Below, piece by piece: positions 1 through 64,000 of a stretch of DNA of 64,000 nucleotides. Both the position numbers and the translations under genes were made by a program. The notes under the pieces are model-generated. The model was not told where the DNA came from, did not search any database, and saw nothing but the letters and a program-made list of their open reading frames with translations. Source of the stretch: Clostridia bacterium. Lineage in GTDB: Bacteria > Bacillota > Clostridia > HGM11514. The DNA is taken from the NCBI GenBank assembly GCA_045586685.1, contig JAZNAU010000042.1, positions 7,822 through 71,821 of the forward strand, in the 5' to 3' direction. The number at the start of each line of letters is the position of its first letter. The first letter of the stretch is position 1.

Positions 1-1142
1 ATGGACTGAATCATGGCACCCAGACGGGCAAACTGCTTTTCATCCACTGTAATTCCTTTGAGTTTTGCCTTATCCATTCCCGGAATCATATCAAGCAGGG
101 AGGATAAAGGACCCATATTTTTCATTTGTTCCATCTGGTCCAAAAAATCATTCAGTGTAAATCGTTCGCTACGCATTTTCTGTTCCAGTTCTATTGCCTT
201 TTTCTCATCAAAAGCTTGTTCAGCCTTTTCAATCAGGGTCAGAACATCACCCATACCTAATATACGGGAAGCCATTCTGTCAGGGTGAAACACCTCTAAA
301 TCTGAAAGTTTTTCTCCCATCCCTGCATATTTAATAGGTTTTCCGGTTACCGCACGGACAGAAAGAGCCGCACCGCCTCTGGTATCCCCATCAAGCTTGG
401 TTAAAATCACACCGTCAACTGAGAGCTGATCGTGAAAACTTTGAGCAACATTCACTGCATCCTGACCGGTCATGGCATCCACTGTCAGCAAAATTTCCTG
501 AGGCTTTACCGCCTCCTTAATGTCACAAAGCTCTCCCATCAGGGTTTCATCAATGTGAAGACGGCCTGCGGTATCAATCAGTACAACATCATTCAAATTG
601 CTTTTGGCATAACGCAATGCACGTTCTGCGATTCCCACAGGGTCTTGGCAATCTTCCTCGGCATACACAGGAATATCCAACTGTTTTCCTACCACCTGCA
701 ACTGTTTGATTGCTGCCGGACGGTACACATCGCAAGCAACTAAAAGAGGGCGCTTGCCGTCCTTTCTCAATAACCCTGCCAGCTTTGCACATGTGGTGGT
801 TTTCCCCGCCCCTTGTAACCCAACAAGCATATACGCTCCCGGTGGATTGGAGGAATAGGTCAATTTTTCTGCTGTTCCTCCCATTAACGCTGTCAATTCT
901 TCGTTAACAATTTTTATCACATGCTGACCCGGTGTCAAGCTTTCCAGCACTTCCGCACCCACAGCACGTTCCGATACATTTACTATAAACTCTTTTACAA
1001 TTTTGAAGCTGACATCCGCCTCTAAAAGGGCAAGTTTCACTTCCCTCATGGCAACCTTGATATCGCTTTCGGTCAGTTTTCCTTTCCCCCGTAATTTGGC
1101 GAAGGTCTGAGAAAGCTTATCTGCTAAATTTTCAAATGCCAT
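1..1142 (-). CDS. ffh: signal recognition particle protein Ffh (SRP54); C-terminal end runs off the window edge
   Basis: Minus-strand translation starts MAFENLADKLSQTFAKLRGKGKLTE.... The SRP54 NG-domain motifs LVGLQGAGKTTT, DTAGR and TKLDGD are present. A GGAG RBS lies 10 nt upstream of the ATG at 1142. There is no stop before position 1. Confidence 0.95.
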   Translation of the reverse strand, partial: MAFENLADKLSQTFAKLRGKGKLTESDIKVAMREVKLALLEADVSFKIVKEFIVNVSERAVGAEVLESLTPGQHVIKIVNEELTALMGGTAEKLTYSSNPPGAYMLVGLQGAGKTTTCAKLAGLLRKDGKRPLLVACDVYRPAAIKQLQVVGKQLDIPVYAEEDCQDPVGIAERALRYAKSNLNDVVLIDTAGRLHIDETLMGELCDIKEAVKPQEILLTVDAMTGQDAVNVAQSFHDQLSVDGVILTKLDGDTRGGAALSVRAVTGKPIKYAGMGEKLSDLEVFHPDRMASRILGMGDVLTLIEKAEQAFDEKKAIELEQKMRSERFTLNDFLDQMEQMKNMGPLSSLLDMIPGMDKAKLKGITVDEKQFARLGAMIQS

Positions 1143-1149
1143 TTCTCTA

Positions 1150-1473
1150 TCACTCCATTTGTTCTGCTAAAGAAAGAATTTCATCGGCACAATTTTTCGC
1201 AAGTTGCTCCGTCGTCTTTCTTAGCTTTTCTAACAATTCCCGATTTCTGGTTTTCTTTTTCAAAAGCCCCAACCGTTCTTCGTAAAAATATAACTGTTTC
1301 TCCCCCCGACGGATTAAATCAAGCACCGCCTGACGGGTAATGGTATAATGTTCGGTAATTTCTGTCAGGGATAAATCTTCTTCGTAATACAAGGCAAGCA
1401 CATCTGCCTGTCGAGGGGTAATGAGATTTTGATAACAATCCAGAAGTAATCCGATTTCCGCATTTTTCTGCAT
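1150..1473 (-). CDS. ylxM: YlxM/UPF0122 helix-turn-helix protein (putative SRP operon regulator)
   Basis: 107 aa. It shows a sigma-70 region-4-like HTH (LSLTEITEHYTITRQAVLDLIRRGEKQL). Its position immediately upstream of ffh is the conserved Firmicute ylxM-ffh arrangement. Confidence 0.85.
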   Translation of the reverse strand: MQKNAEIGLLLDCYQNLITPRQADVLALYYEEDLSLTEITEHYTITRQAVLDLIRRGEKQLYFYEERLGLLKKKTRNRELLEKLRKTTEQLAKNCADEILSLAEQME

Positions 1474-1554
1474 CTTTGGTACCCCTCCTCTGTTTTTTCT
1501 GTAAAGGGTTTCTCCTTTACACCTCTATTATTATACCCGTTTTTTTTTATTTTG

Positions 1555-2733
1555 TCAAGAGTTTTTTTGTTTTTTTCGGACAAATTGTAAAATTCCAAGG
1601 ACCAGCATTATGGGAAACACAGTTGTTGCCAGAATTCCAATTTGAAATCGATTTCCAAATGCATGGGAAACAACACCTGCCAACCCAGGGCCGACAGAAC
1701 ATCCCGTATCTCCTGCCAAAGCAAGATAAGCAAACATCCCCGTTCCTCCCATGGGTAGTGTCCTTGCCGCCAGACTGTAAGTTCCGGGCCACATAATTCC
1801 TACAGAAAAACCACATAACGCAAAACCAACCAACCCAACCATAGGAACCGGTGCCAAACCAATCATCAAATAACTGATTACACACAAAACACCGCAAATG
1901 AAAATGATTTTCGGAAGGGAAATTTGTTCACTCAGTTTTGCATACATCACACGGGAAATTCCCATCATAACCGCAAAGAACATAGCTCCTGTCAAATCCC
2001 CTATGGTCTTACTGACCCCCAAAGCATCCTCCGCTAAAGCAGATGCCCACTGGGATATGGTAAGCTCACTTGCTCCCGAACATAGCATCAACAATAAAAA
2101 CAACCAGTAAACAGGCATACCGAATAACTGCTTTAAGGACATGGGTTTTGTGTGATCCTCCAAGGTTCGAATAGGCACAAAGCAAAACAGAACTCCGTTT
2201 ACAGCAGGAATGACGGCAAGAAGAACTGCCATCGTCCTCCAATGCTCAATTCCAACGGCAGAAAAAAAGAGGGTGGATAATGCCACAACACCCACCTGCC
2301 CCCAACAATAAAAGGAATGGAGCAGACTCATAGTCCCCTCCTTCCTCTCTGTAGGACAAGCTTCCACAATAGGACTTCCCAGTACTTCAATCAGTCCTCC
2401 GCCCATGGCATAAAAGAAAACAGCAAGCAACAATCCGTAATATTCATTAGAAAATAAGAACGGAAATACAGCAATGCCCGTAAGTCCTATCACAGCACTT
2501 GCATGAGCAAATACCATACAGGAACGATACCCGATTCTGCTTGCAAATTTTGAGGAAAGAAAATCCATCACTAACTGAACGGCAAAATTAAAGGTTGCAA
2601 TAAATGCAATCTGTTCTACAGATAGTTCCCAAATTTTGCGAAAAAGCAAAAATAACAACGGAGCAAAATTATTCACAATCGCCTGTACAATATATCCCAC
2701 CATACTGACAGCAATGGTTTTATTGTAATTCAT
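1555..2733 (-). CDS. MFS family transporter
   Basis: About 390 aa with roughly 12 predicted hydrophobic helices. The start was chosen at MNYNK (ATG 2731-2733) because of an AAGAGGAG RBS; the longer ORF reaching 2802 lacks an RBS. Confidence 0.8.
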   Translation of the reverse strand: MNYNKTIAVSMVGYIVQAIVNNFAPLLFLLFRKIWELSVEQIAFIATFNFAVQLVMDFLSSKFASRIGYRSCMVFAHASAVIGLTGIAVFPFLFSNEYYGLLLAVFFYAMGGGLIEVLGSPIVEACPTERKEGTMSLLHSFYCWGQVGVVALSTLFFSAVGIEHWRTMAVLLAVIPAVNGVLFCFVPIRTLEDHTKPMSLKQLFGMPVYWLFLLLMLCSGASELTISQWASALAEDALGVSKTIGDLTGAMFFAVMMGISRVMYAKLSEQISLPKIIFICGVLCVISYLMIGLAPVPMVGLVGFALCGFSVGIMWPGTYSLAARTLPMGGTGMFAYLALAGDTGCSVGPGLAGVVSHAFGNRFQIGILATTVFPIMLVLGILQFVRKKQKNS

Positions 2734-2804
2734 AACAAAACTCCTCTTATGAATAAAGAAAGAACCGACACAATATTGTCCTCTGCGTCGGTTCTGTTTC
2801 ATTT

Positions 2805-4286
<1,482 letters not shown>

Positions 4287-4496
4287 TCATAAATAAATTT
4301 ATATTATTACAATTATAGCAATTCTTTTGAGAAATGTCAAGAAAAACAATAAAATTTTCCCCATTTTTCAAGTGAACTTTTAAAAGTTGACATTTTTTTC
4401 ATATCTTCGCCAAAAAAGATTGCTTTTTTTCCTTAATTATGATATAGTTAAGGATAGCGGATTTACCGCATGATATGAGGGATTGGGGTTTCTTAT

Positions 4497-5873
4497 ATGA
4501 TTTTTTCAAGTACATTATTTTTGTTTTATTTTTTACCTACTGTATTATTAGCCTACTATCTTGTTCCAAAAAAAGCAAAAAATGCCGTGCTCTTTTTCTT
4601 TAGTCTTGTGTTTTATGCATGGGGAGAACCCGTTTACATCGGCATCATGTTGTTTTCCATTTTATTCAACTACGCCTGCGGGCTTGCTTTGGAAAAATTT
4701 AAACAGAAAAAGCAGATTCTCATCGCCTCGGTGATTATCAATCTGGGGATTTTATTTTTCTTTAAATATACAGACTTTTTTCTTGGAAGCATCTTAAATC
4801 CGCTGATTCCGGGAAGCGTACCTCTAACAGGAATCACTCTTCCTATCGGCATTTCTTTTTATACGTTTCAAACCATGTCTTATGTGATTGATGTCTATCG
4901 GGGCAAAGCATTCCCACAGAAAAATCTGATTTCCTTCGGAACCTATGTGGCATTGTTTCCCCAGTTGATTGCTGGACCCATTGTCCGCTACACCTCCATT
5001 GAAAAGCAACTGGAAAACAGACAGGTAACTGCAAAGGGCATCTGCACAGGTATTCTGTATTTTATTATCGGATTATCGAAGAAGGTGTTGATTGCTAATA
5101 ACATTGGTCTGCTTTGGGACACCATGCACGGTGCAGAGCATTTATCTGTTGTTTCTGCATGGCTGGGAATTTTGGCTTTTACCTTCCAGATTTATTTTGA
5201 TTTTTCCGGCTATTCAGATATGGCAATCGGTCTGGGTCGGTTATTTGGATTTCAATTTGAACAAAACTTTCATTACCCATACATTGCCCGCTCCATCACG
5301 GATTTTTGGAGAAGATGGCATATCAGTTTAAGCAGTTGGTTTAAAGAATATGTCTATATTCCTTTGGGCGGAAACAGAGTTTCCCCCTCCCGCTTACGAT
5401 TCAATCTTCTGATTGTCTGGGGGCTTACAGGTTTCTGGCACGGTGCAAGCTTTAATTTTATTGCATGGGGATTGTATTATGCAATTCTGCTGATTTTGGA
5501 AAAAGAGGTATTTGGGGTATGGTTGGAAAAATTGCCCAAGATTGTACAAAACTGTTATACTCTCTTGTTTGTTATCATCGGCTGGGTCTTTTTTGCGGCA
5601 AATGATTTTGGGGATGCCTTCCGTTACTTAGGTGCCATGTTCGGTTTTTCGGGCAGTCTTATTGATTCAGCAGCACAATATGCATTTACCTCTTACGGGC
5701 GGATGCTGTTACTGTGTCTGTTTGCTATGCTTCCCTTGGGCAAAAAGTTTGGGAAAAAGCTGTTTCAAAAAAATCCATTGTTGGTACTTCTTCCTGCCGT
5801 CTTACTCTTTTTCCTTTGTCTGACCTATCTTGCAGGTGCATCTTATAATCCATTCCTGTACTTCAGATTTTAA
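4497..5873 (+). CDS. MBOAT family membrane-bound O-acyltransferase (AlgI/DltB/PatA-like)
   Basis: 458 aa polytopic membrane protein. It carries the MBOAT signature around the conserved His (FWRRWHISLSSWFKEYVYIPLGG). Confidence 0.9.
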   Translation: MIFSSTLFLFYFLPTVLLAYYLVPKKAKNAVLFFFSLVFYAWGEPVYIGIMLFSILFNYACGLALEKFKQKKQILIASVIINLGILFFFKYTDFFLGSILNPLIPGSVPLTGITLPIGISFYTFQTMSYVIDVYRGKAFPQKNLISFGTYVALFPQLIAGPIVRYTSIEKQLENRQVTAKGICTGILYFIIGLSKKVLIANNIGLLWDTMHGAEHLSVVSAWLGILAFTFQIYFDFSGYSDMAIGLGRLFGFQFEQNFHYPYIARSITDFWRRWHISLSSWFKEYVYIPLGGNRVSPSRLRFNLLIVWGLTGFWHGASFNFIAWGLYYAILLILEKEVFGVWLEKLPKIVQNCYTLLFVIIGWVFFAANDFGDAFRYLGAMFGFSGSLIDSAAQYAFTSYGRMLLLCLFAMLPLGKKFGKKLFQKNPLLVLLPAVLLFFLCLTYLAGASYNPFLYFRF

Positions 5874-5888
5874 AGGAGGGCGATTTTT

Positions 5889-8075
5889 ATGAAAAAAAAC
5901 TTGAAACGATTTAATTTCATCATCATCAGTTTGTTCGGACTGTTGGTCATCTTTAATTTATTTCGCCCAAAAGGAGACTATTCTTCTCTGGAAAACAGAT
6001 ATTTGCAGGATTTTCCCAATTTCTCTTTCAAGGCATTAAGCAACGGAACCTTTATGGAACAATTTGAAAGCTTTGCCAATGACCAATTATTAGGAAGAGA
6101 TTTTCTGGTGAAAAGACGGGCAAAAACCGAGATTTTACTGGGCAAAAAAGAAAATAACGGTGTTTACTTTGCAGAGGACGGCTATCTGATCGAACAGCCT
6201 CCTGTTCTGGAACAGGAAATTGTACTGGAAAACCTCAATGCAGTGAAAACACTTCACTCTTTGGGGCGGTTCAGAATCACTCTTTCCGTTGTTCCCCCTG
6301 CTTATGAAATTTTAAGGGAGAAACTTCCCGACCATGTTTACAGTCCCGTGATTCTTAATCTGAATCAGGCGATTCGAAAGGAACTGAAAGACACCGGTGT
6401 TCAGATTGCAGACCCTTCCTCTGTTTTATGGAACCACCGAAATGAATACATTTATTATAAAACTGACCATCATCAAACCAGTCTCGGAAGCCGTCTATCT
6501 TACGAGTCTTTAGCACAATTTTTAGGCTATGAACCCTTGGAAGATGTGGCATTTCATCCCGTGGATGTTTCTCATTCCTTTTTAGGCACCACCTACTCCA
6601 AGGGACTTGTTTCCGTAAAACCGGATACCATTACAGCTTACGAAACAAAGCCATCGGCAACCGTATCTTTTCCTGAGAAACAGGAACAATTTGATTCTGT
6701 CTATTTCAAGAATCATCTTGAAGAAAAGGATCAGTACGCCTTCTTTTTGGACGGGAACCACGGACTTGCAGTTGTAAAAGGGCCTAACCAAAACGGACGG
6801 CATCTGGCAATCTTTAAAGATTCCTATGCCCATAGTCTTGCTCCCTTCCTCGCCAATCATTTTGAAACCATTCATTTTATTGATTTGCGGTATTTTCAGG
6901 GAGACATTTTGGAATATCTTCACAACAACCAACTACAGGATGTGCTCTTTTACTACAGTGCACCTAGTTTCATGACCAAAGGAACCTTGGACAAGGTAAC
7001 CGCAAGTGTGGAAACCTCCCCTTATGCACACTTCCAACCCTTTGGGCGAGTAGAAGAAAATGAACCTGTAGATGCTGGATATTTTAATGATGCCGTATTT
7101 GTTGGAGATTCTCTGACAGTAGGCTTTCAGATGTACTCTGATCTGGTGGAGGCAGATTTTCTGTCAAGCACCGCCCTTTCTATTACAGGCTTAGGAAGCG
7201 TGGATGCACCAAGCGGTGGCGGTACTATTTTAGATCGGATTCAAAATGATGCCTACAAAAAAATCTATATTATGCTTGGTATCAATGAGTTGATTGAGCC
7301 ATCAAACAAGGATGCTTTCATAGGTAAATACGAAGCCTTAATTAACACCATCAAGCTAACCCATCCTCAGGCTTATATTTATATTCAATCCATTCTTCCT
7401 GTTTCTCAAAAAGAGGATGCAAAGGGAAGACTGCGAAATGAATATATTTATGATTTTGACGATGCTTTGGAAGAATTAGCTGCTAACAAGGGGGCATATT
7501 ATCTTGATATTGCATCCGCATTGGCAGATGAAAACGGATTTTTGCCGGAACACAGCTCTGTTGACGGGATTCACCTGAATGAGGAATATTATTTAAAATG
7601 GCTTGACTACTTGAAAACACATACTGTATATGACCCTCTTGCCGCCAAAGAGGTTGCGGCAATGGACTCTTTCGAACCGATTGTCAGTGATTACGACATC
7701 ACAGGCATTGCTTCTAACTTAAAAGACACCATTACTTTCACTGACGAAATGGGTCAGCTTCGTTATGCAATGCTCTGTAAAACCCATGGAATTGACTCTG
7801 AAATAATAGCAAATGCCACAGGATTTATTGGTGGCGGAGCTACTGCAGAGGAAATTGCGGTATTTGAAGTAAAAAAGAAAAAGAACGCAAATACCGTCAA
7901 ACAATTATTAGAAGAATATGTTCAGACCAGAAAGGCTAGCTTTGAAACCTACCTTCCCGCTGAAGTTCCAAAATTAGAGCATCCTTTCCTGTTCTCAAAA
8001 GGAAAACTAATTGTTTTGGTCATTGCTGACGACCATGCACAGGCAGAGAAAATCGTTCGAAATGCCCTGAAATAA
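5889..8075 (+). CDS. DHHW/AlgJ-like O-acetyltransferase partner fused to an SGNH/GDSL hydrolase domain and a C-terminal DUF4358-like domain
   Basis: 728 aa. It has an N-terminal TM anchor followed by an AlgJ/DHHW-like region (YYKTDHHQTSLG). The middle region is GDSL-type (FVGDSLT ... GINEL ... DGIHL). The C-terminal ~170 aa are DUF4358-like. It starts 16 nt after the MBOAT gene, behind an AGGAGG RBS. Confidence 0.75.
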   Translation: MKKNLKRFNFIIISLFGLLVIFNLFRPKGDYSSLENRYLQDFPNFSFKALSNGTFMEQFESFANDQLLGRDFLVKRRAKTEILLGKKENNGVYFAEDGYLIEQPPVLEQEIVLENLNAVKTLHSLGRFRITLSVVPPAYEILREKLPDHVYSPVILNLNQAIRKELKDTGVQIADPSSVLWNHRNEYIYYKTDHHQTSLGSRLSYESLAQFLGYEPLEDVAFHPVDVSHSFLGTTYSKGLVSVKPDTITAYETKPSATVSFPEKQEQFDSVYFKNHLEEKDQYAFFLDGNHGLAVVKGPNQNGRHLAIFKDSYAHSLAPFLANHFETIHFIDLRYFQGDILEYLHNNQLQDVLFYYSAPSFMTKGTLDKVTASVETSPYAHFQPFGRVEENEPVDAGYFNDAVFVGDSLTVGFQMYSDLVEADFLSSTALSITGLGSVDAPSGGGTILDRIQNDAYKKIYIMLGINELIEPSNKDAFIGKYEALINTIKLTHPQAYIYIQSILPVSQKEDAKGRLRNEYIYDFDDALEELAANKGAYYLDIASALADENGFLPEHSSVDGIHLNEEYYLKWLDYLKTHTVYDPLAAKEVAAMDSFEPIVSDYDITGIASNLKDTITFTDEMGQLRYAMLCKTHGIDSEIIANATGFIGGGATAEEIAVFEVKKKKNANTVKQLLEEYVQTRKASFETYLPAEVPKLEHPFLFSKGKLIVLVIADDHAQAEKIVRNALK

Positions 8076-8087
8076 TAAAAATAAAAG

Positions 8088-8128
8088 GAATCGTCGGAAA
8101 AACTCCATATTTTCCCGACGATTTTTTT
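8088..8128. terminator. bidirectional rho-independent terminator between convergent genes
   Basis: GC-rich inverted repeat atcgtcgg...ccgacgat with A-tract and T-tract flanks. It lies between the stop at 8075 (+) and the stop at 8175 (-). Confidence 0.6.
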
Positions 8129-8174
8129 GTAATGTAATACCAAATAAAAATCTAATATTTACTATGATTTTCTT

Positions 8175-9395
8175 CTATCTGATTCCATACTTTTCTATAA
8201 TATAATCCATATCCTTATCCCCTCTTCCGGACAGATTGATAAGAACTGAACCCTTCTCCATTTTCTTTGCAAGTTTCATACCATAGGCGACCGCATGAGA
8301 ACTTTCAATGGCAGGAATAATTCCTTCAAGACGAGCAAGCTTATAGAAAGCGTCAATGGTTTCTTCGTCGTCAATGACATCGTATTTGACTCTTCCAACT
8401 TCCTGTAAAAACGCATGTTCCGGACCGGAAGAAGGATAATCAAGACCGCTTGCAACAGAGTAAACGGGAGCCGGCTCTCCGTTTTCATCCTTCAGCATAA
8501 TGCTGTTAAAGCCATGCATAACTCCTTCGGTTCCATATTTCAAACTTGCGGCATGATCTCCGAGCTCCGGACCCTTTCCAAGAGGTTCAATACCGTAAAT
8601 ATCCACAGGATCATTTAAAAATCCGGAGAAAAGTCCCATTGCGTTGGAACCTCCGCCTACACAAGCAACAATAGCATCTGGAAGATGCCCTGTCATATCA
8701 ACAAATTGTTCTCTTGCTTCTATTCCCACAACACTCTGGAAATCACGCACCATCATAGGGAACGGATGAGGTCCGAGAACCGACCCAATACAATAAATAG
8801 AATCCTGATATTCCTTACTGTAAGCATCAAATGCCGCATCTACCGCTTCCTTCAAAGTCTGCAGACCATGGGTAACCTCTACAACCCTTGCTCCAAGAAT
8901 TTTCATTCTTGCCACGTTGGGAGCCTGTTTTTTAATATCAACCGTACCCATGTAAATATCACATTCCAAGCCAAAATATGCCGCCGCTGTAGCCAAAGCA
9001 ACGCCATGCTGTCCGGCTCCTGTTTCGGCAATTACCTTTTTCTTGCCCATGTATTTGGCAAGCAAAGCTTCTCCCATACAGTGATTGAGCTTATGAGCAC
9101 CGGAATGATTTAAATCTTCCCGTTTTGCATAGAGCTGAACGGTGCCGCCCAAGGCATCAGAAAGACGTTCCAGATGGGTTACAGGAGTAGGTCTGCCCTG
9201 AAATTCTTTTCTGATTCTGCGAAGTTCAGCAATGAATTTTCTGGACTGACAAATAGAAAAATAAGCTTCCGTAATTTCTGCCATAGCAGCTTTTAACTTG
9301 TCATCAATATAAACACCGCCATACTTTCCGAAATAACCCTTTTGGTCAGGATAATGTTTAAAATAAGTTTCAAAATCAATTCCGTTATAATTCAT
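8175..9395 (-). CDS. trpB: tryptophan synthase beta chain; stand-alone, no trpA or other trp genes nearby
   Basis: PLP-fold motifs [17 protein letters not shown] and GGGSNA. The start was chosen at MNYNG (9395) behind a GGAGGA RBS. Confidence 0.9.
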
Positions 9396-9481
9396 GATAG
9401 ATTCCTCCAAATAATAGTTTAATTTTTATCATCCGCTTTTTCGCCATCGTTTTGATAAAAGAAACATCCCAAGTCCTCCAA

Positions 9482-9757
9482 CCTCTGTTATAAAAAACAA
9501 AAATCCTTGACAGAATACACTACTCTGTCAAGGACGAATTCACAAAATCCGCGGTGCCACCTTGAATTCACGATTATCTCGTGCACTTAGCGGAGTACCA
9601 GCATACTCCCGACTTTTTACGCAAGTCTTACGTCAACGCATTTAACGTTGCCCTCAACAGTCCATATTACGCAAAGAGCCTTTGTGGAACTCGCACCGTC
9701 ATCCACTCGCTCAGAAAGACCGACTCTGCCTTTTTTCTGTCTCAACGGTTTTCAATT
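9482..9757 (-). promoter_or_regulatory. T-box riboswitch leader, probable Trp (UGG) specifier, with terminator/antiterminator
   Basis: The minus-strand RNA contains the T-box consensus AAUUCAAGGUGGCACCGCGG (+ coords 9549-9568). The following terminator is GUCCUUGACAGA...UCUGUCAAGGAUUUUUGUUUUUU. A Stem-I region with GNUGA-type elements is present. The candidate specifier loop GAGUGGAUGA has UGG followed by a purine. Confidence 0.8.
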
Positions 9758-9764
9758 TACCTTT

Positions 9765-9793
9765 ATTATATCATCCTTTTCGGATTCTGTCAA
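9765..9793 (-). promoter_or_regulatory. sigma-A promoter for the T-box leader/trpB
   Basis: Minus-strand TTGACA, a 17-nt spacer, then TATAAT. This is a perfect consensus. Confidence 0.7.
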
Positions 9794-9800
9794 TACTTTT

Positions 9801-11234
9801 TTATTCTTCTGCGGGAGAAATCGGTATCAAGTCAGCTTCATTTTCTACTAATTCAGCGTCCGGCTCGGTTGTTATAACTGGCTCAACAGTCTGTTCAGGT
9901 GTTGGTGTTGGAGATGGAGTCCAATATTCCACCTGTTGGGGATCAATTCCAAAATCTTCAGGGTTTTGGTTGGGATCTAATATAATATAATGATCTTTTC
10001 TTTCCGGAGTTGGTTCAATTTTTGGAATGGTCAGGGTTTCCAAAGGCTTAGGTGTTTGTGCAACAACAGGCACTTCCTTTTCTTTTTTTGTTTTATCCGG
10101 TGTATCCATTGCATCAGCAAACAAGCTATCCTCCAACACATCCGAAGCATATTCATAATAATACTCACAAAAACGAGTGGCATCATTCAGCGCTTCTTCA
10201 TCTAAATCATGGGTAATCCCTTGGACAGAAGAACCGTTATTCCATTGCCAACCCACAAATAAATTCTGACCGATATCGCTTAACTGCAATTTAGAAATCT
10301 GCTCTGTATATGGGTTGAATTTAGCATTGATCAACCCCATTGCCGAGGTTTCATTTACTATGTAATAAGTATTTTCCAAAAAGTTTGCTGTCAGTCCCGG
10401 AAGCACCTCCGGGGTAATATCTTGTTGGGCATCGCCCTCCAAAGCAATTCCAGACAACCACAAAAGCTCCCCTGCTGTAAGGTCTGTCAGTACTGTTTCT
10501 GCACCAATTTTTGCTAATTCCTTCGGCGTATCCAGCTTAATAATTGCTTGCTTTGCAAAAGCTTTCATAAAGCTTTGTTGGGCACGAATTCTTCCTAAAT
10601 CGCCGTCTACATATCCGCAATACCTGACAAAATCCAAAGCATCCTCCCCATTTAAGGTTTGCTCCCCGATTGTCAGATGAATGGATAAATCCTGGGCGGA
10701 ATCGTCATAATCCATTTGTTGTGGCACCATTATTGTTACCCCGCCAATGTAGTCAACCAGCTTTTCAAAACCGTCATGCTTAATTAGTATATAGCGGTCA
10801 ACGGGCAAGCCCGTCAGATTTTTCAGTTCTTTTTTTATTTCGTCTATTCCACCATTACTATACGCCTTGCAAATTTGCATATTTTTTCTTCCGCTTTCTG
10901 ACAAGGTATCCTTTGGAACAGATAACAGGCGAAGAGATTTCTTATCTTTTTCTAAAGCTGCTAACATAATCGTATCTAAATCTTGAAACCGGTCTATACC
11001 TGCAATCAGAAAAATAACTGTATTTTCATTTCGTCCTTCTTCTTTTATTACAATTTCATCTCCTGAAGAACCAAATAATAAATTCAATCTGGTAACCAGA
11101 GAATTTTCCCCTTTAATATGCTGATATGCGGTGTAATAACAGCACCAGAAAACAATCAGAATCAAAGCAATAATCCCAACCGTCAGTACTGTTTTTTTAT
11201 AATTTTCCCACCATTCATTCAACCTTTTTTTCAT
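9801..11234 (-). CDS. LCP family protein (LytR-CpsA-Psr cell-wall polymer ligase) with a Pro/Thr/Glu-rich C-terminal tail
   Basis: N-terminal TM anchor. The LCP domain reads VIFLIAGIDRFQD...SVPKDT. The tail is low-complexity (TPSPTPTPEQTVEP). Confidence 0.85.
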   Translation of the reverse strand: MKKRLNEWWENYKKTVLTVGIIALILIVFWCCYYTAYQHIKGENSLVTRLNLLFGSSGDEIVIKEEGRNENTVIFLIAGIDRFQDLDTIMLAALEKDKKSLRLLSVPKDTLSESGRKNMQICKAYSNGGIDEIKKELKNLTGLPVDRYILIKHDGFEKLVDYIGGVTIMVPQQMDYDDSAQDLSIHLTIGEQTLNGEDALDFVRYCGYVDGDLGRIRAQQSFMKAFAKQAIIKLDTPKELAKIGAETVLTDLTAGELLWLSGIALEGDAQQDITPEVLPGLTANFLENTYYIVNETSAMGLINAKFNPYTEQISKLQLSDIGQNLFVGWQWNNGSSVQGITHDLDEEALNDATRFCEYYYEYASDVLEDSLFADAMDTPDKTKKEKEVPVVAQTPKPLETLTIPKIEPTPERKDHYIILDPNQNPEDFGIDPQQVEYWTPSPTPTPEQTVEPVITTEPDAELVENEADLIPISPAEE

Positions 11235-11249
11235 AGATGCTTCCTTTCG

Positions 11250-13322
11250 TTAATTCAATACCAAATCACGGGACTCGTAAGAGAAAAACTCTCGAATCCG
11301 TTCTTTTAAATACAGATTCTCCGTTCTGCTCAATTCAGGATCTTCTGTCAAAAGACTTGTTGAAGCCTTTGCAGCAAGCTGAATTAAGGCACTGTCCGAA
11401 AATAAATTGGCAACCTTCAGTTCCGGAACACCGTGCTGACGGGTTCCGAAAAATTCCCCAATACCACGCAGTTCCATATCTTTTTGAGCCAGTAAAAAAC
11501 CGTCGTTTGTCTGACTCATAATTTTCATTCTCTCATTAGCAATTTCTGAATTGCTTCGGCAAATCAAAATACAGTAGGACTGATGATTGCCTCTTCCTAC
11601 GCGTCCCCTTAACTGATGTAATTGAGAAAGTCCGAACCGTTCTGCATTTTCTACAATCATCACCGTAGCATTTGGGACATTGACTCCTACTTCCACCACT
11701 GTTGTACTGATTAACACTTGCAATTCTCCTGAAGAAAACTGCTCCATAACCCTATCCTTTTCCTTTAGTCTTCCGTGAAGCAGTCCCACCTTATACCCCG
11801 CCAACTCACGGTTGCAAAGCTTTTCAGCATACTCTGTCACAGCCTCTGCTTCCAATAAATCTGAGGGGTCTACAAGGGGACATATAATATATGCCTGTCT
11901 GCCCTGATCTAATTCTTTTTTTAGAAAATGATAAATTCTGTCATGCATCCTTTCTCCTACGCCGTAGGTTTTGATTACCTGACGGCCGGGAGGTAATTGG
12001 TCGATGACAGATAAATCCAGATCACCATATAGCGTTAATGCGAGGGTTCTGGGAATGGGTGTTGCAGTCATAACCAGCATATTCGTCTCTTTTCCGTGGC
12101 ACAGAGCCGCCCTTTGGCGTACCCCGAACCGATGCTGTTCATCTGTAATCACCAAACCAAGCTTTGGAATATGTAATTCCTCACTCAACACCGCATGAGT
12201 TCCGATGATCAATGCCGCCCCATTTGCCGCAGCCTCCAACGCTGCCATTTTTTCCTTCTTCTTCATTTTTCCCGTTAAAAGAACACACTCAATCTCTGGA
12301 AAGGGTGAAAAAAATTGTTGAAAGGATGCAAAATGTTGACGGGCTAAAATTTCTGTTGGTACCATCAAAACAGACTGAAATCCGCTTTTTGCCGCCGCAA
12401 ATACCGCGCAAGCAGCTACCGCTGTTTTTCCCGATCCAACATCTCCCTGAACAAGTCGGTTCATCACACGGGGTTGCTTTAAATCTTGTAAAATTTCATC
12501 AATCACTTTCTGTTGGGCGTCTGTGAGCTGATAAGGTAAGGAATGCACAAATTCATTCACACTATCTGCTTGCAAAAAAGGTTCCACCATCAGGCTTTGT
12601 CTGTTCCCGCGAAGCAAACGCAAGCCCGTTCCCAGCAAAAACAATTCTTCAAAGGCAAGACGTCTTTTCGCTAGGGAAAGGCTGTAGGCATCCTTAGGGA
12701 AATGAATCTGCTCCAACGCAAAGTTAATTTCACAAAGCTGATATTTTTCCCGAAACTCAGCGGAAAAAATATCCTCCAAATTCCCCCCCGTCTGTTCGAG
12801 ACAATTTTGAATCACGCTCATACAAACCTTACGGGACAACCCAGCTACCAGATTATATTTTGGTACAATTCTTCCGCAAAGTCTGCCTTCCTGTTCAACA
12901 GACTCAATTTCTGTGACAGTCATTTGCTTTTCACGTCCTGAACGGCTAATTTTACCGTAAAACAAATATTCCTGCCCGCGCTGTAATTTTGCCGCCATAT
13001 ATTTTTGATTAAAAATCAAAACAGGGAGCGCCCCTGTTGCATCGGATACCGCACAGCGAAACAGGGAAAAATTCCGCCTGATTCGTTGTTCTCTCGGATT
13101 CACCTCTGCACGGGCACGGATACACACGGTATCCCCCTCCCTGCACTGTGCAATCGGAATAATATTAGATCGGTCCTCATAATCTCTCGGAAAAAAATAT
13201 AACATATCCAATACTGTTTCCACACCAAGAGAACGAAACAGTTTCGTACGCTGTTCCCCTACGCCCTTCACATATTGGATGCTTTTTTTCGCCAGACTGG
13301 ACCCTCTTTTCATCCCGCTCAT
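11250..13322 (-). CDS. recG: ATP-dependent DNA helicase RecG
   Basis: 690 aa. It has a wedge domain plus SF2 helicase motifs GDVGSGKT and DEQHRFGV. Confidence 0.95.
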   Translation of the reverse strand: MSGMKRGSSLAKKSIQYVKGVGEQRTKLFRSLGVETVLDMLYFFPRDYEDRSNIIPIAQCREGDTVCIRARAEVNPREQRIRRNFSLFRCAVSDATGALPVLIFNQKYMAAKLQRGQEYLFYGKISRSGREKQMTVTEIESVEQEGRLCGRIVPKYNLVAGLSRKVCMSVIQNCLEQTGGNLEDIFSAEFREKYQLCEINFALEQIHFPKDAYSLSLAKRRLAFEELFLLGTGLRLLRGNRQSLMVEPFLQADSVNEFVHSLPYQLTDAQQKVIDEILQDLKQPRVMNRLVQGDVGSGKTAVAACAVFAAAKSGFQSVLMVPTEILARQHFASFQQFFSPFPEIECVLLTGKMKKKEKMAALEAAANGAALIIGTHAVLSEELHIPKLGLVITDEQHRFGVRQRAALCHGKETNMLVMTATPIPRTLALTLYGDLDLSVIDQLPPGRQVIKTYGVGERMHDRIYHFLKKELDQGRQAYIICPLVDPSDLLEAEAVTEYAEKLCNRELAGYKVGLLHGRLKEKDRVMEQFSSGELQVLISTTVVEVGVNVPNATVMIVENAERFGLSQLHQLRGRVGRGNHQSYCILICRSNSEIANERMKIMSQTNDGFLLAQKDMELRGIGEFFGTRQHGVPELKVANLFSDSALIQLAAKASTSLLTEDPELSRTENLYLKERIREFFSYESRDLVLN

Positions 13323-13328
13323 TCCTGT

Positions 13329-14924
13329 TTATTCTACAGATAGAATGTAGTGATATACCGGCTGACCGCCTGCATAGCAAACCACATCACAATCTTCAAA
13401 TTTTTCTTCCAATTCTTCTTTCAACTGTTCTGCTTTTTCCTTTGTTGTTTCCTGTCCGTAGTAAATGGTAATGATACCACTGTCCTCATTCACCAAGGTT
13501 TCCAATGCAGAAACAGAAGCTATATTTTCATCCGACTCGGCACAAACAACACCGCTTGCCGTTACACCGATGAAATCTCCTTCACGCACTTTTACATCTC
13601 CAATGGTGGTATTTCTTACTGCATTGGTCACAGATGCGGTTTCTACCTGATTCAACGCACCGCACATACGATCATAATTTTCATTTTCTGATAAATCAGG
13701 TGCAAAAGAAGCAAGTGCTGCCACACATTGAGGTATGGTTTTGGTGGGAACAATTTTCACCTGACAGTCTGATACCATTTCAGCTGCCTGATTCGCTGCC
13801 AAAATAATATTCTTGTTATTGGGAAACACATAAACAGTTTCACCATTTGCAGATTTTACCGCATTTACAATATCCTCTGCACTGGGATTCATGGTCTGTC
13901 CGCCTTCGATTGCAACTGTCAATCCCATCTCCTTCAATATAGCACAAATTCCGCTCCCTGCGCATACTCCCACAAAGGCAAAAGGCACACGTTCTTCCGC
14001 TTGTTGTTTCCTTTGTGCAGTTTGCTCCTTCATATTGTCAATTTTAATATCGGTCAGTCCACCTACCGTTAAAGCAAGTCCCAACACATTTTCGGGATGA
14101 TCAGTATGCACATGAACTTTTGCAAAATCTGCATCGTCAATCACAAGCACACAATCTCCAATTTTTTTCAGTTCCCTTTCAATGGAACCTGCTTTTTTTA
14201 TAGGAGATTCTTTTAGGATAATCAGCTCTGTGCAATAAGTAAAAGGACTTTCAATATGCAAATCCTCATTTATCACCTTTGCAGGCTCAGCCGTTTCCTG
14301 AACTTCAGACAACTCAACAGGACTTCCTTGTTCCAGAACATAGTAAGCCCCTTCCAAAATTTTCAAAAGACCTAAACCACCGGCATCAACCACGCCTGCC
14401 TGTTTTAATACAGGCAACATTTCAGGTGTTTTTTCCAGTGCCTCTTTTGCTCCTTTAATAACAGCTTCCAGCTGTTCCTTTCCATTTTCAAAGGTTCCTG
14501 TTGCAGATTCCGCACCCAATCTTCCCACTGTCAGAATGGTGCCCTCTGTAGGGTTCATGACAGCACGGTAAGCAACTGCTACCGATTCTTTAAACGCTGC
14601 CGAGAAAACTTCAGGTGTTCCTACCTCTGCCGTTCCCAATCCCTTTGCAAATCCTCTTAGGAACTGAGAAAGAATCACTCCCGAGTTTCCTCTTGCACCT
14701 CGCAAAGCCGCACCTGCCGCACGGTCAGCTGCCTTATATAAAGAATCACTCGGGTTTTTCTTCATTTCCTGTGCGGCTGCCATCATGGTTTTTGCCATGT
14801 TTGTTCCGGTATCACCGTCAGGCACGGGAAATACATTCATATCATTAACCATCTGCTTTTGATTTTCCAAGTGATTTGCCGCAGAAATAATCATTGCAGA
14901 AAATAATGCTCCATCAATGTTCAA
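13329..14924 (-). CDS. yloV: DAK2 domain fusion protein YloV
   Basis: 531 aa. The DAK2 N-terminal domain reads PVPDGDTGTNM, and a DegV-like C-terminal half follows. Synteny with yloU and recG supports the call. Confidence 0.9.
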   Translation of the reverse strand: MNIDGALFSAMIISAANHLENQKQMVNDMNVFPVPDGDTGTNMAKTMMAAAQEMKKNPSDSLYKAADRAAGAALRGARGNSGVILSQFLRGFAKGLGTAEVGTPEVFSAAFKESVAVAYRAVMNPTEGTILTVGRLGAESATGTFENGKEQLEAVIKGAKEALEKTPEMLPVLKQAGVVDAGGLGLLKILEGAYYVLEQGSPVELSEVQETAEPAKVINEDLHIESPFTYCTELIILKESPIKKAGSIERELKKIGDCVLVIDDADFAKVHVHTDHPENVLGLALTVGGLTDIKIDNMKEQTAQRKQQAEERVPFAFVGVCAGSGICAILKEMGLTVAIEGGQTMNPSAEDIVNAVKSANGETVYVFPNNKNIILAANQAAEMVSDCQVKIVPTKTIPQCVAALASFAPDLSENENYDRMCGALNQVETASVTNAVRNTTIGDVKVREGDFIGVTASGVVCAESDENIASVSALETLVNEDSGIITIYYGQETTKEKAEQLKEELEEKFEDCDVVCYAGGQPVYHYILSVE

Positions 14925-14939
14925 CGCTCATTCCTCCGA

Positions 14940-15293
14940 TCAATCCACTCTGATTCCGTCTACACAAACCTGTACCTTTTTCGGGATAATTCCGGTCATT
15001 TCTTCTATCATATAGGAAACTGTAGACGAAATATTTTCACCAATGGCAGCAATGTTTACCCCATGCTCCACCATAATATGCAATTCTAAAGATACCGCAC
15101 CTTCCTTTTGAACCACACGGATTCCTTTTGTCATATTTTCTTTTTTCAGTAAATTTACAATCCCGTCCCGTGTACCTCTCTGGGTCATGCCGACCACACC
15201 GTAGCAACGGGTTGCTACACAACCGGCAATATTTGCTATTACGTTATCTGTTACTTCAATCAAGCCGTACTTTGTTTCAGTTATCATACTCAT
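14940..15293 (-). CDS. yloU: Asp23/Gls24 family envelope stress protein (YloU)
   Basis: About 117 aa in the Asp23 family. The start was chosen at the internal MSM..., with an AAAGG RBS. Confidence 0.8.
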   Translation of the reverse strand: MSMITETKYGLIEVTDNVIANIAGCVATRCYGVVGMTQRGTRDGIVNLLKKENMTKGIRVVQKEGAVSLELHIMVEHGVNIAAIGENISSTVSYMIEEMTGIIPKKVQVCVDGIRVD

Positions 15294-15376
15294 AGCATCA
15301 CAGCCTTTCATTCAATATTACAAAAATGTTACATACTGTTATTATAACACGGTTTTTAAAAAAATTCTACCCTTTT

Positions 15377-17416
15377 TTATAAAATTTCTATACAATTTAT
15401 ATTTTTCCTTTGTTTTGCCAGGTCAAAATCCCGATTTCGGCAAGTAAACAGCAAAATCTGTGTGCCTGTCCGACGGGCATAGTCATCCAATACAGCAATG
15501 GTTTGCTCTGCCCGAGTATCGTCATATTGCATCAGAACATCATCTAGCAACAAGGGAGCTCCTGTTTCCATCAGCTCCAGCATGGCAAGTCGGAAAGCAA
15601 GGTAGGTTTGGTCAAAAACCCCGCCCGAAAACTGTTCCAGAGAACAAGTATGAGATTCTTCTGTCAGCTTCACGGCATATTCTTTGGAAATTCTCACTTG
15701 GCTGTACTTTCCCTGTGTCATTTGTTCTAAAAGTTCCCCTGCCCTTTGATTTAAGTTGGTGCCAAATTGCTGTTCCATTTGCTGATATGCTTGCTCCAAT
15801 ACTTCCAGCGTCACATTTAAAACCTGTTCTTTTTTTCTGTATTCTTCCCGTTTTTGTTCCCATTCTATTCTGGTTGCTGTCAACATTTCGGGTGCTATGT
15901 CATATAAATGTTGTTGTTTTGCTTCCAGTTGTTCACTCTCACGAGCCAATTCCAATTCTTTTTGGTGCAATTCTTCTTTGGAAAGGGCTGGCATACATAT
16001 ATCTTCTACCTCTAAAACCTCATCCATCCTTTTTCCCGCCAACGCCTTTTGCAGTAATTCTTCATAGGTTTTTATCTGAGTCAGAGCGGATTTCCTTTCT
16101 GCCTGACGAGTTCTTCTCTCACTGCAAAGAGAAAACAGCTGTTCCGGAGAAGAACAGTTCAGGTGTTTTCCTTTCTCCTCATATTCCATAATCTTTTTTT
16201 CAAGAGCCTTCATTTGCTCCTGTCTCTTTTTCTGTTGCGTCATGGCTGCATCAGAAGCACTTTGCCGCTCCAAAGACTCCGTATATTTTTGAGAAAATTC
16301 ATTGGAAGTACGGCAACCGTATGCTTCCCATGGCTGTTCTGTTTTACGGACTGCCAAAATAAGCATCCCTATCAAAGAAAGAGCTGTAGGAACAAAGCAC
16401 CAAGGTGTTATCAGTATACCGCATAATGCAAATACTGCAGCTGAAACGAGGCATGTTATCAGCAATCCAAGCGGGCGTTTCTTACCCTTCATAACCCGAG
16501 TAAATTCCTCTTGAGAGCAAAGAACCGATGCAGATGTTACAACCTCCGTTTCCTGTTCCTTCACCAAACGCAACGTTTCCTCTTCCTGCTTCCATTCCCG
16601 AGCAATGACCTCGTATATTTCATATTCCTCATCTGCTCCCTCGGAAAGCTGATAAAGGCGGTCCAGCTCCTCCTGATATTCTACACATATCCGCTTTTGC
16701 TCTGATTTTTCAAATCCATCCCATTGTTTTTCCATTTTTCGAAGGAGTTTTAATTCCTGTTCAATTTCCTGAATACGACGGTAATTTTCGGCACCTTGAG
16801 AAATTTTTTCTTCCATCAATTTTTCCTGCTCACGGTACTCAAGAACCTTTTGTTCTGCTTGGTTTAACAATCCTCCGTCTCCCCGTCTGTTACGAAGTTT
16901 TGAAAGCATGGTGTTCAGGGTTTTTACACACGCTCCGTAAGAAACCTGCGTCTCCCCTGTGTGTTCCAGATTGGCCAGCTTTTCTGCTATTTCATCCTTG
17001 TTATCCTTTACAATCATAAGCTGACCCTGAGTTACACAAGCAGTTTTTAAAAAGGTTTCTGCTCCCATGGAAAACAATTCACGTCCCAAAGATTCGGGCA
17101 CCATTCTTTCCTCGCCGTTTTGATTATTGAAAAAAGTGACTTTATCCCCTTTTTTGGTTTTGCCAAATTTCACCTGATAGAGCCATTCTCCGTCCTGTTC
17201 AAATATCATACTGCCATGGGGGGCAGTCCCGTTCCATGGGGAATATTTCTCCCGTCCCTTTGTCTCAAATCCATAAAGACAAGTCTTTAAAAAGGCAAGA
17301 AAACTACTTTTTCCCGCACCGTTTTCGCCATAAATTACATTCAATCCGGATTCAAATTCTTTTTTACAGTCAGAAAGGCCGCCAAATGCACCAATATGTA
17401 CTTGTTTCAATTTCAT
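15377..17416 (-). CDS. YhaN-like AAA/SMC-type ATPase with central transmembrane segment (SbcC-like)
   Basis: N-terminal Walker A GENGAGKSS. A long coiled coil is interrupted by two hydrophobic helices (LLITCLVSAAVFALCGILITPW...LSLIGMLILAV). The C-terminus has the signature/D-loop FSGG...LLLDD. Confidence 0.8.
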   Translation of the reverse strand: MKLKQVHIGAFGGLSDCKKEFESGLNVIYGENGAGKSSFLAFLKTCLYGFETKGREKYSPWNGTAPHGSMIFEQDGEWLYQVKFGKTKKGDKVTFFNNQNGEERMVPESLGRELFSMGAETFLKTACVTQGQLMIVKDNKDEIAEKLANLEHTGETQVSYGACVKTLNTMLSKLRNRRGDGGLLNQAEQKVLEYREQEKLMEEKISQGAENYRRIQEIEQELKLLRKMEKQWDGFEKSEQKRICVEYQEELDRLYQLSEGADEEYEIYEVIAREWKQEEETLRLVKEQETEVVTSASVLCSQEEFTRVMKGKKRPLGLLITCLVSAAVFALCGILITPWCFVPTALSLIGMLILAVRKTEQPWEAYGCRTSNEFSQKYTESLERQSASDAAMTQQKKRQEQMKALEKKIMEYEEKGKHLNCSSPEQLFSLCSERRTRQAERKSALTQIKTYEELLQKALAGKRMDEVLEVEDICMPALSKEELHQKELELARESEQLEAKQQHLYDIAPEMLTATRIEWEQKREEYRKKEQVLNVTLEVLEQAYQQMEQQFGTNLNQRAGELLEQMTQGKYSQVRISKEYAVKLTEESHTCSLEQFSGGVFDQTYLAFRLAMLELMETGAPLLLDDVLMQYDDTRAEQTIAVLDDYARRTGTQILLFTCRNRDFDLAKQRKNINCIEIL

Positions 17417-17427
17417 AAATCGGCCTC

Positions 17428-18459
17428 CTATTCTTGTATCGGTTTATGATCCAATAAGGCAACACCCATTTCTAATGCCTTTTTCAGCACTTCATTATCA
17501 GGAGTTTCTTTTAACCGTTCCAACATTTCACGGACAAACAAACCACGCAAGGTATATTCATCCGCCATATCCTCATAGGATAAATACGGTACACATTCTG
17601 AGCGTAATTTCAGATAATAAAACCGCTTTTCAATTCGTTCTTTCAACACTTCTGTCAAAAACGGAAAGTCAGGATCTATACTTCCTGTCAGGTGAATACT
17701 CCAGCAATCCTTACCCGGATTGGGACATGCCTCAAAAATAGCCTCTTCAATTCCCTCATATCCGTTTTGATTTTTTAACGAAACAGTCAAGCAATGATAC
17801 TGTCTTCCTTTTAACGGAACAAACGACAGATTGCCGATTTCTCCCATAATCACACCTTTTTGTCCTGTTTCATCAAACCCACCGCCCAATGGCACACCGC
17901 TGTAAGCGTAATTTCCTTCCAAGCCGGAAAAGGAATGAACATGACCCAATGCACAGTAAGTAAAGGGTGCTAATTCTTCACGAGTCAAGGGGTTATAGTC
18001 ACTATTCCCGCCTAAATCTCCATGAATACACAAAAGATTTATCTGTTCATGATTGACCTCTATCTTCCCCACAGGCAAACCGCAGTTTCCGTAGACTGCA
18101 AACTGTCCGCAATCCACTTTTTCCGTTTCTCCTCGAAAAATATGCACATTTTCACCGAAATCAAAAAGTGCATAAGGAGAATCAGGTGTATAGGGGTCAT
18201 GGTTCCCCGGTGCAATAAACACCTTTACATGGGGAATGGATGCAAATTTTTCCCGTATCAGCATCAAATATGACAAATCAAAATAATGACTATCAAAGAA
18301 ATCCCCGGCAATCAGAAGCACATCCACATCCTTTGCCAAAGAGATAATTTCATAAAATATATCCATCTGTTCTGCTTTTGCCTCTGCCACTTTCACAGAA
18401 TCGGTCATTCCGGCAAAAGCACGGTTCAAATGCAAGTCTGCACAATGCAAAATCCGCAT
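17428..18459 (-). CDS. calcineurin-like metallophosphoesterase, SbcD/YhaO-like DNA repair exonuclease
   Basis: Motifs CADLHL, AGDFFD and GNHD. It is adjacent to, and co-oriented with, the ATPase. Confidence 0.85.
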   Translation of the reverse strand: MRILHCADLHLNRAFAGMTDSVKVAEAKAEQMDIFYEIISLAKDVDVLLIAGDFFDSHYFDLSYLMLIREKFASIPHVKVFIAPGNHDPYTPDSPYALFDFGENVHIFRGETEKVDCGQFAVYGNCGLPVGKIEVNHEQINLLCIHGDLGGNSDYNPLTREELAPFTYCALGHVHSFSGLEGNYAYSGVPLGGGFDETGQKGVIMGEIGNLSFVPLKGRQYHCLTVSLKNQNGYEGIEEAIFEACPNPGKDCWSIHLTGSIDPDFPFLTEVLKERIEKRFYYLKLRSECVPYLSYEDMADEYTLRGLFVREMLERLKETPDNEVLKKALEMGVALLDHKPIQE

Positions 18460-18462
18460 TGC

Positions 18463-19686
18463 CTACACTTCCTTCCGAATAATGGTTCCTGCAGGGAAAT
18501 CCCCTTGGGGCGCATCAATCATCACCTTCATCTGGGCATGAGGAGCACAATCAATCTCCTGCCCCCGTTCATTTTTCATCATCCCTACCTGATGGGACAC
18601 AAATCTTCCCTCAGGCGGTACAAATTCCACACGGTCTCCCAAGGAAAAACGGTTTCTTTGTTCCAGATATACAATGCCGTCCTCCACCCGTTCTACCACG
18701 CCTACAATATCATAGGTTCTGATATAAGAGCTGGTACCGTAAATCTGTCCGGCTTCTTTAGGATTTCCCAATGCAAATCCTGTATAATAATCACGATGGC
18801 TGACCTTACAAAGCTCTTCAAAATAATACGGGTCCTTTTTGTATTCTGCTCCTTGGACTTCAAACGCATCCAGAGCCTCGCGGTATGCCTTTGTCACAAT
18901 GGCATTGTAATACCCACTCTTAACCCGACCTTCAATTTTCAGGCTATTCACACCTGCCCGCTTTATCTCATCCAGATATTCCACAAGACAGATGTCCTTT
19001 GCATTAAACAAAAAGGTTCCGTGTTCATTTTCTGTAATCTGCATAGGCTGACCGGGGCGTTGTTCCTCCGTTACATAATAATTCCATCGGCAAGGCTGGG
19101 CACAGGCACCACTGTTAGCATCTCTCCCTGTAAGATAGGAACTTAACAAACATCTTCCGGAATAGGCGATGCACATGGCTCCGTGCACAAACATTTCAAT
19201 CTCCAGCTCCGGGGAAACATTTTGTCGAATTTCTGCAATTTCTTCTAAAGACAATTCCCGCGCCAGCACCACACGGGATGCACCCATTTTATGCCATAAA
19301 TTCATGGAACGGTAATTGGTATTGCTTGCCTGGGTGCTCACATGAAGACGAATTTTATCCTTATATTGAGAGGCAATTTCAAACGCGCCCAAATCGGAAA
19401 TAATCATGGCGTCTGCCCCTGCATCTACTGCGATACGGCAAATTTCATCAAAGCCTTCCAGCTCATGATTGTGTAAAATTACATTGGCTGTCAGATAGAC
19501 CTTCTTGCCTATTTTGTGAGCCAATTCTACCGCTTCCCTTAATTCATCGGGAGTCAGGTTATCTGCCGCCGCACGGAGAGAAAAACGGTTCAATCCGCAA
19601 TACACAGCATCAGCACCGTATTGCAATGCTGTTTTTAGTTTTGAAAAATTTCCGGCAGGAGCAAGTAACTCCAATTTTTTACCCAT
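18463..19686 (-). CDS. trhP: peptidase U32 family protein (TrhP/YrrO-like; tRNA uridine-34 hydroxylation)
   Basis: U32 TIM-barrel N-terminus (LLAPAGN...DAVY) and C-terminal Cys-rich region. It is paired with an upstream O-methyltransferase as in the B. subtilis yrrM-yrrN-yrrO locus. The start was chosen at MGKKLE. Confidence 0.8.
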   Translation of the reverse strand: MGKKLELLAPAGNFSKLKTALQYGADAVYCGLNRFSLRAAADNLTPDELREAVELAHKIGKKVYLTANVILHNHELEGFDEICRIAVDAGADAMIISDLGAFEIASQYKDKIRLHVSTQASNTNYRSMNLWHKMGASRVVLARELSLEEIAEIRQNVSPELEIEMFVHGAMCIAYSGRCLLSSYLTGRDANSGACAQPCRWNYYVTEEQRPGQPMQITENEHGTFLFNAKDICLVEYLDEIKRAGVNSLKIEGRVKSGYYNAIVTKAYREALDAFEVQGAEYKKDPYYFEELCKVSHRDYYTGFALGNPKEAGQIYGTSSYIRTYDIVGVVERVEDGIVYLEQRNRFSLGDRVEFVPPEGRFVSHQVGMMKNERGQEIDCAPHAQMKVMIDAPQGDFPAGTIIRKEV

Positions 19687-20335
19687 TTGTATCACACCCT
19701 TTTTTATAAGCCAATGCCACTCCGTCTCCCAAAGGAAGAAGAGAAGTGACATACTCTTCATTGTTCATCAATTCGTTCAAAAATTCTCTTAACCGCTTTA
19801 CAATGGTAATTTTTCTTCGTACTACCAGTTCATCCGTTGCCGTCATTCCCTTATATAGTACATTATCACAAACCAGAATACCTCTTTGTGGAATCAAAAT
19901 CTGATTCAAAAAGGTTTCGTACTGTCCCTTAGCTGCATCAATAAATACCAAATCAAATTCTCCAGTTACCAAAGACAGGGTTTTGGTAGCATCTCCTTCG
20001 ATAATGGTAATTCGATTTTCCAAGCCTGCTTCCGTAATATATTGCCGTGCAACAGAAATCATAGTTTCATCCCGCTCTAAAGTCACAATCTCTGCCCCAC
20101 AGCTCTTTGCCATTGCGATAGCAGAATAACCAATGGCGGTTCCGATTTCCAAAATCCGTTTTGGTTGCTTCACCGCACACAAAAATTGTAAAAAAGCAGA
20201 TGTTTCCCTCTGTGAAACAGGCACCTCATGAGTTTCGGCAAACTTTCTCATTTCGCAAAGCAAGGGATCCTTATCATCTGTCATTTCCCGTAAATACCGA
20301 ATAATATAGTCATAGTTAATGTTATCTTCAATCAC
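19679..20335 (-). CDS. trmR: class I SAM-dependent O-methyltransferase (TrmR/YrrM-like, caffeoyl-CoA OMT family)
   Basis: 218 aa with the SAM-binding ILEIGTAIGYSA motif and DLVFIDAAK. Confidence 0.85.
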   Translation of the reverse strand: MIEDNINYDYIIRYLREMTDDKDPLLCEMRKFAETHEVPVSQRETSAFLQFLCAVKQPKRILEIGTAIGYSAIAMAKSCGAEIVTLERDETMISVARQYITEAGLENRITIIEGDATKTLSLVTGEFDLVFIDAAKGQYETFLNQILIPQRGILVCDNVLYKGMTATDELVVRRKITIVKRLREFLNELMNNEEYVTSLLPLGDGVALAYKKGCDTNG

Positions 20336-20337
20336 AA

Positions 20338-21264
20338 TTACACCCCATTAAACAAGAACACCTGAAACAAAACAAAACTGATTAAAATCAGCAATCCCGG
20401 AAAACTGAATACAATCCGACCCAATTCATAAGCCACACTTTTTTTCATTGGAATTTCCATTCTTGCACCATTTTCAAGGTTATGTATCTTAAATAACCGA
20501 TTTAACAAAAGAAAGCCAAGCAAGGATGCCAAAAACAGAATAAACATCAGAATTTCAACCCAAAGAGAAGACATGTTTTGCTCTGCCATAAAACTAATTA
20601 ACACCACCAAGTTGTTCACTCCGTGTAAAATCATTCCCGACCAGATAGAACCTGTCTGTAATACTACGGTTGCCAGAACAACCCCCAGAATAATAGTAGA
20701 AATCAGATTTCTTATATCCAGATGTACAATAGCGAACAAAAAAGCAGATGCCGCAATGGCGCTCTTACTACCTCTCCATAAATACGCATGTAACACCACT
20801 CCGCGCATCAAAAGCTCTTCTGTTACAGTAGGAATCAGAACCACTGCCGTCAGCGCCAGCAAAAAGCTTCTTCCGTTCCCCGGCACAGGTAACACACCGG
20901 TTGCTGTTTCCGCGCCGAACCAACTTAACACTAAAACGGTTACCGTGTTTATCATCCGACAAATATACTGAATGCAAACACCCATCCCTATCAGAATCAG
21001 CACGTTTTTCTTGTCAAGCCGATGAATCAGAAAGGTTTGGGTTACATCAATATTTTTCGGATAAAGATGCAAAGCTGTAGGAAGTAACACTGCAAAAATC
21101 TGCAAAAAAATCCGTAGTAAATAGCCGTCCGGTCGTTCAAAACTAAAAAAAGAATATAAGATTCCATACACCACGGTACAAAACACCTGCAGTAAAATCA
21201 CCGTAAACAGCAGCCATTGTACCCCGCTGGGTGTGAGCTGATAACTGTTTTTTATCTTTGGCAT
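20338..21264 (-). CDS. CPBP family intramembrane glutamic endopeptidase (CAAX protease/Abi domain)
   Basis: Polytopic membrane protein with motif 1 TVTEELLMRG, motif 2 FLFAIVHL and motif 3 HGVNN. Confidence 0.85.
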   Translation of the reverse strand: MPKIKNSYQLTPSGVQWLLFTVILLQVFCTVVYGILYSFFSFERPDGYLLRIFLQIFAVLLPTALHLYPKNIDVTQTFLIHRLDKKNVLILIGMGVCIQYICRMINTVTVLVLSWFGAETATGVLPVPGNGRSFLLALTAVVLIPTVTEELLMRGVVLHAYLWRGSKSAIAASAFLFAIVHLDIRNLISTIILGVVLATVVLQTGSIWSGMILHGVNNLVVLISFMAEQNMSSLWVEILMFILFLASLLGFLLLNRLFKIHNLENGARMEIPMKKSVAYELGRIVFSFPGLLILISFVLFQVFLFNGV

Positions 21265-21275
21265 CTCACATCCTC

Positions 21276-21809
21276 CTAAATATCATATACTTGATTGCGG
21301 ATTTCTTCCGCTTTTTGTTCACCCATGAATGCCTCAATAATGGCATAGGCAAACTGATTGGCTACACCCGCAGATTTTCCGGTAATCACATTTCCATCCC
21401 GAACAACTGATTCCTGAGAAATCGTTGCTCCAATCAGTTTGTTTTCAAAACCGGGATAGCAGATTGCTGTTTTCCCGTTCAGCAGACCCATTCCGCCAAG
21501 AATTAAAGGTGCTGCACAAATGGCTGCTGCCATCCCGTCCCTCTCTAAGCAAGCAATAACGGTGTTGCGAACATACTCGCTTTCGTTTAAATGATTGGTT
21601 CCGGGCAAACCTCCGGGCAATACTACCATTCGCGGAACCTCTGTTTCCTCGGGAAGTAAATCTGCCGTTACGGGAATGTTATGAGAACCCGTAACCACTT
21701 TTCCTGTCACTCCAACTGTTTTCACTTCGATTCCAGCACGGCGGGCATAGTCCACCACTGTCAATGCCTCAATTTCTTCAAAGCCTTCTGCTAACATTAC
21801 ATAAATCAT
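21276..21809 (-). CDS. DJ-1/PfpI family protein
   Basis: 177 aa. The nucleophile-elbow Cys lies in AAICAAPLIL. Confidence 0.85.
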   Translation of the reverse strand: MIYVMLAEGFEEIEALTVVDYARRAGIEVKTVGVTGKVVTGSHNIPVTADLLPEETEVPRMVVLPGGLPGTNHLNESEYVRNTVIACLERDGMAAAICAAPLILGGMGLLNGKTAICYPGFENKLIGATISQESVVRDGNVITGKSAGVANQFAYAIIEAFMGEQKAEEIRNQVYDI

Positions 21810-21819
21810 ACTGCCACCT

Positions 21820-22779
21820 CTAATTCAACATTAAATTCATATAATTTTGTCCCTGTAAAATCAAGGAAGTCAATGCTCCTATTGTAATTTCAGGTGCGGT
21901 TTCTGTTGTTTTTTTAACCTCACCATTTCTCACAGTAAAAGTGCCGTTATTCTCGGAAATCCATGGGTCTGTAATAAAAAACTTGCAATCGGATAAATAT
22001 TGCATCGCTTTTTGAACATTGATAACTCTTGCCTGTCCAAAAGGTTTTTGAGAGGTCGGGGATAGCAACACCCCATCTCCCATTTGACAAAGCAAAGCAT
22101 TGATTGCTTCTTCGTCTCCCATGGCCTCTTTTACTACCGTTTTTTGTTCAAAACGGCTGACAAGAGCATAGGCTCCTTCATTACACCACAGCTCTCCCTT
22201 TTCAAAACGGAAGTGTTCTTCCAATAAAATATCCCACTGTTCTTTTGTTCTTGTAAGAAAGGAGCAAAAGTGTTTTTCGCAATACTGCTCATACCATTTC
22301 CAAAGATTGGAAACATCATCCGTTCTTTGTCCTCTTCCCTTCCCTTTTGGCAAAGATTTTTCTTCCAAAAAGAAAACATCGGTATATCCGAATTTTATAT
22401 AAAGCTCAGGTTTTGCGGGAATCAAAGCAGAAAACACATCTCCTCTTCCATACATGACCTGCAGTGCCCTTCTCATCATGGCAGTCATATATCCCTGTCC
22501 TCTAAACTCAGGCAAAGTAGAAACCCCTGACAAATAAGAACAAGGCACCCTTTCCTTTCCCAACTGCAATCCATAAGGCACCATTCCAAGATACGCCCTT
22601 GCATCCCCCTGTTCCCCCAAAAGAACAAGACTATCTTCAGTTTTATGAACACGATTCATATAAAATGCTACAAAATCAGGACTATCTGCGGGAAAACAGG
22701 TCTTCCAAAGCAATGCTCCTTGTTCTTTATTTTCACAAAATACAATATTATTTTCTAATGACAACAGTCTGCACCTCAA
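21820..22779 (-). CDS. GNAT family N-acetyltransferase with C-terminal SCP2-like domain (Eis-like)
   Basis: The acetyl-CoA binding motif is EFRGQGYMTAMM. The two-domain architecture spans ~319 aa. Confidence 0.7.
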   Translation of the reverse strand: MRCRLLSLENNIVFCENKEQGALLWKTCFPADSPDFVAFYMNRVHKTEDSLVLLGEQGDARAYLGMVPYGLQLGKERVPCSYLSGVSTLPEFRGQGYMTAMMRRALQVMYGRGDVFSALIPAKPELYIKFGYTDVFFLEEKSLPKGKGRGQRTDDVSNLWKWYEQYCEKHFCSFLTRTKEQWDILLEEHFRFEKGELWCNEGAYALVSRFEQKTVVKEAMGDEEAINALLCQMGDGVLLSPTSQKPFGQARVINVQKAMQYLSDCKFFITDPWISENNGTFTVRNGEVKKTTETAPEITIGALTSLILQGQNYMNLMLN

Positions 22780-23626
22780 TCAATTTTTCAGGAACATAAG
22801 ATAGCTTTGCCTTTCGCAAGGCTTCCAGCCCCATATCCTCCTCACGGTCGATAAATACAGCCTCATGAAATTCATGCTCACAAAACTGCTGATTTATCAT
22901 TGGGTATGCACCCTGATAGGATGCATCCGCTTTTTCCATGTGAATCAAAGCTGTGTCCGCTGTCAGCATTTCCCCAATGGTAAAAGCAACCACTTTTGAA
23001 TCCACCGTCAGCACACCGCCTTTACATTCTAGTGCATCAAAATCCTCAATGGATTTTCTCACTGCATCAAATTCACATTCCCGTGAAAAATCGTCCATTT
23101 CTGTTTTACTGTCCAGCCATTCTTTTTCCAATGCAAGACATTCTTTGGCAAACTCTTTAGAAAAAGAATGATATTCATAAGCATATAAGCTTTTAAATTT
23201 ATTGATATGATTTCGCTTACTGTGCAATTTCTTCCCCGACAGCGTTACCAGTTTTTCACGCAAATACACATAATCGTAAGAATCACGACGATCTGTCACA
23301 GTCAGGTCGGAATACCACAATTTCATTTGTGCAAGCATGTCGTTGGTCAACATCCCAAAATACAAACATTCCGAAAATTCTCTTCTCAAATGTTCGATAG
23401 CAGAATGCACATCTCCGTCCCCAATGGGAAAAGAAGCAAAGGTGCATCCTTTGATGTTCATTACAACACAAAGACAATCTTCTATAATCTGCCATTTGAC
23501 TCCCGTCATCTTCTCCCACAGATACATGGTGGTAAAATTACATTGAGAATAGGCGTAACTTTTTTTCTGCAGATACTCCCGAATCACAAACCTATCCTCC
23601 AGTCTTAAAGGACTCCAAGTCAACAC
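22748..23626 (-). CDS. DUF2156 (MprF C-terminal-like, aminoacyl-tRNA-dependent transferase fold) protein
   Basis: 292 aa soluble protein. It contains the conserved SKRNHINKF block typical of DUF2156/LPG_synthase_C. Confidence 0.65.
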   Translation of the reverse strand: MLTWSPLRLEDRFVIREYLQKKSYAYSQCNFTTMYLWEKMTGVKWQIIEDCLCVVMNIKGCTFASFPIGDGDVHSAIEHLRREFSECLYFGMLTNDMLAQMKLWYSDLTVTDRRDSYDYVYLREKLVTLSGKKLHSKRNHINKFKSLYAYEYHSFSKEFAKECLALEKEWLDSKTEMDDFSRECEFDAVRKSIEDFDALECKGGVLTVDSKVVAFTIGEMLTADTALIHMEKADASYQGAYPMINQQFCEHEFHEAVFIDREEDMGLEALRKAKLSYVPEKLIEVQTVVIRK

Positions 23627-24297
23627 AATTCATCTCCATTTAAAAGTTCCGTCACTAAATTCCACACCTCGTCTGAAATTTCCTCCGGCGTTTTAATTAC
23701 ACCGTCTTTTGCGCAAACAAGCCGTTTCCAACCCATCTGCTCTGCCACAGAAACTGCATTTTCATAAGCCCGATGCATATAGCCGGTATCCTTTTCGTGG
23801 ATATCCTTTTGCTTTTCACCGGTGATTTTGTTATTTCTCTCTTTCATAAGAAGAGAAGCATATTGAGGGGGCATATCCAAAAACACCACCAAATCAGGTC
23901 TGGGCAGTTCCATTAACCCATACTCAAATTCAGAAAGCCAACATAAAAACTGTTGACGGCGTTCTTCGTCCTCAATTTTGCAAGTCTGGTGAATCATATT
24001 GGAAGTCACATAACGGTCTGCCAAAATAATTCCACCATTGTTATAATATTCTCCCCATTTTTGTTTATAGGATGCATACCGATCACATGCAAAAAAGACG
24101 GATGCCACTTCCGGACTCACATCATCTGCATGAGTACCAAATTCTCCGTTTAGATACATTTTCACCAAAGCCGAAGACTGGCTTTGATAGTCAGGAAAAG
24201 AGACTCTTTTCGCATTGGAAAGCCTTTGGTGCAAAAGTTCTGTCTGTGTTTGCTTACCACTGGCATCAACCCCTTCAATTACAATCAGCTTACCCAT
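23620..24297 (-). CDS. tmk: thymidylate (dTMP) kinase family protein
   Basis: P-loop IVIEGVDASGKQTQ and DRY motif DRYVTSNMIHQ. The LID region aligns with B. subtilis Tmk. It overlaps thyX by 8 nt. Confidence 0.75.
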   Translation of the reverse strand: MGKLIVIEGVDASGKQTQTELLHQRLSNAKRVSFPDYQSQSSALVKMYLNGEFGTHADDVSPEVASVFFACDRYASYKQKWGEYYNNGGIILADRYVTSNMIHQTCKIEDEERRQQFLCWLSEFEYGLMELPRPDLVVFLDMPPQYASLLMKERNNKITGEKQKDIHEKDTGYMHRAYENAVSVAEQMGWKRLVCAKDGVIKTPEEISDEVWNLVTELLNGDELC

Positions 24298-25069
24298 GAT
24301 TTTGCTCTCCTAAATTCTTGAATTTCGCCCGTATTTCTGTTGCATGTCCACAAGTCATACTGCCCTCTTTACAAGGTCCGGACACACAGGAAGGTCCTGC
24401 TTTTGCAAAAAGCATGGGAGCTATATCACGCACCAACATCAACATCTGTGTTGCCAGCTCTCTAATTTCCCATTGAGCACGGTTGCAGCAGCGCAAACGG
24501 AAGAAGTTATACAAGCTTCTTGCGTTCATTGTTACAATCATTTTGGTTTCACAACCGTTAGGTAGAACAAAACGTGCATCTTCAATCGCCATCTTTTCAG
24601 CCTGACGGGCAGCAGATTTTTCTTCCACACCCTCATCCAACAATCGCTGATAGTGATTCTTACTTAAAATCTCTGTCAAACGGTCATATTTTTGCTGGAT
24701 TTCTTCCATTACTTCATCAAAAAATTCTTTTGCCTCAGGGCATTGCTCAATTTCCGGAGGGGTCACATAAGCAAATTGATTTTCCATTACATACCGCTGG
24801 GATTTCACACTGAAGGAAGCGATTCTGTGACGTGTAATCTGGGCAAGCAACGCACGGGAAATCCCCTCAATTCCAAAGGTAAAAGAAACATGCTCAATAG
24901 GACTTTCGTGCCCCAAAGACATAAGATGTTCAATAAATTTCTCTGTTTTTTCAGGATTTAATCCTTCCATCAGTCCGTCAATGTCAGAAGAAGAATAGCA
25001 TAATTTTGCAGCGGCAGCTACTAATCGCTCCGGATTTGGGGTATGCTCCAATAAAGTTACTTTAAGCAT
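24290..25069 (-). CDS. thyX: FAD-dependent thymidylate synthase ThyX
   Basis: ThyX signature RHRIASFSVKSQRY (RHRxxSxxxxSxRY). Confidence 0.9.
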   Translation of the reverse strand: MLKVTLLEHTPNPERLVAAAAKLCYSSSDIDGLMEGLNPEKTEKFIEHLMSLGHESPIEHVSFTFGIEGISRALLAQITRHRIASFSVKSQRYVMENQFAYVTPPEIEQCPEAKEFFDEVMEEIQQKYDRLTEILSKNHYQRLLDEGVEEKSAARQAEKMAIEDARFVLPNGCETKMIVTMNARSLYNFFRLRCCNRAQWEIRELATQMLMLVRDIAPMLFAKAGPSCVSGPCKEGSMTCGHATEIRAKFKNLGEQNHG

Positions 25070-25799
25070 TTGCTCCGTCTCCCTTCCAATTCTTTTTTAT
25101 CACAGTCATTAAAAACTTTGGCAAATTCATCATCCGCCCTATTCTTGACGGTTGCTTTATTAACCGATAAAACCATTCCAAATTTGTTTTACAGAAAAAT
25201 TCAGGAGCCCGCTTCACCGTTCCCGCCAGCACATCCACAGTTCCGCCTGCACCAATGCAAACCTTCACCTTGAGCTCGTCCCGATATTTTGCAATCCAGT
25301 TTTCCTGACGGGGAAATCCTGTACAAACCATTAAAAAGTCTGCATTTGAATTGTTTATCTGCTCTATAACAGCCTCGTCATTTTTAAAATATCCGTCACA
25401 AAAACCCGCAACACGGATTCCGGAATATTTCTCTTTCATGTTATTGGCAGCCATTTCTGCAACACCCGGTTTTCCACCCAGCAAAAAGACGCTTTTGTTG
25501 CGAGAGGGTAATCCTTCCAGCACATGGCAACACAGCTCAAATCCCGGAACACGCTCTTTAACCGGTGTGCCAATAATCTTCGCTCCATATACCACACCGA
25601 TGCCATCCGGCAATGTCAAATCTGCCGAATTCAGCACATCTCTATACTCCGGCACATGATACGCATGATAAACAATTTCCGGATTGGGAGTGACAACCAT
25701 ACGGGTTTCTTCCTCCTCCAACCATTGGAAAACCGTTTCAACCGCTTCGTCCATTGTGACATTATCAATTTTTACACCCAAAATATGTATTTGTTCCAT
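25062..25799 (-). CDS. tagA: WecB/TagA/CpsF family glycosyltransferase (N-acetylmannosaminyltransferase-like)
   Basis: 245 aa. Family blocks VVTPNPEIV and FLLGGKPGVAE. Confidence 0.85.
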   Translation of the reverse strand: MEQIHILGVKIDNVTMDEAVETVFQWLEEEETRMVVTPNPEIVYHAYHVPEYRDVLNSADLTLPDGIGVVYGAKIIGTPVKERVPGFELCCHVLEGLPSRNKSVFLLGGKPGVAEMAANNMKEKYSGIRVAGFCDGYFKNDEAVIEQINNSNADFLMVCTGFPRQENWIAKYRDELKVKVCIGAGGTVDVLAGTVKRAPEFFCKTNLEWFYRLIKQPSRIGRMMNLPKFLMTVIKKNWKGDGANA

Positions 25800-26139
25800 C
25801 AGCCGGTCGGCCCCTTTCCTTTCTTACCCTTACAGGGTAAATATAAAGATATAATGTTATTATAAAATCAGTAAATGATTTAAATACCGAGTATTTTACA
25901 CAATCCACACCAAGTCCTGCCATGTCAGGCCTTTCCTTCTCTTCACTTTTGCCCGTTACCTGACAAACATATTGTAAAACTTCCGAAACATCAATGTGGA
26001 GAATATCAGATATTCTTTTTGTAAAAGCCTTATTTAAATCTTTAGACTGATAAAGCAGATATTGCAAAGAATATGTTGCAATATCTTCTTGAGACCCTCT
26101 TATGTGTGGATATAAATGTGCTAATAATGAATAAGACAT
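25765..26139 (-). CDS. hypothetical small ORF; only the first ~85 aa look protein-like, possibly a truncated remnant
   Basis: Good RBS (GAAAGGG, 8 nt before the ATG). The start reads MSYSLLAHLYPHIRGSQEDIATYSLQYLL.... The 3' third runs into the tagA promoter region and reads like non-coding sequence. It is co-oriented with the upstream four-helix-bundle gene, 26 nt after its stop. Confidence 0.35.
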   Translation of the reverse strand: MSYSLLAHLYPHIRGSQEDIATYSLQYLLYQSKDLNKAFTKRISDILHIDVSEVLQYVCQVTGKSEEKERPDMAGLGVDCVKYSVFKSFTDFIITLYLYIYPVRVRKERGRPADGTNTYFGCKN

Positions 26140-26164
26140 ATTTATTTTCCCTTTCGTTTCAAGG

Positions 26165-26518
26165 TTATTGATTTCCTTTCGCAGTAGTTACGGATGCTAT
26201 AAGCAATTTCCTAATTTTGCTACATTTATCGTATATCTCTATATATTCTTCTTCAGTTATCATTTTCGTTTCCTTAAAAAGTCCCAACCAATAATCGCTT
26301 TCATAGCATTCTTTCAAAGCGATTTGAAACTTATTTATAAAATCAGCTTTGCTTGCTGCATAATTTGCTTCGTGAATATTAGCACCAATGCTTGTTCCAC
26401 TTCTTAAAAGCTGATTTAACAACACATTTCCTTTTCTATTTTCTTTGATTTCAGTACAAAGGTTTACAATATCAACCGCAAATTGTTTTGATAAATCTAC
26501 CAGTCTGTTTTCTTTCAT
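26165..26518 (-). CDS. four-helix-bundle protein (23S rRNA intervening-sequence protein / Avd-like family)
   Basis: 117 aa, all-helical. It has the family-typical GANIHEANYAASKADFINKFQIALKECYESDYWL block. Confidence 0.8.
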   Translation of the reverse strand: MKENRLVDLSKQFAVDIVNLCTEIKENRKGNVLLNQLLRSGTSIGANIHEANYAASKADFINKFQIALKECYESDYWLGLFKETKMITEEEYIEIYDKCSKIRKLLIASVTTAKGNQ

Positions 26519-26533
26519 ACCTTTTCTCCATTT

Positions 26534-26695
26534 AATGAATTGACAACTTCGTTGTCATGAATTGGCTAAAGCCATGAATTGTTGCTATCGCAACATGAAT
26601 TAAATTGCCTTTTAATGCACTTTAGTGCAATTCATGAGCCGTAAAGCTCAATTCATGAAATCTTTGATTTCAATTCATGCTGAAGGCAATTCATT
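26534..26695. repeat. mirror-symmetric array of eight 8-mers (CATGAATT x4 then AATTCATG x4) separated by unrelated short hairpin palindromes
   Basis: Copies at 26534-41 (aatgaatt), 26556-63, 26573-80, 26594-601, then 26629-36, 26650-57, 26672-79 and 26688-95 (aattcatt). Six of the seven intervening segments are perfect inverted repeats of unrelated sequence: gacaac/gttgtc, ggc/gcc, gttgc/gcaac, tgcact/agtgca, gagc/gctc, gaaatc/gatttc. The array sits in the transcribed leader of the four-helix-bundle gene. Confidence 0.7.
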
Positions 26696-26718
26696 GAGTT
26701 CAAGTTTCACTTGAACTC

Positions 26719-26747
26719 ATTATATCACAAACAAAGAAATATTTCAA
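26719..26747 (-). promoter_or_regulatory. consensus sigma-A promoter reading through the hairpin array into the four-helix-bundle gene
   Basis: Minus-strand TTGAAA (+26742-47), a 17-nt spacer, then TATAAT (+26719-24). Confidence 0.65.
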
Positions 26748-26760
26748 CTATTTTGTTTTT

Positions 26761-26793
26761 TTGCTGGACTTTCTGCGAAATTTGTAGTAAAAT
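26761..26793 (+). promoter_or_regulatory. candidate promoter for manA
   Basis: TTGCTG, 18 nt, then TAGTAAAAT. This is a weaker match. Confidence 0.3.
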
Positions 26794-26822
26794 AGAATTA
26801 GAACAAAAACAGGAGGCAAACC

Positions 26823-27740
26823 ATGTATCCTTTAAAAATGAAGCCTGAAATAAAGCACCTCATTTGGGGCGGAAAAAGACTTCGTGAATTTTATAATAAA
26901 AACTGTACCCGTGATGATGTGGGTGAAAGTTGGGAGGTTTCTGCCCATCCGGAAGGATTAAGCTACATTGCAAATGGTGCTCTAAAAGGGGTTTCTTTGG
27001 CAGATGCGATTCAACAATATCCGGAAGAAATTGCACCGGTGGAATTTCCTCTTTTATTTAAACTGATAGATGCCAGTCAAGATCTGTCCATTCAAGTGCA
27101 TCCTGACGATGCTTACGTTCAGAAAACCAACAATAACCTTCACGGCAAAATAGAAATGTGGTATATTATTGATGCAAAACCGGGTGCCCGTATCGGGTAC
27201 GGCTGGAATCAGACCATGACTCCTGATTTGGTCAGACAAGCCATTGAAAACGGCACTTTGGAGCAGTATATTAACTATATTCCCGTAACAGCAGGACAAG
27301 CTTATTTTATTCCTGCCGGAATTGTGCATTGTCTTTGCAAAGGTCTTTTGGTAGCAGAAATTCAACAAAATTCCACCATGACCTATCGTCTCTACGACTA
27401 TAACCGCAAAGACAAAAACGGAAATAATCGTCAACTTCACATCCACGAAAGTCTGGATGTGCTTGATTATTCCGATAACAGAAATGCAACGGTTGTAACA
27501 GGAGATAATGTCATTTTGGCAAGTTGCCCCTATTTTACGGCTGAAAAAATTATAAGCGACTATTACAAAGGAGATACCAAGGATACATTTGAAATTCTGT
27601 TTTTTGTTAACGGACACGGAGAAATTATTACAGATCAAGGAACGGAATCTTTCCAAGCGGGAGATACTTATCTGCTCCCCTCCTCTCTTGGTGCATATAC
27701 CATAAAGGGACAATGCACCATAATGCGATGTGTAGAATAA
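26823..27740 (+). CDS. manA: mannose-6-phosphate isomerase, class I
   Basis: 305 aa cupin with the type-I PMI metal site block QVHPDD and EIQQNSTMTYRLYDYNR. Confidence 0.9.
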   Translation: MYPLKMKPEIKHLIWGGKRLREFYNKNCTRDDVGESWEVSAHPEGLSYIANGALKGVSLADAIQQYPEEIAPVEFPLLFKLIDASQDLSIQVHPDDAYVQKTNNNLHGKIEMWYIIDAKPGARIGYGWNQTMTPDLVRQAIENGTLEQYINYIPVTAGQAYFIPAGIVHCLCKGLLVAEIQQNSTMTYRLYDYNRKDKNGNNRQLHIHESLDVLDYSDNRNATVVTGDNVILASCPYFTAEKIISDYYKGDTKDTFEILFFVNGHGEIITDQGTESFQAGDTYLLPSSLGAYTIKGQCTIMRCVE

Positions 27741-27760
27741 ACTCAATAGAAAGGATAGAA

Positions 27761-28918
27761 ATGATGAATATTGCAAAAGATATTAAATATATTGGTGTAA
27801 ATGACCATGAAATTGATTTATTTGAAGGCCAATATGTAGTTCCAAACGGTATGTCTTATAACTCCTATGTGATTTTGGATGAAAAAATTGCGGTGTTAGA
27901 TACAGTAGATCAAAATTTTGGCAAGGAATGGCTTCATAATATTAGCAATGCAATAAACGGAGGAACTCCTGATTATCTTATTGTTCAGCATATGGAGCCG
28001 GATCACTCTGCCAACATTAAAAATTTTACCATTCAGTATCCGGATGCAAAAATTGTTGCGTCAGCAAAAGCTTTTGTTATGATGAAGCAGTTTTTTGGTA
28101 CAGATTTTCCAGAAAAACAAATGGTTGTCGGAGAAGGCGATACCTTGGATTTAGGAACCCATAAATTGACCTTTATTACTGCACCCATGGTTCATTGGCC
28201 TGAAGTCATTGTCACCTATGACAGCACCGATAAAGTGTTATTTTCCGCTGACGGATTCGGTAAATTTGGTGCTCTTGATGCACAAGAAGACTGGGCTTGC
28301 GAGGCACGGCGTTATTATATCGGTATTGTAGGAAAATACGGTGCACAGGTGCAGACTCTTTTAAAAAAGGCTGCAACTTTGGACATCAAAACCATCTGCC
28401 CTCTTCACGGCCCTGTATTAGCAGAAAATTTAGGCTATTATCTTAATTTATATAACATATGGTCAAGTTATGAGGTAGAATCCGAAGGTGTGGTAATTGC
28501 TTATACTTCTGTTTATGGCAATACCAAAAAGGCAGTATTGGACCTGGCTGAACAATTAGAAAAACAAGGCTGTCCCAAGGTTGTGGTAAATGATTTGGCA
28601 AGATGCGATATGGCAGAAGCGGTGGAGGACGCATTTCGCTATGGAAAACTTGTTCTCGCCACTACCACTTATAATAACGATATATTCCCTTTTATGCGTG
28701 AATTTATCGATCATCTGACCGAACGGAATTTCTGCAACCGAACTGTTGCCTTTATGGAAAACGGAAGTTGGGCTCCTGTTGCGGCAAAGACGATGAAGGG
28801 AATGCTTGAAAAATGTAAAAATCTCACTTATGCCGATACAACTGTAACAGTTTTATCTGCTCCAAATGAAGAAAATTCATTAGAAATCAGGGCATTGGCA
28901 AGTGAGCTTTGTAAATAA
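27761..28918 (+). CDS. FprA-type flavodiiron protein (metallo-beta-lactamase + flavodoxin domains)
   Basis: Di-iron ligand block HMEPDHS and a C-terminal flavodoxin-like domain. The start was chosen at ATGATG 27761, behind a GAAAGG RBS. Confidence 0.85.
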   Translation: MMNIAKDIKYIGVNDHEIDLFEGQYVVPNGMSYNSYVILDEKIAVLDTVDQNFGKEWLHNISNAINGGTPDYLIVQHMEPDHSANIKNFTIQYPDAKIVASAKAFVMMKQFFGTDFPEKQMVVGEGDTLDLGTHKLTFITAPMVHWPEVIVTYDSTDKVLFSADGFGKFGALDAQEDWACEARRYYIGIVGKYGAQVQTLLKKAATLDIKTICPLHGPVLAENLGYYLNLYNIWSSYEVESEGVVIAYTSVYGNTKKAVLDLAEQLEKQGCPKVVVNDLARCDMAEAVEDAFRYGKLVLATTTYNNDIFPFMREFIDHLTERNFCNRTVAFMENGSWAPVAAKTMKGMLEKCKNLTYADTTVTVLSAPNEENSLEIRALASELCK

Positions 28919-28939
28919 TTAAAATTGGAGGTTAATGGT

Positions 28940-29098
28940 ATGAAAAAGTATGTATGCGACGTATGCGGTTGGGAATATGACGAAGAACAAGGTGCTCCCG
29001 ATCATGGTATTTCTCCCGGCACAAAATTTGAAGATTTGCCTGAGGATTTTGAATGTCCTCTTTGCGGAGTGGGCAAAGATCAATTTTCTGAAGAATAA
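28940..29098 (+). CDS. rubredoxin
   Basis: 52 aa (below the ORF-track cutoff). It has two CxxCG knuckles (CDVCGW, CPLCG) and a GGAG RBS 9 nt upstream. It is immediately downstream of the flavodiiron gene. Confidence 0.9.
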
Positions 29099-29105
29099 AA
29101 ACCTA

Positions 29106-29142
29106 AAAAGGTTCCCGTTTACAATAACTGCGGGAACCTTTT
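29106..29142 (+). terminator. rho-independent terminator after rubredoxin
   Basis: aaaaaggttcccg ... cgggaacctttt hairpin with a T-rich tail. Confidence 0.55.
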
Positions 29143-29161
29143 ACATAAAAGGGGGATTGTT

Positions 29162-29914
29162 ATGAATTTAGTTTTACTTACCGCATTAGGCGTTGGAGGA
29201 GCTACCGTGTTTGGCTCCTGTATCGGTTTTTTATTTAAAAAGTTATCCCATAAATTTTCAGATATTATTCTATCCTTTGCGGCAGGGGTCATGCTTGCAG
29301 CAGCCGTGCTGGGACTCATTCTGCCCGCTGTGAATTTTGGTGAGAAAAATGGCCTGATCATTACCGTAATCGGCATTTTTGCAGGTGCACTTTGTTTGAA
29401 TCTGATTGACAAGTTAGTCCCTCATCTTCATAAAATGATTGGATCTGACAGCGAAGAACACAATAATGCAGATTTAAACAAGGTACTATTGTTTGTTTCT
29501 GCTATTGCAATTCACAATCTTCCTGAAGGAATTGCCGCCGGTGTTGGCTTTGGTTCAGGAAATACTTCCCAAGCACTGTTAATTGCAGGCGGAATCGCAT
29601 TGCAAAACATTCCGGAAGGTATGGTCATTATTGCTCCCTTGCTTGCAGCAGGGGTCAATCCCTCCAAAACCTTCATTTCTGCTATGATAACCGGCCTGGT
29701 GGAAGTCATAGGAACGCTAATTGGTTATTTCGCAGTTAGCTTTTCCACGGCGATTCTCCCCTTTGCTCTTGCTTTTGCGGGAGGAACCATGCTTTACGTA
29801 ATCAGTGATGAAATGATTCCGGAAACTCATGCTCATGGTCATGAGCGAAATGCCACTTATGCGTTGCTGATAGGATTTTGTGTTATGCTGATAAGCGATG
29901 TATTGTTGGGATAA
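29162..29914 (+). CDS. ZIP family metal (zinc) transporter, ZupT-like
   Basis: 250 aa, ~8 TM, with the HNLPEG/HNIPEG metal-binding signature found twice. Confidence 0.85.
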   Translation: MNLVLLTALGVGGATVFGSCIGFLFKKLSHKFSDIILSFAAGVMLAAAVLGLILPAVNFGEKNGLIITVIGIFAGALCLNLIDKLVPHLHKMIGSDSEEHNNADLNKVLLFVSAIAIHNLPEGIAAGVGFGSGNTSQALLIAGGIALQNIPEGMVIIAPLLAAGVNPSKTFISAMITGLVEVIGTLIGYFAVSFSTAILPFALAFAGGTMLYVISDEMIPETHAHGHERNATYALLIGFCVMLISDVLLG

Positions 29915-29961
29915 ATACTTTGCACGTTTTTTAGAAGGAACACTGAACTGGTTTGTGTTAT

Positions 29962-29997
29962 AAAAAATGGCTTATCAAGAGATAAGCCATTTTTTTA
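29962..29997. terminator. bidirectional terminator between convergent genes
   Basis: aaaaaATGGCTTATCaagaGATAAGCCATttttttt. Confidence 0.6.
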
Positions 29998-31146
29998 CGA
30001 TATAAATTTTTGATACTGTTCCGGTGTCATAAACACGCAATTTTTTGTTTTTAAAAATTTCACAATGGTTTCCAATTCTTTAAAAGACTGGTCATCCCAC
30101 TGCCCCGGATGAGCCTGTATCACAAAATAAGGCAATTCTTTCACAAACTCATACCGTGCAAAAAACAACTGACTGCTTACAATGCCCGTACCGGTTTCAA
30201 TTTCACAAATGTGATCAGAAGATAAATTTAACGCATGAAGCCGACTATTGGTATCGTGCATAAACATAACAGTTTGAATCTGAGGAAACTCGCAATTTAA
30301 CACCGATATGGTATCTTCGTTATTTTGATTATAGGATGCACTAAAGCAAGTTGTACGGTATTGAAGCACTGTTTCCATCAAATCATAAGTTTTACAAATA
30401 ATGTCCCGTTGTTCCTTATAAGTAGATGCAGGTGTTTCTTTTAAAGCAGCAAACTCACCCGCTGAATGATCGTATCCATGAATCCAAAGCTGATGACCTG
30501 CCAAAATCCAGCTTTTTATCAATGAAATTTGATTTTGATATTTTTTAGGATTTGTCTTGGCATCCTCAAGCCATTTCCCCAAAATACCCGCTGTAGCGGG
30601 AATCCCTTCTTTAGATAGATAGGACATTGCTTTGTTAAAACGAGCCGTTTGATTCCCTACAGTTGGCCGCAAATCATCAAACTTAAACACGATTACTTGT
30701 GCCGGAAGCAAGGCATCTTCTGCAACTGGACAACAAATTTCCATAGAATCCTTCCATAAAATGTAAGCCTTTATTTTGTCGGCCCGTTTCAGGTTGTCCA
30801 ATCTGAATTGATAATTCGTTACTCCTGAGGACAACATCCCTGTATATAACACCTGTGATTGCTGTAATTCTCCATTGGAAAAAGCAGCAACCGCAACAAT
30901 GGTTTCTTCCGTTTGAGAAGAACGGTCGGTAACGGATACAGTACCCTCAACCACAGTATCGTTCATCAACTCTGTCTGTGTTGTCATTCCGTCAATCATC
31001 ACCTCAACCGAAACTGCTTCTAAAATTGTCATGTCATCTATCGCTAAAACGGGTTGTTTCATACCAATTCCGACACAAACCAACAATATTCCCCATAAAA
31101 ATAGTACAATCCGTCTCATACTTTGTCCTCTCTCAGCATTATCCAC
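29995..31146 (-). CDS. secreted/membrane-anchored polysaccharide deacetylase-like (DUF2334/NodB-like) protein
   Basis: N-terminal signal-anchor (MRRIVLFLWGILLVCVGIG). The start is probably at 31119. A beta-rich N-domain is followed by a deacetylase-like domain (VFKFDDL, HGYDHS). Confidence 0.55.
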   Translation of the reverse strand: MDNAERGQSMRRIVLFLWGILLVCVGIGMKQPVLAIDDMTILEAVSVEVMIDGMTTQTELMNDTVVEGTVSVTDRSSQTEETIVAVAAFSNGELQQSQVLYTGMLSSGVTNYQFRLDNLKRADKIKAYILWKDSMEICCPVAEDALLPAQVIVFKFDDLRPTVGNQTARFNKAMSYLSKEGIPATAGILGKWLEDAKTNPKKYQNQISLIKSWILAGHQLWIHGYDHSAGEFAALKETPASTYKEQRDIICKTYDLMETVLQYRTTCFSASYNQNNEDTISVLNCEFPQIQTVMFMHDTNSRLHALNLSSDHICEIETGTGIVSSQLFFARYEFVKELPYFVIQAHPGQWDDQSFKELETIVKFLKTKNCVFMTPEQYQKFIS

Positions 31147-31250
31147 AATCTATTGTGTTGTACCGACTAAAACACACATATATATTGTACCTTGTTTTTT
31201 ACAGTTTGTCAACAAGAAAATTAAAATTTGATTAAAAAATTTTTACAAAC

Positions 31251-31290
31251 AAATAAAAAATCCGGTCATATAAATGACCGGATTTGGGTT
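31251..31290 (-). terminator. rho-independent terminator downstream of rplA
   Basis: Minus-strand hairpin AAAUCCGGUCAUuuauAUGACCGGAUUUUUUAUUU. Confidence 0.65.
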
Positions 31291-31298
31291 ATTGTTAA

Positions 31299-31994
31299 TT
31301 AGTCACCTACACGGGCAGGATTGATTTTAATTCCAGGGCCCATTGTAGAAGAAATAGCAACACTCTTAAGGTACTGTCCTTTTGCTGCAGCAGGTTTTGC
31401 TTTAACCAATGCATCCATCAGAGTGTCTAAGTTTTCCTTCAGTTTTTCAGGACCAAAGGATACTTTTCCAATGGGGCAGTGAGTAATATTAGTTTTGTCA
31501 AGACGGTATTCAATTTTACCGGCTTTAATATCATTGATAGCCTTTGCAACGTCCATTGTAACGGTACCGGCTTTCGGGTTAGGCATCAAGCCTTTGGGAC
31601 CCAGAACCTTACCCAGACGACCTACCAGACCCATCATATCAGGGGTAGCAACGATGATATCGAAATCAAACCAGTTTTCGCTCTGAATTTTCTGCACCAT
31701 GTCCTCTGCACCTACAAAATCTGCACCGGCATCTTTTGCTTCTGTTTCTTTTTCACCTTTAGCAAATACCAAAACACGAACAGTTTTGCCTGTTCCGTGA
31801 GGCAGGACAACTGCACCTCTTACCTGCTGATCAGCATGTCTGGAGTCAACACCCAGCTTTACATGAACTTCAACAGTTTCGTCAAATTTCGCTTTACCGG
31901 TTTTTACAACCAAATCAACTGCTTCTGCAGGATCGTATAATTTGCTTTTATCAATCAGTTTTGCACTTTCTTGATATTTCTTTCCTCTTTTCAA
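31299..31994 (-). CDS. rplA: 50S ribosomal protein L1
   Basis: 231 aa with unmistakable L1 sequence ([13 protein letters not shown]...). Confidence 0.97.
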
Positions 31995-32123
31995 ATTGCT
32001 CTACTCCTTTCGTGGTAACACGGAACCCTTCCGGTTCCTCCCACAAGATTACGGGATTTTCTTCGCATAGCTAAAGTTTCTTCCCGCAAAAGAATACTTT
32101 GGCGAAGGGTTGACTTATAAATC
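31995..32123 (-). promoter_or_regulatory. rplK-rplA intergenic leader with candidate L1-binding 23S-rRNA mimic hairpin
   Basis: Minus-strand GGGAGGAACCGGAAGGGUUCCG stem-loop (+32004-32032). A near-identical motif occurs again upstream of rplK. Confidence 0.4.
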
Positions 32124-32549
32124 TCAGTCTACTACAACAATGCCCATACTTCTTGCCGTTCCGGCAATCATGCTCATTGCCGCATCAATATCAGCAGCAT
32201 TCAAATCAGGCATTTTCGTTTCAGCAATTTGGCGAACTGCATCCTTAGTGATATTAGCCACCTTGGTTTTGTTCGGCACGCCGGAAGCCTTATCGATTTT
32301 ACAAGCCTTCTTAATCAGTACAGCAGCGGGAGGAGTCTTTGTCACGAAAGAGAAAGATCTGTCCGCATACACTGTGATGACAACAGGAATTACCAGACCG
32401 GCATCCTTTGCTGTCTTTTCGTTGAATTCCTTACAAAATCCCATAATGTTTACACCGTGCTGACCCAGTGCAGGACCAACAGGGGGTGCCGGAGTTGCTT
32501 TACCGGCAGGAATTTGCAATTTAATGAAACCAACAACCTTTTGAGCCAT
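32124..32549 (-). CDS. rplK: 50S ribosomal protein L11
   Basis: 141 aa ([29 protein letters not shown]...). Confidence 0.97.
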
Positions 32550-32667
32550 AGTTTATTGCACCTCCTTAAAATGTGGTAAATGGCGGAACGGTTCATCCGT
32601 TCCTCCCACCTATAACAAACGGCCGATGCCGAATATTATCTTAACAATTCTGCTTGTCCAAAGCAGA
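32550..32667 (-). promoter_or_regulatory. rplK leader with second GGGAGGAACGG...CCGUUCC hairpin (candidate L1 autoregulatory site)
   Basis: Minus-strand GGGAGGAACGGAUGAACCGUUCCGCC (+32582-32607), then an AGGAGGTG RBS. Confidence 0.4.
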
Positions 32668-33189
32668 CTATACCAAAAGTTCCACCTGATCAAATTCCAG
32701 TTCAACCGGAGTTTCTCTGCCGAACATAGAAACACAGACACGAACCTTTTTCTTTTCCATGCTAATTTCTTCTACCACACCGATAAAGCTTTCCAGAGGT
32801 CCATCTACCACCTTCACGCTATCACCAACATGATAATCAATGGAAATAATTTTTGTTTCGATACCCATATTTGCCGCTTCATCATCAGTCAGAGGCACAG
32901 GTTTGCTTCCGGGTCCAACAAACCCGGTAACACCTCTGGTATTACGAACGATATACCATGTTTCGTCCGTCATTACCATTTTAACCATTACATAAGTTGG
33001 AAACTTTTTGCGGATAGATACCTTTTTTTGTCCATCCTTCATTTCCACAACTTCTTCCATGGGAACCTGAACATCCACTACCAAGTCTTCCATGTTACGA
33101 TTTTTAGCGGTCAACTCAATACCGTCTCTTACTTTGTTTTCATATCCCGTCAGGGTATGAACTACATACCATTTTGCGTTCTCTGCCAT
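32668..33189 (-). CDS. nusG: transcription termination/antitermination factor NusG
   Basis: 173 aa with NGN and KOW domains (WYVVHTLTGYENKV ...). Confidence 0.95.
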   Translation of the reverse strand: MAENAKWYVVHTLTGYENKVRDGIELTAKNRNMEDLVVDVQVPMEEVVEMKDGQKKVSIRKKFPTYVMVKMVMTDETWYIVRNTRGVTGFVGPGSKPVPLTDDEAANMGIETKIISIDYHVGDSVKVVDGPLESFIGVVEEISMEKKKVRVCVSMFGRETPVELEFDQVELLV

Positions 33190-33236
33190 TGTTGCAGGAA
33201 GCCGGTCGGCCTCCGCACCTCCTTTTGCTTTCTAAA

Positions 33237-33455
33237 TTAAGCTAAATTCAACAGTGCTTTCAGTCCCAGACTGAATACCCAGTCCAAAGCTGCAAGACAA
33301 AGACCTACAATAATAATGGTAATCAAAACAACTGTAGTATCCTTTCTTACTTTAGAGAAGCTGGGCCAGATTACCTTTTTCAGTTCCGCCCAAACACTTT
33401 TGAAGTATTTTCCGATTCTTTGAAATAAATTCATTTTTTCCGCAGCTGCTGCCAT
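33237..33455 (-). CDS. secE: preprotein translocase subunit SecE
   Basis: 72 aa, single TM. The secE-nusG-rplK-rplA order is conserved. Confidence 0.9.
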   Translation of the reverse strand: MAAAAEKMNLFQRIGKYFKSVWAELKKVIWPSFSKVRKDTTVVLITIIIVGLCLAALDWVFSLGLKALLNLA

Positions 33456-33483
33456 GGTATGAATCCCTCCTGCCTAAAATAAA

Positions 33484-33633
33484 CTATTTGGTTTCTTTGT
33501 GAGCTGTGTGTTTCTTGCAGAATCTGCAATACTTGCTCAACTCCAGTCTGTCGGGAGTATTCTTCTTGTTCTTTATTGTGTTGTAATTTCTCTGTTTGCA
33601 TTCTGTGCAAGCTAATGTAATTTTTACTCTCAT
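33484..33633 (-). CDS. rpmG: 50S ribosomal protein L33
   Basis: Hand-translated as [49 protein letters not shown]: 49 aa with a Cys4 zinc ribbon. A GGAGGTG RBS is upstream. It is not in the ORF track because it is under 60 aa. Confidence 0.9.
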
Positions 33634-33857
33634 CGGTGCACCTCCTACCTACTTTCTACCGAGTAAATACGAAATTTGAACATAAAAAATAAGCCTTTTC
33701 GTACCCAAGTATAAATAATGATACCATATTTTCGCAAATTAGTCAAGAGTTTTTCAAAATATTTTTTTGAAAACCACTTTTAAGTGGAATTATGACAAAA
33801 AAATTCTAAATAGGATATAATATTATTAGAAAAAATTTATTTCAAGGAGAATTTCAC

Positions 33858-35207
33858 ATGAGGAACTATTCAGCAATTACTTCGGAAATTTATTATTTAG
33901 CAGAGCTTTGTAAACAAAACAGTAACATTGACCCTGAGCTTTATCAGGTTCATCAGGTAAAGCGAGGATTGCGAGATTTAGACGGAAAAGGTGTTGTGAC
34001 AGGTCTGACAGAAATTTCTACCATTATTTCCTCAAAAAACAATGCCCCTTGCGAGGGAAAACTTTACTATCGCGGGTGTAACATTCATGACCTGGTACAG
34101 GGTTTTATGAAAGACAACCGATTCGGCTTTGAAGAAACGGTATATTTGCTGTTGTTTGGAAAACTGCCCAATCAAGAAGAACTGGAACAATTTGAAAAGC
34201 TTCTGGTGTCTTACCGCATCCTTCCTACCAATTTTGTGCGTGATGTAATTATGAAGGCTCCCAATCAGGATATTATGAATTCTCTTGCAAGAAGTGTATT
34301 AACCTTGTATTCCTACGATAAAAACTCAAATGACACAAGTCTGCCAAATGTCCTTCGCCAGTGCATTCAGTTGATTGCAAACTTCCCTGCCCTTTCGGTT
34401 TACGCTTATCAGGCATACCGTCATTATGGAAAAGGAAAGGGGTTATATATTCATCGTCCGGACCCAAATTTATCTACAGCAGAAAATATCCTACGGATGT
34501 TAAGACCAGATAAAAAATACACTGCACTGGAAACAAAAATTTTAGATTTAGCTTTAGTCCTCCACGCAGAGCACGGTGGGGGAAACAATTCTACCTTTAC
34601 TACTCATGTAGTCACCTCATCCGGAACGGACACCTATTCTTCTACAGCCGCCTCCCTCTGTTCCTTAAAAGGACCGAAACATGGCGGTGCCAATATTAAA
34701 GTAACTCAGATGTTCAATGATATGAAGCAACAAGTGCGTCATTGGGATGACAAAGAAGAAATTAAGGATTATCTAAACAAATTATTAAATAAGGAAGCCT
34801 TTGATAACGCAGGCTTGATTTACGGAATGGGACATGCTGTTTACTCCCTGTCCGACCCCAGAGCCAATATTTTCAGAGACTTTGTAGAACAACTTTCAAA
34901 AGAAAAGGGGAAAACCAAGGAGTTTCAGTTGTATTCCATTGTAGAACAGCTGGCTCCAAAAGTAATCGGAGAGAAACGAAAGATTTATAAAGGAGTCAGC
35001 GCCAATGTGGACTTTTACAGTGGCTTTGTCTATTCCATGTTGGACTTACCTGAAGAACTGTACACTCCCGTTTTTGCCATTGCAAGAATTGCAGGTTGGA
35101 GCGCTCACAGAATGGAAGAATTGATTAACGCAAATAAAATCATTCGCCCCGCTTATAAATCTGTATCGGAAAGAACACCTTATATTCCTCTTAAGGACAG
35201 AAAATAA
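33858..35207 (+). CDS. citrate synthase
   Basis: 449 aa with active-site blocks HAEHGGGN, YGMGHAVY and NVDFYSG. Confidence 0.9.
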   Translation: MRNYSAITSEIYYLAELCKQNSNIDPELYQVHQVKRGLRDLDGKGVVTGLTEISTIISSKNNAPCEGKLYYRGCNIHDLVQGFMKDNRFGFEETVYLLLFGKLPNQEELEQFEKLLVSYRILPTNFVRDVIMKAPNQDIMNSLARSVLTLYSYDKNSNDTSLPNVLRQCIQLIANFPALSVYAYQAYRHYGKGKGLYIHRPDPNLSTAENILRMLRPDKKYTALETKILDLALVLHAEHGGGNNSTFTTHVVTSSGTDTYSSTAASLCSLKGPKHGGANIKVTQMFNDMKQQVRHWDDKEEIKDYLNKLLNKEAFDNAGLIYGMGHAVYSLSDPRANIFRDFVEQLSKEKGKTKEFQLYSIVEQLAPKVIGEKRKIYKGVSANVDFYSGFVYSMLDLPEELYTPVFAIARIAGWSAHRMEELINANKIIRPAYKSVSERTPYIPLKDRK

Positions 35208-35219
35208 TGTTTTGATAAA

Positions 35220-35264
35220 GGAGCTGTAGCAAAATAAACTCTTTTTGCCACAGCTCCCTTTTTC
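35220..35264 (+). terminator. terminator after citrate synthase
   Basis: GGAGCTGTagc...gccACAGCTCC hairpin with a T-rich tail. Confidence 0.5.
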
Positions 35265-35958
35265 AACCCATCATAACAGAAATTAAATAAATCAATGCCA
35301 AATGGAGGGGATAATACACATAAAACAAATATTTCATCTTCCATGTTCCCCGTTTTCCGTTATAGAACGCAAGAAAAATCAAAGAAAGCAAAGAATACCA
35401 CTGAATACCTCCAAAAGATAATGCAACAAAAACCAACCCAATTGCTGTCAATGTTAATTTCCCCAATTTTGTTTTAGAAAGATAAATGAACACCGGAACC
35501 ATTACGCCCCAAAAATCATAATCAATCTTAAAATCGGTATCAGACAGTTTTTCAGGCAAAAGTTCTGTCACAAAGAAAACACCCATAAGAAAAATGCAAA
35601 GTAAAATCATTCCGGCTCCGCTTCGTTTTTGCAATGTGTAATCAATCAAATAAATCAATCCAATGGATAAGGAAAAGGTAACTAAAATACACTGATACAA
35701 TGAACCTTGAGCAAAAAAATACACAACCTGACATACAATCGCCAAGCCTGTCATCATACCCAGATAGTGTTTTCTGTTTTTGGTATACGTGCACCCTTCT
35801 GCAATCATATAGGCAAAAATGGGAAACGCCAGTCTGCCGATGATTCGAAAGACAGTCAATTCCGGAAATAATACCATACCCAGATGATCCGCCGTCATAG
35901 CAATCAGTGCAATAATTTTTAATTGATTTCCTGTAAATATCCCCTTCATTTTTATCAC
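35263..35958 (-). CDS. TraX family membrane protein
   Basis: 231 aa polytopic membrane protein. The N-terminal LKIIALIAMTADHLG is typical of TraX/acyltransferase-3-like proteins. Confidence 0.7.
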   Translation of the reverse strand: MIKMKGIFTGNQLKIIALIAMTADHLGMVLFPELTVFRIIGRLAFPIFAYMIAEGCTYTKNRKHYLGMMTGLAIVCQVVYFFAQGSLYQCILVTFSLSIGLIYLIDYTLQKRSGAGMILLCIFLMGVFFVTELLPEKLSDTDFKIDYDFWGVMVPVFIYLSKTKLGKLTLTAIGLVFVALSFGGIQWYSLLSLIFLAFYNGKRGTWKMKYLFYVYYPLHLALIYLISVMMG

Positions 35959-35961
35959 CTG

Positions 35962-36486
35962 TTATTTTATGTAGTCAATTAGCTCATTCACTGCTGTTTT
36001 CTCGGTAAAATCTCCGTCTGTATCACATAACCTCACCAAAAGCTGTTCCATTTCTGTTGGATTTTCTTTAGAGGACATGATTATCTTCAATGTTTTCAAT
36101 GCTGTTCTGTGAACAGGAGATAGCTCCTCTAAAATCATTTTTCCCAGGAAATTGAATACTCGAATCCTCTCTCTTATTTCGGGTTTGAAATTCTTTTCTA
36201 TAACCATTTTGTCGTAATAGTCCCGACAGTCAAGAGGAGTAATCCCCGTTGTATAAACCACCAATCTTTTCCCTTCCAGCTTTGTCATGTTTTTGGTAAT
36301 TAAAGTCACTCCGTTAATCACCTCTGCGTACAAACCGCCACCATAAATCACGGTATCATACGCCTGTAAATCCTCAATCTTTACTTCTTTCGCATCCCGT
36401 ACAGGACAACCTAAAGCTGTTCCAATCCACTGTGCATAGGTTTTTGTAGAACCGTATTTGGTTTTATAAATGACGATTGGGTTCAT
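35962..36486 (-). CDS. flavodoxin-like domain protein
   Basis: 174 aa. The N-terminal IVIYKTKYGSTKTYAQWI is a flavodoxin-like phosphate-binding loop. Confidence 0.65.
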   Translation of the reverse strand: MNPIVIYKTKYGSTKTYAQWIGTALGCPVRDAKEVKIEDLQAYDTVIYGGGLYAEVINGVTLITKNMTKLEGKRLVVYTTGITPLDCRDYYDKMVIEKNFKPEIRERIRVFNFLGKMILEELSPVHRTALKTLKIIMSSKENPTEMEQLLVRLCDTDGDFTEKTAVNELIDYIK

Positions 36487-36558
36487 GTTATGCCTCCTAT
36501 CTTTTTTCCGACATCATATGCCTGGTACATTTCAATTATGAATGAATCTTCCCTGTTT

Positions 36559-37914
36559 TTATTTTCCGCAAGATAAACTTTGTTGAAGCTGTGTAACTAC
36601 TTCTACATGAGAAGTTCTTGGGAACATATCATACGGATAGACCGCATCAGACTTATAACCCGATTCAGAAAACAATTTCATATCACGGGCAAGGGTTGCA
36701 GGATTACAGGAAACATACACAATCCGCTTTGGGCCGATCTGCAAAATGGTTTCAATCAATTCCGGAGAACAACCCTGACGTGGCGGGTCAATAACCGCTA
36801 CATCAATAGATGTATCCTGAAAACGATTCACGGTATCTTTTGCATCACCGCAGAAAAAGCTTGCGTTTGCAATTCCGTTTCTTTTTGCATTCTCCCGGGC
36901 ATTTTCCACCGCCTGAGGAACAATTTCAACACCATAAACCTCTTTTGCCCTCTTTGCAAAGAGGAGGGTCATGGTCCCGATTCCGCAATATAAATCCAAA
37001 ACGGTGTCTTGTTCCGTTAGCTCTGATAATTCCAACGCTTTTTGATATAACTGCTCTGTCTGAGCATGGTTAATTTGAAAAAAGGAATGGGGAGAAATCA
37101 AAAATTCCAGTCCGCATAAACGGTCGGTAATCGTACCGTCCCCCAGCAATGGAATCATCTCTTTCCCAAGGACTACATTGGTTTTCTCCAAGTTGATATT
37201 TTGCACCACCGTGACAGCCTCTCCCAAAGCTTTTTTCATTTTTTCACAAAGGCGTTCTTTGTCAGGGAGATTCTTTCCGTTTGTAACAATACAAACCATA
37301 GTTTTTTCTGTTCCATATCGTAAATACAGATGTCGAATCAAACCACGATGAGTCTTCTCGTCATAAGAATTAACACCCGTTTCCTTCATATATTCCAACA
37401 ATGCTTTTGAAGTTGCATCCGTTCGTTTGTCCTGAATTAAGCAGTTTTGACAAGATACCAATCTATGAGAACGGGACGCATAAAAACCGACAACTGCTTC
37501 ATCGTTTTCTGTTCCCACAGGAAGCTGTGCTTTGTTACGGTAATGAAACTGATTGGAAGAAGGCATTACATCAAATACCTGCACATCAAGCCCCCCAATT
37601 CGTTCCATCGCATCGCTTACTAACTGCTTTTTAAATCGTAGTTCTTCCTCGTATGACATATGCCGAAGATGACATCCTCCACATTGAGGATAAGAAACAC
37701 AATCCAAATCCCTTCTCTGGGCAGAAGGCTCTATCAGCTTTACTATTTTTCCGTAGGCATAGTGTTTATTTACCTTTAACAACTGTATTTGAGCAGTTTC
37801 TCCTTTAAGCATTCCTGCTACAAATACAACAAATCCGTCCGTACGGCAAACACCTGCTCCTTCACTGGTATAACCATGGGCAGTCAATGTCAGGACTTCA
37901 TTTTTTTGTGGCAT
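36559..37914 (-). CDS. rlmD: 23S rRNA (uracil-5-)-methyltransferase RlmD/RumA family
   Basis: TRAM domain, an Fe-S Cys cluster (CVSYPQCGGCHLRHMSY) and a class I SAM MTase C-terminus (DPPRQG). Confidence 0.85.
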   Translation of the reverse strand: MPQKNEVLTLTAHGYTSEGAGVCRTDGFVVFVAGMLKGETAQIQLLKVNKHYAYGKIVKLIEPSAQRRDLDCVSYPQCGGCHLRHMSYEEELRFKKQLVSDAMERIGGLDVQVFDVMPSSNQFHYRNKAQLPVGTENDEAVVGFYASRSHRLVSCQNCLIQDKRTDATSKALLEYMKETGVNSYDEKTHRGLIRHLYLRYGTEKTMVCIVTNGKNLPDKERLCEKMKKALGEAVTVVQNINLEKTNVVLGKEMIPLLGDGTITDRLCGLEFLISPHSFFQINHAQTEQLYQKALELSELTEQDTVLDLYCGIGTMTLLFAKRAKEVYGVEIVPQAVENARENAKRNGIANASFFCGDAKDTVNRFQDTSIDVAVIDPPRQGCSPELIETILQIGPKRIVYVSCNPATLARDMKLFSESGYKSDAVYPYDMFPRTSHVEVVTQLQQSLSCGK

Positions 37915-37917
37915 ACG

Positions 37918-38841
37918 TTATCTCACAGCCTTTCGTAACCTTTCCAAAATGGTTTCCATATAGTCGGGAACAGGACATGAAAAAATCATTTTTTCCCCAC
38001 GTACGGGATGAACAAATCCAATTTGTACCGCATGGAGGGCTTGGGTGTGCAGTCCAAAAGGATTTTTCCCTCCGCTATATACTTCATCTCCAATAACGGG
38101 ATGACCGATATGCTGCATATGAACTCTGATTTGGTGAGTTCTTCCTGTTTCCAACCGACACTCCACGAAGGTATATTCTCCAAACCGTTCCAATACTCTG
38201 TAATGAGTAACAGCGGAACGGGAATTTTTCTGAGTCACGCACATTTTTTTTCGTTGGGTGGGATGTCTTCCGATGGGAGCGTCCACAGTTCCTTCGTCCT
38301 CTCGAAGATTCCCCCGCACAAGGCATACATACACCCGACGACAGGTTTTTTCTTTAATTTGTTCAGCAAGACTCAAATGAGCTTCATTGGTTTTGGCAAC
38401 CACAATCAAACCGCTGGTGTCCTTGTCAAGCCGATGAACAATTCCCGGGCGAATCACCCCGTTTATTCCCGAAAGCTTTCCTTTTGCATGAAACAGCACC
38501 GCATTCACCAACGTTCCCGATTCGTTCCCTGCAGCGGGATGCACCACCATTCCTTTTGGCTTGTTGATGACCATTAGTTCTTCATCTTCAAACACAACAT
38601 CCAAAGGAATGTCCTCCGGTTTTACCTCCAATTCCTGAGGAGGAGGCACAGTAACAGTAATTTCATCTGAGGGCACAACCTTCAGACAAGTTCGTACCTT
38701 TTTGCCATTACAAACAACCTTCCCTTCTTCAATTAACCGTTGCACGTAAGAACGGGTCATTTCCTCGCAAACAAGGCTGATATATTTATCAATTCGTTCA
38801 GGCTCAGCGTTTTGAGGAACAATAAAAGTTTTTTCCTTCAT
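37918..38841 (-). CDS. rluD: RluA-family pseudouridine synthase (RluD-like) with S4 domain
   Basis: HRLDKDTSG catalytic motif. The start was chosen at MKEKTF, where its ATGA overlaps the lspA stop. Confidence 0.9.
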   Translation of the reverse strand: MKEKTFIVPQNAEPERIDKYISLVCEEMTRSYVQRLIEEGKVVCNGKKVRTCLKVVPSDEITVTVPPPQELEVKPEDIPLDVVFEDEELMVINKPKGMVVHPAAGNESGTLVNAVLFHAKGKLSGINGVIRPGIVHRLDKDTSGLIVVAKTNEAHLSLAEQIKEKTCRRVYVCLVRGNLREDEGTVDAPIGRHPTQRKKMCVTQKNSRSAVTHYRVLERFGEYTFVECRLETGRTHQIRVHMQHIGHPVIGDEVYSGGKNPFGLHTQALHAVQIGFVHPVRGEKMIFSCPVPDYMETILERLRKAVR

Positions 38842-39323
38842 TGGGTTTTCCCTCGCAAAATATATATTCCAAGCACAAGCATTCCTACCACAATACAGCA
38901 ATCCGCCACATTGAACACAGGAAACGAAATAAACCGAACCTCCAAAAAGTCAATCACATAAGATAAACGGATACGGTCAATCAAATTCCCCACCGCTCCT
39001 GCCATTACAGCAGAACCGCTTGTCAACAGAATGGGATTGGTTATTTTACTATGTAGCAAATACCAAACAGCGCCTATCAATACAAGGACCGTCAGCCCCA
39101 AAAGCAACCATTTCTGCCCCTGTAAAATCCCAAAAGCGGCACCTGTGTTTCGCACATAAGTAAGAGAAAATATTCCGTCTATGACATCTATAAATCCTTT
39201 TGGTTGTAATTTCGTTTGTGCCCAATGTTTGGTTAGCTGATCAATAGCAATAATGATGATCCCAAACCACAAATAAGGCAGTAACAACCTGAAAGAAAGT
39301 TCTTTTTTCTTTATTTCTTCCAT
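38838..39323 (-). CDS. lspA: lipoprotein signal peptidase II
   Basis: Four TM with the conserved NTGAAFG and FNVAD motifs. The start was chosen at MEEIKK. Confidence 0.9.
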   Translation of the reverse strand: MEEIKKKELSFRLLLPYLWFGIIIIAIDQLTKHWAQTKLQPKGFIDVIDGIFSLTYVRNTGAAFGILQGQKWLLLGLTVLVLIGAVWYLLHSKITNPILLTSGSAVMAGAVGNLIDRIRLSYVIDFLEVRFISFPVFNVADCCIVVGMLVLGIYILRGKTQ

Positions 39324-40381
39324 ATTGCCTCCAATCCCCAAAGCACTGCCTCTTCGGGTACATCGTTTCTTAACTGTACATTCCCTAAATCAAGAGGAAG
39401 AACAAATTTCAGTTTTCCATCTTCCTGTTTTTTGTCCCCCTTCATGGCAGTTAGAATGGTTTCCTTTTCACACGCGGGAAGCTCTTCCATCAATCCCAAT
39501 GCGCGGATTAGTGCTATCACTTCTTCACTTTTTTGAAACAAGCCCATAAATTCTGCGGTACGGCACGCGGAAATCATTCCTAAGGAAACCGCCTCTCCAT
39601 GATAAATTTCATGATTGGTTGCAGTTTCATAAGCATGGCCAAAAGTATGACCAAGATTCAAAATGGCGCGAAGTCCCTGCTCCCGTTCATCCTTTGCCAC
39701 AATTTTTGCTTTAATTTCACAGCAATATCCAACAATTTCTGCCAGAACATCGCTATCGCGAGCCTCAATCTTCTCTTTACGGGTCATCAAATCAGAGTAC
39801 AATGGCTCTCCTTCCAGCACAGCATATTTTGCCACCTCTCCAAGACCCGTTTTATAGTCCCGCATGGATAGAGTTTCCAAGGTTTTCAGATTGGCAAATA
39901 CTAATTTTGGCTGATAAAACGCTCCTATAATATTTTTTACGGAATGAAAATTTACACCCGTTTTCCCACCCACACTGGAATCCACTTGTGCAAGCAAGGT
40001 GGTGGGGACTTGGACAAAGGAAATACCCCGCATAAAAGATGCTGCTGCAAATCCTGTAATATCTCCCACGATACCCCCACCTAAAGCAAGAAGGGTTCCC
40101 TTACGGTCAAAACGATTGCTCATCAGGGATTCATAAATTTCCGAAATGGTTGTGAGCGTTTTACAGTCCTCTCCTCCGTCTATTTCATGCCATGTAAGAG
40201 AAAATTCCTTTAGTTCTTCCTCAAGCTGTTCTCCATACAGTTTACGGATATTGGGTTCGGTGATTACCATGATTTTCTGGTGTACCCCAACGGTTTTTAG
40301 TTCCTGTGCCAGACCATAAAAACTATCTGTCAGAACAATGGGATAGCTGTTTTCATTCAAATCTATCCTGATTCGTTTCAT
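39311..40381 (-). CDS. aroB: 3-dehydroquinate synthase
   Basis: 356 aa with the GGGIVGD NAD-binding block and metal-binding His residues. Confidence 0.9.
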   Translation of the reverse strand: MKRIRIDLNENSYPIVLTDSFYGLAQELKTVGVHQKIMVITEPNIRKLYGEQLEEELKEFSLTWHEIDGGEDCKTLTTISEIYESLMSNRFDRKGTLLALGGGIVGDITGFAAASFMRGISFVQVPTTLLAQVDSSVGGKTGVNFHSVKNIIGAFYQPKLVFANLKTLETLSMRDYKTGLGEVAKYAVLEGEPLYSDLMTRKEKIEARDSDVLAEIVGYCCEIKAKIVAKDEREQGLRAILNLGHTFGHAYETATNHEIYHGEAVSLGMISACRTAEFMGLFQKSEEVIALIRALGLMEELPACEKETILTAMKGDKKQEDGKLKFVLPLDLGNVQLRNDVPEEAVLWGLEAIWKK

Positions 40382-40443
40382 TTGTCTATCACTCCCGGTA
40401 ACAATAGTGGGCGAACTACCCGTCCGCCCACAGATCGATTTTT

Positions 40444-43224
40444 TTAATCTGCCAGATTATCCCGACAACGCTGACACAAATGATCTTCTCCCACTGTGGT
40501 AGAGTACATCCAGCAACGTTCGCACTTTTCACCTTCCGCAACGGTGACTGTTATCCACAAGTTTTCTGTTTGCTCAGCTTTCCCTTCCGTTCCTGCCTCG
40601 TTAATCAACTCTACTGCGGAAACAATCAGCAAGCCCGAAAGCTTATCTTCATAGTCTTTCAATAATTGATAGGTTTCATCTGTCGCCTTCAGGGTTACTT
40701 TTGCACCCAGAGAATGACCGATTACTTTTGCCGCTCTGGCTTCTTCCAATACTTTCGACACATCGGAACGAATGGTCAGCAAAGCCTCAAACCGATTCAT
40801 CAATGCATCATCACAATATTCAGGATTCATCTTCGGCATTTCATTCAACAGAATACTTTCTGTTTCCACACCCTCATGATGTGGCATAAAGCTCCAGATT
40901 TCTTCAGAAGTGAACGCCAGAATGGGAGCAAGCAACCGAACCAAAGAATCTAAAATCAGATACATGGCAGACTGGGTACTTCTTCTTGCCTTAGAATCCG
41001 CTTTTTCGGTATACAATCTGTCTTTTAAAACATCCAAATAGAAGTTACTCATCTCTACCACGCAGAAATTATGAACACTGTGGTAAATAATATGATAATC
41101 AAAGTTCTCATATGCTTGAACAACCCGCTCTACAAGACGATTCAAGGTAATCATTGCCCAACGGTCAATTTCTGTCATATCAGCAAAGCTTACCAAATCC
41201 TGATTGGGATCAAAGTCACTCAAGTTGCCCAGCATAAATTTTGCTGTATTTCTGATTTTACGATACACCTCGGACATCTGCTTTAAGATTTCCTTGGATA
41301 CACGGATATCAGAACGATAATCGGAAGATGCAACCCACAAACGCAAGATATCCACCCCGTAATCCTTCACCAATTCCATAGGATCTAAGCCATTGCCCAA
41401 GGATTTAGACATCTTCTTTCCTTCCCCGTCTACAACCATACCATGAGTCAACACCGTTTTGTAGGGTGCTTTTCCCGTTACAGCAACAGAAGTAAGCAAT
41501 GATGATTGGAACCAACCGCGGTACTGGTCATTTCCTTCCAGATAGATATCCGCAGGCCACTGCAAATCAGGGCGTTGTTCCAATACGGACATATGAGAAG
41601 AACCGGAGTCAAACCATACATCCATAATATCTGTTTCTTTATCAAATTGTTCACAACCGCACTCGGGACATTTGGTATTAGCAGGCAAAATTTCATTTGC
41701 TTCCATTTCGTACCAAGCACCGGAGCCTTTTTGTGCAAACAAATCACGAACTGCACCGATTGTTTCGTCGGTAATCAGCTCTTTGCCACAATCCTTACAA
41801 TAGAAGATAGGCAAGGGAACGCCCCACAAACGCTGTCTGGAAATACACCAGTCAGAACGGTCTTTTACCATGTTGGTAATTCTCTCCTGTCCCCATGCAG
41901 GAACCCATTTCACACTATTGATGGCATTGATGGCATCTTCTTTGATGGCATCTACGGATGCAAACCATTGCTCGGTTGCACGGAAAATAATCGGGTCCTT
42001 ACATCTCCAGCAGTGAGGATATTGGTGAACAATAGGTTCAACTGCAAGCAACAGATTGCTTTCTTTTAAGGTTTCGGCAATCACCTTGTTTGCCTTTGCA
42101 TAATACAGTCCTGCAAAAGGACCTGCTTCTTCGTTCAAAACACCCTTATCGTCAACGGGAACAATGGTAGGAAGTTTATAAGCCTGACACACGTTAAAGT
42201 CATCTGCACCAAGACCGGGAGCAGTATGAACACAGCCTGTACCAGCATCTAAGGTAACGTGTTCCCCTGTAATAATCAAGGATTCACGGTCCAAGAAGGG
42301 ATGGGCACACTTCATCAACTCCAACTCTTCCCCCCGGAATGTTGCCACTTCTTCATAATCACTTAAGCTGATTTTCGATGCAACAGTTTCAACCAAATCC
42401 TTTGCCATAATATAATATTCATTACCAACTTTCAGCAAGGAATATTCAAAACGGGGATTCAGAGAAATAGACACGTTACCCGGCAAAGTCCAGGTGGTGG
42501 TGGTCCAAATCACAAAATATACATTGTCCAATCCGCCCGTCACAGGAGATAGTTTCCCCAAATCGTCCTTTACAGGGAATTTTACATAAATGGAATCTGT
42601 CCCGTCTTCCTTATATTCAATTTCAGCTTCTGCTAATGCAGTTTCACAAGTTGGGCACCAGTAAACAGGCTTTAATCCCTTATAAAGCAAGCCTTTTTTT
42701 GCCATAGCACCGAACACTTCAATTTCCTTGGCTTCAAATTCCGGTTGCAGGGTAATATATTCGTTATTCCAATCACCCAATACACCCAGGCGACGGAACT
42801 GCTCCTTCTGATTGTTCACATATTTCATAGCAAAGTCATGACAAATCTGACGGAACTTAACGGGGCCTGCCTCAGCACGGTTCACCCCCAATTTCTTAAT
42901 CGCCTGCTGTTCGATGGGAAGACCATGAGTATCCCAGCCGTGAATCATAGGAGTACGAAATCCTGTCATATTTTTATATTTAATGACAAAATCCTTCAGA
43001 ATTTTGTTCAAGGTATGCCCCATATGAATATCACCATTGGCAAAAGGAGGCCCATCATGCAAAATATACATGGGACTATCCGCCTTTTTCTCCAACAATT
43101 TTCGATACAAATCTTTTTCTTCCCAAACTTTCAGCATTTCAGGCTCACGCTTAGGAAGGTTCGCCCGCATAGGGAACTCGCTGTTTGGTAAGTTCAGCGT
43201 GCTGCTGTAATCTACCTTCTCCAT
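40444..43224 (-). CDS. ileS: isoleucine--tRNA ligase
   Basis: 926 aa with HMGH and KMSKS motifs, plus a C-terminal zinc-binding Cys cluster. Confidence 0.97.
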   Translation of the reverse strand: MEKVDYSSTLNLPNSEFPMRANLPKREPEMLKVWEEKDLYRKLLEKKADSPMYILHDGPPFANGDIHMGHTLNKILKDFVIKYKNMTGFRTPMIHGWDTHGLPIEQQAIKKLGVNRAEAGPVKFRQICHDFAMKYVNNQKEQFRRLGVLGDWNNEYITLQPEFEAKEIEVFGAMAKKGLLYKGLKPVYWCPTCETALAEAEIEYKEDGTDSIYVKFPVKDDLGKLSPVTGGLDNVYFVIWTTTTWTLPGNVSISLNPRFEYSLLKVGNEYYIMAKDLVETVASKISLSDYEEVATFRGEELELMKCAHPFLDRESLIITGEHVTLDAGTGCVHTAPGLGADDFNVCQAYKLPTIVPVDDKGVLNEEAGPFAGLYYAKANKVIAETLKESNLLLAVEPIVHQYPHCWRCKDPIIFRATEQWFASVDAIKEDAINAINSVKWVPAWGQERITNMVKDRSDWCISRQRLWGVPLPIFYCKDCGKELITDETIGAVRDLFAQKGSGAWYEMEANEILPANTKCPECGCEQFDKETDIMDVWFDSGSSHMSVLEQRPDLQWPADIYLEGNDQYRGWFQSSLLTSVAVTGKAPYKTVLTHGMVVDGEGKKMSKSLGNGLDPMELVKDYGVDILRLWVASSDYRSDIRVSKEILKQMSEVYRKIRNTAKFMLGNLSDFDPNQDLVSFADMTEIDRWAMITLNRLVERVVQAYENFDYHIIYHSVHNFCVVEMSNFYLDVLKDRLYTEKADSKARRSTQSAMYLILDSLVRLLAPILAFTSEEIWSFMPHHEGVETESILLNEMPKMNPEYCDDALMNRFEALLTIRSDVSKVLEEARAAKVIGHSLGAKVTLKATDETYQLLKDYEDKLSGLLIVSAVELINEAGTEGKAEQTENLWITVTVAEGEKCERCWMYSTTVGEDHLCQRCRDNLAD

Positions 43225-43261
43225 TGTTTTTCACCTCATTTGTCTATTTTCACTGCAACAT

Positions 43262-44029
43262 TTACAGTAAACGTTTTGCTTTTATATAAGTTCTGCCTTT
43301 TCGGCTTAAACCACCAATTTCACTTAATTCTGAACGACCCATTCCCCGAAGAGATATCACATCTCCCGTATGCAGTTCTGCACTCGGGCTCGTCCATTCC
43401 TCCCAGTTCACCATCACACGCCCGGAGGCAATAGCCTCCTGTGCTTTTCCTCTGGGCAGGGAATAAACAGCTGCGATAATGCAGTCTGCCCGCAGGGATG
43501 CAACCGTATCTGTTAGTTCAAGAAACTTTTTTGGAGGAATTATTACCTGTTCTACAGGGATTTCCTCAGGTTTTACAGAATATCTGCCTATGGTTCGAAT
43601 TTCCTGAAGTAAAAAGTCCACCAATGCTGTATCACAAAAAACAGTGGCTCTTTTTTCAGTTACCAAAATATCGCCTGTTTTAGAACGGTCAATCCCTAAA
43701 TTCATCAATGCCCCCAGTACATCCCGATGGCTGACCTCCCACAGAGACGAAGAAGTCAATTCCACCGCACTGACCGGAAACCAACTGCCCTCTGCATCCT
43801 TCTCGCCAAAAGAAACCATGCATCGCTCCGCTTCCTCATATCCACCCCATAAAACCGGCTCGCAATCACCAAACCACTGTCCGATTTTACGGCATTTGCC
43901 CGGATCTAAAAAAAATCCGGAGGGTTTCCAACCTCCCCTTGCTCCTTTCGCAAGTTCAAAAAGTCTGGAAACCAAAATTTTATCTTCTTCCAAAGACACC
44001 TGTTGCAACAATCTCTTTTTTTCTATCAT
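43262..44029 (-). CDS. ylmH: YlmH-like S4 RNA-binding protein
   Basis: 255 aa with a C-terminal S4 domain. It sits in the ylmE-sepF-ylmG-ylmH cluster. Confidence 0.8.
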   Translation of the reverse strand: MIEKKRLLQQVSLEEDKILVSRLFELAKGARGGWKPSGFFLDPGKCRKIGQWFGDCEPVLWGGYEEAERCMVSFGEKDAEGSWFPVSAVELTSSSLWEVSHRDVLGALMNLGIDRSKTGDILVTEKRATVFCDTALVDFLLQEIRTIGRYSVKPEEIPVEQVIIPPKKFLELTDTVASLRADCIIAAVYSLPRGKAQEAIASGRVMVNWEEWTSPSAELHTGDVISLRGMGRSELSEIGGLSRKGRTYIKAKRLL

Positions 44030-44316
44030 AGTAATATCCGAATCAACAAAATAAGTACCGATTCACACAAATCAGCCAGCAATATGACCACCAGAAAGGA
44101 CCAATCAAATATTCCCGGTAAGGAAAATCGTTCCTCTAAAAACTTTCTTACAGGGCTAAGAACCGGCTCTGTTACCGTCATAATCCATCTATATAAAGGA
44201 TGCCCCTCATCCAACGGACGAAAACTAAGCAATATCCGTCCAATCAAGAGTAAATTAAATAAAGATATGATGATCCTTATGATACTGATTAAGATAGCGG
44301 AAATCAAAGCGACCAA
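44026..44316 (-). CDS. YggT family membrane protein (YlmG)
   Basis: 96 aa, two TM, YggT family. Confidence 0.8.
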   Translation of the reverse strand: MVALISAILISIIRIIISLFNLLLIGRILLSFRPLDEGHPLYRWIMTVTEPVLSPVRKFLEERFSLPGIFDWSFLVVILLADLCESVLILLIRILL

Positions 44317-44747
44317 CCGCCTCTTTTCAATTCATCCTTAAAATCTCCTAAAATACTTACGTTATAAGGAGTTGCAAGAAAAATGCCATTTGCAATCTTT
44401 TGGATGCTTCCTCCCAGGGCATATACTGCTCCGCTCAAGAAATCAACCATTCTTCTGGATAAATCCTTGGGAAGAGTTTCCAGATTGATCACAACCGGAT
44501 TTTTCGTTTTCAAATAATCAGCAACATCTCTTGCCTCATCAAAGCTCATGGGGGACATTACCACAACCTTTAACTGGGCAGTTGTGTGAATATTAACCAC
44601 TTTGCTTCTTTTGTCCAAAGGATTGACTGTCTTGGTTCTGGTATCACTTACAGCTACCGACTCATTCTCAAGTTCAAATACTTCCTCTTCGTCCAAGGTG
44701 TCAAACCCAACAAATTCCATAATCTGCTTTACAATTTTTGGCATCAT
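44304..44747 (-). CDS. sepF: cell division protein SepF
   Basis: 147 aa with the SepF C-terminal domain (VVINLETL...). Confidence 0.9.
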   Translation of the reverse strand: MMPKIVKQIMEFVGFDTLDEEEVFELENESVAVSDTRTKTVNPLDKRSKVVNIHTTAQLKVVVMSPMSFDEARDVADYLKTKNPVVINLETLPKDLSRRMVDFLSGAVYALGGSIQKIANGIFLATPYNVSILGDFKDELKRGGWSL

Positions 44748-44779
44748 TTTTTCTTCCTCCTAATGGTTTCTTTTTATAA

Positions 44780-45496
44780 TTACTGCATCTGTGCAGCATA
44801 AATTCTTTGACCGAAAATAGAAGTTCCTACCCGTACGTGAGTGGCACCTTCTTCAATGGCAGCTACATAATCACCGCTCATCCCCATGGACAAAACATCC
44901 ATACTTATATTATCGTACTTTTTTTGTTCAATGTCAAGAGCCAAATGTTTCAACTTTGCAAAATAAGGCTTATTTTCTTCCGGATTACTTACAGGTGGCG
45001 GAACTGTCATCAAGCCGCAAATCTGAATTTTTCGTTTTCCTGCGGCAATTTCCAAAAATCGTTCCACTTCATCAGGGGAAATTCCAAATTTGCTGGTTTC
45101 TCCCGAAACATTGACCTGCAATAAACATTTAACGGTACAATTCTGAATTTCCGCTTCCTTTTCCAGTGCTTCCAGCAAATGAACACTGTCAACGGAATGA
45201 ATCAAGTCGGCATAAGGCAACACTTGTCTGATTTTATTGGTCTGCAAATGACCAATCAGATGCCAGGAAATTTCTCTGTCAATTTCTTGCCGTTTTCGGC
45301 ATAACTCCTGTACGCGATTCTCTCCCACTGTTGTAATTCCACAATCCAATGCCTGTAAAATAGTGGGTACCTCCACCGTTTTTGTCACAGCAACCAAGGT
45401 GATTTCTTCCTGCTTTCTGCCACTTTTTTCTGCTGCGGATTTGATATTATGCTTTACTTGTTCAATTCGTTCCAAAATCTCATTTTTTTCTGTCAT
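44780..45496 (-). CDS. YggS family pyridoxal-phosphate homeostasis protein (YlmE)
   Basis: 238 aa alanine-racemase-fold protein. The PLP lysine lies in VAVTKT. Confidence 0.9.
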   Translation of the reverse strand: MTEKNEILERIEQVKHNIKSAAEKSGRKQEEITLVAVTKTVEVPTILQALDCGITTVGENRVQELCRKRQEIDREISWHLIGHLQTNKIRQVLPYADLIHSVDSVHLLEALEKEAEIQNCTVKCLLQVNVSGETSKFGISPDEVERFLEIAAGKRKIQICGLMTVPPPVSNPEENKPYFAKLKHLALDIEQKKYDNISMDVLSMGMSGDYVAAIEEGATHVRVGTSIFGQRIYAAQMQ

Positions 45497-46710
45497 CGCA
45501 GCAATTCTCCTTCTTTTATGTTGCTTGTCCTTTCATTGATAATTTCGTCATACAGTTTCACCTGATTGGTTGGCGTCTGCTCAGAACTGATAATGACCGT
45601 TTCATCCGTTCCGAATAAAATATCCACAGGACAGAATACAGCAACACCGCCCTTGATTACATAGACACCGGATACATCATCCTTCACTCGAACCGCTGAA
45701 CGGGAAAAACAACTGCCCGTATACCGCTGTTTGATCAATTCAACCTTTAGTTTTCTGTTATTCAGTGTTGCTTTTACATCTGTCATACAACTGACCGAAA
45801 CACAAACCTCACCATTTTGTTCCTGAGAAACAGTAGCAATTTTTGCCGGGATTCTTTCGTTAGGATCACCGCTGAACCGCAAGTAAACAGTATCTCCTAC
45901 TTTTAAGGTGTCTAACTGCTGTACTGTCAGATTAAACAAAAAATACCACTTATAATTATTGACAATCTTCGCCACAGGCTGAGCAGAAAATTCATCTTCC
46001 GGATGGGAAATTTCTGTTTCCAATAAAGTGTCCACATCCTTCGGCATCAGACTTCTCAGATTGGTAGTACCGATCCGAGCTTCAAATCCGTCTGTCAGAT
46101 AAGTAAAAACACCTGCCTGACGGGCATATAAATCTTCACTACGCAAGCCTGTTTCCAACTCTCTTTTTTCGGAATAAAGCTGATAAAGCTTGCTGGCTTC
46201 TTCCGTTTGCTTTCCTTCCAGAATCAGTCTTTTGCTGTGAAGCTGGGTTATTTCACTTTGAATCCGGGAAATCTGTTTCCCATCACAACCAATGGAGGCA
46301 TCTACCATTTCCTCTACCAATGAAGCAATACGGGTATTGATTTTTTCAGGATCATTCATTCCGTTTTCAAACATTTCTTCTTTTTCTTCCAACTGATTGA
46401 TTTCCTGATTGATCTGTTTCAGGCGGGCGGTTGTTTCAGAAGTCATTTCTCCAAAATACACCGTTCCCAACTGTTCACCCGTGTTAACACGGGTTCCGTC
46501 ACTGTGAGGGCTTTCAAATATTCCGCCCTCTGCAGACGTATAAACCCATTCCTCGCGCACCACAATTCCTTCTACCTGTACCGAATTTTCTAGAACACCC
46601 TGACGAACCAGTTCAGTACTGGTGGGACTGCTGGTTACGGAAATGATGGTAAAGGCTGCAACATATACCACTGCCAATATGATAACTGCAACTGTAACAG
46701 TCTTTTTCAT
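45493..46710 (-). CDS. HlyD-family periplasmic adaptor-like membrane protein
   Basis: N-terminal TM, a biotinyl/lipoyl-like barrel, a long coiled coil and a C-terminal beta-barrel. Confidence 0.55.
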   Translation of the reverse strand: MKKTVTVAVIILAVVYVAAFTIISVTSSPTSTELVRQGVLENSVQVEGIVVREEWVYTSAEGGIFESPHSDGTRVNTGEQLGTVYFGEMTSETTARLKQINQEINQLEEKEEMFENGMNDPEKINTRIASLVEEMVDASIGCDGKQISRIQSEITQLHSKRLILEGKQTEEASKLYQLYSEKRELETGLRSEDLYARQAGVFTYLTDGFEARIGTTNLRSLMPKDVDTLLETEISHPEDEFSAQPVAKIVNNYKWYFLFNLTVQQLDTLKVGDTVYLRFSGDPNERIPAKIATVSQEQNGEVCVSVSCMTDVKATLNNRKLKVELIKQRYTGSCFSRSAVRVKDDVSGVYVIKGGVAVFCPVDILFGTDETVIISSEQTPTNQVKLYDEIINERTSNIKEGELLR

Positions 46711-46713
46711 ATC

Positions 46714-46956
46714 TTATTTTTCCGCATCCTCTCCTGTCATAATGTTGACGGGCTTTGCGGGGATAATCGTAGAAATTGCATGCTTATACACAAGTTGTTG
46801 TTTTCCCTCCACATCTAAAATGACAATATAATTATCAAAACCTCTTACTGCTCCCTTAAACTGAAAACCATTTGTCAGATAAATAGTAACAAATACATGT
46901 TCCTTTCTGCATTGGTTTAAAAATACATCCTGCAGATTCAATGTTTGTTTTGTCAA
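46714..46956 (-). CDS. hfq: RNA chaperone Hfq
   Basis: 80 aa with the Sm1/Sm2 motifs ([37 protein letters not shown]). Confidence 0.95.
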
Positions 46957-46968
46957 ACTACATTCCTC

Positions 46969-47904
46969 CTATATTTTCATCAATTCACGAAAGCCCTGTA
47001 AGCTTTCTATTTCGTCCGCTACCTCTGCCGTTGAACGGGCGGTAGCATCCACCCATACCATTCTTGAATCGGCTCTGAAAAAAGTCATCTGCCGTTTTGC
47101 ATATCTTCGGGTCGCCTGACGGATTTCGTCTGCCGCTTCAGATAGAGTCATATTCCCCTTAAAATACTGCTCCATTTCTTTATAACCAATGCTTTGAAAA
47201 GAAGTGCCTTCCATTTTTTTAAGCAAGGAAGCAACTTCTCCTTCCAATCCTTCCTCCAACATCTTGTCCACCCGACGGTTAATCCGTTCATAGAGTTTTT
47301 CACGATCAACCATAAGTCCTACCCGTAAGGTAGTATAAGGAGATGGACGGGAAGCCGCTTTTTTCTGATGCTGGGTCATGGTAATTCCTGTAACGTGATA
47401 GACCTCTAAAGCACGAATAATTCTTTTTTCATCATTGGGATGAATCCGTTTGGCAGACTCAGGGTCAATAGTATTTAATTCGCTGTGAAGCACAGCACTT
47501 CCTTCTTTTTTTGCTCGTTTTTGCAAACTTTCCCGAAATGTTTCATCCGACTGACCTTCAGAGAAATCCAGATAATCTGTCACAGCCCTGAGATACAGTC
47601 CTGTTCCTCCGGCTAAAATGGGTAGTTTTCCTCTGCCGGCAATTTCCCTAATCGCGCAATCTGCACGTTTTGCATACTCTGCTACAGAAAAATTTTCATT
47701 AGGTTCTGCCACATCCAGAAGATGATGAGGAATCCCTCTCATTTCTTCCTGAGTAGGTTTTGCGGTTCCAATATCCATATAACGGTAAATCTGCATAGAA
47801 TCGGCTGAAACCACCTCTCCCCCGTGTCGGACCGCTAATTCAACCGCAACCGCAGTTTTGCCCGATGCGGTGGGTCCTGCTATCATCAGCAATGGCTGTT
47901 TCAT
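46969..47904 (-). CDS. miaA: tRNA dimethylallyltransferase
   Basis: P-loop GPTASGKT followed by SADSMQIYR. Confidence 0.95.
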   Translation of the reverse strand: MKQPLLMIAGPTASGKTAVAVELAVRHGGEVVSADSMQIYRYMDIGTAKPTQEEMRGIPHHLLDVAEPNENFSVAEYAKRADCAIREIAGRGKLPILAGGTGLYLRAVTDYLDFSEGQSDETFRESLQKRAKKEGSAVLHSELNTIDPESAKRIHPNDEKRIIRALEVYHVTGITMTQHQKKAASRPSPYTTLRVGLMVDREKLYERINRRVDKMLEEGLEGEVASLLKKMEGTSFQSIGYKEMEQYFKGNMTLSEAADEIRQATRRYAKRQMTFFRADSRMVWVDATARSTAEVADEIESLQGFRELMKI

Positions 47905-47907
47905 TGG

Positions 47908-49734
47908 CTACACTATCCTTTTAAATTGCTTTTCAATCATCGTTTTAGTCATGGTAATCACAATCGGTCTTCCGTGAGGGCAAGTAGAAGGCAATGCCAT
48001 CACTTCCTTCACCATCTGCTCCATTTCTCTGGGGTGCAGATGGTGATTCGCTTTTACTGCTTTATGACAAGCAATAGAATATAACAATTCACTTTCTGTC
48101 GCCCCACGATCTCCTGCATTTTTCATAGCATGGTAGGTTTCCCAAAAGAGTTTTTCTGCATCCTGCCCCTCCTGACTTACGGGAGCCCCTGTCATACGAT
48201 AAGCGTGATCACCAAATTCCTCCAGTTCAAATCCTACAGAAGCAAGAAGAGACAGTTGTTCTTGCACCGCTGTAAAATCCGACGCTGTCATATCCAACAC
48301 TACAGGCATCAACAAAGTCTGAGAAATCGGCTTATCTGATTTTCTCTGCCGTAACAATTCTTCAAACAAAAACCGTTCATGGGCGGCATGCTGATCAATC
48401 AGCAGCATTTCGTCGCCCCGTTCCGCCACAATATAGGACTTAAACAACTGCCCTACAATACGGAGTTCCTCGGTTTTTTCTATCATTTCTTCAATGGGTT
48501 TTTCGTTTTCCGTTGCCTTTGGTTCCGATTCTGTTTTAATGGTTACAACGGGTTGCTGTAAAACAGGTTGCTCCAAGGTAAGGTTTTTGGGAAAACTCGG
48601 TTTGGGAACATCTCTTTTCATCGGCTCTGTCCACGTGGGAACAAAGCTTGGCTTTTTCTCTTCCATGGGCGGTATCAACCGTTCAGTCACAACAGACTCT
48701 TTAGGTTCTTGTTTTTGAACGGATAATTGAATTTCCGGCTGATAAGTTGCACCAAACAATGCATTTTTTACCGCCCAGTAAATCGCACTCATCACCGATT
48801 TTTCATTGGAAAACTTCACTTCAAGCTTTGCGGGATGCACATTCACATCTGTAAAAGACCGCTCCAAAGATACCATTACAACCCCAAAGGGATATTTTCC
48901 TTTCATAATGCCGTCCTGATAGGCTTGCTCCATGGTTGCCGTCATACTACGGCTCTTCACCAGTCGTCCGTTGACAAAAAAGGTCTGATAACTTCTGGTG
49001 GAACGGGCAATGGCGGGCGTTCCGCAAAAACCGGTGACTGTTACACCGTCTGCCGTATATTGAAGCTCTGCCAACTGGTCTGCATATTCTCTGCCATAAA
49101 TGGCATAAATACAATTTTTTAAATTCCCATCACCGGGGGTATGAAGTTTTTCCTTTCCGTCTGAAATGAACCGGAAAGAAATCTGCGGATTTCCCAAAGC
49201 AAGATGAATCACCACATCCTGTACTGCCGCCGCCTCTGCTGCATCCTTTTTCAAAAATTTCATTCTGGCGGGTTGGTTAAAGAATAAATCCCGCACCGTA
49301 AAGGTTGTCCCGTCAGGACAGCCCGCTTCATGAGAATCCTCCACATTTCCCGCCTTCATGCTAAGATACATTCCAAACTGCTGTTCCTTTGGTTTGGTAA
49401 ACACTTCTACATGGGATACAGCCGCAATACTTGCCAGTGCTTCTCCGCGAAAACCTAGTGTTCCGATTGCAAATAAATCTTCGGCATTTTCTATTTTACT
49501 TGTGGCATGGCGTAAAAATGCAGTGGGTAAATCGTTAGCCACAATACCGCTTCCGTCATCTGAGATTCTCAAAAAACTGATTCCGCCGTTTTTAATCTCA
49601 ACTGTAATTTTTCCGGCTCCCGCATCAATGGCATTTTCCGCCAATTCTTTTACAACGGATGCAGGACGCTCCACTACCTCTCCTGCCGCAATCATATCCG
49701 CAACCAAAGAATCCAATACTTTAATCTGAGCCAT
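47908..49734 (-). CDS. mutL: DNA mismatch repair protein MutL
   Basis: GHKL ATPase N-terminus (ELAENAIDAGA). The start was chosen at MAQIKVL behind an AGGGAGGTG RBS. Confidence 0.95.
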   Translation of the reverse strand: MAQIKVLDSLVADMIAAGEVVERPASVVKELAENAIDAGAGKITVEIKNGGISFLRISDDGSGIVANDLPTAFLRHATSKIENAEDLFAIGTLGFRGEALASIAAVSHVEVFTKPKEQQFGMYLSMKAGNVEDSHEAGCPDGTTFTVRDLFFNQPARMKFLKKDAAEAAAVQDVVIHLALGNPQISFRFISDGKEKLHTPGDGNLKNCIYAIYGREYADQLAELQYTADGVTVTGFCGTPAIARSTRSYQTFFVNGRLVKSRSMTATMEQAYQDGIMKGKYPFGVVMVSLERSFTDVNVHPAKLEVKFSNEKSVMSAIYWAVKNALFGATYQPEIQLSVQKQEPKESVVTERLIPPMEEKKPSFVPTWTEPMKRDVPKPSFPKNLTLEQPVLQQPVVTIKTESEPKATENEKPIEEMIEKTEELRIVGQLFKSYIVAERGDEMLLIDQHAAHERFLFEELLRQRKSDKPISQTLLMPVVLDMTASDFTAVQEQLSLLASVGFELEEFGDHAYRMTGAPVSQEGQDAEKLFWETYHAMKNAGDRGATESELLYSIACHKAVKANHHLHPREMEQMVKEVMALPSTCPHGRPIVITMTKTMIEKQFKRIV

Positions 49735-49751
49735 TTCCTGCACCTCCCTTT

Positions 49752-52358
49752 TTAACCTTTCAATTTTTGTTGCATTTGATACAAACAATTCATTGCCTCG
49801 ATGGGTGACATGGTAGACACATCTAAGGTTTTCAACTGTTCCAGCACTTCCATGCTTCCCAAATCTTCAAGTCCCATTTGCATTTTCGGTTCTTCCTCCA
49901 CCTTAGGCAAGGAGTTGCTTTCGGACTTTCCTTCCTCTAACGAGGCAAGAATTTTCTTCGCCCGTTTTAACACATTGGAAGGTACGCCCGCAAGCTTTGC
50001 TACTTCAATTCCAAAGCTATCATCTGCACCGCCGGAAATAATTTTTCGCAAAAATACCACATCATCTCCCCGTTTTTTCACTGCAATACAGTAGTTTTTT
50101 ACACCGGGCAGCTTGTGTTCCTGCTCCCTCAGTTCGTGATAATGAGTGGCAAACAAGGTTTTTGCTCCTAACAATTTTGGGTCCACCACATGTTCAATGA
50201 CCGCCCATGCAATAGAAAGCCCGTCAAAGGTACTGGTTCCTCTGCCAATTTCATCTAATATTAACAAACTTTTTGGGGTGGCATTTTGTAAAATATACGC
50301 CACCTCGCTCATTTCCACCATAAAGGTACTTCGTCCCGACGAAATATCATCCGACGCACCCACACGGGTGAAAATTTTATCAACCACACCGATTTGCGCT
50401 GATGCAGCCGGAACAAAAGAACCAATCTGAGCCATCAGAGTAATCAACGCTACCTGACGCATATAAGTGGATTTTCCCGCCATATTAGGTCCTGTAATCA
50501 TAGCAAGACGATTTTCGTTTCTGTCCAGCAATGTATCGTTAGGAACAAACAAATTAGTTCGTTGCATTTGCTCTACCACAGGATGGCGTCCGTCACGAAT
50601 TACAATTTTATCCGACAAATTGATTTCGGGCATACAGTAATTATTTTCTGATGCCACTGCCGCCAGAGAACAAAGGCAATCAGTGACAGCCACAGCCTGA
50701 ATGGTTCTTTGAATCCTTGGCAAATTGCTTTCAATGGTGCCAAGAAGTTGCTCAAACAACTCATACTCCAAAGCCGCAATCCGTTCTCCTGCACTTAATA
50801 TAGTATCCTCCAGCTTTTTCAGTTCATCGGTAATATACCGCTCACAGTTAGCCAGAGTTTGTTTTCTGATATAATGTTCGGGTACCTTATCCTGAAAAGA
50901 CTTGGTAACCTCTATGTAGTAACCGAAAACTTTATTATATCCTGTTTTTAAATTCTTAATTCCCGTCCGTTCCCGCTCCGTCTGCTCAAGCTCGTTTATC
51001 CACTGCTTGCCGCTTTTCATTGCCTGACGGTACTTGTCCACCTGTTCATGATATCCCTCTTTTATCATGCCTCCTTCTCTGACTGAAAAAGGAGGTTCAT
51101 CAGCTACAGCACGTTCCAGAAGGAAATATAAATCCTCCAAAGTGTCCAACTCTTGAAATTGCTCTGCGACCAAAGTGCTTTTACTGTTTTCCAAAAATTG
51201 CTTAATTTTTGGAAGAACTTGTATAGAATAACGAAAGGAAACCAAATCACGGGCATTGGCTGTTTTATAAGAAATTTTACTCATCAGCCGTTCAATATCC
51301 AACATCCCTTTTAGTATCCGCATCAATTCCTGACGGCGAATGCTATCCGAAAACAATTCCTCTACGCCGTTTAATCGCTTACGGATGGAAACACAGTTAA
51401 TCAAAGGTCTTTCCAGCCACTTCCGAAGAAGTCTTGCTCCCATGGCGGTGCCTGTCTGGTCAAGGACAGAAAGCAAAGACCCCGCCTTGCTCTTTTCCCG
51501 CATGGTTTCGGTGATTTCAAGATTTCGACGGGTGTTCAAATCCAACTCCATAAACTCCCCGTCTGTATAAAAGTGAATTTCACGGATATGCTCCAATGAA
51601 ACTTTCTGGGTTTCTTGCAAAAAACCAAACATGGCACCGCAGGCACGCAGGGTATATTGTTGCTCCTCTAACCCGATGCTTGCAAAATTATTGGTATGAA
51701 ACTGCTGTTCCAGTGCCAATTTTGCCTGTTCTAAAGAAAAACACTCCGAATCCAGATATCCCACACGAAGCCCAAACCGTTCCTCAACAAAGGCGGAAAA
51801 GTGTGTTTCATCCGAACAACCTGCATTCACCAGCAATTCACTGGGATGATATCTGCCGATTTCGTTATAAATACGGAACAAATATCCGTCTCCTTCAAAT
51901 CGGGTAGCAGAAATTTCGCCGGTAGTAATATCGCCGAATGCAATACCGCCGCCCTTTTCATCACGATAGATGCAACACAGATAATTGTTCTTTTTTTCAT
52001 CCAGAACATTGGTATCAATCAACGTCCCCGGACTTACCACACGAATAATTTCCCGTCTGACAATTCCCTTTGTGGTTTTAGGGTCCTCCACTTGTTCGCA
52101 GATGGCAACCTTATACCCCTTTGCAATCAGACGGGCAATATAGGCGTCTGCCGAATGGAAGGGCACACCGCACATGGGGGCACGGGTTTCCAGTCCGCAA
52201 TCACGCCCTGTTAATGTAATTTCCAGTTCTTTGGAGGCAATCTCAGCGTCACGGAAAAACATTTCGTAAAAATCACCCAGACGGAAGAATAAAATTGCAT
52301 CTTCGTTTGCCTGCTTTACTTCCATATATTGTTTCATCATTGGTGAGAGTTCTGCCAT
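49752..52358 (-). CDS. mutS: DNA mismatch repair protein MutS
   Basis: 868 aa with the Walker A motif GPNMAGKST and ST..DE.GRGT. Confidence 0.97.
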   Translation of the reverse strand: MAELSPMMKQYMEVKQANEDAILFFRLGDFYEMFFRDAEIASKELEITLTGRDCGLETRAPMCGVPFHSADAYIARLIAKGYKVAICEQVEDPKTTKGIVRREIIRVVSPGTLIDTNVLDEKKNNYLCCIYRDEKGGGIAFGDITTGEISATRFEGDGYLFRIYNEIGRYHPSELLVNAGCSDETHFSAFVEERFGLRVGYLDSECFSLEQAKLALEQQFHTNNFASIGLEEQQYTLRACGAMFGFLQETQKVSLEHIREIHFYTDGEFMELDLNTRRNLEITETMREKSKAGSLLSVLDQTGTAMGARLLRKWLERPLINCVSIRKRLNGVEELFSDSIRRQELMRILKGMLDIERLMSKISYKTANARDLVSFRYSIQVLPKIKQFLENSKSTLVAEQFQELDTLEDLYFLLERAVADEPPFSVREGGMIKEGYHEQVDKYRQAMKSGKQWINELEQTERERTGIKNLKTGYNKVFGYYIEVTKSFQDKVPEHYIRKQTLANCERYITDELKKLEDTILSAGERIAALEYELFEQLLGTIESNLPRIQRTIQAVAVTDCLCSLAAVASENNYCMPEINLSDKIVIRDGRHPVVEQMQRTNLFVPNDTLLDRNENRLAMITGPNMAGKSTYMRQVALITLMAQIGSFVPAASAQIGVVDKIFTRVGASDDISSGRSTFMVEMSEVAYILQNATPKSLLILDEIGRGTSTFDGLSIAWAVIEHVVDPKLLGAKTLFATHYHELREQEHKLPGVKNYCIAVKKRGDDVVFLRKIISGGADDSFGIEVAKLAGVPSNVLKRAKKILASLEEGKSESNSLPKVEEEPKMQMGLEDLGSMEVLEQLKTLDVSTMSPIEAMNCLYQMQQKLKG

Positions 52359-52388
52359 TTCTTCCGCCTCCTTTTTCTTTTTTTACGA

Positions 52389-52796
52389 TTAGTGACAGCC
52401 TCCGCAACTTTCGCAACTGCCGCTGCAACCGCTATTTCCTTGGGGAACCACATGCTGTGCAATCAAGGTGTTAATTTTTTTCATCAACGCATCAAATGCC
52501 TGCTGGGTGTAAATATATTCCTTAATGGTAGGATTTTCGTTTAGCTTTTGATATTCTGCCGTAAGCTTTTCTTTATATTCCTCCATTTCTTCCTTGGTAG
52601 GTTCCCCCATTCTGACCTTCATGGAAAATTCGTTGGTCAGTTCGTTATAGGCAGCAAGCTGTGCCTGAGCAGCCTCATCTGCCAGCTGAGCTTCTTCTGC
52701 CTTTTTCATGCTTACATATTCATCACTTTGGGCAATCAGTTTTCCTAAAAGTGACGCTTGTTCCAAAATATCCATTTTAATAGCTCCTTTCGCCAA
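52389..52796 (-). CDS. ricA: YmcA/YlbF family regulator (RicA-like) with Cys-rich C-terminus
   Basis: 135 aa in the YheA/YmcA/YlbF (Com_YlbF) family. Synteny with miaB-ymcA-mutS-mutL supports the call. The C-terminus reads CSGSCESCGGCH. Confidence 0.8.
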   Translation of the reverse strand: MAKGAIKMDILEQASLLGKLIAQSDEYVSMKKAEEAQLADEAAQAQLAAYNELTNEFSMKVRMGEPTKEEMEEYKEKLTAEYQKLNENPTIKEYIYTQQAFDALMKKINTLIAQHVVPQGNSGCSGSCESCGGCH

Positions 52797-54180
52797 TCAG
52801 AGACCAGGTTTGTGCCTCTGTTACTGTTACATTTATATATTGTCCTGTCAGTTCCTCTGACCCTTTTAAATGAACCAATTTATTTCCTTCTGTCCGTCCG
52901 GCAAGCATGGAACTCTCATGCTTTGCCTTTCCTTCAATCAGAAGCTCAAAGGTTTTTCCCACATAGCTTTCGTTGATTTCTCTGGAAATACGGTTTTGCA
53001 ACTCTAATAATTTCCCAAATCGTCTTGATTTATCCTCTTCCGTTGCCAAATCCTCCATGGTTGCCGCAGGTGTTCCGTGCCGTTTGGAATAAATAAAAGT
53101 AAACAAACTGTCAAAGCGCACGTGCTCCACCAGTGACAGGGTATCCTCAAACTCTTCCTCCGTTTCTCCGGGAAAGCCTACAATCACATCACTGCTTAAC
53201 ACCACATGGGGAAGATAAGAACGAACCATATCAATCAGTCCTAAATAATGTTCTCGGGTATATTTCCGATTCATTTCTTTCAGCACACGGTTATTCCCCG
53301 ACTGAAAAGGCAAATGAAGCTGATTGCAAATGTTGGGAAATTCCGCCATCGTCCGAATCAGTTTTTCACTGATATCCTTAGGATGAGAGGTCATAAAACG
53401 AATTCTGCGAAGGTTAGGCGTTTGTGCCACCTGGGAAAGCAAATCGGCAAAATCACAACCACCCTTATAAGAATTGACATTCTGCCCCAACAGCATAATT
53501 TCACTGATGCCGGACTCTACTGTCTGTCTGACTTCCGAAAGCACGTCCTCCCTGTCACGGCTACGCTCCCGTCCTCTTACATAAGGTACAATACAGTAAG
53601 AACAAAAATTATTACAGCCATACATGACCGATACACCTGCTTTTACAGGGTTGTCCCGCAAAATAGGTAAATCTTCTGCAATGGCTCCGTCTGAGCATTC
53701 CGAATCAAACACCCTTTCCTCATGATAAGAACGATACAGTATTTCAGGAAAACGATACAAGGCATGAGTGCCAAACACCATATCCACGTGAGGATATTTT
53801 CGTTTAATGGTCTCAGCAACCAAATTCTGCTGGGTCATACATCCGCACAGGGCAATTTTCAATGAAGGCTTTCGTCGTTTGTGATGTTTCAAAGCCCCCA
53901 CCTTACCATACACTTTCAGCTCTGCATTTTCCCGTACTGCACAGGTATTAAACACAATCAAATCTGCCTGATTCAAGTCGTCTGTAAACAGAAAGCCCAT
54001 TTCCTTCAGCATTCCGCAGATTCTTCTGGAATCATTTTCATTTTGCTGACATCCATAGGTCTGAACACACGCCATCCTGCCCCTCAGAGAAAGGTCTGCC
54101 ACCTGTTGCATATACTGTTTTTGACGGTCAATTTCCTGTGCTGAAATATGCTGACTTTGTGCATTTTTCTGTTCTGCCAT
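52777..54180 (-). CDS. miaB: tRNA-i6A37 methylthiotransferase MiaB
   Basis: UPF0004 N-domain and radical-SAM CxxxCxxC (CNNFCSYC), followed by a TRAM domain. Confidence 0.95.
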   Translation of the reverse strand: MAEQKNAQSQHISAQEIDRQKQYMQQVADLSLRGRMACVQTYGCQQNENDSRRICGMLKEMGFLFTDDLNQADLIVFNTCAVRENAELKVYGKVGALKHHKRRKPSLKIALCGCMTQQNLVAETIKRKYPHVDMVFGTHALYRFPEILYRSYHEERVFDSECSDGAIAEDLPILRDNPVKAGVSVMYGCNNFCSYCIVPYVRGRERSRDREDVLSEVRQTVESGISEIMLLGQNVNSYKGGCDFADLLSQVAQTPNLRRIRFMTSHPKDISEKLIRTMAEFPNICNQLHLPFQSGNNRVLKEMNRKYTREHYLGLIDMVRSYLPHVVLSSDVIVGFPGETEEEFEDTLSLVEHVRFDSLFTFIYSKRHGTPAATMEDLATEEDKSRRFGKLLELQNRISREINESYVGKTFELLIEGKAKHESSMLAGRTEGNKLVHLKGSEELTGQYINVTVTEAQTWSLIGERSY

Positions 54181-54390
54181 AGCTGACTCCCTTTCCTATC
54201 ATACTTTTCCTGAGCATAATACCCCAGTATCCTTTAATTATACCTTTTTCTTTGGATTCTGTCAATGGTTTTTGGATGGAAATTCGGAAAAAGAACAAAA
54301 AAATTTTTTCTTATTTTCTATTTCTTTTTTAGATAACACTTGCTTTTTTTTATAATTTTCGATATAATAGAGGTAGAAAGGATGGAAATA

Positions 54391-55137
54391 ATGAAACATT
54401 TGTTAAGTCATGTCCGCCGATGCGTGGAGGACTATGATATGATTCAGACCGGCGATCGGATTACAGTGGGTATTTCGGGGGGAAAAGATTCTCTTTGTCT
54501 GCTCTATGCCTTAGCCAATCTGAGACGGTTTTATCCAAACAAATTTGACCTTGAGGCAATAACACTGGATATGGGTTTTGAGGGACTTGATTTTTCCAAA
54601 ATTCAAGCTTTGTGTGATACTTTAGAGGTGCCCTATACCGTGGTCAAAACGGATATTGCACCCATTATTTTTGAAGCAAGACAGGAATCCAACCCCTGTT
54701 CCCTTTGTGCTAAAATGCGTCGGGGAGCACTTCACGATGCAGCACTGGCAAAGGGGTGTAAAAAGGTAGCGTTGGGACATCACTTTGACGATGCAGTGGA
54801 AACCTTCTGCCTCAGTTTGTTTTTTGAGGGAAGAATCAACTGTTTCTCCCCTGTCACATTTCTTGACAGAAAGGGCATTACTTTGATTCGTCCCATGCTT
54901 TATTTACACGAACGGGAAGTGGTTAACCTAAAAGAAAAATACAGTTTCCCGGTAGTACGTAACCCTTGCCCCGTAGACGGGCACACAAAACGGCAGTATA
55001 TCAAAGATACACTTCGAAATTTAGAACGGGAAAATCCGGGATTACGGGATCGATTTTTCGGAGCCATTCAACGTTCTGAATTAGAAGGTTGGAAACCGGT
55101 CAGAACAGAAAAAAGGAGGAAAAAATATGAAAGTTAG
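54391..55137 (+). CDS. ttcA: TtcA-family PP-loop ATPase (tRNA 2-thiocytidine biosynthesis-like)
   Basis: SGGKDS PP-loop with conserved Cys pairs. The start was chosen at the ATG at 54391; the alternative at 54382 abuts the RBS. Confidence 0.8.
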
Positions 55138-55993
55138 AAAAGCAGTCATTCCCGCAGCAGGTCTGGGAACAAGATTTTTACCTGCCACCAAAGCACAGCC
55201 AAAGGAAATGCTCCCTATTGTGGACAAACCCACGATTCAGTATATTATTGAAGAGGCGGTCCGTTCGGGAATTGAAGACATTATTATCGTAACCGGAAGA
55301 AGCAAACGTGCCATCGAAGATCATTTTGACAAATCTTATGAACTTGAGGTAGAGCTTTCAAAAGGACAGAAACAGGAACTGCTTTCTCTTGTACAGGATA
55401 TTTCCCGACTGGCAAACATTTACTATATTCGTCAGAAGGAGCCTCTGGGACTTGGTCATGCCATTTACTGTGCCAAAACCTTTGTGGGAAATGAACCTTT
55501 TGCAGTTTTATTAGGCGACGATGTGGTTGACGCACCTGAAAAGCCCTGTTTAAAGCAGATGATAGAAGTATTTGACCAGTATCAGACATCAGTTTTAGGG
55601 GTACAGACCGTTCCCCGTCAGGACACCAACAAATACGGTATTGTCGCAGGAAGCCAAATTTCAGAACGAATTTATAAAGTAGATACTTTGGTAGAAAAAC
55701 CAAAAGTGGAGGAAGCGCCCTCCAACATTGCAATTTTGGGTCGCTATATCATTACCCCCGAAATTTTTACCGAATTGGAGCAAACCACTCCCGGTGCAGG
55801 CGGTGAAATTCAGCTGACAGATGCACTGCTTCGTCTGGCACAAAAGCAATGCATTTATGCCTATGATTTCATGGGCAGACGGTATGATGTAGGAAACAAG
55901 GAAGGTTTCTTGGAAGCCACCGTGGAATTTGCATTAAAACGGGAAGATTTAAGGGACGAATTTCTGGCTTATCTGAAAAGTCTTTCTCTGTAA
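55127..55993 (+). CDS. galU: UTP--glucose-1-phosphate uridylyltransferase
   Basis: [18 protein letters not shown] motif, 288 aa. Confidence 0.95.
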
Positions 55994-56007
55994 AGCAATA
56001 CAACTAC

Positions 56008-56047
56008 AAAAAAGTGTCAAGGAAACTATTTCCTTGACACTTTTTTT
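56008..56047. terminator. bidirectional terminator between galU and the M13 peptidase gene
   Basis: aaaaaaGTGTCAAGGAAActaTTTCCTTGACACttttttt. Confidence 0.7.
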
Positions 56048-58367
56048 ACCAGACAGATATCCGCTCTGTAGGGGGAACATACATCCCATCCCCCGGCTGA
56101 ATATCAAATGCTTTGTAAAATTCCTCAAAATTCACCACAACACGGTTAACGCGCAGATTTTCTGCTGCATGAACATCATTTTCGGATAGATAATTGACAT
56201 ACTCCTGTCTGCCGTATTGTCTCCAGATGGTTGCATAATGAGTAAAGAATAACGGATAATCTCGATTCCCCTTTTCTTTCATCAAATCAAGAACACATGC
56301 CATACCACCCAAATCCGCAATATTTTCTCCCAAAGTCAAAGAGCCGTCGCATCTGGCATGATTACTGATTTCATAGTTATCATAAAACTCAATGACCCGT
56401 TCGCACTTTTTCTCGAAAGCAATCCAATCCTTGTCCGTCCACCAGTTAATCAATTCACCATCTTTGTCAGTCTGTGCTCCCACGTCGTCAAAGGCATGGG
56501 TAATTTCGTGGGCAATAATAGTGCCGATTCCCGCCATATTTTCTTCCGTTTGGGCAGTTTCATCATAGAAAGGTGCCTGTAAAATTCCTGCCGGAATGGT
56601 AATGGAATTTCTGCTTGGTTCGTAAGCTGCATTCACCGTATAGCAATATAGCGACCAAGAATCCTTAGCAGCTTCCTTTCCCAACGCTCCTATATTCTGA
56701 TAGTAATAATAATTTTTGATACCCCTGACGTTTTCAAACAGGGTACCGTCAAAAGGTCTGCTTTCTTCAAAGGGGTCATAAAATTCTTCCGGATACGCCA
56801 CATTGATACGCATGTAGTCCAACTTTGAAATTGCCTGTTTTCTTGTTTTCTCACTTAACCAATCTGCTTTTTTCAATCTTTCTTTAAATGTATTTCGAAG
56901 CTCTCTCACCATCTGCGTAACAGATTCTTTCGTTTCCTCTGAACCATATTTGTCAACATAAGCTTCTTCCAGACTTGCACCCAAAAAAGCTCGCACCAAC
57001 AGGTAGGCATCTTCTTCCGGCTTGTACTGAGGCTGTGTACCATACATTGTTTCAATAAAATCATAATAAGGCTGTTGAAACTCCTGAGACAATACAGAAG
57101 ATGCATCCTGAATCAACCAAAATTTCATATAAGTTTTTAATACTTCCAGATGTTCATCGGACAAATACTCTATCGTTTTTTTTACTCTGCCCTCGTCAAC
57201 CAAATAGAAGTAATTGACCTGGTCCCATAAAGATAATTGGCTTCTAAGTTGATTGTTTAAGGCATAAAAATCATTGCTTAGATATTTTTTATAAATGTTC
57301 CTTATATTATTTTCATCATAATCCAAAGAGGAAAGAGCTACATCCCGCTCCATTTCATATAATTGCTCTGCATGGCGGTCTGCCTCGGTTTTAGATTCGC
57401 CTCCAAGCTGTAAGGTATCTGAAACCAGATTCAGGTAGGCTTCTTTTGCAGTTTCATCTTCTGTCGTAAAATAAACCTTTTCCAAAATTCCTGCCATTCC
57501 GCTGACGAAGGGGGCATAAAACTTTGCAGAATATACATCCAAATCCACGTACAGTCCCAAAATGCTGCTTCCAAAGGATTTGGAAATTTGCATGTTTTCA
57601 TTCAACAATTCCTTTATATTGGAAGCATTTTCATATCGGTCAATATATTCTTGTATGGGTTCAATTCCTGCTTTACTCCGTCCCTCTGTATCCATGGCAG
57701 ATATGTAAAATTCCTTGACTCTTTGTTCGGAAGAATTTTCATCCCACTCTCCCTCTGCCATTTCATCAATCATTTCATTTAATTGTTCTGATACAATGTC
57801 ATCAGTTTCCTGAAAGGTTCCTATCACCAAATCCCCCGCTGAAAGAGTTGCAGAATCAAACCAATGTTTGTTTTGAGTGGCATAAAAATCATCTTTCCGA
57901 TTATTGCCCAAATACGCCCAGATTCTTCGAATCAAAAGCTCCATCTGTTCTTCCGTTACATTGTCATTAACGCCCAGACGGCCGTCAGGATATCCTGCAA
58001 TAATTCCTGCTTTCGTTAAATTGGACAAATCTGCAACTGCCCACTCAGGCAAATCAATAAACTCATTTCCAAAATTACCGATTGTCAGCTGATATTCGGA
58101 AGGGGAAGGAAGATTGGGAAATGCACGACTGAGCATTGCCATTGCTTCCACACGAAGAACAGGGTCATTTACCCGTAAATTTCCGTCACCGTCACCCTTC
58201 ATAATGTCAGAGGTTTCAATTCCTTCGTAATAGGCATCTGCCGCTGTTATAATCATTTCCAGCACTTTACCCCGAGTGGCAAATTCCGAGTCAGCCCCCG
58301 CTGTACCATAACCGGTGCAAAGAAAAACAAGCACCAGGCAAAGCAATCCCAACCGTTTTTTCATCAA
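56046..58367 (-). CDS. M13 family zinc metallopeptidase (PepO/neprilysin-like) with N-terminal signal peptide and SLH-like repeats
   Basis: HEITHAFD zinc motif near the C-terminus and an ENIADLGG block. The N-terminal region has SLH-like segments (GIIAGYPDGRLGVNDNVTEEQM). AGGAGG RBS. Confidence 0.85.
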   Translation of the reverse strand: MMKKRLGLLCLVLVFLCTGYGTAGADSEFATRGKVLEMIITAADAYYEGIETSDIMKGDGDGNLRVNDPVLRVEAMAMLSRAFPNLPSPSEYQLTIGNFGNEFIDLPEWAVADLSNLTKAGIIAGYPDGRLGVNDNVTEEQMELLIRRIWAYLGNNRKDDFYATQNKHWFDSATLSAGDLVIGTFQETDDIVSEQLNEMIDEMAEGEWDENSSEQRVKEFYISAMDTEGRSKAGIEPIQEYIDRYENASNIKELLNENMQISKSFGSSILGLYVDLDVYSAKFYAPFVSGMAGILEKVYFTTEDETAKEAYLNLVSDTLQLGGESKTEADRHAEQLYEMERDVALSSLDYDENNIRNIYKKYLSNDFYALNNQLRSQLSLWDQVNYFYLVDEGRVKKTIEYLSDEHLEVLKTYMKFWLIQDASSVLSQEFQQPYYDFIETMYGTQPQYKPEEDAYLLVRAFLGASLEEAYVDKYGSEETKESVTQMVRELRNTFKERLKKADWLSEKTRKQAISKLDYMRINVAYPEEFYDPFEESRPFDGTLFENVRGIKNYYYYQNIGALGKEAAKDSWSLYCYTVNAAYEPSRNSITIPAGILQAPFYDETAQTEENMAGIGTIIAHEITHAFDDVGAQTDKDGELINWWTDKDWIAFEKKCERVIEFYDNYEISNHARCDGSLTLGENIADLGGMACVLDLMKEKGNRDYPLFFTHYATIWRQYGRQEYVNYLSENDVHAAENLRVNRVVVNFEEFYKAFDIQPGDGMYVPPTERISVW

Positions 58368-58449
58368 ACTTCCTCCTTAAGCTGTCTTTTAAAGTGTGTC
58401 TTTTTCTCCCTTGTTATAAGGGAGAATTTCTACAATAATTTTACCATAG

Positions 58450-60147
58450 TTATTTCTGATTGTCAATATTTTTGGTTTGTGATTCTATTTTCGGAATCAG
58501 ATATGCCATTTCTCCGCGAGTCAAATATTTTTCAGGACGAAAGGTACCGTCAGGAAAGCCGGAAAGAATATTTTTTCCGGCAAGAGCCGTAATTTCTTCA
58601 TAGGACCAATGTTCAGGCTTTACATCCGGAAAAGAAGATACCTCCCCTTCATATTCCGCACCGATGACCCGATAAAGAAGGGCTGCAACCTCTCCCCTTG
58701 TCATTTCGGTATCCGGCCGAAAGGAACCGTCCTCATATCCAAAAATCAGACCCGCTTTTGTCATTGCACCAATCTGTTTTTCAGCCCAATGTCCCTTCGT
58801 ATCAAAAAATGGACTTGGTTCCTCCGAAAGATTTAATATTCTGGCACAAATCGCTGCTGCCTGAGCACGGGTCATAGCTTCTTCGGGTGCAAACGCAGTA
58901 TGGCTGACTCCAACCATATATCCTTTTTCTGCAGAAGAAAGGATGGCATCTGCTGCAAAATGCCCTGCAATATCTTCAAAATATTTTCCGTTTAACCACA
59001 AAGAAAAATAGTCCCATACATCTACCGTTTCCTGACCCAGTGCCCAGGAGCCCGCCCCCTTCAGCTTATATTTATCCACCAATGCCAGCTTTTCCTTTAA
59101 GGAATTGCTGTTTTCAAACCAAATAACGTATCGCCCCGGTTTCATTGTCTGACCGTTAATGACAAGGCTGTCCGCCTCTGTCACAGTAAATTCTGCTTTT
59201 GGACTTCTGAATCCCCTGTCATAGGAAACCTCCGCATTGTATCGGGCAACAATAGACTCTACTCTTTGACAAGAAACACCTACACCTGACACCTCTCCGT
59301 CTTCCGACCAGATGCGTCCAAAAAAAGGAAGCCCTAACACAATTTTTTCAGCAGGTACAGATTGCAGAGCATACTGAACAGAACTCTCTGCAAAGGATAA
59401 GCTTGCCACCGGTCCTGCCTCTCCCCCTTGATAATGCTCATCATATGCCATAACAAATAAATGGTCTGCAATTTCTCCCAAAGCCTTGTAATCATACGAA
59501 CCGTGCCAGCCAAGAGTCCACCCATCCGGATTCGCCGCCACAGCAACAGAAACCTCCCTGTCAGCAGGTAATTTTTCCCGTAGTAATCGAACCAAATCCG
59601 TATACTCATCCCTGTATTTTTCTGATACATTTTCAATATCCACATTGATTCCGTCCAGATGATTTGCCATAATCACCTGATACAGTTGCTCTGCCAACGC
59701 CTCCCTGTTTTGCAGTGCTGCAATACCCCCTTCTCTGTCCCAATGATTGCTTAAAAAAGGAACAACTTTCATCCCCTGTTGATGTACACTTTCTATAAAA
59801 TCATCAGAGATACTTACCTTCTCCAACTGACCGCTGCTGTCCAGATTAAAATACGAGGGAGAAATGACCCCTAAAGAGCCTTGGGTCACTGATATATATT
59901 CCAGTTGTTGACTATACGTTCCGAAAAACACATAACTCATAGCATAGCGGTCTGTTTTCGATAATACCTGCGATAAGGGAATGGACACTGTCACTGCACC
60001 AACCAGCACAATATTTCTGATTTTACGAAATCCGGGACTTTTTGTTAAAAATTCCAGTGCCGCTTCTGTGGATACATTGTACTCGGATAAATAAAAGACA
60101 ATATCATAAGAACGATCCGGATTTTCAATCATTTCCGTACGATACAT
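58450..60147 (-). CDS. glycoside hydrolase family 18 protein with three C-terminal SLH domains
   Basis: GH18 catalytic block LDGINVDIE and the MAYDEHY motif. There are three C-terminal SLH repeats (HWA...GY.DGSFRP...TR.E). The N-terminal start is uncertain. Confidence 0.8.
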   Translation of the reverse strand: MYRTEMIENPDRSYDIVFYLSEYNVSTEAALEFLTKSPGFRKIRNIVLVGAVTVSIPLSQVLSKTDRYAMSYVFFGTYSQQLEYISVTQGSLGVISPSYFNLDSSGQLEKVSISDDFIESVHQQGMKVVPFLSNHWDREGGIAALQNREALAEQLYQVIMANHLDGINVDIENVSEKYRDEYTDLVRLLREKLPADREVSVAVAANPDGWTLGWHGSYDYKALGEIADHLFVMAYDEHYQGGEAGPVASLSFAESSVQYALQSVPAEKIVLGLPFFGRIWSEDGEVSGVGVSCQRVESIVARYNAEVSYDRGFRSPKAEFTVTEADSLVINGQTMKPGRYVIWFENSNSLKEKLALVDKYKLKGAGSWALGQETVDVWDYFSLWLNGKYFEDIAGHFAADAILSSAEKGYMVGVSHTAFAPEEAMTRAQAAAICARILNLSEEPSPFFDTKGHWAEKQIGAMTKAGLIFGYEDGSFRPDTEMTRGEVAALLYRVIGAEYEGEVSSFPDVKPEHWSYEEITALAGKNILSGFPDGTFRPEKYLTRGEMAYLIPKIESQTKNIDNQK

Positions 60148-60149
60148 AA

Positions 60150-60193
60150 AAACACCTCATCCTTTTTTTCATTAGGATGAGGTGTTTTTTTCA
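60150..60193. terminator. strong bidirectional terminator downstream of nagA, abutting the GH18 start codon
   Basis: aaaACACCTCATCCTttttttcattAGGATGAGGTGTttttttt, a 12-bp stem. Confidence 0.7.
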
Positions 60194-60351
60194 ATTTTAT
60201 ACCTTACAGCATTGATATTTTATTGAATCTCGGGTAGACTTGCAGTTACATCAGATGCCCCATCTTCTGTCACTTGCGTATTGTTTCTTCTCTTATGTCT
60301 ATGCAAATAATAGAGAAAGGTTGAAATTGAGAATCTAATGCAGCATTTACC

Positions 60352-61494
60352 TTAAGATTCATATTTAACATCACCTTTTTTTATCGTTTTCATCACATTA
60401 AATTGATTGTCCAGAATAACCAAATCTGCTTCCTTACCAACCTCAATGGAGCCTTTTTTATCCTCAAGACCGATTGCCGTTGCGGGATTTAAGGAGGCAC
60501 AGTTTACGCATTCCCATAGGGGGATAGAAGAATTGGTGTAAACATTCCATACACCCTCATTCATCTTTAGAACACTTCCTGCAACAGTTCCTTCTTCCAG
60601 ACGGCAGACAATATCCCTGTAAATAATTTTATTCCCCCCTAAGGTATATTCTCCATAGGGCAAGCCACCGGCAGGAAGACAGTCTGTAATAAAGCAAAGC
60701 TTTCTGCCCTTCATCTTATACACCAAATCATAAAGAGCCGGAGAAACGTGAAATGCATCAACTATAAGCTCACAACTGATATCAGTATTCAAAGCAGCTG
60801 TTACAACGCCGGGGGCACGGTGTGCCAGAGGTGACATAGCGTTGAAAAGATGGGTAGCATGACCCACACCGTTTGCAATACTATCCATAGCCGTGTCATA
60901 ATCTGCTGAGGTGTGACCTATGGATATAACAACATCGGTATCTTTACGGATTTCTCTTATGGCATCAAAATTTTCGGTATCTTCTTCCGGTGCCAAAGAA
61001 ATAATTTTAATAATATCAGCATACTCTTTTACAAAATCAGCATCTGGTGCTAAGATATACTTGGGATCCTGAGCACCTTTTTTGGCCTTACTGATAAAAG
61101 GACCTTCCGCATGAATACCTAAGATTTCACTACCGTCCCAGCTCTTACTTTTTTCTTTTAAGGTTCTTACAACCTCAAGAGACTTTTTGATAATCTTCAT
61201 ATCTACTGTCATTGTAGTAGGCAAATAAGAGGTTACTCCGTTTGCAATAATGCCTTTTGAAATGGTTCTGATGCTTTCTTCTTCACCATCGCAAACGTCT
61301 TTCCCAAGATATCCGTGAATATGTAAATCAATGAATCCGGGAGTCACATATCCCCCATTTGCATCAATGACCTCACATCCTTTTGGAACCTCCTCACAAG
61401 GCATAATATCCTCAATAACATTAGAGTATAATACTGCGCTGTTTTCCAGAATTCTGTCTTTTAAAATAATCTTACCGTTTACAATTGCCCTCAT
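60352..61494 (-). CDS. nagA: N-acetylglucosamine-6-phosphate deacetylase
   Basis: 380 aa amidohydrolase with FIDLHIHG metal-binding motif. Confidence 0.9.
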   Translation of the reverse strand: MRAIVNGKIILKDRILENSAVLYSNVIEDIMPCEEVPKGCEVIDANGGYVTPGFIDLHIHGYLGKDVCDGEEESIRTISKGIIANGVTSYLPTTMTVDMKIIKKSLEVVRTLKEKSKSWDGSEILGIHAEGPFISKAKKGAQDPKYILAPDADFVKEYADIIKIISLAPEEDTENFDAIREIRKDTDVVISIGHTSADYDTAMDSIANGVGHATHLFNAMSPLAHRAPGVVTAALNTDISCELIVDAFHVSPALYDLVYKMKGRKLCFITDCLPAGGLPYGEYTLGGNKIIYRDIVCRLEEGTVAGSVLKMNEGVWNVYTNSSIPLWECVNCASLNPATAIGLEDKKGSIEVGKEADLVILDNQFNVMKTIKKGDVKYES

Positions 61495-61534
61495 GCATTT
61501 TTCCTTATTTCTTTCTTTGAGTTATTATGTATCA

Positions 61535-61562
61535 TTATATCATGATTTTTTTAAAGACGCAA
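61535..61562 (-). promoter_or_regulatory. sigma-A promoter for nagA (extended -10)
   Basis: Minus-strand TTGCGT, 16 nt, then TGaTATAAT. Confidence 0.55.
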
Positions 61563-61689
61563 TGGTTTTAAATCAATTCATTCCTACACCGGCAATTTCG
61601 TTGGCAAAGATAGGCAGTTCCTTTGCCATGTCATATCCGCAATACGGACATTTTATTCAATTTTATTCACCTGCTTAAATTTTTGCAAC

Positions 61690-61716
61690 AAAAAACACCC
61701 GATAAGGTGCTTTTAT
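61690..61716. terminator. bidirectional terminator, ~225 nt downstream of gpr
   Basis: aaaaaCACCcgataaGGTGctttt. Confidence 0.5.
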
Positions 61717-61940
61717 AATAAATTATTTAGACATTCTACTTACATCAATAATAGATATCTTAATATCTACCCAGTGATGTTCATTTTTTGCGAAGCTAAT
61801 GACAACTGCCCGTTTTTCTTTTGTACTTTCGTAAAGAAGGGCGCTTATACAACCGCCGTGGCTACACCGCTTCTTTTAATTTTTTGTCCTTTAGAACACT
61901 CGCTCAAACGGGGAGCATTTATATTTGTCACTGTCTTTCC

Positions 61941-62897
61941 CTAATTTTGTAATTGCAGCAATTCCTGATAATCAAAATCGGGGTGAAAGGTCAGATTGAG
62001 GCCGGATGCTAATATTTTTGAAACAGCTGTAACCGCAAAATCAGCATCCTTCGGTGCTACAATCAGATTTTCCTTGTGAAGGACTTCTCTTAACGCATCA
62101 TAAGGATTTTCCAACAAGATGGATAATCTTTTTAACTCATCCTTTTTTTGAGACTGGTTGCAAAGTGCTTGTAACAACAATTCTACAGCATCACCGGCAA
62201 TGGTTGCCGCATCCACAACAGTAGGAACACCGATTCCGATAACGGGTACGCCAATGCTTTCTTCCGTCAATGCAAAACGGTGATTTCCTACCCCTGCTCC
62301 CGGACTGATCCCCGTATCACAAAGCTGAATGGTGGTATTGACACGGCTCATTTTCCGTGATGCAAGAGCATCAATGGCAATGACACAATCAGGCTTTAAA
62401 GAATCTGTAATACCCTTTATAATTTCTCCTGTTTCAATCCCCGTAAGTCCCAGTACACCGGGTGAAATAGCACAAACCTCTTTTGCTTCCGTTCTTTCAG
62501 GAAGAAACTCTTTTAAATGCCGTGTAACAAACAACTTTGATGCAGTTTTCGGCCCTAATGCATCGGGAGTAATATTCCAGTTGCCCAAACCTGCTACAAA
62601 CACACATTTGCAATTTTCGGGCAATAACCGTTCCAATTCCTGAGATAAAATTTTGCTGATTCGCTCCGCATCGGCAGGATTTCCTGATGTTAATTCCCTG
62701 CATTCTAAGGTAACATAATTACCCTCAGGTTTTCCAAGCAACTGCTCTCCTCGGCTGTTTAAAATCCGTACGCGGGTAACCAGTACACCGTCCTGTTCCT
62801 CCGTTCTCGTCTCAACACCTGCGGGTTCTTTGTTCTTATTTTGTTCGCAATAAAATTCTCTGGCCTCCATTGCCAGATCAGTTCTGATTTGTCTCAT
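61941..62897 (-). CDS. gpr: germination protease GPR (spore endopeptidase)
   Basis: 318 aa from GPR family A25 (MRQIRTDLAMEA..., DTGISPGAGVGN). Confidence 0.9.
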   Translation of the reverse strand: MRQIRTDLAMEAREFYCEQNKNKEPAGVETRTEEQDGVLVTRVRILNSRGEQLLGKPEGNYVTLECRELTSGNPADAERISKILSQELERLLPENCKCVFVAGLGNWNITPDALGPKTASKLFVTRHLKEFLPERTEAKEVCAISPGVLGLTGIETGEIIKGITDSLKPDCVIAIDALASRKMSRVNTTIQLCDTGISPGAGVGNHRFALTEESIGVPVIGIGVPTVVDAATIAGDAVELLLQALCNQSQKKDELKRLSILLENPYDALREVLHKENLIVAPKDADFAVTAVSKILASGLNLTFHPDFDYQELLQLQN

Positions 62898-62949
62898 CCC
62901 TAATCACCTCAAGGATAGTATAAATCAAAACAGAAAAAATATCCCTATC

Positions 62950-64000
62950 TTACAGCAAGCCTTCTTCCTGCATATTCTGAATCGCCTTCATCAAGCCAAT
63001 TTTTGCTGATTCGTACGTCATACCCCCCTGTACATACGCTACATAGGGTTCTTTAATAGGAGCATCTGCACTTAATTCACTGGTAGCACCTTGCACAAAG
63101 GTTCCTGCCGCCATAATCACCTGATGCTGATAGCCGGGCATATCCCAAGGTTGAGGTACTGCATAAGAGTCAACAGGAGATCCCTTCTGGATTCCCTGAC
63201 AAAAGCTGATAAGTTTCTTTTCGTCTTCAAATCGAATTGCCTGAATGGTGCAATACCGTTCATCCGAAGCAGTCGGATGAACCCCAAACCCCAGTTCTTC
63301 AAACACCGCACCGCACAATGCCGCCGTCTTCAAATTTTGTGCAACGGTATGGGGTGCCAAAAACAAGCCTTGGTACAAATTCCTGTTATTTCCCAAAGTT
63401 GCGCCCTCATGTCTGCCAATTCCCGGTGCCGTCAGCCGAAAAGATGCCAATTCAACCAAATCCTTTTTGCCCGCAACATAAGCCCCGCTTGGTGCCAGTC
63501 CGCCACCCAGATTTTTTATGAGAGAGCCTGCAATCAAATCGGCTCCTACGGATAGCGGTTCCTCCTCCTCTACAAATTCACCATAACAATTATCTACCGC
63601 ACAAATACAATCAGGATACCGCTCTTTGATTGCCTTACATAACCGACCGATTTCTTTATTGCACAAAGAATCACGCCAGCCGTAGCCCTTTGATTTTTGA
63701 ACCCAGACCACCTTTACCTTTTCGTCCATCAAGTGAAGCACACCGTCAATATCCAATTTCCCTTCCTTAGTCAAATCCGCCTGACGGTATTCTACTCCAA
63801 ATTCCTTTAACGAGCCTCTTCCGTCACCGCTGATTCCGATGACCTCCTCCAAGGTATCATAAGGTTTTCCTGCAGCTGAAAGCAAAACATCTCCGGGACG
63901 AAGAAGTCCGTACAAACACAGTGCCAAAGCGTGGGTTCCTGACACAATACTGTGACGTACCAAGGCATCCTCGCCACCCATCACCTGTGCAAAAATTTCA
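62950..64000 (-). CDS. PLP-dependent methionine gamma-lyase family protein (YnbB/aluminium-resistance-like); N-terminus lies beyond the window
   Basis: Open frame to the window edge with a Cys/Met-metabolism PLP-enzyme-like sequence. The stop is at 62950. There is no start codon within the window. Confidence 0.75.
   Translation of the reverse strand, partial: EIFAQVMGGEDALVRHSIVSGTHALALCLYGLLRPGDVLLSAAGKPYDTLEEVIGISGDGRGSLKEFGVEYRQADLTKEGKLDIDGVLHLMDEKVKVVWVQKSKGYGWRDSLCNKEIGRLCKAIKERYPDCICAVDNCYGEFVEEEEPLSVGADLIAGSLIKNLGGGLAPSGAYVAGKKDLVELASFRLTAPGIGRHEGATLGNNRNLYQGLFLAPHTVAQNLKTAALCGAVFEELGFGVHPTASDERYCTIQAIRFEDEKKLISFCQGIQKGSPVDSYAVPQPWDMPGYQHQVIMAAGTFVQGATSELSADAPIKEPYVAYVQGGMTYESAKIGLMKAIQNMQEEGLL

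Follow-up and report, generated by a model that had tools for sequence, protein, structure and literature searches.

The spacer between manA and tagA in the window (the whole 64-kb stretch of DNA that was analysed) raised the question of how a small gene for a four-helix-bundle (4HB) protein and a short second open reading frame (ORF) came to lie there, and what connects the 4HB gene with the repeat-rich leader in front of it. A preliminary description had proposed a horizontally acquired AT-rich islet, in which a relative of the Avd accessory proteins of diversity-generating retroelements (DGRs) was accompanied by a truncated partner gene. Both ORFs were found where that description had placed them, on the minus strand at 26165–26518 (117 aa) and 25765–26139 (124 aa), 25 nt apart. 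Exact-sequence look-ups returned no identical record for the window 4HB protein, the small ORF (P0001), TagA or ManA, and genomic context was therefore drawn from close homologues.

Inserted DNA in the tagA promoter region

The manA–tagA spacer is 1023 nt long in the window vs. 165–167 nt in three relatives (L174, L175, and L176), whose TagA proteins (P0148, P0149, and P0151) are 92, 89, and 84% identical to that of the window. Gene order is the same in these relatives on both sides of the spacer, with Zip-rubredoxin-flavodiiron-manA diverging from tagA-thyX-tmk-LPG_synthase_C. We are highly confident that the difference represents 854 bp of foreign DNA in the promoter/leader (−10 box/5′ UTR) of the cell-wall operon tagA-thyX-tmk, of which tagA, downstream of the insert, is the first gene (Table 1). 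In alignments with the empty sites, native promoter sequence borders the insert on the left and native 5′ UTR sequence on the right, with TATAAT at each junction. This hexamer is the direct repeat that brackets the insert, its left copy being the −10 hexamer of the native tagA promoter. The promoter, composed of the −35 element TTGAAA (26742–26747), a 17-nt spacer, and a TG-extended −10 TATAAT (26719–26724), is located upstream of the whole insert and is now placed to drive it. The small ORF had been thought to degenerate into the tagA promoter, which proved incorrect: the promoter (26747–26719) precedes the insert, and it is the second TATAAT and the native 5′ UTR that the tail of the ORF covers. 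A similar TTGAAA/TATAAT promoter occurs in L027, but for the window its assignment to the mobile unit was rejected, as the window promoter is also found in the empty sites. The 39-nt tail before the right-hand TATAAT matched neither any retrieved locus nor the empty sites.

The G+C content falls to 0.30–0.32 over 25850–26900, compared to about 0.39–0.47 in the coding flanks of tagA, thyX, and manA. Composition alone is weak evidence of foreign origin, because other nearby 300-nt windows also fall to 0.32–0.34. It is the empty site that argues strongly for horizontal acquisition: the gene pair is missing from this position in three close relatives with the same synteny, rather than belonging to a shared core.

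Table 1. Features of the manA–tagA region of the window.
Feature	Position	Strand	Basis
tagA/tarA (WecG/TagA/CpsF glycosyltransferase)	25062..25799	-	PF03808 E 1.8e-62; synteny in relatives
Second TATAAT (25859-25864), then native tagA 5′ UTR and RBS	25800..25864	-	aligns with the sequence after the single TATAAT in L174-L176
Inserted DNA, 854 bp	25865..26718	-	missing from the orthologous manA-tagA spacer in 3 relatives
39-nt tail between gene stub and right-hand TATAAT, origin unassigned	25865..25903	-	unmatched in any retrieved locus
Dead 5′ fragment (own RBS region and codons 1-76/79) of a ~345-aa PD-(D/E)xK-like accessory gene	25904..26162	-	homology to full-length relatives
4HB protein gene, 117 aa, intact; PF05635/TIGR02436, S23p/Avd fold	26165..26518	-	profiles, PDB matches, AF2, Foldseek, dN/dS
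Shine-Dalgarno GGAG of the 4HB gene	26526..26529	-	7 nt before ATG, right after the last linker; read from sequence
Hairpin-linker array (leader)	26532..26697	-	repeats, fold z-scores, covariance model, covariation
H0, leftmost element of the module, an 11-bp hairpin	26695..26719	-	inverted repeat, 11/11 complementary
Native tagA promoter, TTGAAA-17-TATAAT	26719..26747	-	promoter scan 11/12 with TG; also in the L174, L175, L176 empty sites
manA (class I mannose-6-phosphate isomerase), divergent neighbour	26823..27740	+	TIGR00218 E 6.8e-43; synteny

The four-helix-bundle protein and its hairpin-linker array

The assignment of the 117-aa protein to the 4HB family was upheld by both curated profiles, with scores well above their cut-offs for PF05635 (E 1.1e-25, 90.3 bits vs. 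33.8, residues 3–107 of 117) and TIGR02436 (E 9e-29, 99.9 bits vs. 24). The structure 2RLD (BT_0352) was matched at E 7e-38 with 51% identity. The AF2 model, a monomer (2RLD and 2GSC were each deposited with five chains), reached a pLDDT of 90.4 with helices at residues 5–27, 32–51, 57–83, and 89–115. In Foldseek, it matched 2RLD (TM 0.87–0.91), 2GSC (pentameric, XCC0516; TM 0.82), and also the phage Avd 4DWL and the DGR ribonucleoprotein (RNP) 8UBE/8UB7 (TM 0.78–0.80, prob 1.0, rmsd about 2 Å), so that the kinship with Avd suspected earlier holds at the level of the fold. It is a likeness of fold only: at E ≤ 10, a profile of 28 homologues retrieved 2RLD and 2GSC while missing 4DWL, and the 12% identity to Avd is beyond the reach of sequence profiles. 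The protein is thus a clear member of the S23p family, whose representative in Xanthomonas forms a homopentameric torus (PMC4990558); membership by itself says nothing on mechanism. Homologues of 116–122 aa number in the thousands. The gene is under strong purifying selection (dN/dS 0.015–0.04 at dS ≥ 1), which points to a functional protein, and its GGAG Shine-Dalgarno sequence occurs at the equivalent position in aligned copies. A search of PADLOC-DB 2.0 with the protein gave only a marginal match (SduA, E 8.5e-4).

The leader consists of four forward linkers, (C)ATGAATTG, and four reverse linkers, CAATTCAT(G), with short variable hairpins between them, and a long-range helix, P1 (GAATTGCCTT / AAGGCAATTT), encloses hairpins 2–4. 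Several lines of evidence support a conserved secondary structure of the array, in which our confidence is high. Fold z-scores ranged from −5.4 to −7.4, and a covariance model scored 197 bits on the sense strand of the window vs. 68 bits on the antisense strand, with no match in empty sites, in nuclease loci, or after the 4HB stop codon in the window. Of 238 segments between linkers, 161 were end-closing hairpins, compared to 17 when shuffled, and 49 distinct stems occurred among them. The extension of P1 covaries, at least seven complementary sequence pairs being found 75–81 nt apart. Across 50 model matches, 90.8% of cells pair, compared to 72.6% when shuffled and 22–38% when slid, and 24 of 38 pairs contain double changes; these pair counts come from an alignment that was fitted to the model. 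On the sense strand of the arrays, G-U outnumbers A-C by 33 to 14. The coupling of the 4HB gene to a structured leader, which the preliminary description had put forward, is therefore borne out by the covariation, the covariance-model match, and the aligned copies. In Rfam 15, the leader had no match at E ≤ 10 in the window and none at E ≤ 0.01 in L017, L018, L020, and L021, the hits being at chance level only.

Not every predicted pairing held. Hairpin 5 of the model was unsupported (54% of cells paired), and the sequence GGAGCGAAGCGAG is conserved there instead. A "zipped ladder", the MFE fold in which forward linkers pair with reverse ones, was rejected as the conserved structure: reverse linkers (CAAATCA) would mismatch forward ones (TGAATTG) in 38 of the 50 arrays, and the arrays of L109, L110, and L095 contain units of a single orientation. 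Because of these mismatches, the linkers are taken to be conserved for something besides pairing.

At the H0 position there is always a hairpin, with differing stems, in L027, L017, L036, L047, L026, L048, and L042. With a transcription start some 7 nt beyond the −10 box, only part of H0 would be contained in the RNA of the window copy.

The hairpins of the forward block are inverted copies of those in the reverse block and carry GNA triloops, the loops reading GAA/GCA/AAA on one strand and TTC/TGC/TGAC on the opposite strand. GNA triloops are more familiar in DNA mini-hairpins than in RNA. Given these triloops and the inverted hairpin copies, the folded species may be single-stranded DNA.

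Recurrence of the module and origin of the gene stub

The conserved unit comprises the array (about 180–200 nt) and the 4HB gene, equivalent to 26165–26718 in the window, and blastn identity of the window to other loci extends only from 26727/26700 to 26165. The unit is 97–98% identical over 600–630 nt in L017, L018, L020, and L021, with unrelated flanks. An identical protein (P0049) is encoded in at least five contexts (after purH, tuf, a Cu_amine_oxidN1 gene, MatE, and DUF2500); of two further proteins, P0027 precedes CBAH, and P0028 is encoded 8 nt upstream of a glyoxalase gene. In L026, the module is flanked by a perfect 10-bp direct repeat, TTGACAAAAG, and a module-free paralogous sequence is present in L017, L018, and L020. 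Border repeats are short (6–10 bp), and those of the window enclose the stub as well as the module. Across about 80 loci, down to a protein identity of 58%, gene and array are almost always found together; linker variants are lineage-specific among them, and on its 3′ side the array invariably ends right at the Shine-Dalgarno sequence of the gene that follows.

Two phage contigs, L162 and L121, have arrays built in the same way but no 4HB gene, and in L121 three of them surround the portal and terminase genes; an array can thus occur by itself. These two contigs were the only true arrays among 53 viral-contig loci retrieved with the pattern CATGAATTG-N-CATGAATTG, most of which were other tandem repeats or chance matches, and a 4HB protein was encoded at none of the 53 (phmmer E < 1e-3). 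A scan of viral contigs for the protein yielded one distant locus (L035). Unit number shifts fast, with 12 units in L109 vs. 7 in L110 between the same flanks, and in L064 the whole array with its flank is duplicated as a direct copy on both sides of the 4HB gene. A mobilising enzyme was not identified, and an HUH/RAYT-type gene was found in no locus. The module looks like a kind of selfish intergenic element not described so far: in the literature on PF05635, TIGR02436, S23/"four helix bundle protein", and stand-alone Avd, we found no published account of an array accompanying this subfamily or of mobility of the module.

Homology of the small ORF (25765–26139, minus strand) to relatives was confined to residues 1–76/79 (tblastn and blastn), extending from 26162 to 25904/25912 with a sharp end. 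The impression that its first ~85 aa are protein-like was thus right in kind but somewhat too generous in length. Full-length relatives (~345 aa), for which a tBLASTn search with the N-terminus had been proposed, were recovered; they carry RPD...(x12)...E-M-K, with ERPDM...CEMKFYA invariant in 13 full-length sequences. The stub is cut after ERPDMAGL (codon 76), between the PD and ExK halves, and the E-x-K half with the remaining ~270 codons is absent across the whole 64 kb, in agreement with the truncation suspected earlier. Full-length relatives scored 20.8–21.5 bits against PF14281 (PDDEXK_4), just below the cut-off of 22.3. With the structure of the family modelled on a 214-aa fragment (P0013), the best Foldseek match was EcoT38I (prob 0.98, weak at E 5.5e-3 and TM 0.41), followed by DrdV, YaeQ, and SfsA; PDB sequence searches gave no match, and PADLOC-DB 2.0 a marginal one only (PDC-M35B, E 1e-3). 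The likeness of the family to PD-(D/E)xK proteins (PF14281; EcoT38I, YaeQ, and SfsA folds) therefore consists of the motif in the full-length relatives and a weak fold match, and the window copy differs in stopping before E-x-K, without about 270 codons.

A decayed partner of the 4HB gene, as the preliminary description had read it, the stub is not: none of 21 loci with stub homologues (16 genome and 5 metagenome) contained a 4HB gene or array, and conversely none of about 150 4HB/array loci contained a homologue of the stub. A set of 44 other 4HB copies is followed by mutually unrelated genes (among them NUDIX, HTH, IlvD, GlgB, methyltransferases, SDR, CBAH, and glyoxalase), which gives an annotation rule for this subfamily: a 4HB gene is not to be paired with the gene downstream. 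The stub and the 39-nt tail are best explained as functionless baggage, brought in or left behind.

Mechanism, alternatives and implications

High confidence attaches to the parts that were observed directly, namely the insertion and its borders, the protein family and fold, the truncation of the stub, the recurrence of array and gene, the secondary structure of the array, and the lack of DGR parts. Taken as a whole, mechanism included, the reading that we lean towards is that a selfish, widely spread module of array and 4HB gene was inserted together with an unrelated dead stub, and that the protein acts on its own array. The module would sit between or before unrelated genes and use host transcription, from the native tagA promoter here and by read-through from an upstream gene elsewhere. 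As a search for terminator-like sites in the insert found none, the 4HB gene, stub, and tagA would all be transcribed from the native tagA promoter in this genome. In the leader transcript, the hairpins would display evenly spaced, sequence-conserved single-stranded linkers to which the 4HB protein could bind, and the resulting nucleoprotein complex might control 4HB translation and/or serve the maintenance or spread of the element. The proposal that the protein binds its own array is tentative and draws on Avd and the pentameric S23p proteins as analogues; what was observed to link the two is their co-location only.

Most of the remaining weight goes to a somewhat unlikely alternative, in which the array is a DNA-level repeat like REP/BIME, with hairpins copied, inverted, and expanded as single-stranded DNA by an enzyme acting in trans or by replication slippage, and the 4HB gene a passenger or host factor. 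Arrays without a 4HB gene in L121 and L162, the fast change in unit number (L109 vs. L110), the duplication around the gene in L064, the inverted blocks with their strand-specific loop types, and the frequent GCGAAGC-type mini-hairpin core would all fit such a repeat, this core being famed as a stable DNA hairpin. REP/BIME sequences with RAYT (REPtrons) likewise combine short GC-rich hairpins, conserved flanking bases, both orientations, and intergenic arrays in operons with variable copy number and a small gene embedded among the repeats. In the module, however, it is the linker that is conserved, the stems all differ (49 distinct) where those of REP are conserved with a GTAG-type flank, and a long-range helix is maintained; covariation of P1 over about 80 nt requires a long single strand, most easily a transcript. 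The G-U over A-C bias of the sense strand (33 to 14), the constant junction of the array 3′ end with the next Shine-Dalgarno sequence, and the pairing of gene and array in nearly all of about 80 loci with lineage-specific linkers also speak against a purely DNA-level repeat, as does the lack of an HUH/RAYT-type gene in any locus. The module protein is itself a helical bundle (PF05635) without HUH/Y1 motifs, unlike RAYT. Spread via an RNA intermediate, with a reverse transcriptase (RT) in trans, an Avd-like cofactor, and stub plus tail as 3′-transduced donor flank, appears improbable. In DGRs, Avd binds the RNA and is indispensable to the RT as a cofactor (PMC10053308), the DGR RNP structures were matched, border repeats are short and variable in length (TATAAT here, TTGACAAAAG in L026), and the insert consists of the module and the first 260 nt of donor downstream sequence, as a read-through transcript would carry. 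Yet this support is circumstantial only: an RT is linked to no copy, a donor locus with module and intact nuclease gene was not found among the retrieved loci, many copies are without a promoter of their own, and there is no poly-A or other 3′ signature.

A decayed two-gene system of defence or toxin-antitoxin type, in which the 4HB protein regulated or neutralised a PD-(D/E)xK nuclease, is very improbable. The two ORFs do share a strand and lie 25 nt apart, stub homologues occur near defence-type genes (AAA ATPase and methylase-like in L001/L002, Fic and type I R-M in L009, and SIR2 in L169), and some 4HB copies precede DUF4379 and AbiTii-like genes, but the two families never co-occur (0/21 and 0/about 150 loci), the genes after 44 modules are heterogeneous, module homology stops at the 4HB stop codon while the stub has its own RBS region, and no PADLOC system was matched. 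We give least credence, scarcely any, to a DGR remnant, i.e., an Avd gene left after the loss of RT, template repeat (TR), and variable repeat (VR). The fold is Avd-like, and PF05635 is the commonest family adjoining DGR RTs (PMC10053308), but conservation of array and gene as a unit at dN/dS 0.015–0.04 is unlike a leftover, and sequence profiles reach BT_0352 and XCC0516, not Avd. An RT was found neither among the 54 window ORFs of at least 90 aa (translations read by eye, as were the large housekeeping ORFs, with ten unclear ORFs scanned with profiles) nor, as a family, among the called neighbours of 18 related loci. A repeat search of 25700–26900 gave only short linker repeats and chance pairs, and no TR/VR pair differing at adenines. 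These results support the view that the locus is not a complete DGR. Avd and the 4HB protein have the four-helix-bundle fold in common (TM 0.78–0.80), and Avd is a nucleic-acid-binding pentamer that acts on structured RNA encoded beside its gene, much as the module has an adjoining structured element. In contrast to a DGR, the module is without RT, TR, and VR, and its structured element is a modular repeat upstream of the gene.

The selfish module favoured above also resembles the intervening sequences (IVS) in 23S rRNA genes of Leptospira, Coxiella, Xanthomonas, and Brucella, which are likewise small selfish insertions with a PF05635 ORF, a host transcript, and strong local structure. Strains of Coxiella differ in how many short tandem repeats immediately precede the ORF (PMC4990558). 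The module differs in sitting between manA and tagA, with no rRNA match in 25000–27500. An IVS is enclosed by long terminal inverted repeats, which pair to give an RNase III stem, whereas the window module is structured upstream only, as a one-sided array (or direct-orientation arrays) of hairpins and linkers. Its ORF has a good Shine-Dalgarno sequence and is under strong purifying selection, compared to a decaying ORF in the Coxiella IVS.

Few small orphan genes are as common in Bacteroidota, cyanobacteria, and gut Clostridia as those for stand-alone Avd relatives ("four helix bundle protein", S23p). To our knowledge, nothing is known of their role beyond the DGR-linked Avd and their presence in some 23S rRNA intervening sequences. 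One subfamily is now tied to a precise, conserved, and modular nucleic-acid structure, and the pair travels as a discrete insertion. Binding of the protein to the array, the nature of the folded species (RNA or single-stranded DNA), and a role in translation control, transcript protection, or DNA movement can now be tested. In the present genome, the insert parts the native −35/−10 promoter from tagA-thyX-tmk and may thereby have altered expression of this wall-teichoic-acid and thymidylate operon. A bolder reading, which we consider unlikely, is that of a new class of mobile element or ribonucleoprotein, in which a pentameric helical-bundle protein would recognise the linkers between hairpins (in RNA or single-stranded DNA) and propagate the unit into promoters and intergenic spacers without a transposase, integrase, or RT in cis, sometimes carrying fragments of neighbouring genes. 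If true, this would provide a function for thousands of orphan "four helix bundle protein" genes.

Borders and composition of the insert

In the database, the closest relatives of TagA (92, 89, and 84% identity) are encoded on contigs whose genes match those of the window in both directions: manA is accompanied by Zip, rubredoxin, and flavodiiron protein, and tagA by thyX, tmk, LPG_synthase_C, an acetyltransferase, and DJ-1. The manA–tagA spacer measured 1023 nt in the window vs. 165–167 nt in these three relatives. A promoter scan detected TTGAAAT-17-TATAAT (11/12, with an extended −10), which is common to all three relatives and hence represents the native tagA promoter. The window diverged from the relatives immediately past TATAAT (26719–26724) and realigned with them at a second TATAAT (25859–25864), followed by the native tagA 5′ UTR and RBS. 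This border repeat is short and frequent in AT-rich DNA. Together with the next three bases, the hexamer read TATAATGAG on the left and TATAATAAC on the right, each one mismatch from TATAATAAG, the empty-site sequence of relatives L174 and L176 (two of the three). Alignment of the orthologous sites shows that the region is an 854-bp composite insert with exact borders, absent from the three relatives, in agreement with the horizontal acquisition proposed in the preliminary description.

Both ORFs were confirmed on the minus strand where that description had placed them. The AT-richness it had also noted was observed (G+C of 0.30–0.32 across 25850–26900 vs. about 0.39–0.47 in adjoining coding DNA); because dips of comparable size occur elsewhere, composition by itself is weak proof of foreign origin. 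Between 20000 and 32000, the GC skew was negative over the minus-strand genes (to about 26600), positive across the plus-strand block from manA to about 29900, and negative again beyond; it tracks gene orientation and marks no replication landmark. An ORF of 204 aa at 32626–33240 (+) matched nothing in Pfam and its translation is of low complexity; it is unlikely to be a gene.

Coordinates of features at the manA–tagA locus and of related elements in comparison loci
Feature	Location	Strand	Remarks
tagA/tarA	25062–25799	−	PF03808, E 2e-62; then thyX, tmk on same strand
Small ORF (stub)	25765–26139	−	124 aa; 25 nt between four-helix-bundle ORF and stub
Insert	25865–26718		854 bp; direct repeat of at least 6 bases at both ends
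Four-helix-bundle (4HB) ORF	26165–26518	−	117 aa
manA	26823–27740	+	divergent neighbour
Copies of ~270-nt leader	L017 7201–7604; L018 5258–5400, 6040–6322, 7112–7219; L020 4928–5205
Phage arrays without 4HB gene	L121 218–388, 2867–3034, 4508–4777; L162 9576–9739		by portal and large-terminase genes

The four-helix-bundle protein and its hairpin-linker leader

The 117-aa protein is a member of the family assigned to it beforehand, matching PF05635 (E 1.1e-25, 90 bits, cut-off 34) and TIGR02436 “four helix bundle protein” (E 9e-29). Its nearest solved relative was BT_0352 of Bacteroides thetaiotaomicron (PDB 2RLD; E 4e-28 by single sequence and 7e-38 by a profile from 28 homologues). This profile also matched XCC0516 (2GSC, pentameric; E 0.03) and did not reach phage Avd, the accessory protein of diversity-generating retroelements (DGRs). 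The AlphaFold model (pLDDT 90) consisted of four helices; superposition gave TM 0.9 with 2RLD, 0.82 with 2GSC, and 0.78–0.80 with both Avd 4DWL and the DGR ribonucleoprotein 8UBE/8UB7 (12% identity, probability 1.0). Since Avd was matched by structure yet missed by the profile, the earlier label “Avd-like” is correct as to fold but not as to close relationship. Relative to eight other copies, dN was 0.03–0.16; dN/dS was 0.015–0.04 for the five copies with estimable dS, where synonymous changes have reached or passed saturation. Judged by these substitutions, the gene is not decaying and its product is under strong selection.

Blastn identity to other loci (82–86%) extended from 26727/26700 to 26165, ending at the stop codon; by this measure the unit conserved elsewhere is the hairpin-linker array plus the 4HB gene alone. 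An identical 117-aa protein, P0049, was encoded after purH, tuf, a Cu_amine_oxidN1 gene, MatE, and a DUF2500 gene, its copies sharing 97–98% DNA identity over 600–630 nt within unrelated flanks. Protein P0027 was located between an Fe-dependent repressor gene and CBAH, and P0028 (94% identity) 8 nt 5′ of a glyoxalase gene. In locus L026 the module was bracketed by a perfect 10-bp direct repeat, TTGACAAAAG, and the sequence that it splits stands unbroken as paralogous leaders in L017, L018, and L020. Homologues formed >120 clusters at 87–94% identity plus thousands more distant, nearly all of 116–122 aa; the related loci are metagenome or MAG contigs. These alignments show that the active part of the insert is a self-contained module recurring at unrelated sites.

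On the sense (−) strand, the leader comprises H0 (the hairpin at the module’s left end), AATGAATTG, a hairpin, three further CATGAATTG + hairpin units, the centre AAAAGGCAATTTAATTCATG, three hairpin + CAATTCATG units, AAATGGAG, and the ATG. All six exact occurrences of CATGAATTG in the window lie in this leader. The coupling of gene and structured leader proposed earlier was supported: an array of like design stood before the 4HB gene in nearly every one of 80 metagenome loci, including those with as little as 58% protein identity, with linkers varying by lineage (TGATTTG/CAAATCA, GTGAAAT/ATTTCAC, and, in a faecal phage record, GTGATATT/ATATCAC). Segments between like linkers formed end-closed hairpins in 161/238 cases vs. 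17/238 when shuffled, with 49 different stems. A covariance model built from eight sequences gave the window 197 bits in sense orientation vs. 68 bits in antisense, and had no match in the empty sites and nuclease loci; no family in Rfam 15 matched the leader. In 50 model hits, whose alignment was fitted to the model, 90.8% of pairing cells were paired (72.6% shuffled, 22–38% slid) and double changes occurred in 24/38 pairs; these counts did not support the helix of hairpin 5 (conserved GGAGCGAAGCGAG). Forward linkers read TGAATTG in 92% and reverse linkers CAAATCA in 31%. Conservation of the linkers for pairing with each other was excluded, as this combination leaves a central mismatch between forward and reverse linkers in 38 of 50 arrays. 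Because of this mismatch, and because some arrays carry units in a single orientation only, the linkers look like evenly spaced, putatively single-stranded recognition sites.

Several related elements were observed besides. H0 begins right behind TATAAT in the window (26719–26724), L027 (3797–3802), L036, L047, and L048 (alignment A4; AT-rich hosts), and right behind TTGACA in L017–L026; either insertion of the module favours promoter hexamers, or copies survive only where a promoter lies ahead of them. The module of L017–L021/L026 sits, at CTTGACA, in a copy of a second, distinct repeated intergenic leader of ~270 nt (…TTGCCGAT…ATCGGATGCGAGAAAATCCAGTATTCTCGCGGG…TTCACTGTTCTCCTGACTTGACACGAG…), which precedes several small signal-peptide genes and has no Rfam match in L017/L018/L020. 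Downstream of the islet, L021 carries an unrelated cobalamin riboswitch (RF00174, 47 bits, 5168–5381). The cultured gut bacterium Monoglobus pectinilyticus (L177, NZ_OY725736.1, 2430–2900) has an unannotated 4HB pseudogene with two in-frame stops inside a type I R-M operon, where it separates hsdS from hsdR; in place of an array, it is bordered by short inverted repeats of the AATTAGGAATGAG type. In the faecal phage MT835815.1 (L178, 2290–2450), a 53%-identical 4HB gene directly follows a tRNA gene, and the array ahead of it shares the architecture but uses linker GTGATATT/ATATCAC.

The truncated ORF and its parent gene

A database search returned 26 relatives of the 124-aa ORF sharing merely the first ~60% of its length. 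Its full-length form was found as a 343–350-aa protein in sixteen genome loci of Clostridia MAGs, which confirms the truncation. These relatives carry an invariant ERPDM...(12)...CEMKFYA segment that reads as a PD-(D/E)xK motif, and the family scored 21.5 bits on Pfam PDDEXK_4, just below the threshold of 22.3. The structural model of the N-terminal 214 residues of one relative (pLDDT 73) matched the restriction endonuclease EcoT38I best (prob 0.98, E 5.5e-3), followed by DrdV, YaeQ, SfsA, and LlaBIII. A PD-(D/E)xK-like parent gene thus has moderate support. Homology starts 14–23 nt 5′ of the ATG, so that the stub includes the parent gene’s own RBS region, and stops at 25904–25912, past ‘ERPDMAGL’ (codons 76–79, not ~85 aa as first described). 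The remainder left no trace anywhere in the 64 kb window; by this alignment the ORF is a dead 5′ stub without the E-x-K residues.

The nuclease-like gene itself shows the scattered occurrence of an accessory gene, and its neighbours often include SIR2, Macro, Fic, AAA ATPase, or type I R-M genes. In L001 (185–3963) and L002 (3278–7038) it ends a row of four co-oriented genes (GajA/PtuA/AriA-type AAA ATPase, 240-aa unknown, methylase-like 395-aa protein, ~345-aa nuclease-like protein), which may be a defence-type operon.

The suggestion that the small ORF is a decayed partner of the 4HB gene was not upheld. Neither 4HB gene nor array occurred near the full-length nuclease-like gene (0/16 genome loci, and none in L169–L173), no homologue of the latter occurred among about 150 4HB or array loci, and the first gene 3′ of 44 other modules was heterogeneous (NUDIX, HTH regulators, zinc ribbons, IlvD, GlgB, methyltransferases, SDR, CBAH, DUF4379). 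A functional partnership was rejected, since the families never adjoin in the examined loci, and a decayed two-gene system is very improbable.

Possible mode of action

Evidence on whether RNA or DNA is the folded species points both ways. For RNA speak the long-range helix P1, which pairs the first linker and following bases with the centre 75–81 nt off and covaries (CCTT/AAGG, CAACC/GGTTG, CCC/GGG, CAGCC/GGCTG, CGCG/CGCG, CGCC/GGCG, CGCTC/GAGCG), the 33:14 predominance of G-U over A-C in sense orientation, and the array’s 3′ end, fixed against the next gene’s Shine-Dalgarno. For DNA speaks that the forward block repeats the reverse block in inverted form, with loops GAA/GCA/AAA in one and TTC/TGC/TGAC in the other, and that these loops belong to the GNA triloops of GCGAAGC-type mini-hairpins. 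Unit number also changes quickly: the same locus, on two metagenome contigs, has 12 (L109, 4720–5000) vs. 7 (L110, 2040–2200) same-orientation units (GTGAATTG + hairpin) 5′ of the 4HB gene, starting 4 nt past the upstream stop codon, which shows rapid expansion or contraction. Many distant copies (L064, L047, L048, L072, L099) have a second array past the 4HB stop codon, where it forms the leader of whichever gene follows; in L064 (4810–5003 and 5340–5570) the whole array is directly duplicated around the gene, including 27 nt of flank. Arrays of like design without a 4HB gene lie in intergenic spacers between portal and terminase genes of the IMG/VR phage contigs L121 and L162.

A REP/BIME-like DNA repeat, with the protein as passenger or host factor, is the main rival; the layout resembles that of REP/BIME-RAYT, but there is no HUH enzyme here and the roles of conserved and variable segments are exchanged, and we regard this explanation as unlikely, if by no means negligible. 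Retro-mobility, with the stub as a 3′-transduced flank, is attractive but circumstantial, and improbable. The locus is not a DGR; that it is not a complete one had been recognised. No reverse transcriptase was seen in the window, which was checked partly by reading ORF translations, and a DGR remnant is as improbable as the decayed two-gene system. Neither the array nor mobility of the module was described in the limited library searched, which is no proof of novelty.

In its working, the element appears closest to those 23S rRNA intervening sequences that bear ORFs: small selfish inserts within a host transcript, carrying a PF05635 ORF and, 5′ of it, repeats of varying number (PMC4990558). 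Two of their defining features are missing, since the site is not in rRNA and no terminal inverted repeat forms an RNase III stem. As no terminator-like site was found inside the insert, transcription from the native promoter should run via the 4HB gene and stub into tagA. S23p proteins form pentameric rings (PMC4990558). It is quite possible, though far from assured, that, in the manner of Avd on DGR RNA, the protein binds the linkers that its own leader presents; the protein–leader complex would then control translation and/or maintenance of the element.

Follow-up and report, generated by a model that had tools for sequence, protein, structure and literature searches.

The window (the whole 64-kb stretch of Clostridia DNA that was analyzed) contains an eight-fold array of the boxes CATGAATT/AATTCATG, in which four copies of ATGAATT (+ strand starts at 26535, 26557, 26574, and 26595) are followed by four copies of AATTCAT (+ strand starts at 26629, 26650, 26672, and 26688). 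The Poisson probability of eight boxes within 160 nt is ~1.4e-15, which confirms the arrangement of four direct and then four inverted copies reported in a preliminary description of this DNA; the box total over the 64-kb window is itself unremarkable (29 observed vs 28.7 expected), with 21 copies, both strands together, in the rest of the window. Of the seven spacers, six are short, perfect palindromes (gacaac/gttgtc, ggc/gcc, gttgc/gcaac, gcac/gtgc, gagc/gctc, and gaaatc/gatttc), and in the seventh, GCCTTCAGC, pairing is limited to GC/GC. The linker is constant, as originally described, but the conserved unit is the 9-mer C-ATGAATT-G rather than an 8-mer, the outer G and C of which form the closing pair of every hairpin. 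The Met-Asn-stop mini-ORFs created by the repeat have no ribosome-binding site and are a by-product of the box sequence.

Read on the minus strand, half-array 1 (26629..26694, delimited by family alignment) comprises boxes R1-R4 (ATGAATT; 26694-26688, 26678-26672, 26656-26650, and 26635-26629) and hairpins hp1-hp3, and half-array 2 (26535..26601) comprises boxes R5-R8 (AATTCAT; 26601-26595, 26580-26574, 26563-26557, and 26541-26535) and hairpins hp5-hp7. The center between them (26602..26628) consists of hp4, GCACTAAAGTGC (26628-26617), and a tail, ATTAAAAGGCAATTT, of which AAGGCAATTT (26611-26602) is complementary to GAATTGCCTT at 26692-26683, i.e. the end of R1 plus the 5′ arm of hp1.

Alignment with three related genomes (loci L313-L315) identifies an 854-bp insertion in the window (minus strand, 25865..26718) with TATAAT on either side, which carries a left-end hairpin (P0), the array, a four-helix-bundle (4HB) gene, a gene fragment, and a right-end hairpin. 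At the empty sites the LPG-synthase, tmk, thyX, tagA, manA synteny is kept, and the 166-nt spacer between tagA and manA has the same promoter, lacks the array and the 4HB gene, and holds a single TATAAT where the window insertion begins. Since the window and L313 are mutual closest relatives, parsimony favors a single gain. P0 (GAGTTCAAG-tgaaa-CTTGAACTC, 26696..26718), the arms of which are the box variants ATGAGTT/AACTCAT, is flush with the left TATAAT (26719..26724), which is at once the host -10 box, the left flanking 6-bp repeat, and the target site. The right-end hairpin AAATCA-tttac-TGATTT (25865..25881) is flush with the second TATAAT (25859..25864), beyond which homology to the empty-site tagA 5′ UTR resumes.

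A promoter scan places TTGAAA-17-TATAAT, with a TG extension, on the minus strand (26747..26719; 11/12 positions match). The preliminary description included this promoter in the feature, which it called a promoter-driven leader. The consensus promoter does read through the array into the 4HB gene, but its -35 box (TTGAAA, 26742..26747) lies outside the element and is also present in L313-L315, and as judged from the sequence it is the host tagA-thyX-tmk promoter, captured and reading into the insertion. Because the element lies directly behind the host -10 box, the host promoter is predicted to transcribe the element first and then the essential host operon; from the coordinates, the transcription start would fall within P0, the first hairpin.

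The passenger gene (minus strand, 26165..26518) encodes a 117-aa four-helix-bundle protein of PF05635 / TIGR02436 (Avd / 23S-IVS S23p family), with matches to Pfam PF05635 (E 1.1e-25, 90.3 bits, cut-off 33.8), TIGR02436 (E 9e-29, 99.9 bits, cut-off 24), and PDB 2RLD (E 4e-28). Residues R39, S43, N47, and E50 correspond to the motif R-x3-S-x3-N-x2-E of PF05635 / TIGR02436 four-helix-bundle proteins (PMC3936711). The gene starts 16 nt past the last box, separated from R8 by a spacer with a ribosome-binding site, TAAATGGAGAAAAGGT (26519..26534, minus strand), a layout shared by L093, L103, L110, and L121-L132. Relatives of the protein at 86-94% identity form more than 100 90%-identity clusters among the matches listed, and PF05635 matches run into the thousands.

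The remaining cargo is the N-terminal fragment of a PD-(D/E)XK-like gene (minus strand, 25882..26139), which runs for ~91 codons until the element ends at 25865 and for which no match was found in Pfam, NCBIfam, or PADLOC. The 124-aa ORF listed at this position extends past the element into host sequence, and full-length relatives of the fragment continue ...ERPDMAG...EMKFYA. We considered this second ORF as an element-specific gene and rejected it: it is truncated, and full-length versions occur elsewhere without ladders. The window cargo consists of the PF05635 gene and this dead gene fragment.

Ladder copies in other genomes

Arrays of 4+4 boxes, C-ATGAATT-G / C-AATTCAT-G, with G..C-closed hairpins between them and a center that repeats the 3′ arm of hp1 together with AATTC, are here called the ladder family. 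The window array has eight perfect boxes, six good hairpins, and the center AAGGCAATTT, and can be aligned throughout with 24 other copies. A DNA pattern scan finds the same 4+4 architecture and the same 9-mer box at no fewer than 120 genome loci, mostly Clostridia MAGs, and the 4+4 box count is kept in 28 full copies; box periodicity and stem covariation, both of which the preliminary description had anticipated in related Clostridia genomes, were found there. In the minus-strand sense of the window, the element runs from TATAAT through P0, four C-ATGAATT-G boxes with hairpins, a short center, four inverted C-AATTCAT-G boxes with hairpins, and optional cargo to a right-end hairpin and TATAAT.

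At least five further copies share the window-type ends, with cargo lacking or different: L062 has none, L093 a 70-aa ORF, and L103 the 4HB gene and a second ORF (bPH-like by eye). On the left, TATAAT is followed by the P0 hairpin (GAGTTTGC arm), and on the right CATCTAAATCGTTCACnnATTY (CATCTAAATCGTTCAC..ATTY), of which the window right-end hairpin is a variant, is followed by TATAAT. P0 co-varies between copies, being mostly GAGTTTGC/GCAAACTC and TGATTTCATC/GATGAAATCA in L089. In each of the six copies that were read (L002, L014, L054, L062, L093, and the window), a TTG precedes the left TATAAT by 17 nt, a spacing established by reading, with the automatic scorer itself choosing 17 nt in three of them; the surrounding sequence is otherwise unrelated among the six. 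The flanks are not uniform across the family: in L089 the left flank reads TATACT and the right repeat is missing, and in the L121-type subfamily P0 is preceded by TTGACA, not TATAAT. The TATAAT flanks fit a 6-bp target duplication and a target plus an element-borne end alike. L014 has two copies, and there the ladder has been lost exactly between the TCAAT repeats at its base, the outcome expected of hairpin-mediated slippage.

All copies are intergenic, in either orientation, many of them immediately following a terminator or lying between genes in convergent or tandem arrangement. The 4HB gene is present at only ten loci, and the same 4HB protein, identical in sequence and accompanied by a near-identical array, recurs in at least six gene neighborhoods. 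Downstream neighbors, several of them 4HB genes, are co-oriented with the array in 15 of 21 cases, a raw count that gives no clear orientation bias. Since ~85% of family members have no adjacent 4HB gene and the orientation is not fixed, the array is not a dedicated leader of that gene. Half-arrays also occur alone, at L084, upstream of promoters and in the 3′ regions of cassette genes.

Three possible origins were rejected. Permuted and tandem copies hinted at extrachromosomal circles or rolling-circle multimers, but two short contigs bearing the module have no terminal overlap. Those two contigs are low-coverage fragments. A phage or plasmid source found only weak gene-level matches in plasmid and phage collections, and among pattern matches in viral contigs only ~7/60 were real ladders. 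An autonomous copy, its transposase encoded between half-arrays lying far apart, was set aside since the intervening genes are housekeeping ones (ProS in L109 and, by look, a housekeeping-type ORF in L044).

Hairpin covariation and loop chemistry

With MAFFT alignments too ragged within the hairpins, covariation was taken from per-sequence parsing and pair counts. Mean stem length is 3.0-5.0 vs 0.55-0.77 in shuffles, and each hairpin position has 10-18 distinct stems; double changes occur at 17 pairs, a value reached by 0/500 shuffles, and slid controls show pairing in only 25-40% of cells. The proposal of a constant linker and of hairpins that vary and yet stay paired is thereby upheld. The further claim that the hairpins are mutually unrelated in sequence does not extend to the family, in which each position has subfamily-conserved stems, e.g. 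GACAAC/GTTGTC or GACGGC/GCCGTC for hp7, and the center co-varies by subfamily as GCC/GGC, GCCC/GGGC, or GCAACC/GGTTGC. RNAalifold selects the helix between R1 plus the hp1 arm and the center, which is 98.4% paired with two co-varying pairs.

The stems contain 617 Watson-Crick pairs vs 2 GU and 2 AC (99% Watson-Crick), with no strand asymmetry; an attempt to assign the strand from G-U vs A-C asymmetry was uninformative (2 vs 2). The loops are strongly polarized: on the AATTCAT-reading strand, triloops are GNA in 45 cases vs TNC in 2, and tetraloops are GNNA in 38 vs TNNC in 0. The loop-closing pair is C:G in 76/83, GNYA is as frequent as GNRA, and the resulting motif, c(GNA)g / c(GNNA)g, lies on opposite strands in the two half-arrays. 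Within the window itself the motif is present in just two of the six box-flanked hairpins, hp5 with the loop c(GATA)g and hp7 with c(GAA)g. Mini-hairpins of the c(GNA)g / c(GNNA)g type are far more stable as DNA than as RNA (PMC13037366, PMC3201870). The combination of Watson-Crick stems and DNA mini-hairpin loops favors folded single-stranded DNA over RNA, as far as can be inferred from the sequences, and the start predicted within P0 and the slippage-type deletion in L014 point the same way. G-N-(N)-A loops occur in RNA too, and the loop polarity is compatible with RNA because, by symmetry, a transcript in either direction has the same layout.

It is possible, if unlikely, that the array instead acts as a structured RNA at the 5′ end of a captured transcript, with four stacked 7-8-bp helices and the hairpins at four-way junctions. 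Such an RNA might be an mRNA stabilizer or regulator, or a binding platform for the four-helix-bundle protein, and would be a free-standing analog of the 23S rRNA IVS (a stem enclosing an S23p ORF) or of the DGR Avd-RNA complex. The fold check agrees with the junction-stacked RNA originally suggested, the sense RNA giving -65.5 kcal/mol (z = -6.2), far better than shuffles, but the stems are nearly devoid of G-U pairs (2/625), without strand asymmetry, and the C:G-closed G-N-(N)-A loops, with GNYA at GNRA frequency and opposite strands in the two halves, obey the DNA mini-hairpin rule and point to folded DNA. Copies of the window subfamily always lie behind a promoter -10 box and would thus always be transcribed one way; against this, the predicted start site cuts off most of P0, and the family as a whole has no clear orientation bias toward its neighbors. 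The good ribosome-binding site and the 4HB start codon 16 nt past R8 suit an RNA role, as do L105 and L032, in which the 4HB gene lies within the array center and is closed by long-range helices in the manner of an IVS (PMC4990558), whereas ~85% of arrays are without the gene and in L032 and L105 it is antisense to the array.

The long-range helices are similarly divided. The pairing potential is kept in circularly permuted copies, and in a sister family both box halves have been altered together (GTGAAGTT/AACTTCAC; no 4HB gene in 8 loci of the GTGAAGTT family, hence no cognate 4HB clade). The stack of 7-bp helices proposed in the preliminary description is supported only indirectly: the boxes never vary, and two of the box-box rungs contain uncompensated mismatches (A.A), in 8/19 and 4/19 sequences. 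The co-varying alternative helix suggests a switch or folding guide, which would be at home in an RNA, and yet no Rfam family matches. A permissive Rfam 15 scan of 25500-27500 returned chance-level hits only (the best, RAGATH-15, at 20.8 bits vs a gathering threshold of 199.5), and 18 related loci searched at the gathering threshold yielded only 5S rRNA and tRNA, located elsewhere.

Ladders as candidate mobile elements

On balance, the array probably forms the structured core of a mobile DNA element that is small and non-autonomous and that we term a ladder element, and the best reading of ladder elements is that they constitute a new promoter-targeting, non-autonomous mobile family. We infer mobility from presence and absence at the same site and from the multiple contexts. 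The invariant boxes could be recognition sites for a putative protein supplied in trans, and the variable hairpins, the sole requirement of which would be to form hairpins, may be used while the DNA is single-stranded, in replication or transposition. Each half-array would fold on its AATTCAT-reading strand, forming the very stable c(GNA)g / c(GNNA)g hairpins. Insertion would be specific for TATAAT, and we propose that this specificity guarantees expression of a promoterless cargo. Against this reading, the conserved, co-varying helix between R1 plus the hp1 arm and the center, and likewise the circularly permuted copies, resemble features of one folded strand, which recognition of the boxes by a protein leaves unexplained. 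The gene tables of the loci contain no transposase or recombinase in the window or beside any copy. A tblastn search using approximate queries found no Y1 transposase in the 64-kb window and one unrelated IS200-like gene 4.6 kb from the array at L049.

Two further explanations concern the boxes and the host. It is very doubtful that the array is a duplex protein-binding array, in which eight 9-bp boxes would act as operator-, iteron-, or centromere-like sites or as subterminal transposase sites, of the kind found at Mu, Tn7, and En/Spm ends, with structurally idle spacers: the invariance of the boxes where all hairpins have changed between copies, their four direct and four inverted copies, end hairpins made of box variants, and the lone half-arrays upstream of promoters at L084 are all consistent with it, but it leaves unexplained the spacer palindromes kept through double substitutions and the loop bias, and the box spacing of 14 to 26 bp has no helical phasing. 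Equally improbable is a domesticated REP/BIME-like repeat, kept by the host as a transcript stabilizer, attenuator, or nucleoid-protein site after an ancient spread and with an unrelated neighbor gene, since the exclusively intergenic copies in both orientations, the many positions downstream of terminators or in gaps separating convergent or tandem genes, and the half-arrays in the 3′ regions of the L084 cassette genes would fit, but REP/BIME conserve the palindrome where ladders conserve the linker and vary the palindromes, the window insertion is recent and discrete, brings cargo genes, and has defined ends, and an identical module occurs in six or more contexts.

We return to the mobile element reading, for which several known systems offer partial parallels. 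Intervening sequences with an S23p / PF05635 ORF occur in helix 25 or 45 of the 23S rRNA of Leptospira, Coxiella, and Xanthomonas. In these, the ORF lies within paired flanks, and mobility is suspected with no mobility enzyme known (PMC4990558). Ladders likewise are small selfish inserts in which a PF05635 four-helix-bundle gene is the only recurrent one, and they have long-range complementary flanks, with the ORF inside the paired loop in L105 and L032. In contrast to the IVS, the window element lies between tagA and manA, with no rRNA match in 25500-27500; the continuous 28-bp IVS stem cut by RNase III is replaced by flanks of four 7-9-bp boxes interrupted by hairpins; and the window ORF is 3′ of both half-arrays rather than enclosed, most ladders being ORF-less.

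As in IS200/IS605 PATEs, a hairpin is flush with each end (26696-26718 and 25865-25881) and there are no obvious terminal inverted repeats; by reading, the box variants at the two window ends are in direct, not inverted, orientation. PATEs and REPINs, which are mobilized by Y1 HUH enzymes, also insert beside one specific short sequence, in PATEs 3′ of it and with no duplication of the target, have hairpins that, as in ladders, are probably read in single-stranded DNA, and have short copies that far outnumber gene-carrying ones. Unlike PATEs, ladders have a 6-nt target on both sides in the mapped copies and a body of 8 boxes and 7 hairpins as opposed to two end hairpins, and the tblastn search found no Y1 transposase near any copy. 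In IS608-type elements a single strand serves both ends, whereas ladder loop polarity implies opposite strands in the halves, and in REP/BIME/REPIN the palindrome is conserved, whereas ladders have 10-18 stems per position and a conserved 9-nt linker. Of the features of a DDE-type MITE, terminal inverted repeats and a target-site duplication of fixed length, the window copy has a 6-bp direct repeat, TATAAT, and no convincing inverted repeat (ends matching at best 8/13, by reading).

Neisseria Correia, pneumococcal BOX, and RUP elements, MITEs that share transcripts with host genes and influence the promoters of those genes, have conserved bodies, true terminal inverted repeats, and TA duplications, and BOX is modular (boxA-(boxB)n-boxC). 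They resemble ladders in being small, intergenic, multi-copy, non-autonomous, and modular, within transcription units and foldable when transcribed; none of them is known to alternate a short constant linker with variable hairpins or to occupy a precise site behind -10 boxes. The attC site, which closes an integron cassette on its 3′ side, consists of one bulged hairpin of 57-141 nt with 7-bp R boxes; the cassettes themselves lack promoters and depend on one upstream for their expression. The ITR of the parvovirus AAV, at a linear genome end, has GAGC repeats and two side arms. In both attC and the AAV ITR, as would hold for ladders, structure and short conserved cores are recognized in folded single-stranded DNA with side arms and the palindromes are free to vary, but ladders have no integrase or Rep gene, and we know of the 4+4 box pattern in neither. 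CRISPR/ToxI-type arrays also place short repeats and variable segments upstream of a small gene; their repeats are 23-37 or 36 nt, and CRISPR spacers are unique, similar to each other in length, and non-palindromic, as opposed to repeats of 9 nt in ladders with palindromic parts of 9-16 nt, and ladders are mirror-symmetric with a fixed 4+4 layout and without a cas or toxN-like gene. Literature searches on the protein family, the 8-mers, four-way-junction intergenic repeats, and Firmicutes REPIN/RAYT found no description of the element; with the absence of an Rfam match, this bears out the preliminary view that no described element has such an architecture.

Implications for Clostridia and the S23p family

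Ladders appear to be an overlooked, abundant family, widespread in gut and rumen Clostridia. The six mapped copies lie exactly behind a -10 box, and the one in the window is ahead of the essential genes thyX and tmk; as a promoter trap, this position bears directly on how host genes are expressed and on genome annotation. With its linker constant and its c(GNA)g mini-hairpins free to vary, the array would be a natural case of selection for DNA hairpin stability.

The function of PF05635 / S23p and the origin of rRNA IVS have been a standing question since 1993, and the PF05635 protein, the only gene recurrently carried by ladders, now has a defined candidate nucleic-acid partner that can be assayed for binding and mobility. 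A bolder reading, to which we give rather little credence, is that ladders are a new class of element that seeks promoter -10 boxes and moves as folded single-stranded DNA, with the PF05635 protein as a mobility or maintenance factor. The folded DNA would then be built of protein-recognized 9-nt boxes and SSB-resistant mini-hairpins, and the target might be the TATAAT strand where open complexes or forks expose it. If true, this reading would provide the first function for the large non-DGR branch of the Avd/S23p family, and the 23S rRNA intervening sequences would be ladder-like elements that landed in rRNA genes.

The array lies within an insertion behind a host promoter

On the plus strand between 26534 and 26747, the box ATGAATT occurs at 26535, 26557, 26574, and 26595; AATTCAT, the reverse complement, follows at 26629, 26650, 26672, and 26688. 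Taken alone, the box count over the whole window is unremarkable; the remainder of the 64 kb holds 21 copies (both strands counted), and eight boxes within 160 nt therefore have a Poisson probability of ~1e-15. Read on the minus strand, a left-end hairpin (P0, 26718–26696) is followed by R1, hp1, R2, hp2, R3, hp3, R4, and hp4 (R denoting boxes and hp the intervening hairpins), a 15-nt tail, and then R5, hp5, R6, hp6, R7, hp7, and R8. Six spacers are perfect hairpins and hp1 is weak. Downstream, 16 nt that include a GGAG ribosome-binding site separate R8 from the start of a 117-aa ORF, which by profile matches encodes a PF05635/TIGR02436 four-helix-bundle (4HB) protein, with 2RLD (five chains in the entry) as its closest solved structure. 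A promoter scan identified a TG-extended TTGAAA-17-TATAAT promoter at 26747–26719 (minus strand). The eight-box array with palindromic spacers, the promoter, and the 4HB gene are thus present where the preliminary description had placed them. No Rfam model matches the array region in the window, or the array at 18 related loci. A weak cmscan match to RAGATH-15 (26665–26768, plus strand; 20.8 bits, E 0.013), which rests on a GAAGGCAA stretch and one hairpin and is far below the gathering score of 199.5, was judged to be due to chance.

Three comparison contigs, reached via ManA homologues at 83, 75, and 71% identity, share the gene order LPG-synthase, tmk, thyX, tagA, then divergent manA, with a tagA-manA spacer of only 166 nt. 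Alignment reveals that the TTGAAA-17-TATAAT promoter is present in all three, that window homology ends directly after TATAAT, and that it resumes past a second TATAAT (25864–25859) and runs on through the tagA 5′ UTR. The promoter does read through the array toward the 4HB gene, as previously described, but it is host sequence and not part of the element. The window array is part of an 854-bp insertion (25865–26718) whose ends are defined hairpins. The insertion lies behind this promoter's −10 box with TATAAT on either side, and contains P0, the array, the 4HB gene, ~91 codons of a PD-(D/E)XK-like gene, and an end hairpin (AAATCA-tttac-TGATTT). The window and L313 (L-numbers denote comparison loci from other genomes) are mutual closest relatives by protein identity, so one gain is the parsimonious history. 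No terminator is predicted in 25700–27000, which covers the insert, and the host promoter would now have to transcribe the element ahead of tagA-thyX-tmk.

A 124-aa ORF after the 4HB gene (25765–26139, minus strand) was rejected as a real gene, being an N-terminal fragment fused to host sequence: its first ~91 codons come from the insert, and the frame then leaves the element and continues in the 5′ UTR of host tagA. Full-length relatives of the PD-(D/E)XK-like gene occur elsewhere without arrays, one of them (L317) in a region that directly follows a tmRNA gene; past the truncation point the relatives read ...ERPDMAG...EMKFYA, and these continuing relatives match no Pfam family.

A widespread family of arrays

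Scanning one genome per species for an exact pattern of three CATGAATT boxes 6–30 nt apart identified at least 120 loci, mostly in Clostridia MAGs (Oscillospiraceae, Acutalibacteraceae, Christensenellales, and rumen/gut ‘Clostridia bacterium’), showing the window array to be one member of a large, widespread family. The layout is four ATGAATT boxes followed by four AATTCAT boxes, with spacings of 14–26 nt and a centre of ~34 nt. Comparison with related loci, as proposed in the preliminary description, finds this eight-box layout again: with one mismatch allowed per box, all 28 complete copies have 4+4 boxes. The true repeat unit is a 9-mer, C-ATGAATT-G/C-AATTCAT-G, and every hairpin is closed by the outer G and C.

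Five further copies read TATAAT, GAGTTTGC...(P0), array, cargo, CATCTAAATCGTTCACnnATTY, TATAAT. These ends are seen without cargo in L062, with a 70-aa ORF in L093, with the 4HB gene and a second ORF (bPH-like by eye) in L103, and in two copies in L014; L089 is an exception. Sequences upstream of the left TATAAT are unrelated between copies, and a TTG at 17-nt spacing precedes it in all six copies read by eye (L002, L014, L054, L062, L093, and the window; an automatic scorer chose 17 nt in three). The window subfamily, which this end mapping covers as distinct from the L121-type subfamily, therefore sits specifically behind −10 boxes. The upstream sequences are real promoters, and the element is oriented so that they read into it. 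The double TATAAT may be a duplication, or one copy may have been brought by the element.

Variant arrangements were also observed. Seven loci (L195, L255, L257, L262, L270, L292, and L296) carry a sister family with the same 4+4 layout but GTGAAGTT/AACTTCAC boxes, in which the centre also holds a copy of the first hairpin arm; it sits among housekeeping genes (e.g. after dnaN in L296), with no 4HB gene near these loci. L084 has a complete GTGAAGTT/AACTTCAC ladder (box/hairpin array) at 6600–6735 and, at 1–4100, a cassette-like row of unrelated small genes, all on one strand, each having upstream, in gene sense, AACTTCAC-hairpin and AATTCAT-hairpin half-arrays followed by a TGnTATAAT promoter of its own. 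These two types of box are mutually non-complementary, so half-arrays exist without a partner half. Head-to-tail tandem copies joined by the P0 hairpin occur in L044 (2440–2960) and L091 (2843–3214). Circularly permuted copies have the order AATTCAT x4, hairpin, ATGAATT x4, the joining hairpin in L025, L057, and L115 being TCCTGC..GCAGGA.

Selection on the hairpins and folding as DNA or RNA

Mean stem length is 3.0–5.0 bp across 28 copies, compared with 0.55–0.77 in shuffled spacers, and each hairpin position has 10–18 different stems. Pairing holds in 96.9% of the cells of an alignment of 19 sequences, and changes on both sides are seen in 17 pairs; none of 500 shuffles scores as high as the real data, and pairing falls to 25–40% once the partner is slid. 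The hairpins and the invariant linker are under strong selection across the family, which bears out the earlier proposal of a constant linker between hairpins that vary yet stay paired.

The boxes, being invariant, can yield no covariation, and two rungs (putative pairings of opposite boxes) have uncompensated A.A mismatches (box variant AAATCAT) in 8/19 and 4/19 copies. Indirect support that the half-arrays are meant to be complementary comes from the sister GTGAAGTT/AACTTCAC boxes, the permuted copies, and a deletion in L014. There, a second element ~850–1040 nt downstream of the first (sense) retains P0 and the right end, while its entire ladder is deleted exactly between TCAAT repeats at R1 and R8, the base of the ladder, in a manner resembling hairpin-mediated slippage. 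A conserved alternative helix pairs the end of R1 and the hp1 5′ arm with the centre (GAATTGCCTT/AAGGCAATTT in the window); it co-varies among subfamilies, is preferred by RNAalifold, and is mutually exclusive with hp1 and part of the R1:R8 rung. In several loci (L035, L063, L091, L093, L117, L119, L121, and others) hp5 has a recurrent non-palindromic variant, always directly after the first AATTCAT box, reading GGAG[CG..CG]AG or GGAGGAGGCGGTACGCCGACGAG; the G-A/A-G flanks of its inner hairpin are possibly tandem sheared pairs, k-turn-like.

The stems comprise 617 Watson-Crick pairs, 2 G-U, 2 A-C, and 4 further mismatches, and the strands show no asymmetry. The loops of 208 distinct hairpins, read in the orientation that gives AATTCAT for the flanking boxes, are strongly asymmetric: GNA triloops number 45 versus 2 for the complementary TNC (p = 1.6e-11), and GNNA tetraloops 38 versus 0 for TNNC (p = 7e-12), with a C:G closing pair in 76/83 and GNYA (20) about as common as GNRA (18). 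The same rule governs the mini-hairpin DNA motifs GCGNAGC and GCGNNAGC, which need C:G closure, are far stabler in DNA than in RNA form, withstand nucleases, and are bound only poorly by SSB (PMC13037366, PMC3201870). Each half-array follows the rule on the strand where its own boxes read AATTCAT, and the two halves thus have their favoured hairpins on opposite strands. This is the layout of transposon ends and of the two lagging-strand templates of forks leaving the centre. Together with a predicted transcription start inside P0 and an orientation relative to the 4HB gene that is not fixed, the loop rule favours hairpins that would act in single-stranded DNA, as DNA mini-hairpins. This leaves room for an array that works as RNA: a transcript crossing the element either way has the same layout, the sense (minus-strand) RNA folds well (z = −6.2), as the preliminary description had anticipated, and the alternative R1/hp1-centre helix and permuted copies look like single-strand features.

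Cargo, mobility, and relation to known systems

Among the pattern-found loci listed, identified by DNA pattern alone, 10 have a 4HB gene, in nine directly beside or within the array. The gene follows R8 in the window, L035, L078, L103, L110, and L117; in L105 and L032 the half-arrays flank it, so that it occupies the centre, where additional long-range helices enclose it, and it runs antisense to the orientation that arrays usually have. Complete arrays are all intergenic and show no clear orientation bias relative to neighbouring genes. The array therefore does not serve the 4HB gene as its dedicated leader, contrary to what was first proposed; few loci have the gene, which is optional cargo of the element.

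The best 120 matches to the window 4HB protein are separate 90%-identity clusters at 86–94% identity; PF05635 matches number thousands, and the window protein subfamily is very abundant. One identical 4HB protein with a near-identical array occurs in several contigs, behind purH, tuf, a Cu-amine-oxidase-like gene, MatE, an ABC permease, and DUF2500. In L078 and L110, a second copy of R1 and the first hairpin arm (TTTACAATGAATTGCAACCTTA and ATGAATTGCCTTGCGGCATT, respectively) follows the 4HB stop, so a direct repeat of ~20 nt brackets array and gene, as though recombination at R1/hp1 had integrated the unit. Genes downstream of the ladder-4HB module in L121, L124, and L128 are often defence-like (DUF4379 and AbiTii-like).

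The element would be mobilised in trans, with the boxes as putative recognition sites and TATAAT as the probable target; neither the window nor the neighbourhood of any copy revealed a mobilising enzyme. Nearest in gene content are the 23S rRNA intervening sequences that harbour an S23p ORF (PMC4990558), although the ladder element does not interrupt an rRNA gene and lacks a continuous stem. IS200/IS605-type PATEs and REP/REPIN sequences are nearest in likely mechanism (end hairpins, fixed target, single-stranded DNA), but here no Y1 transposase lies close by, the target is on both sides, and body and strand use differ. Compared by description only, promoter-affecting MITEs (Correia, BOX) are nearest in genomic behaviour, and attC sites and AAV ITRs in logic (short conserved cores, free palindromes, folded DNA). 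Judged by defining features, the ladder element does not qualify as CRISPR, REP, IVS, or any Rfam family. We give a minority chance to a new class with the 4HB protein as mobility factor, and rate the ladder element as a non-autonomous mobile element.
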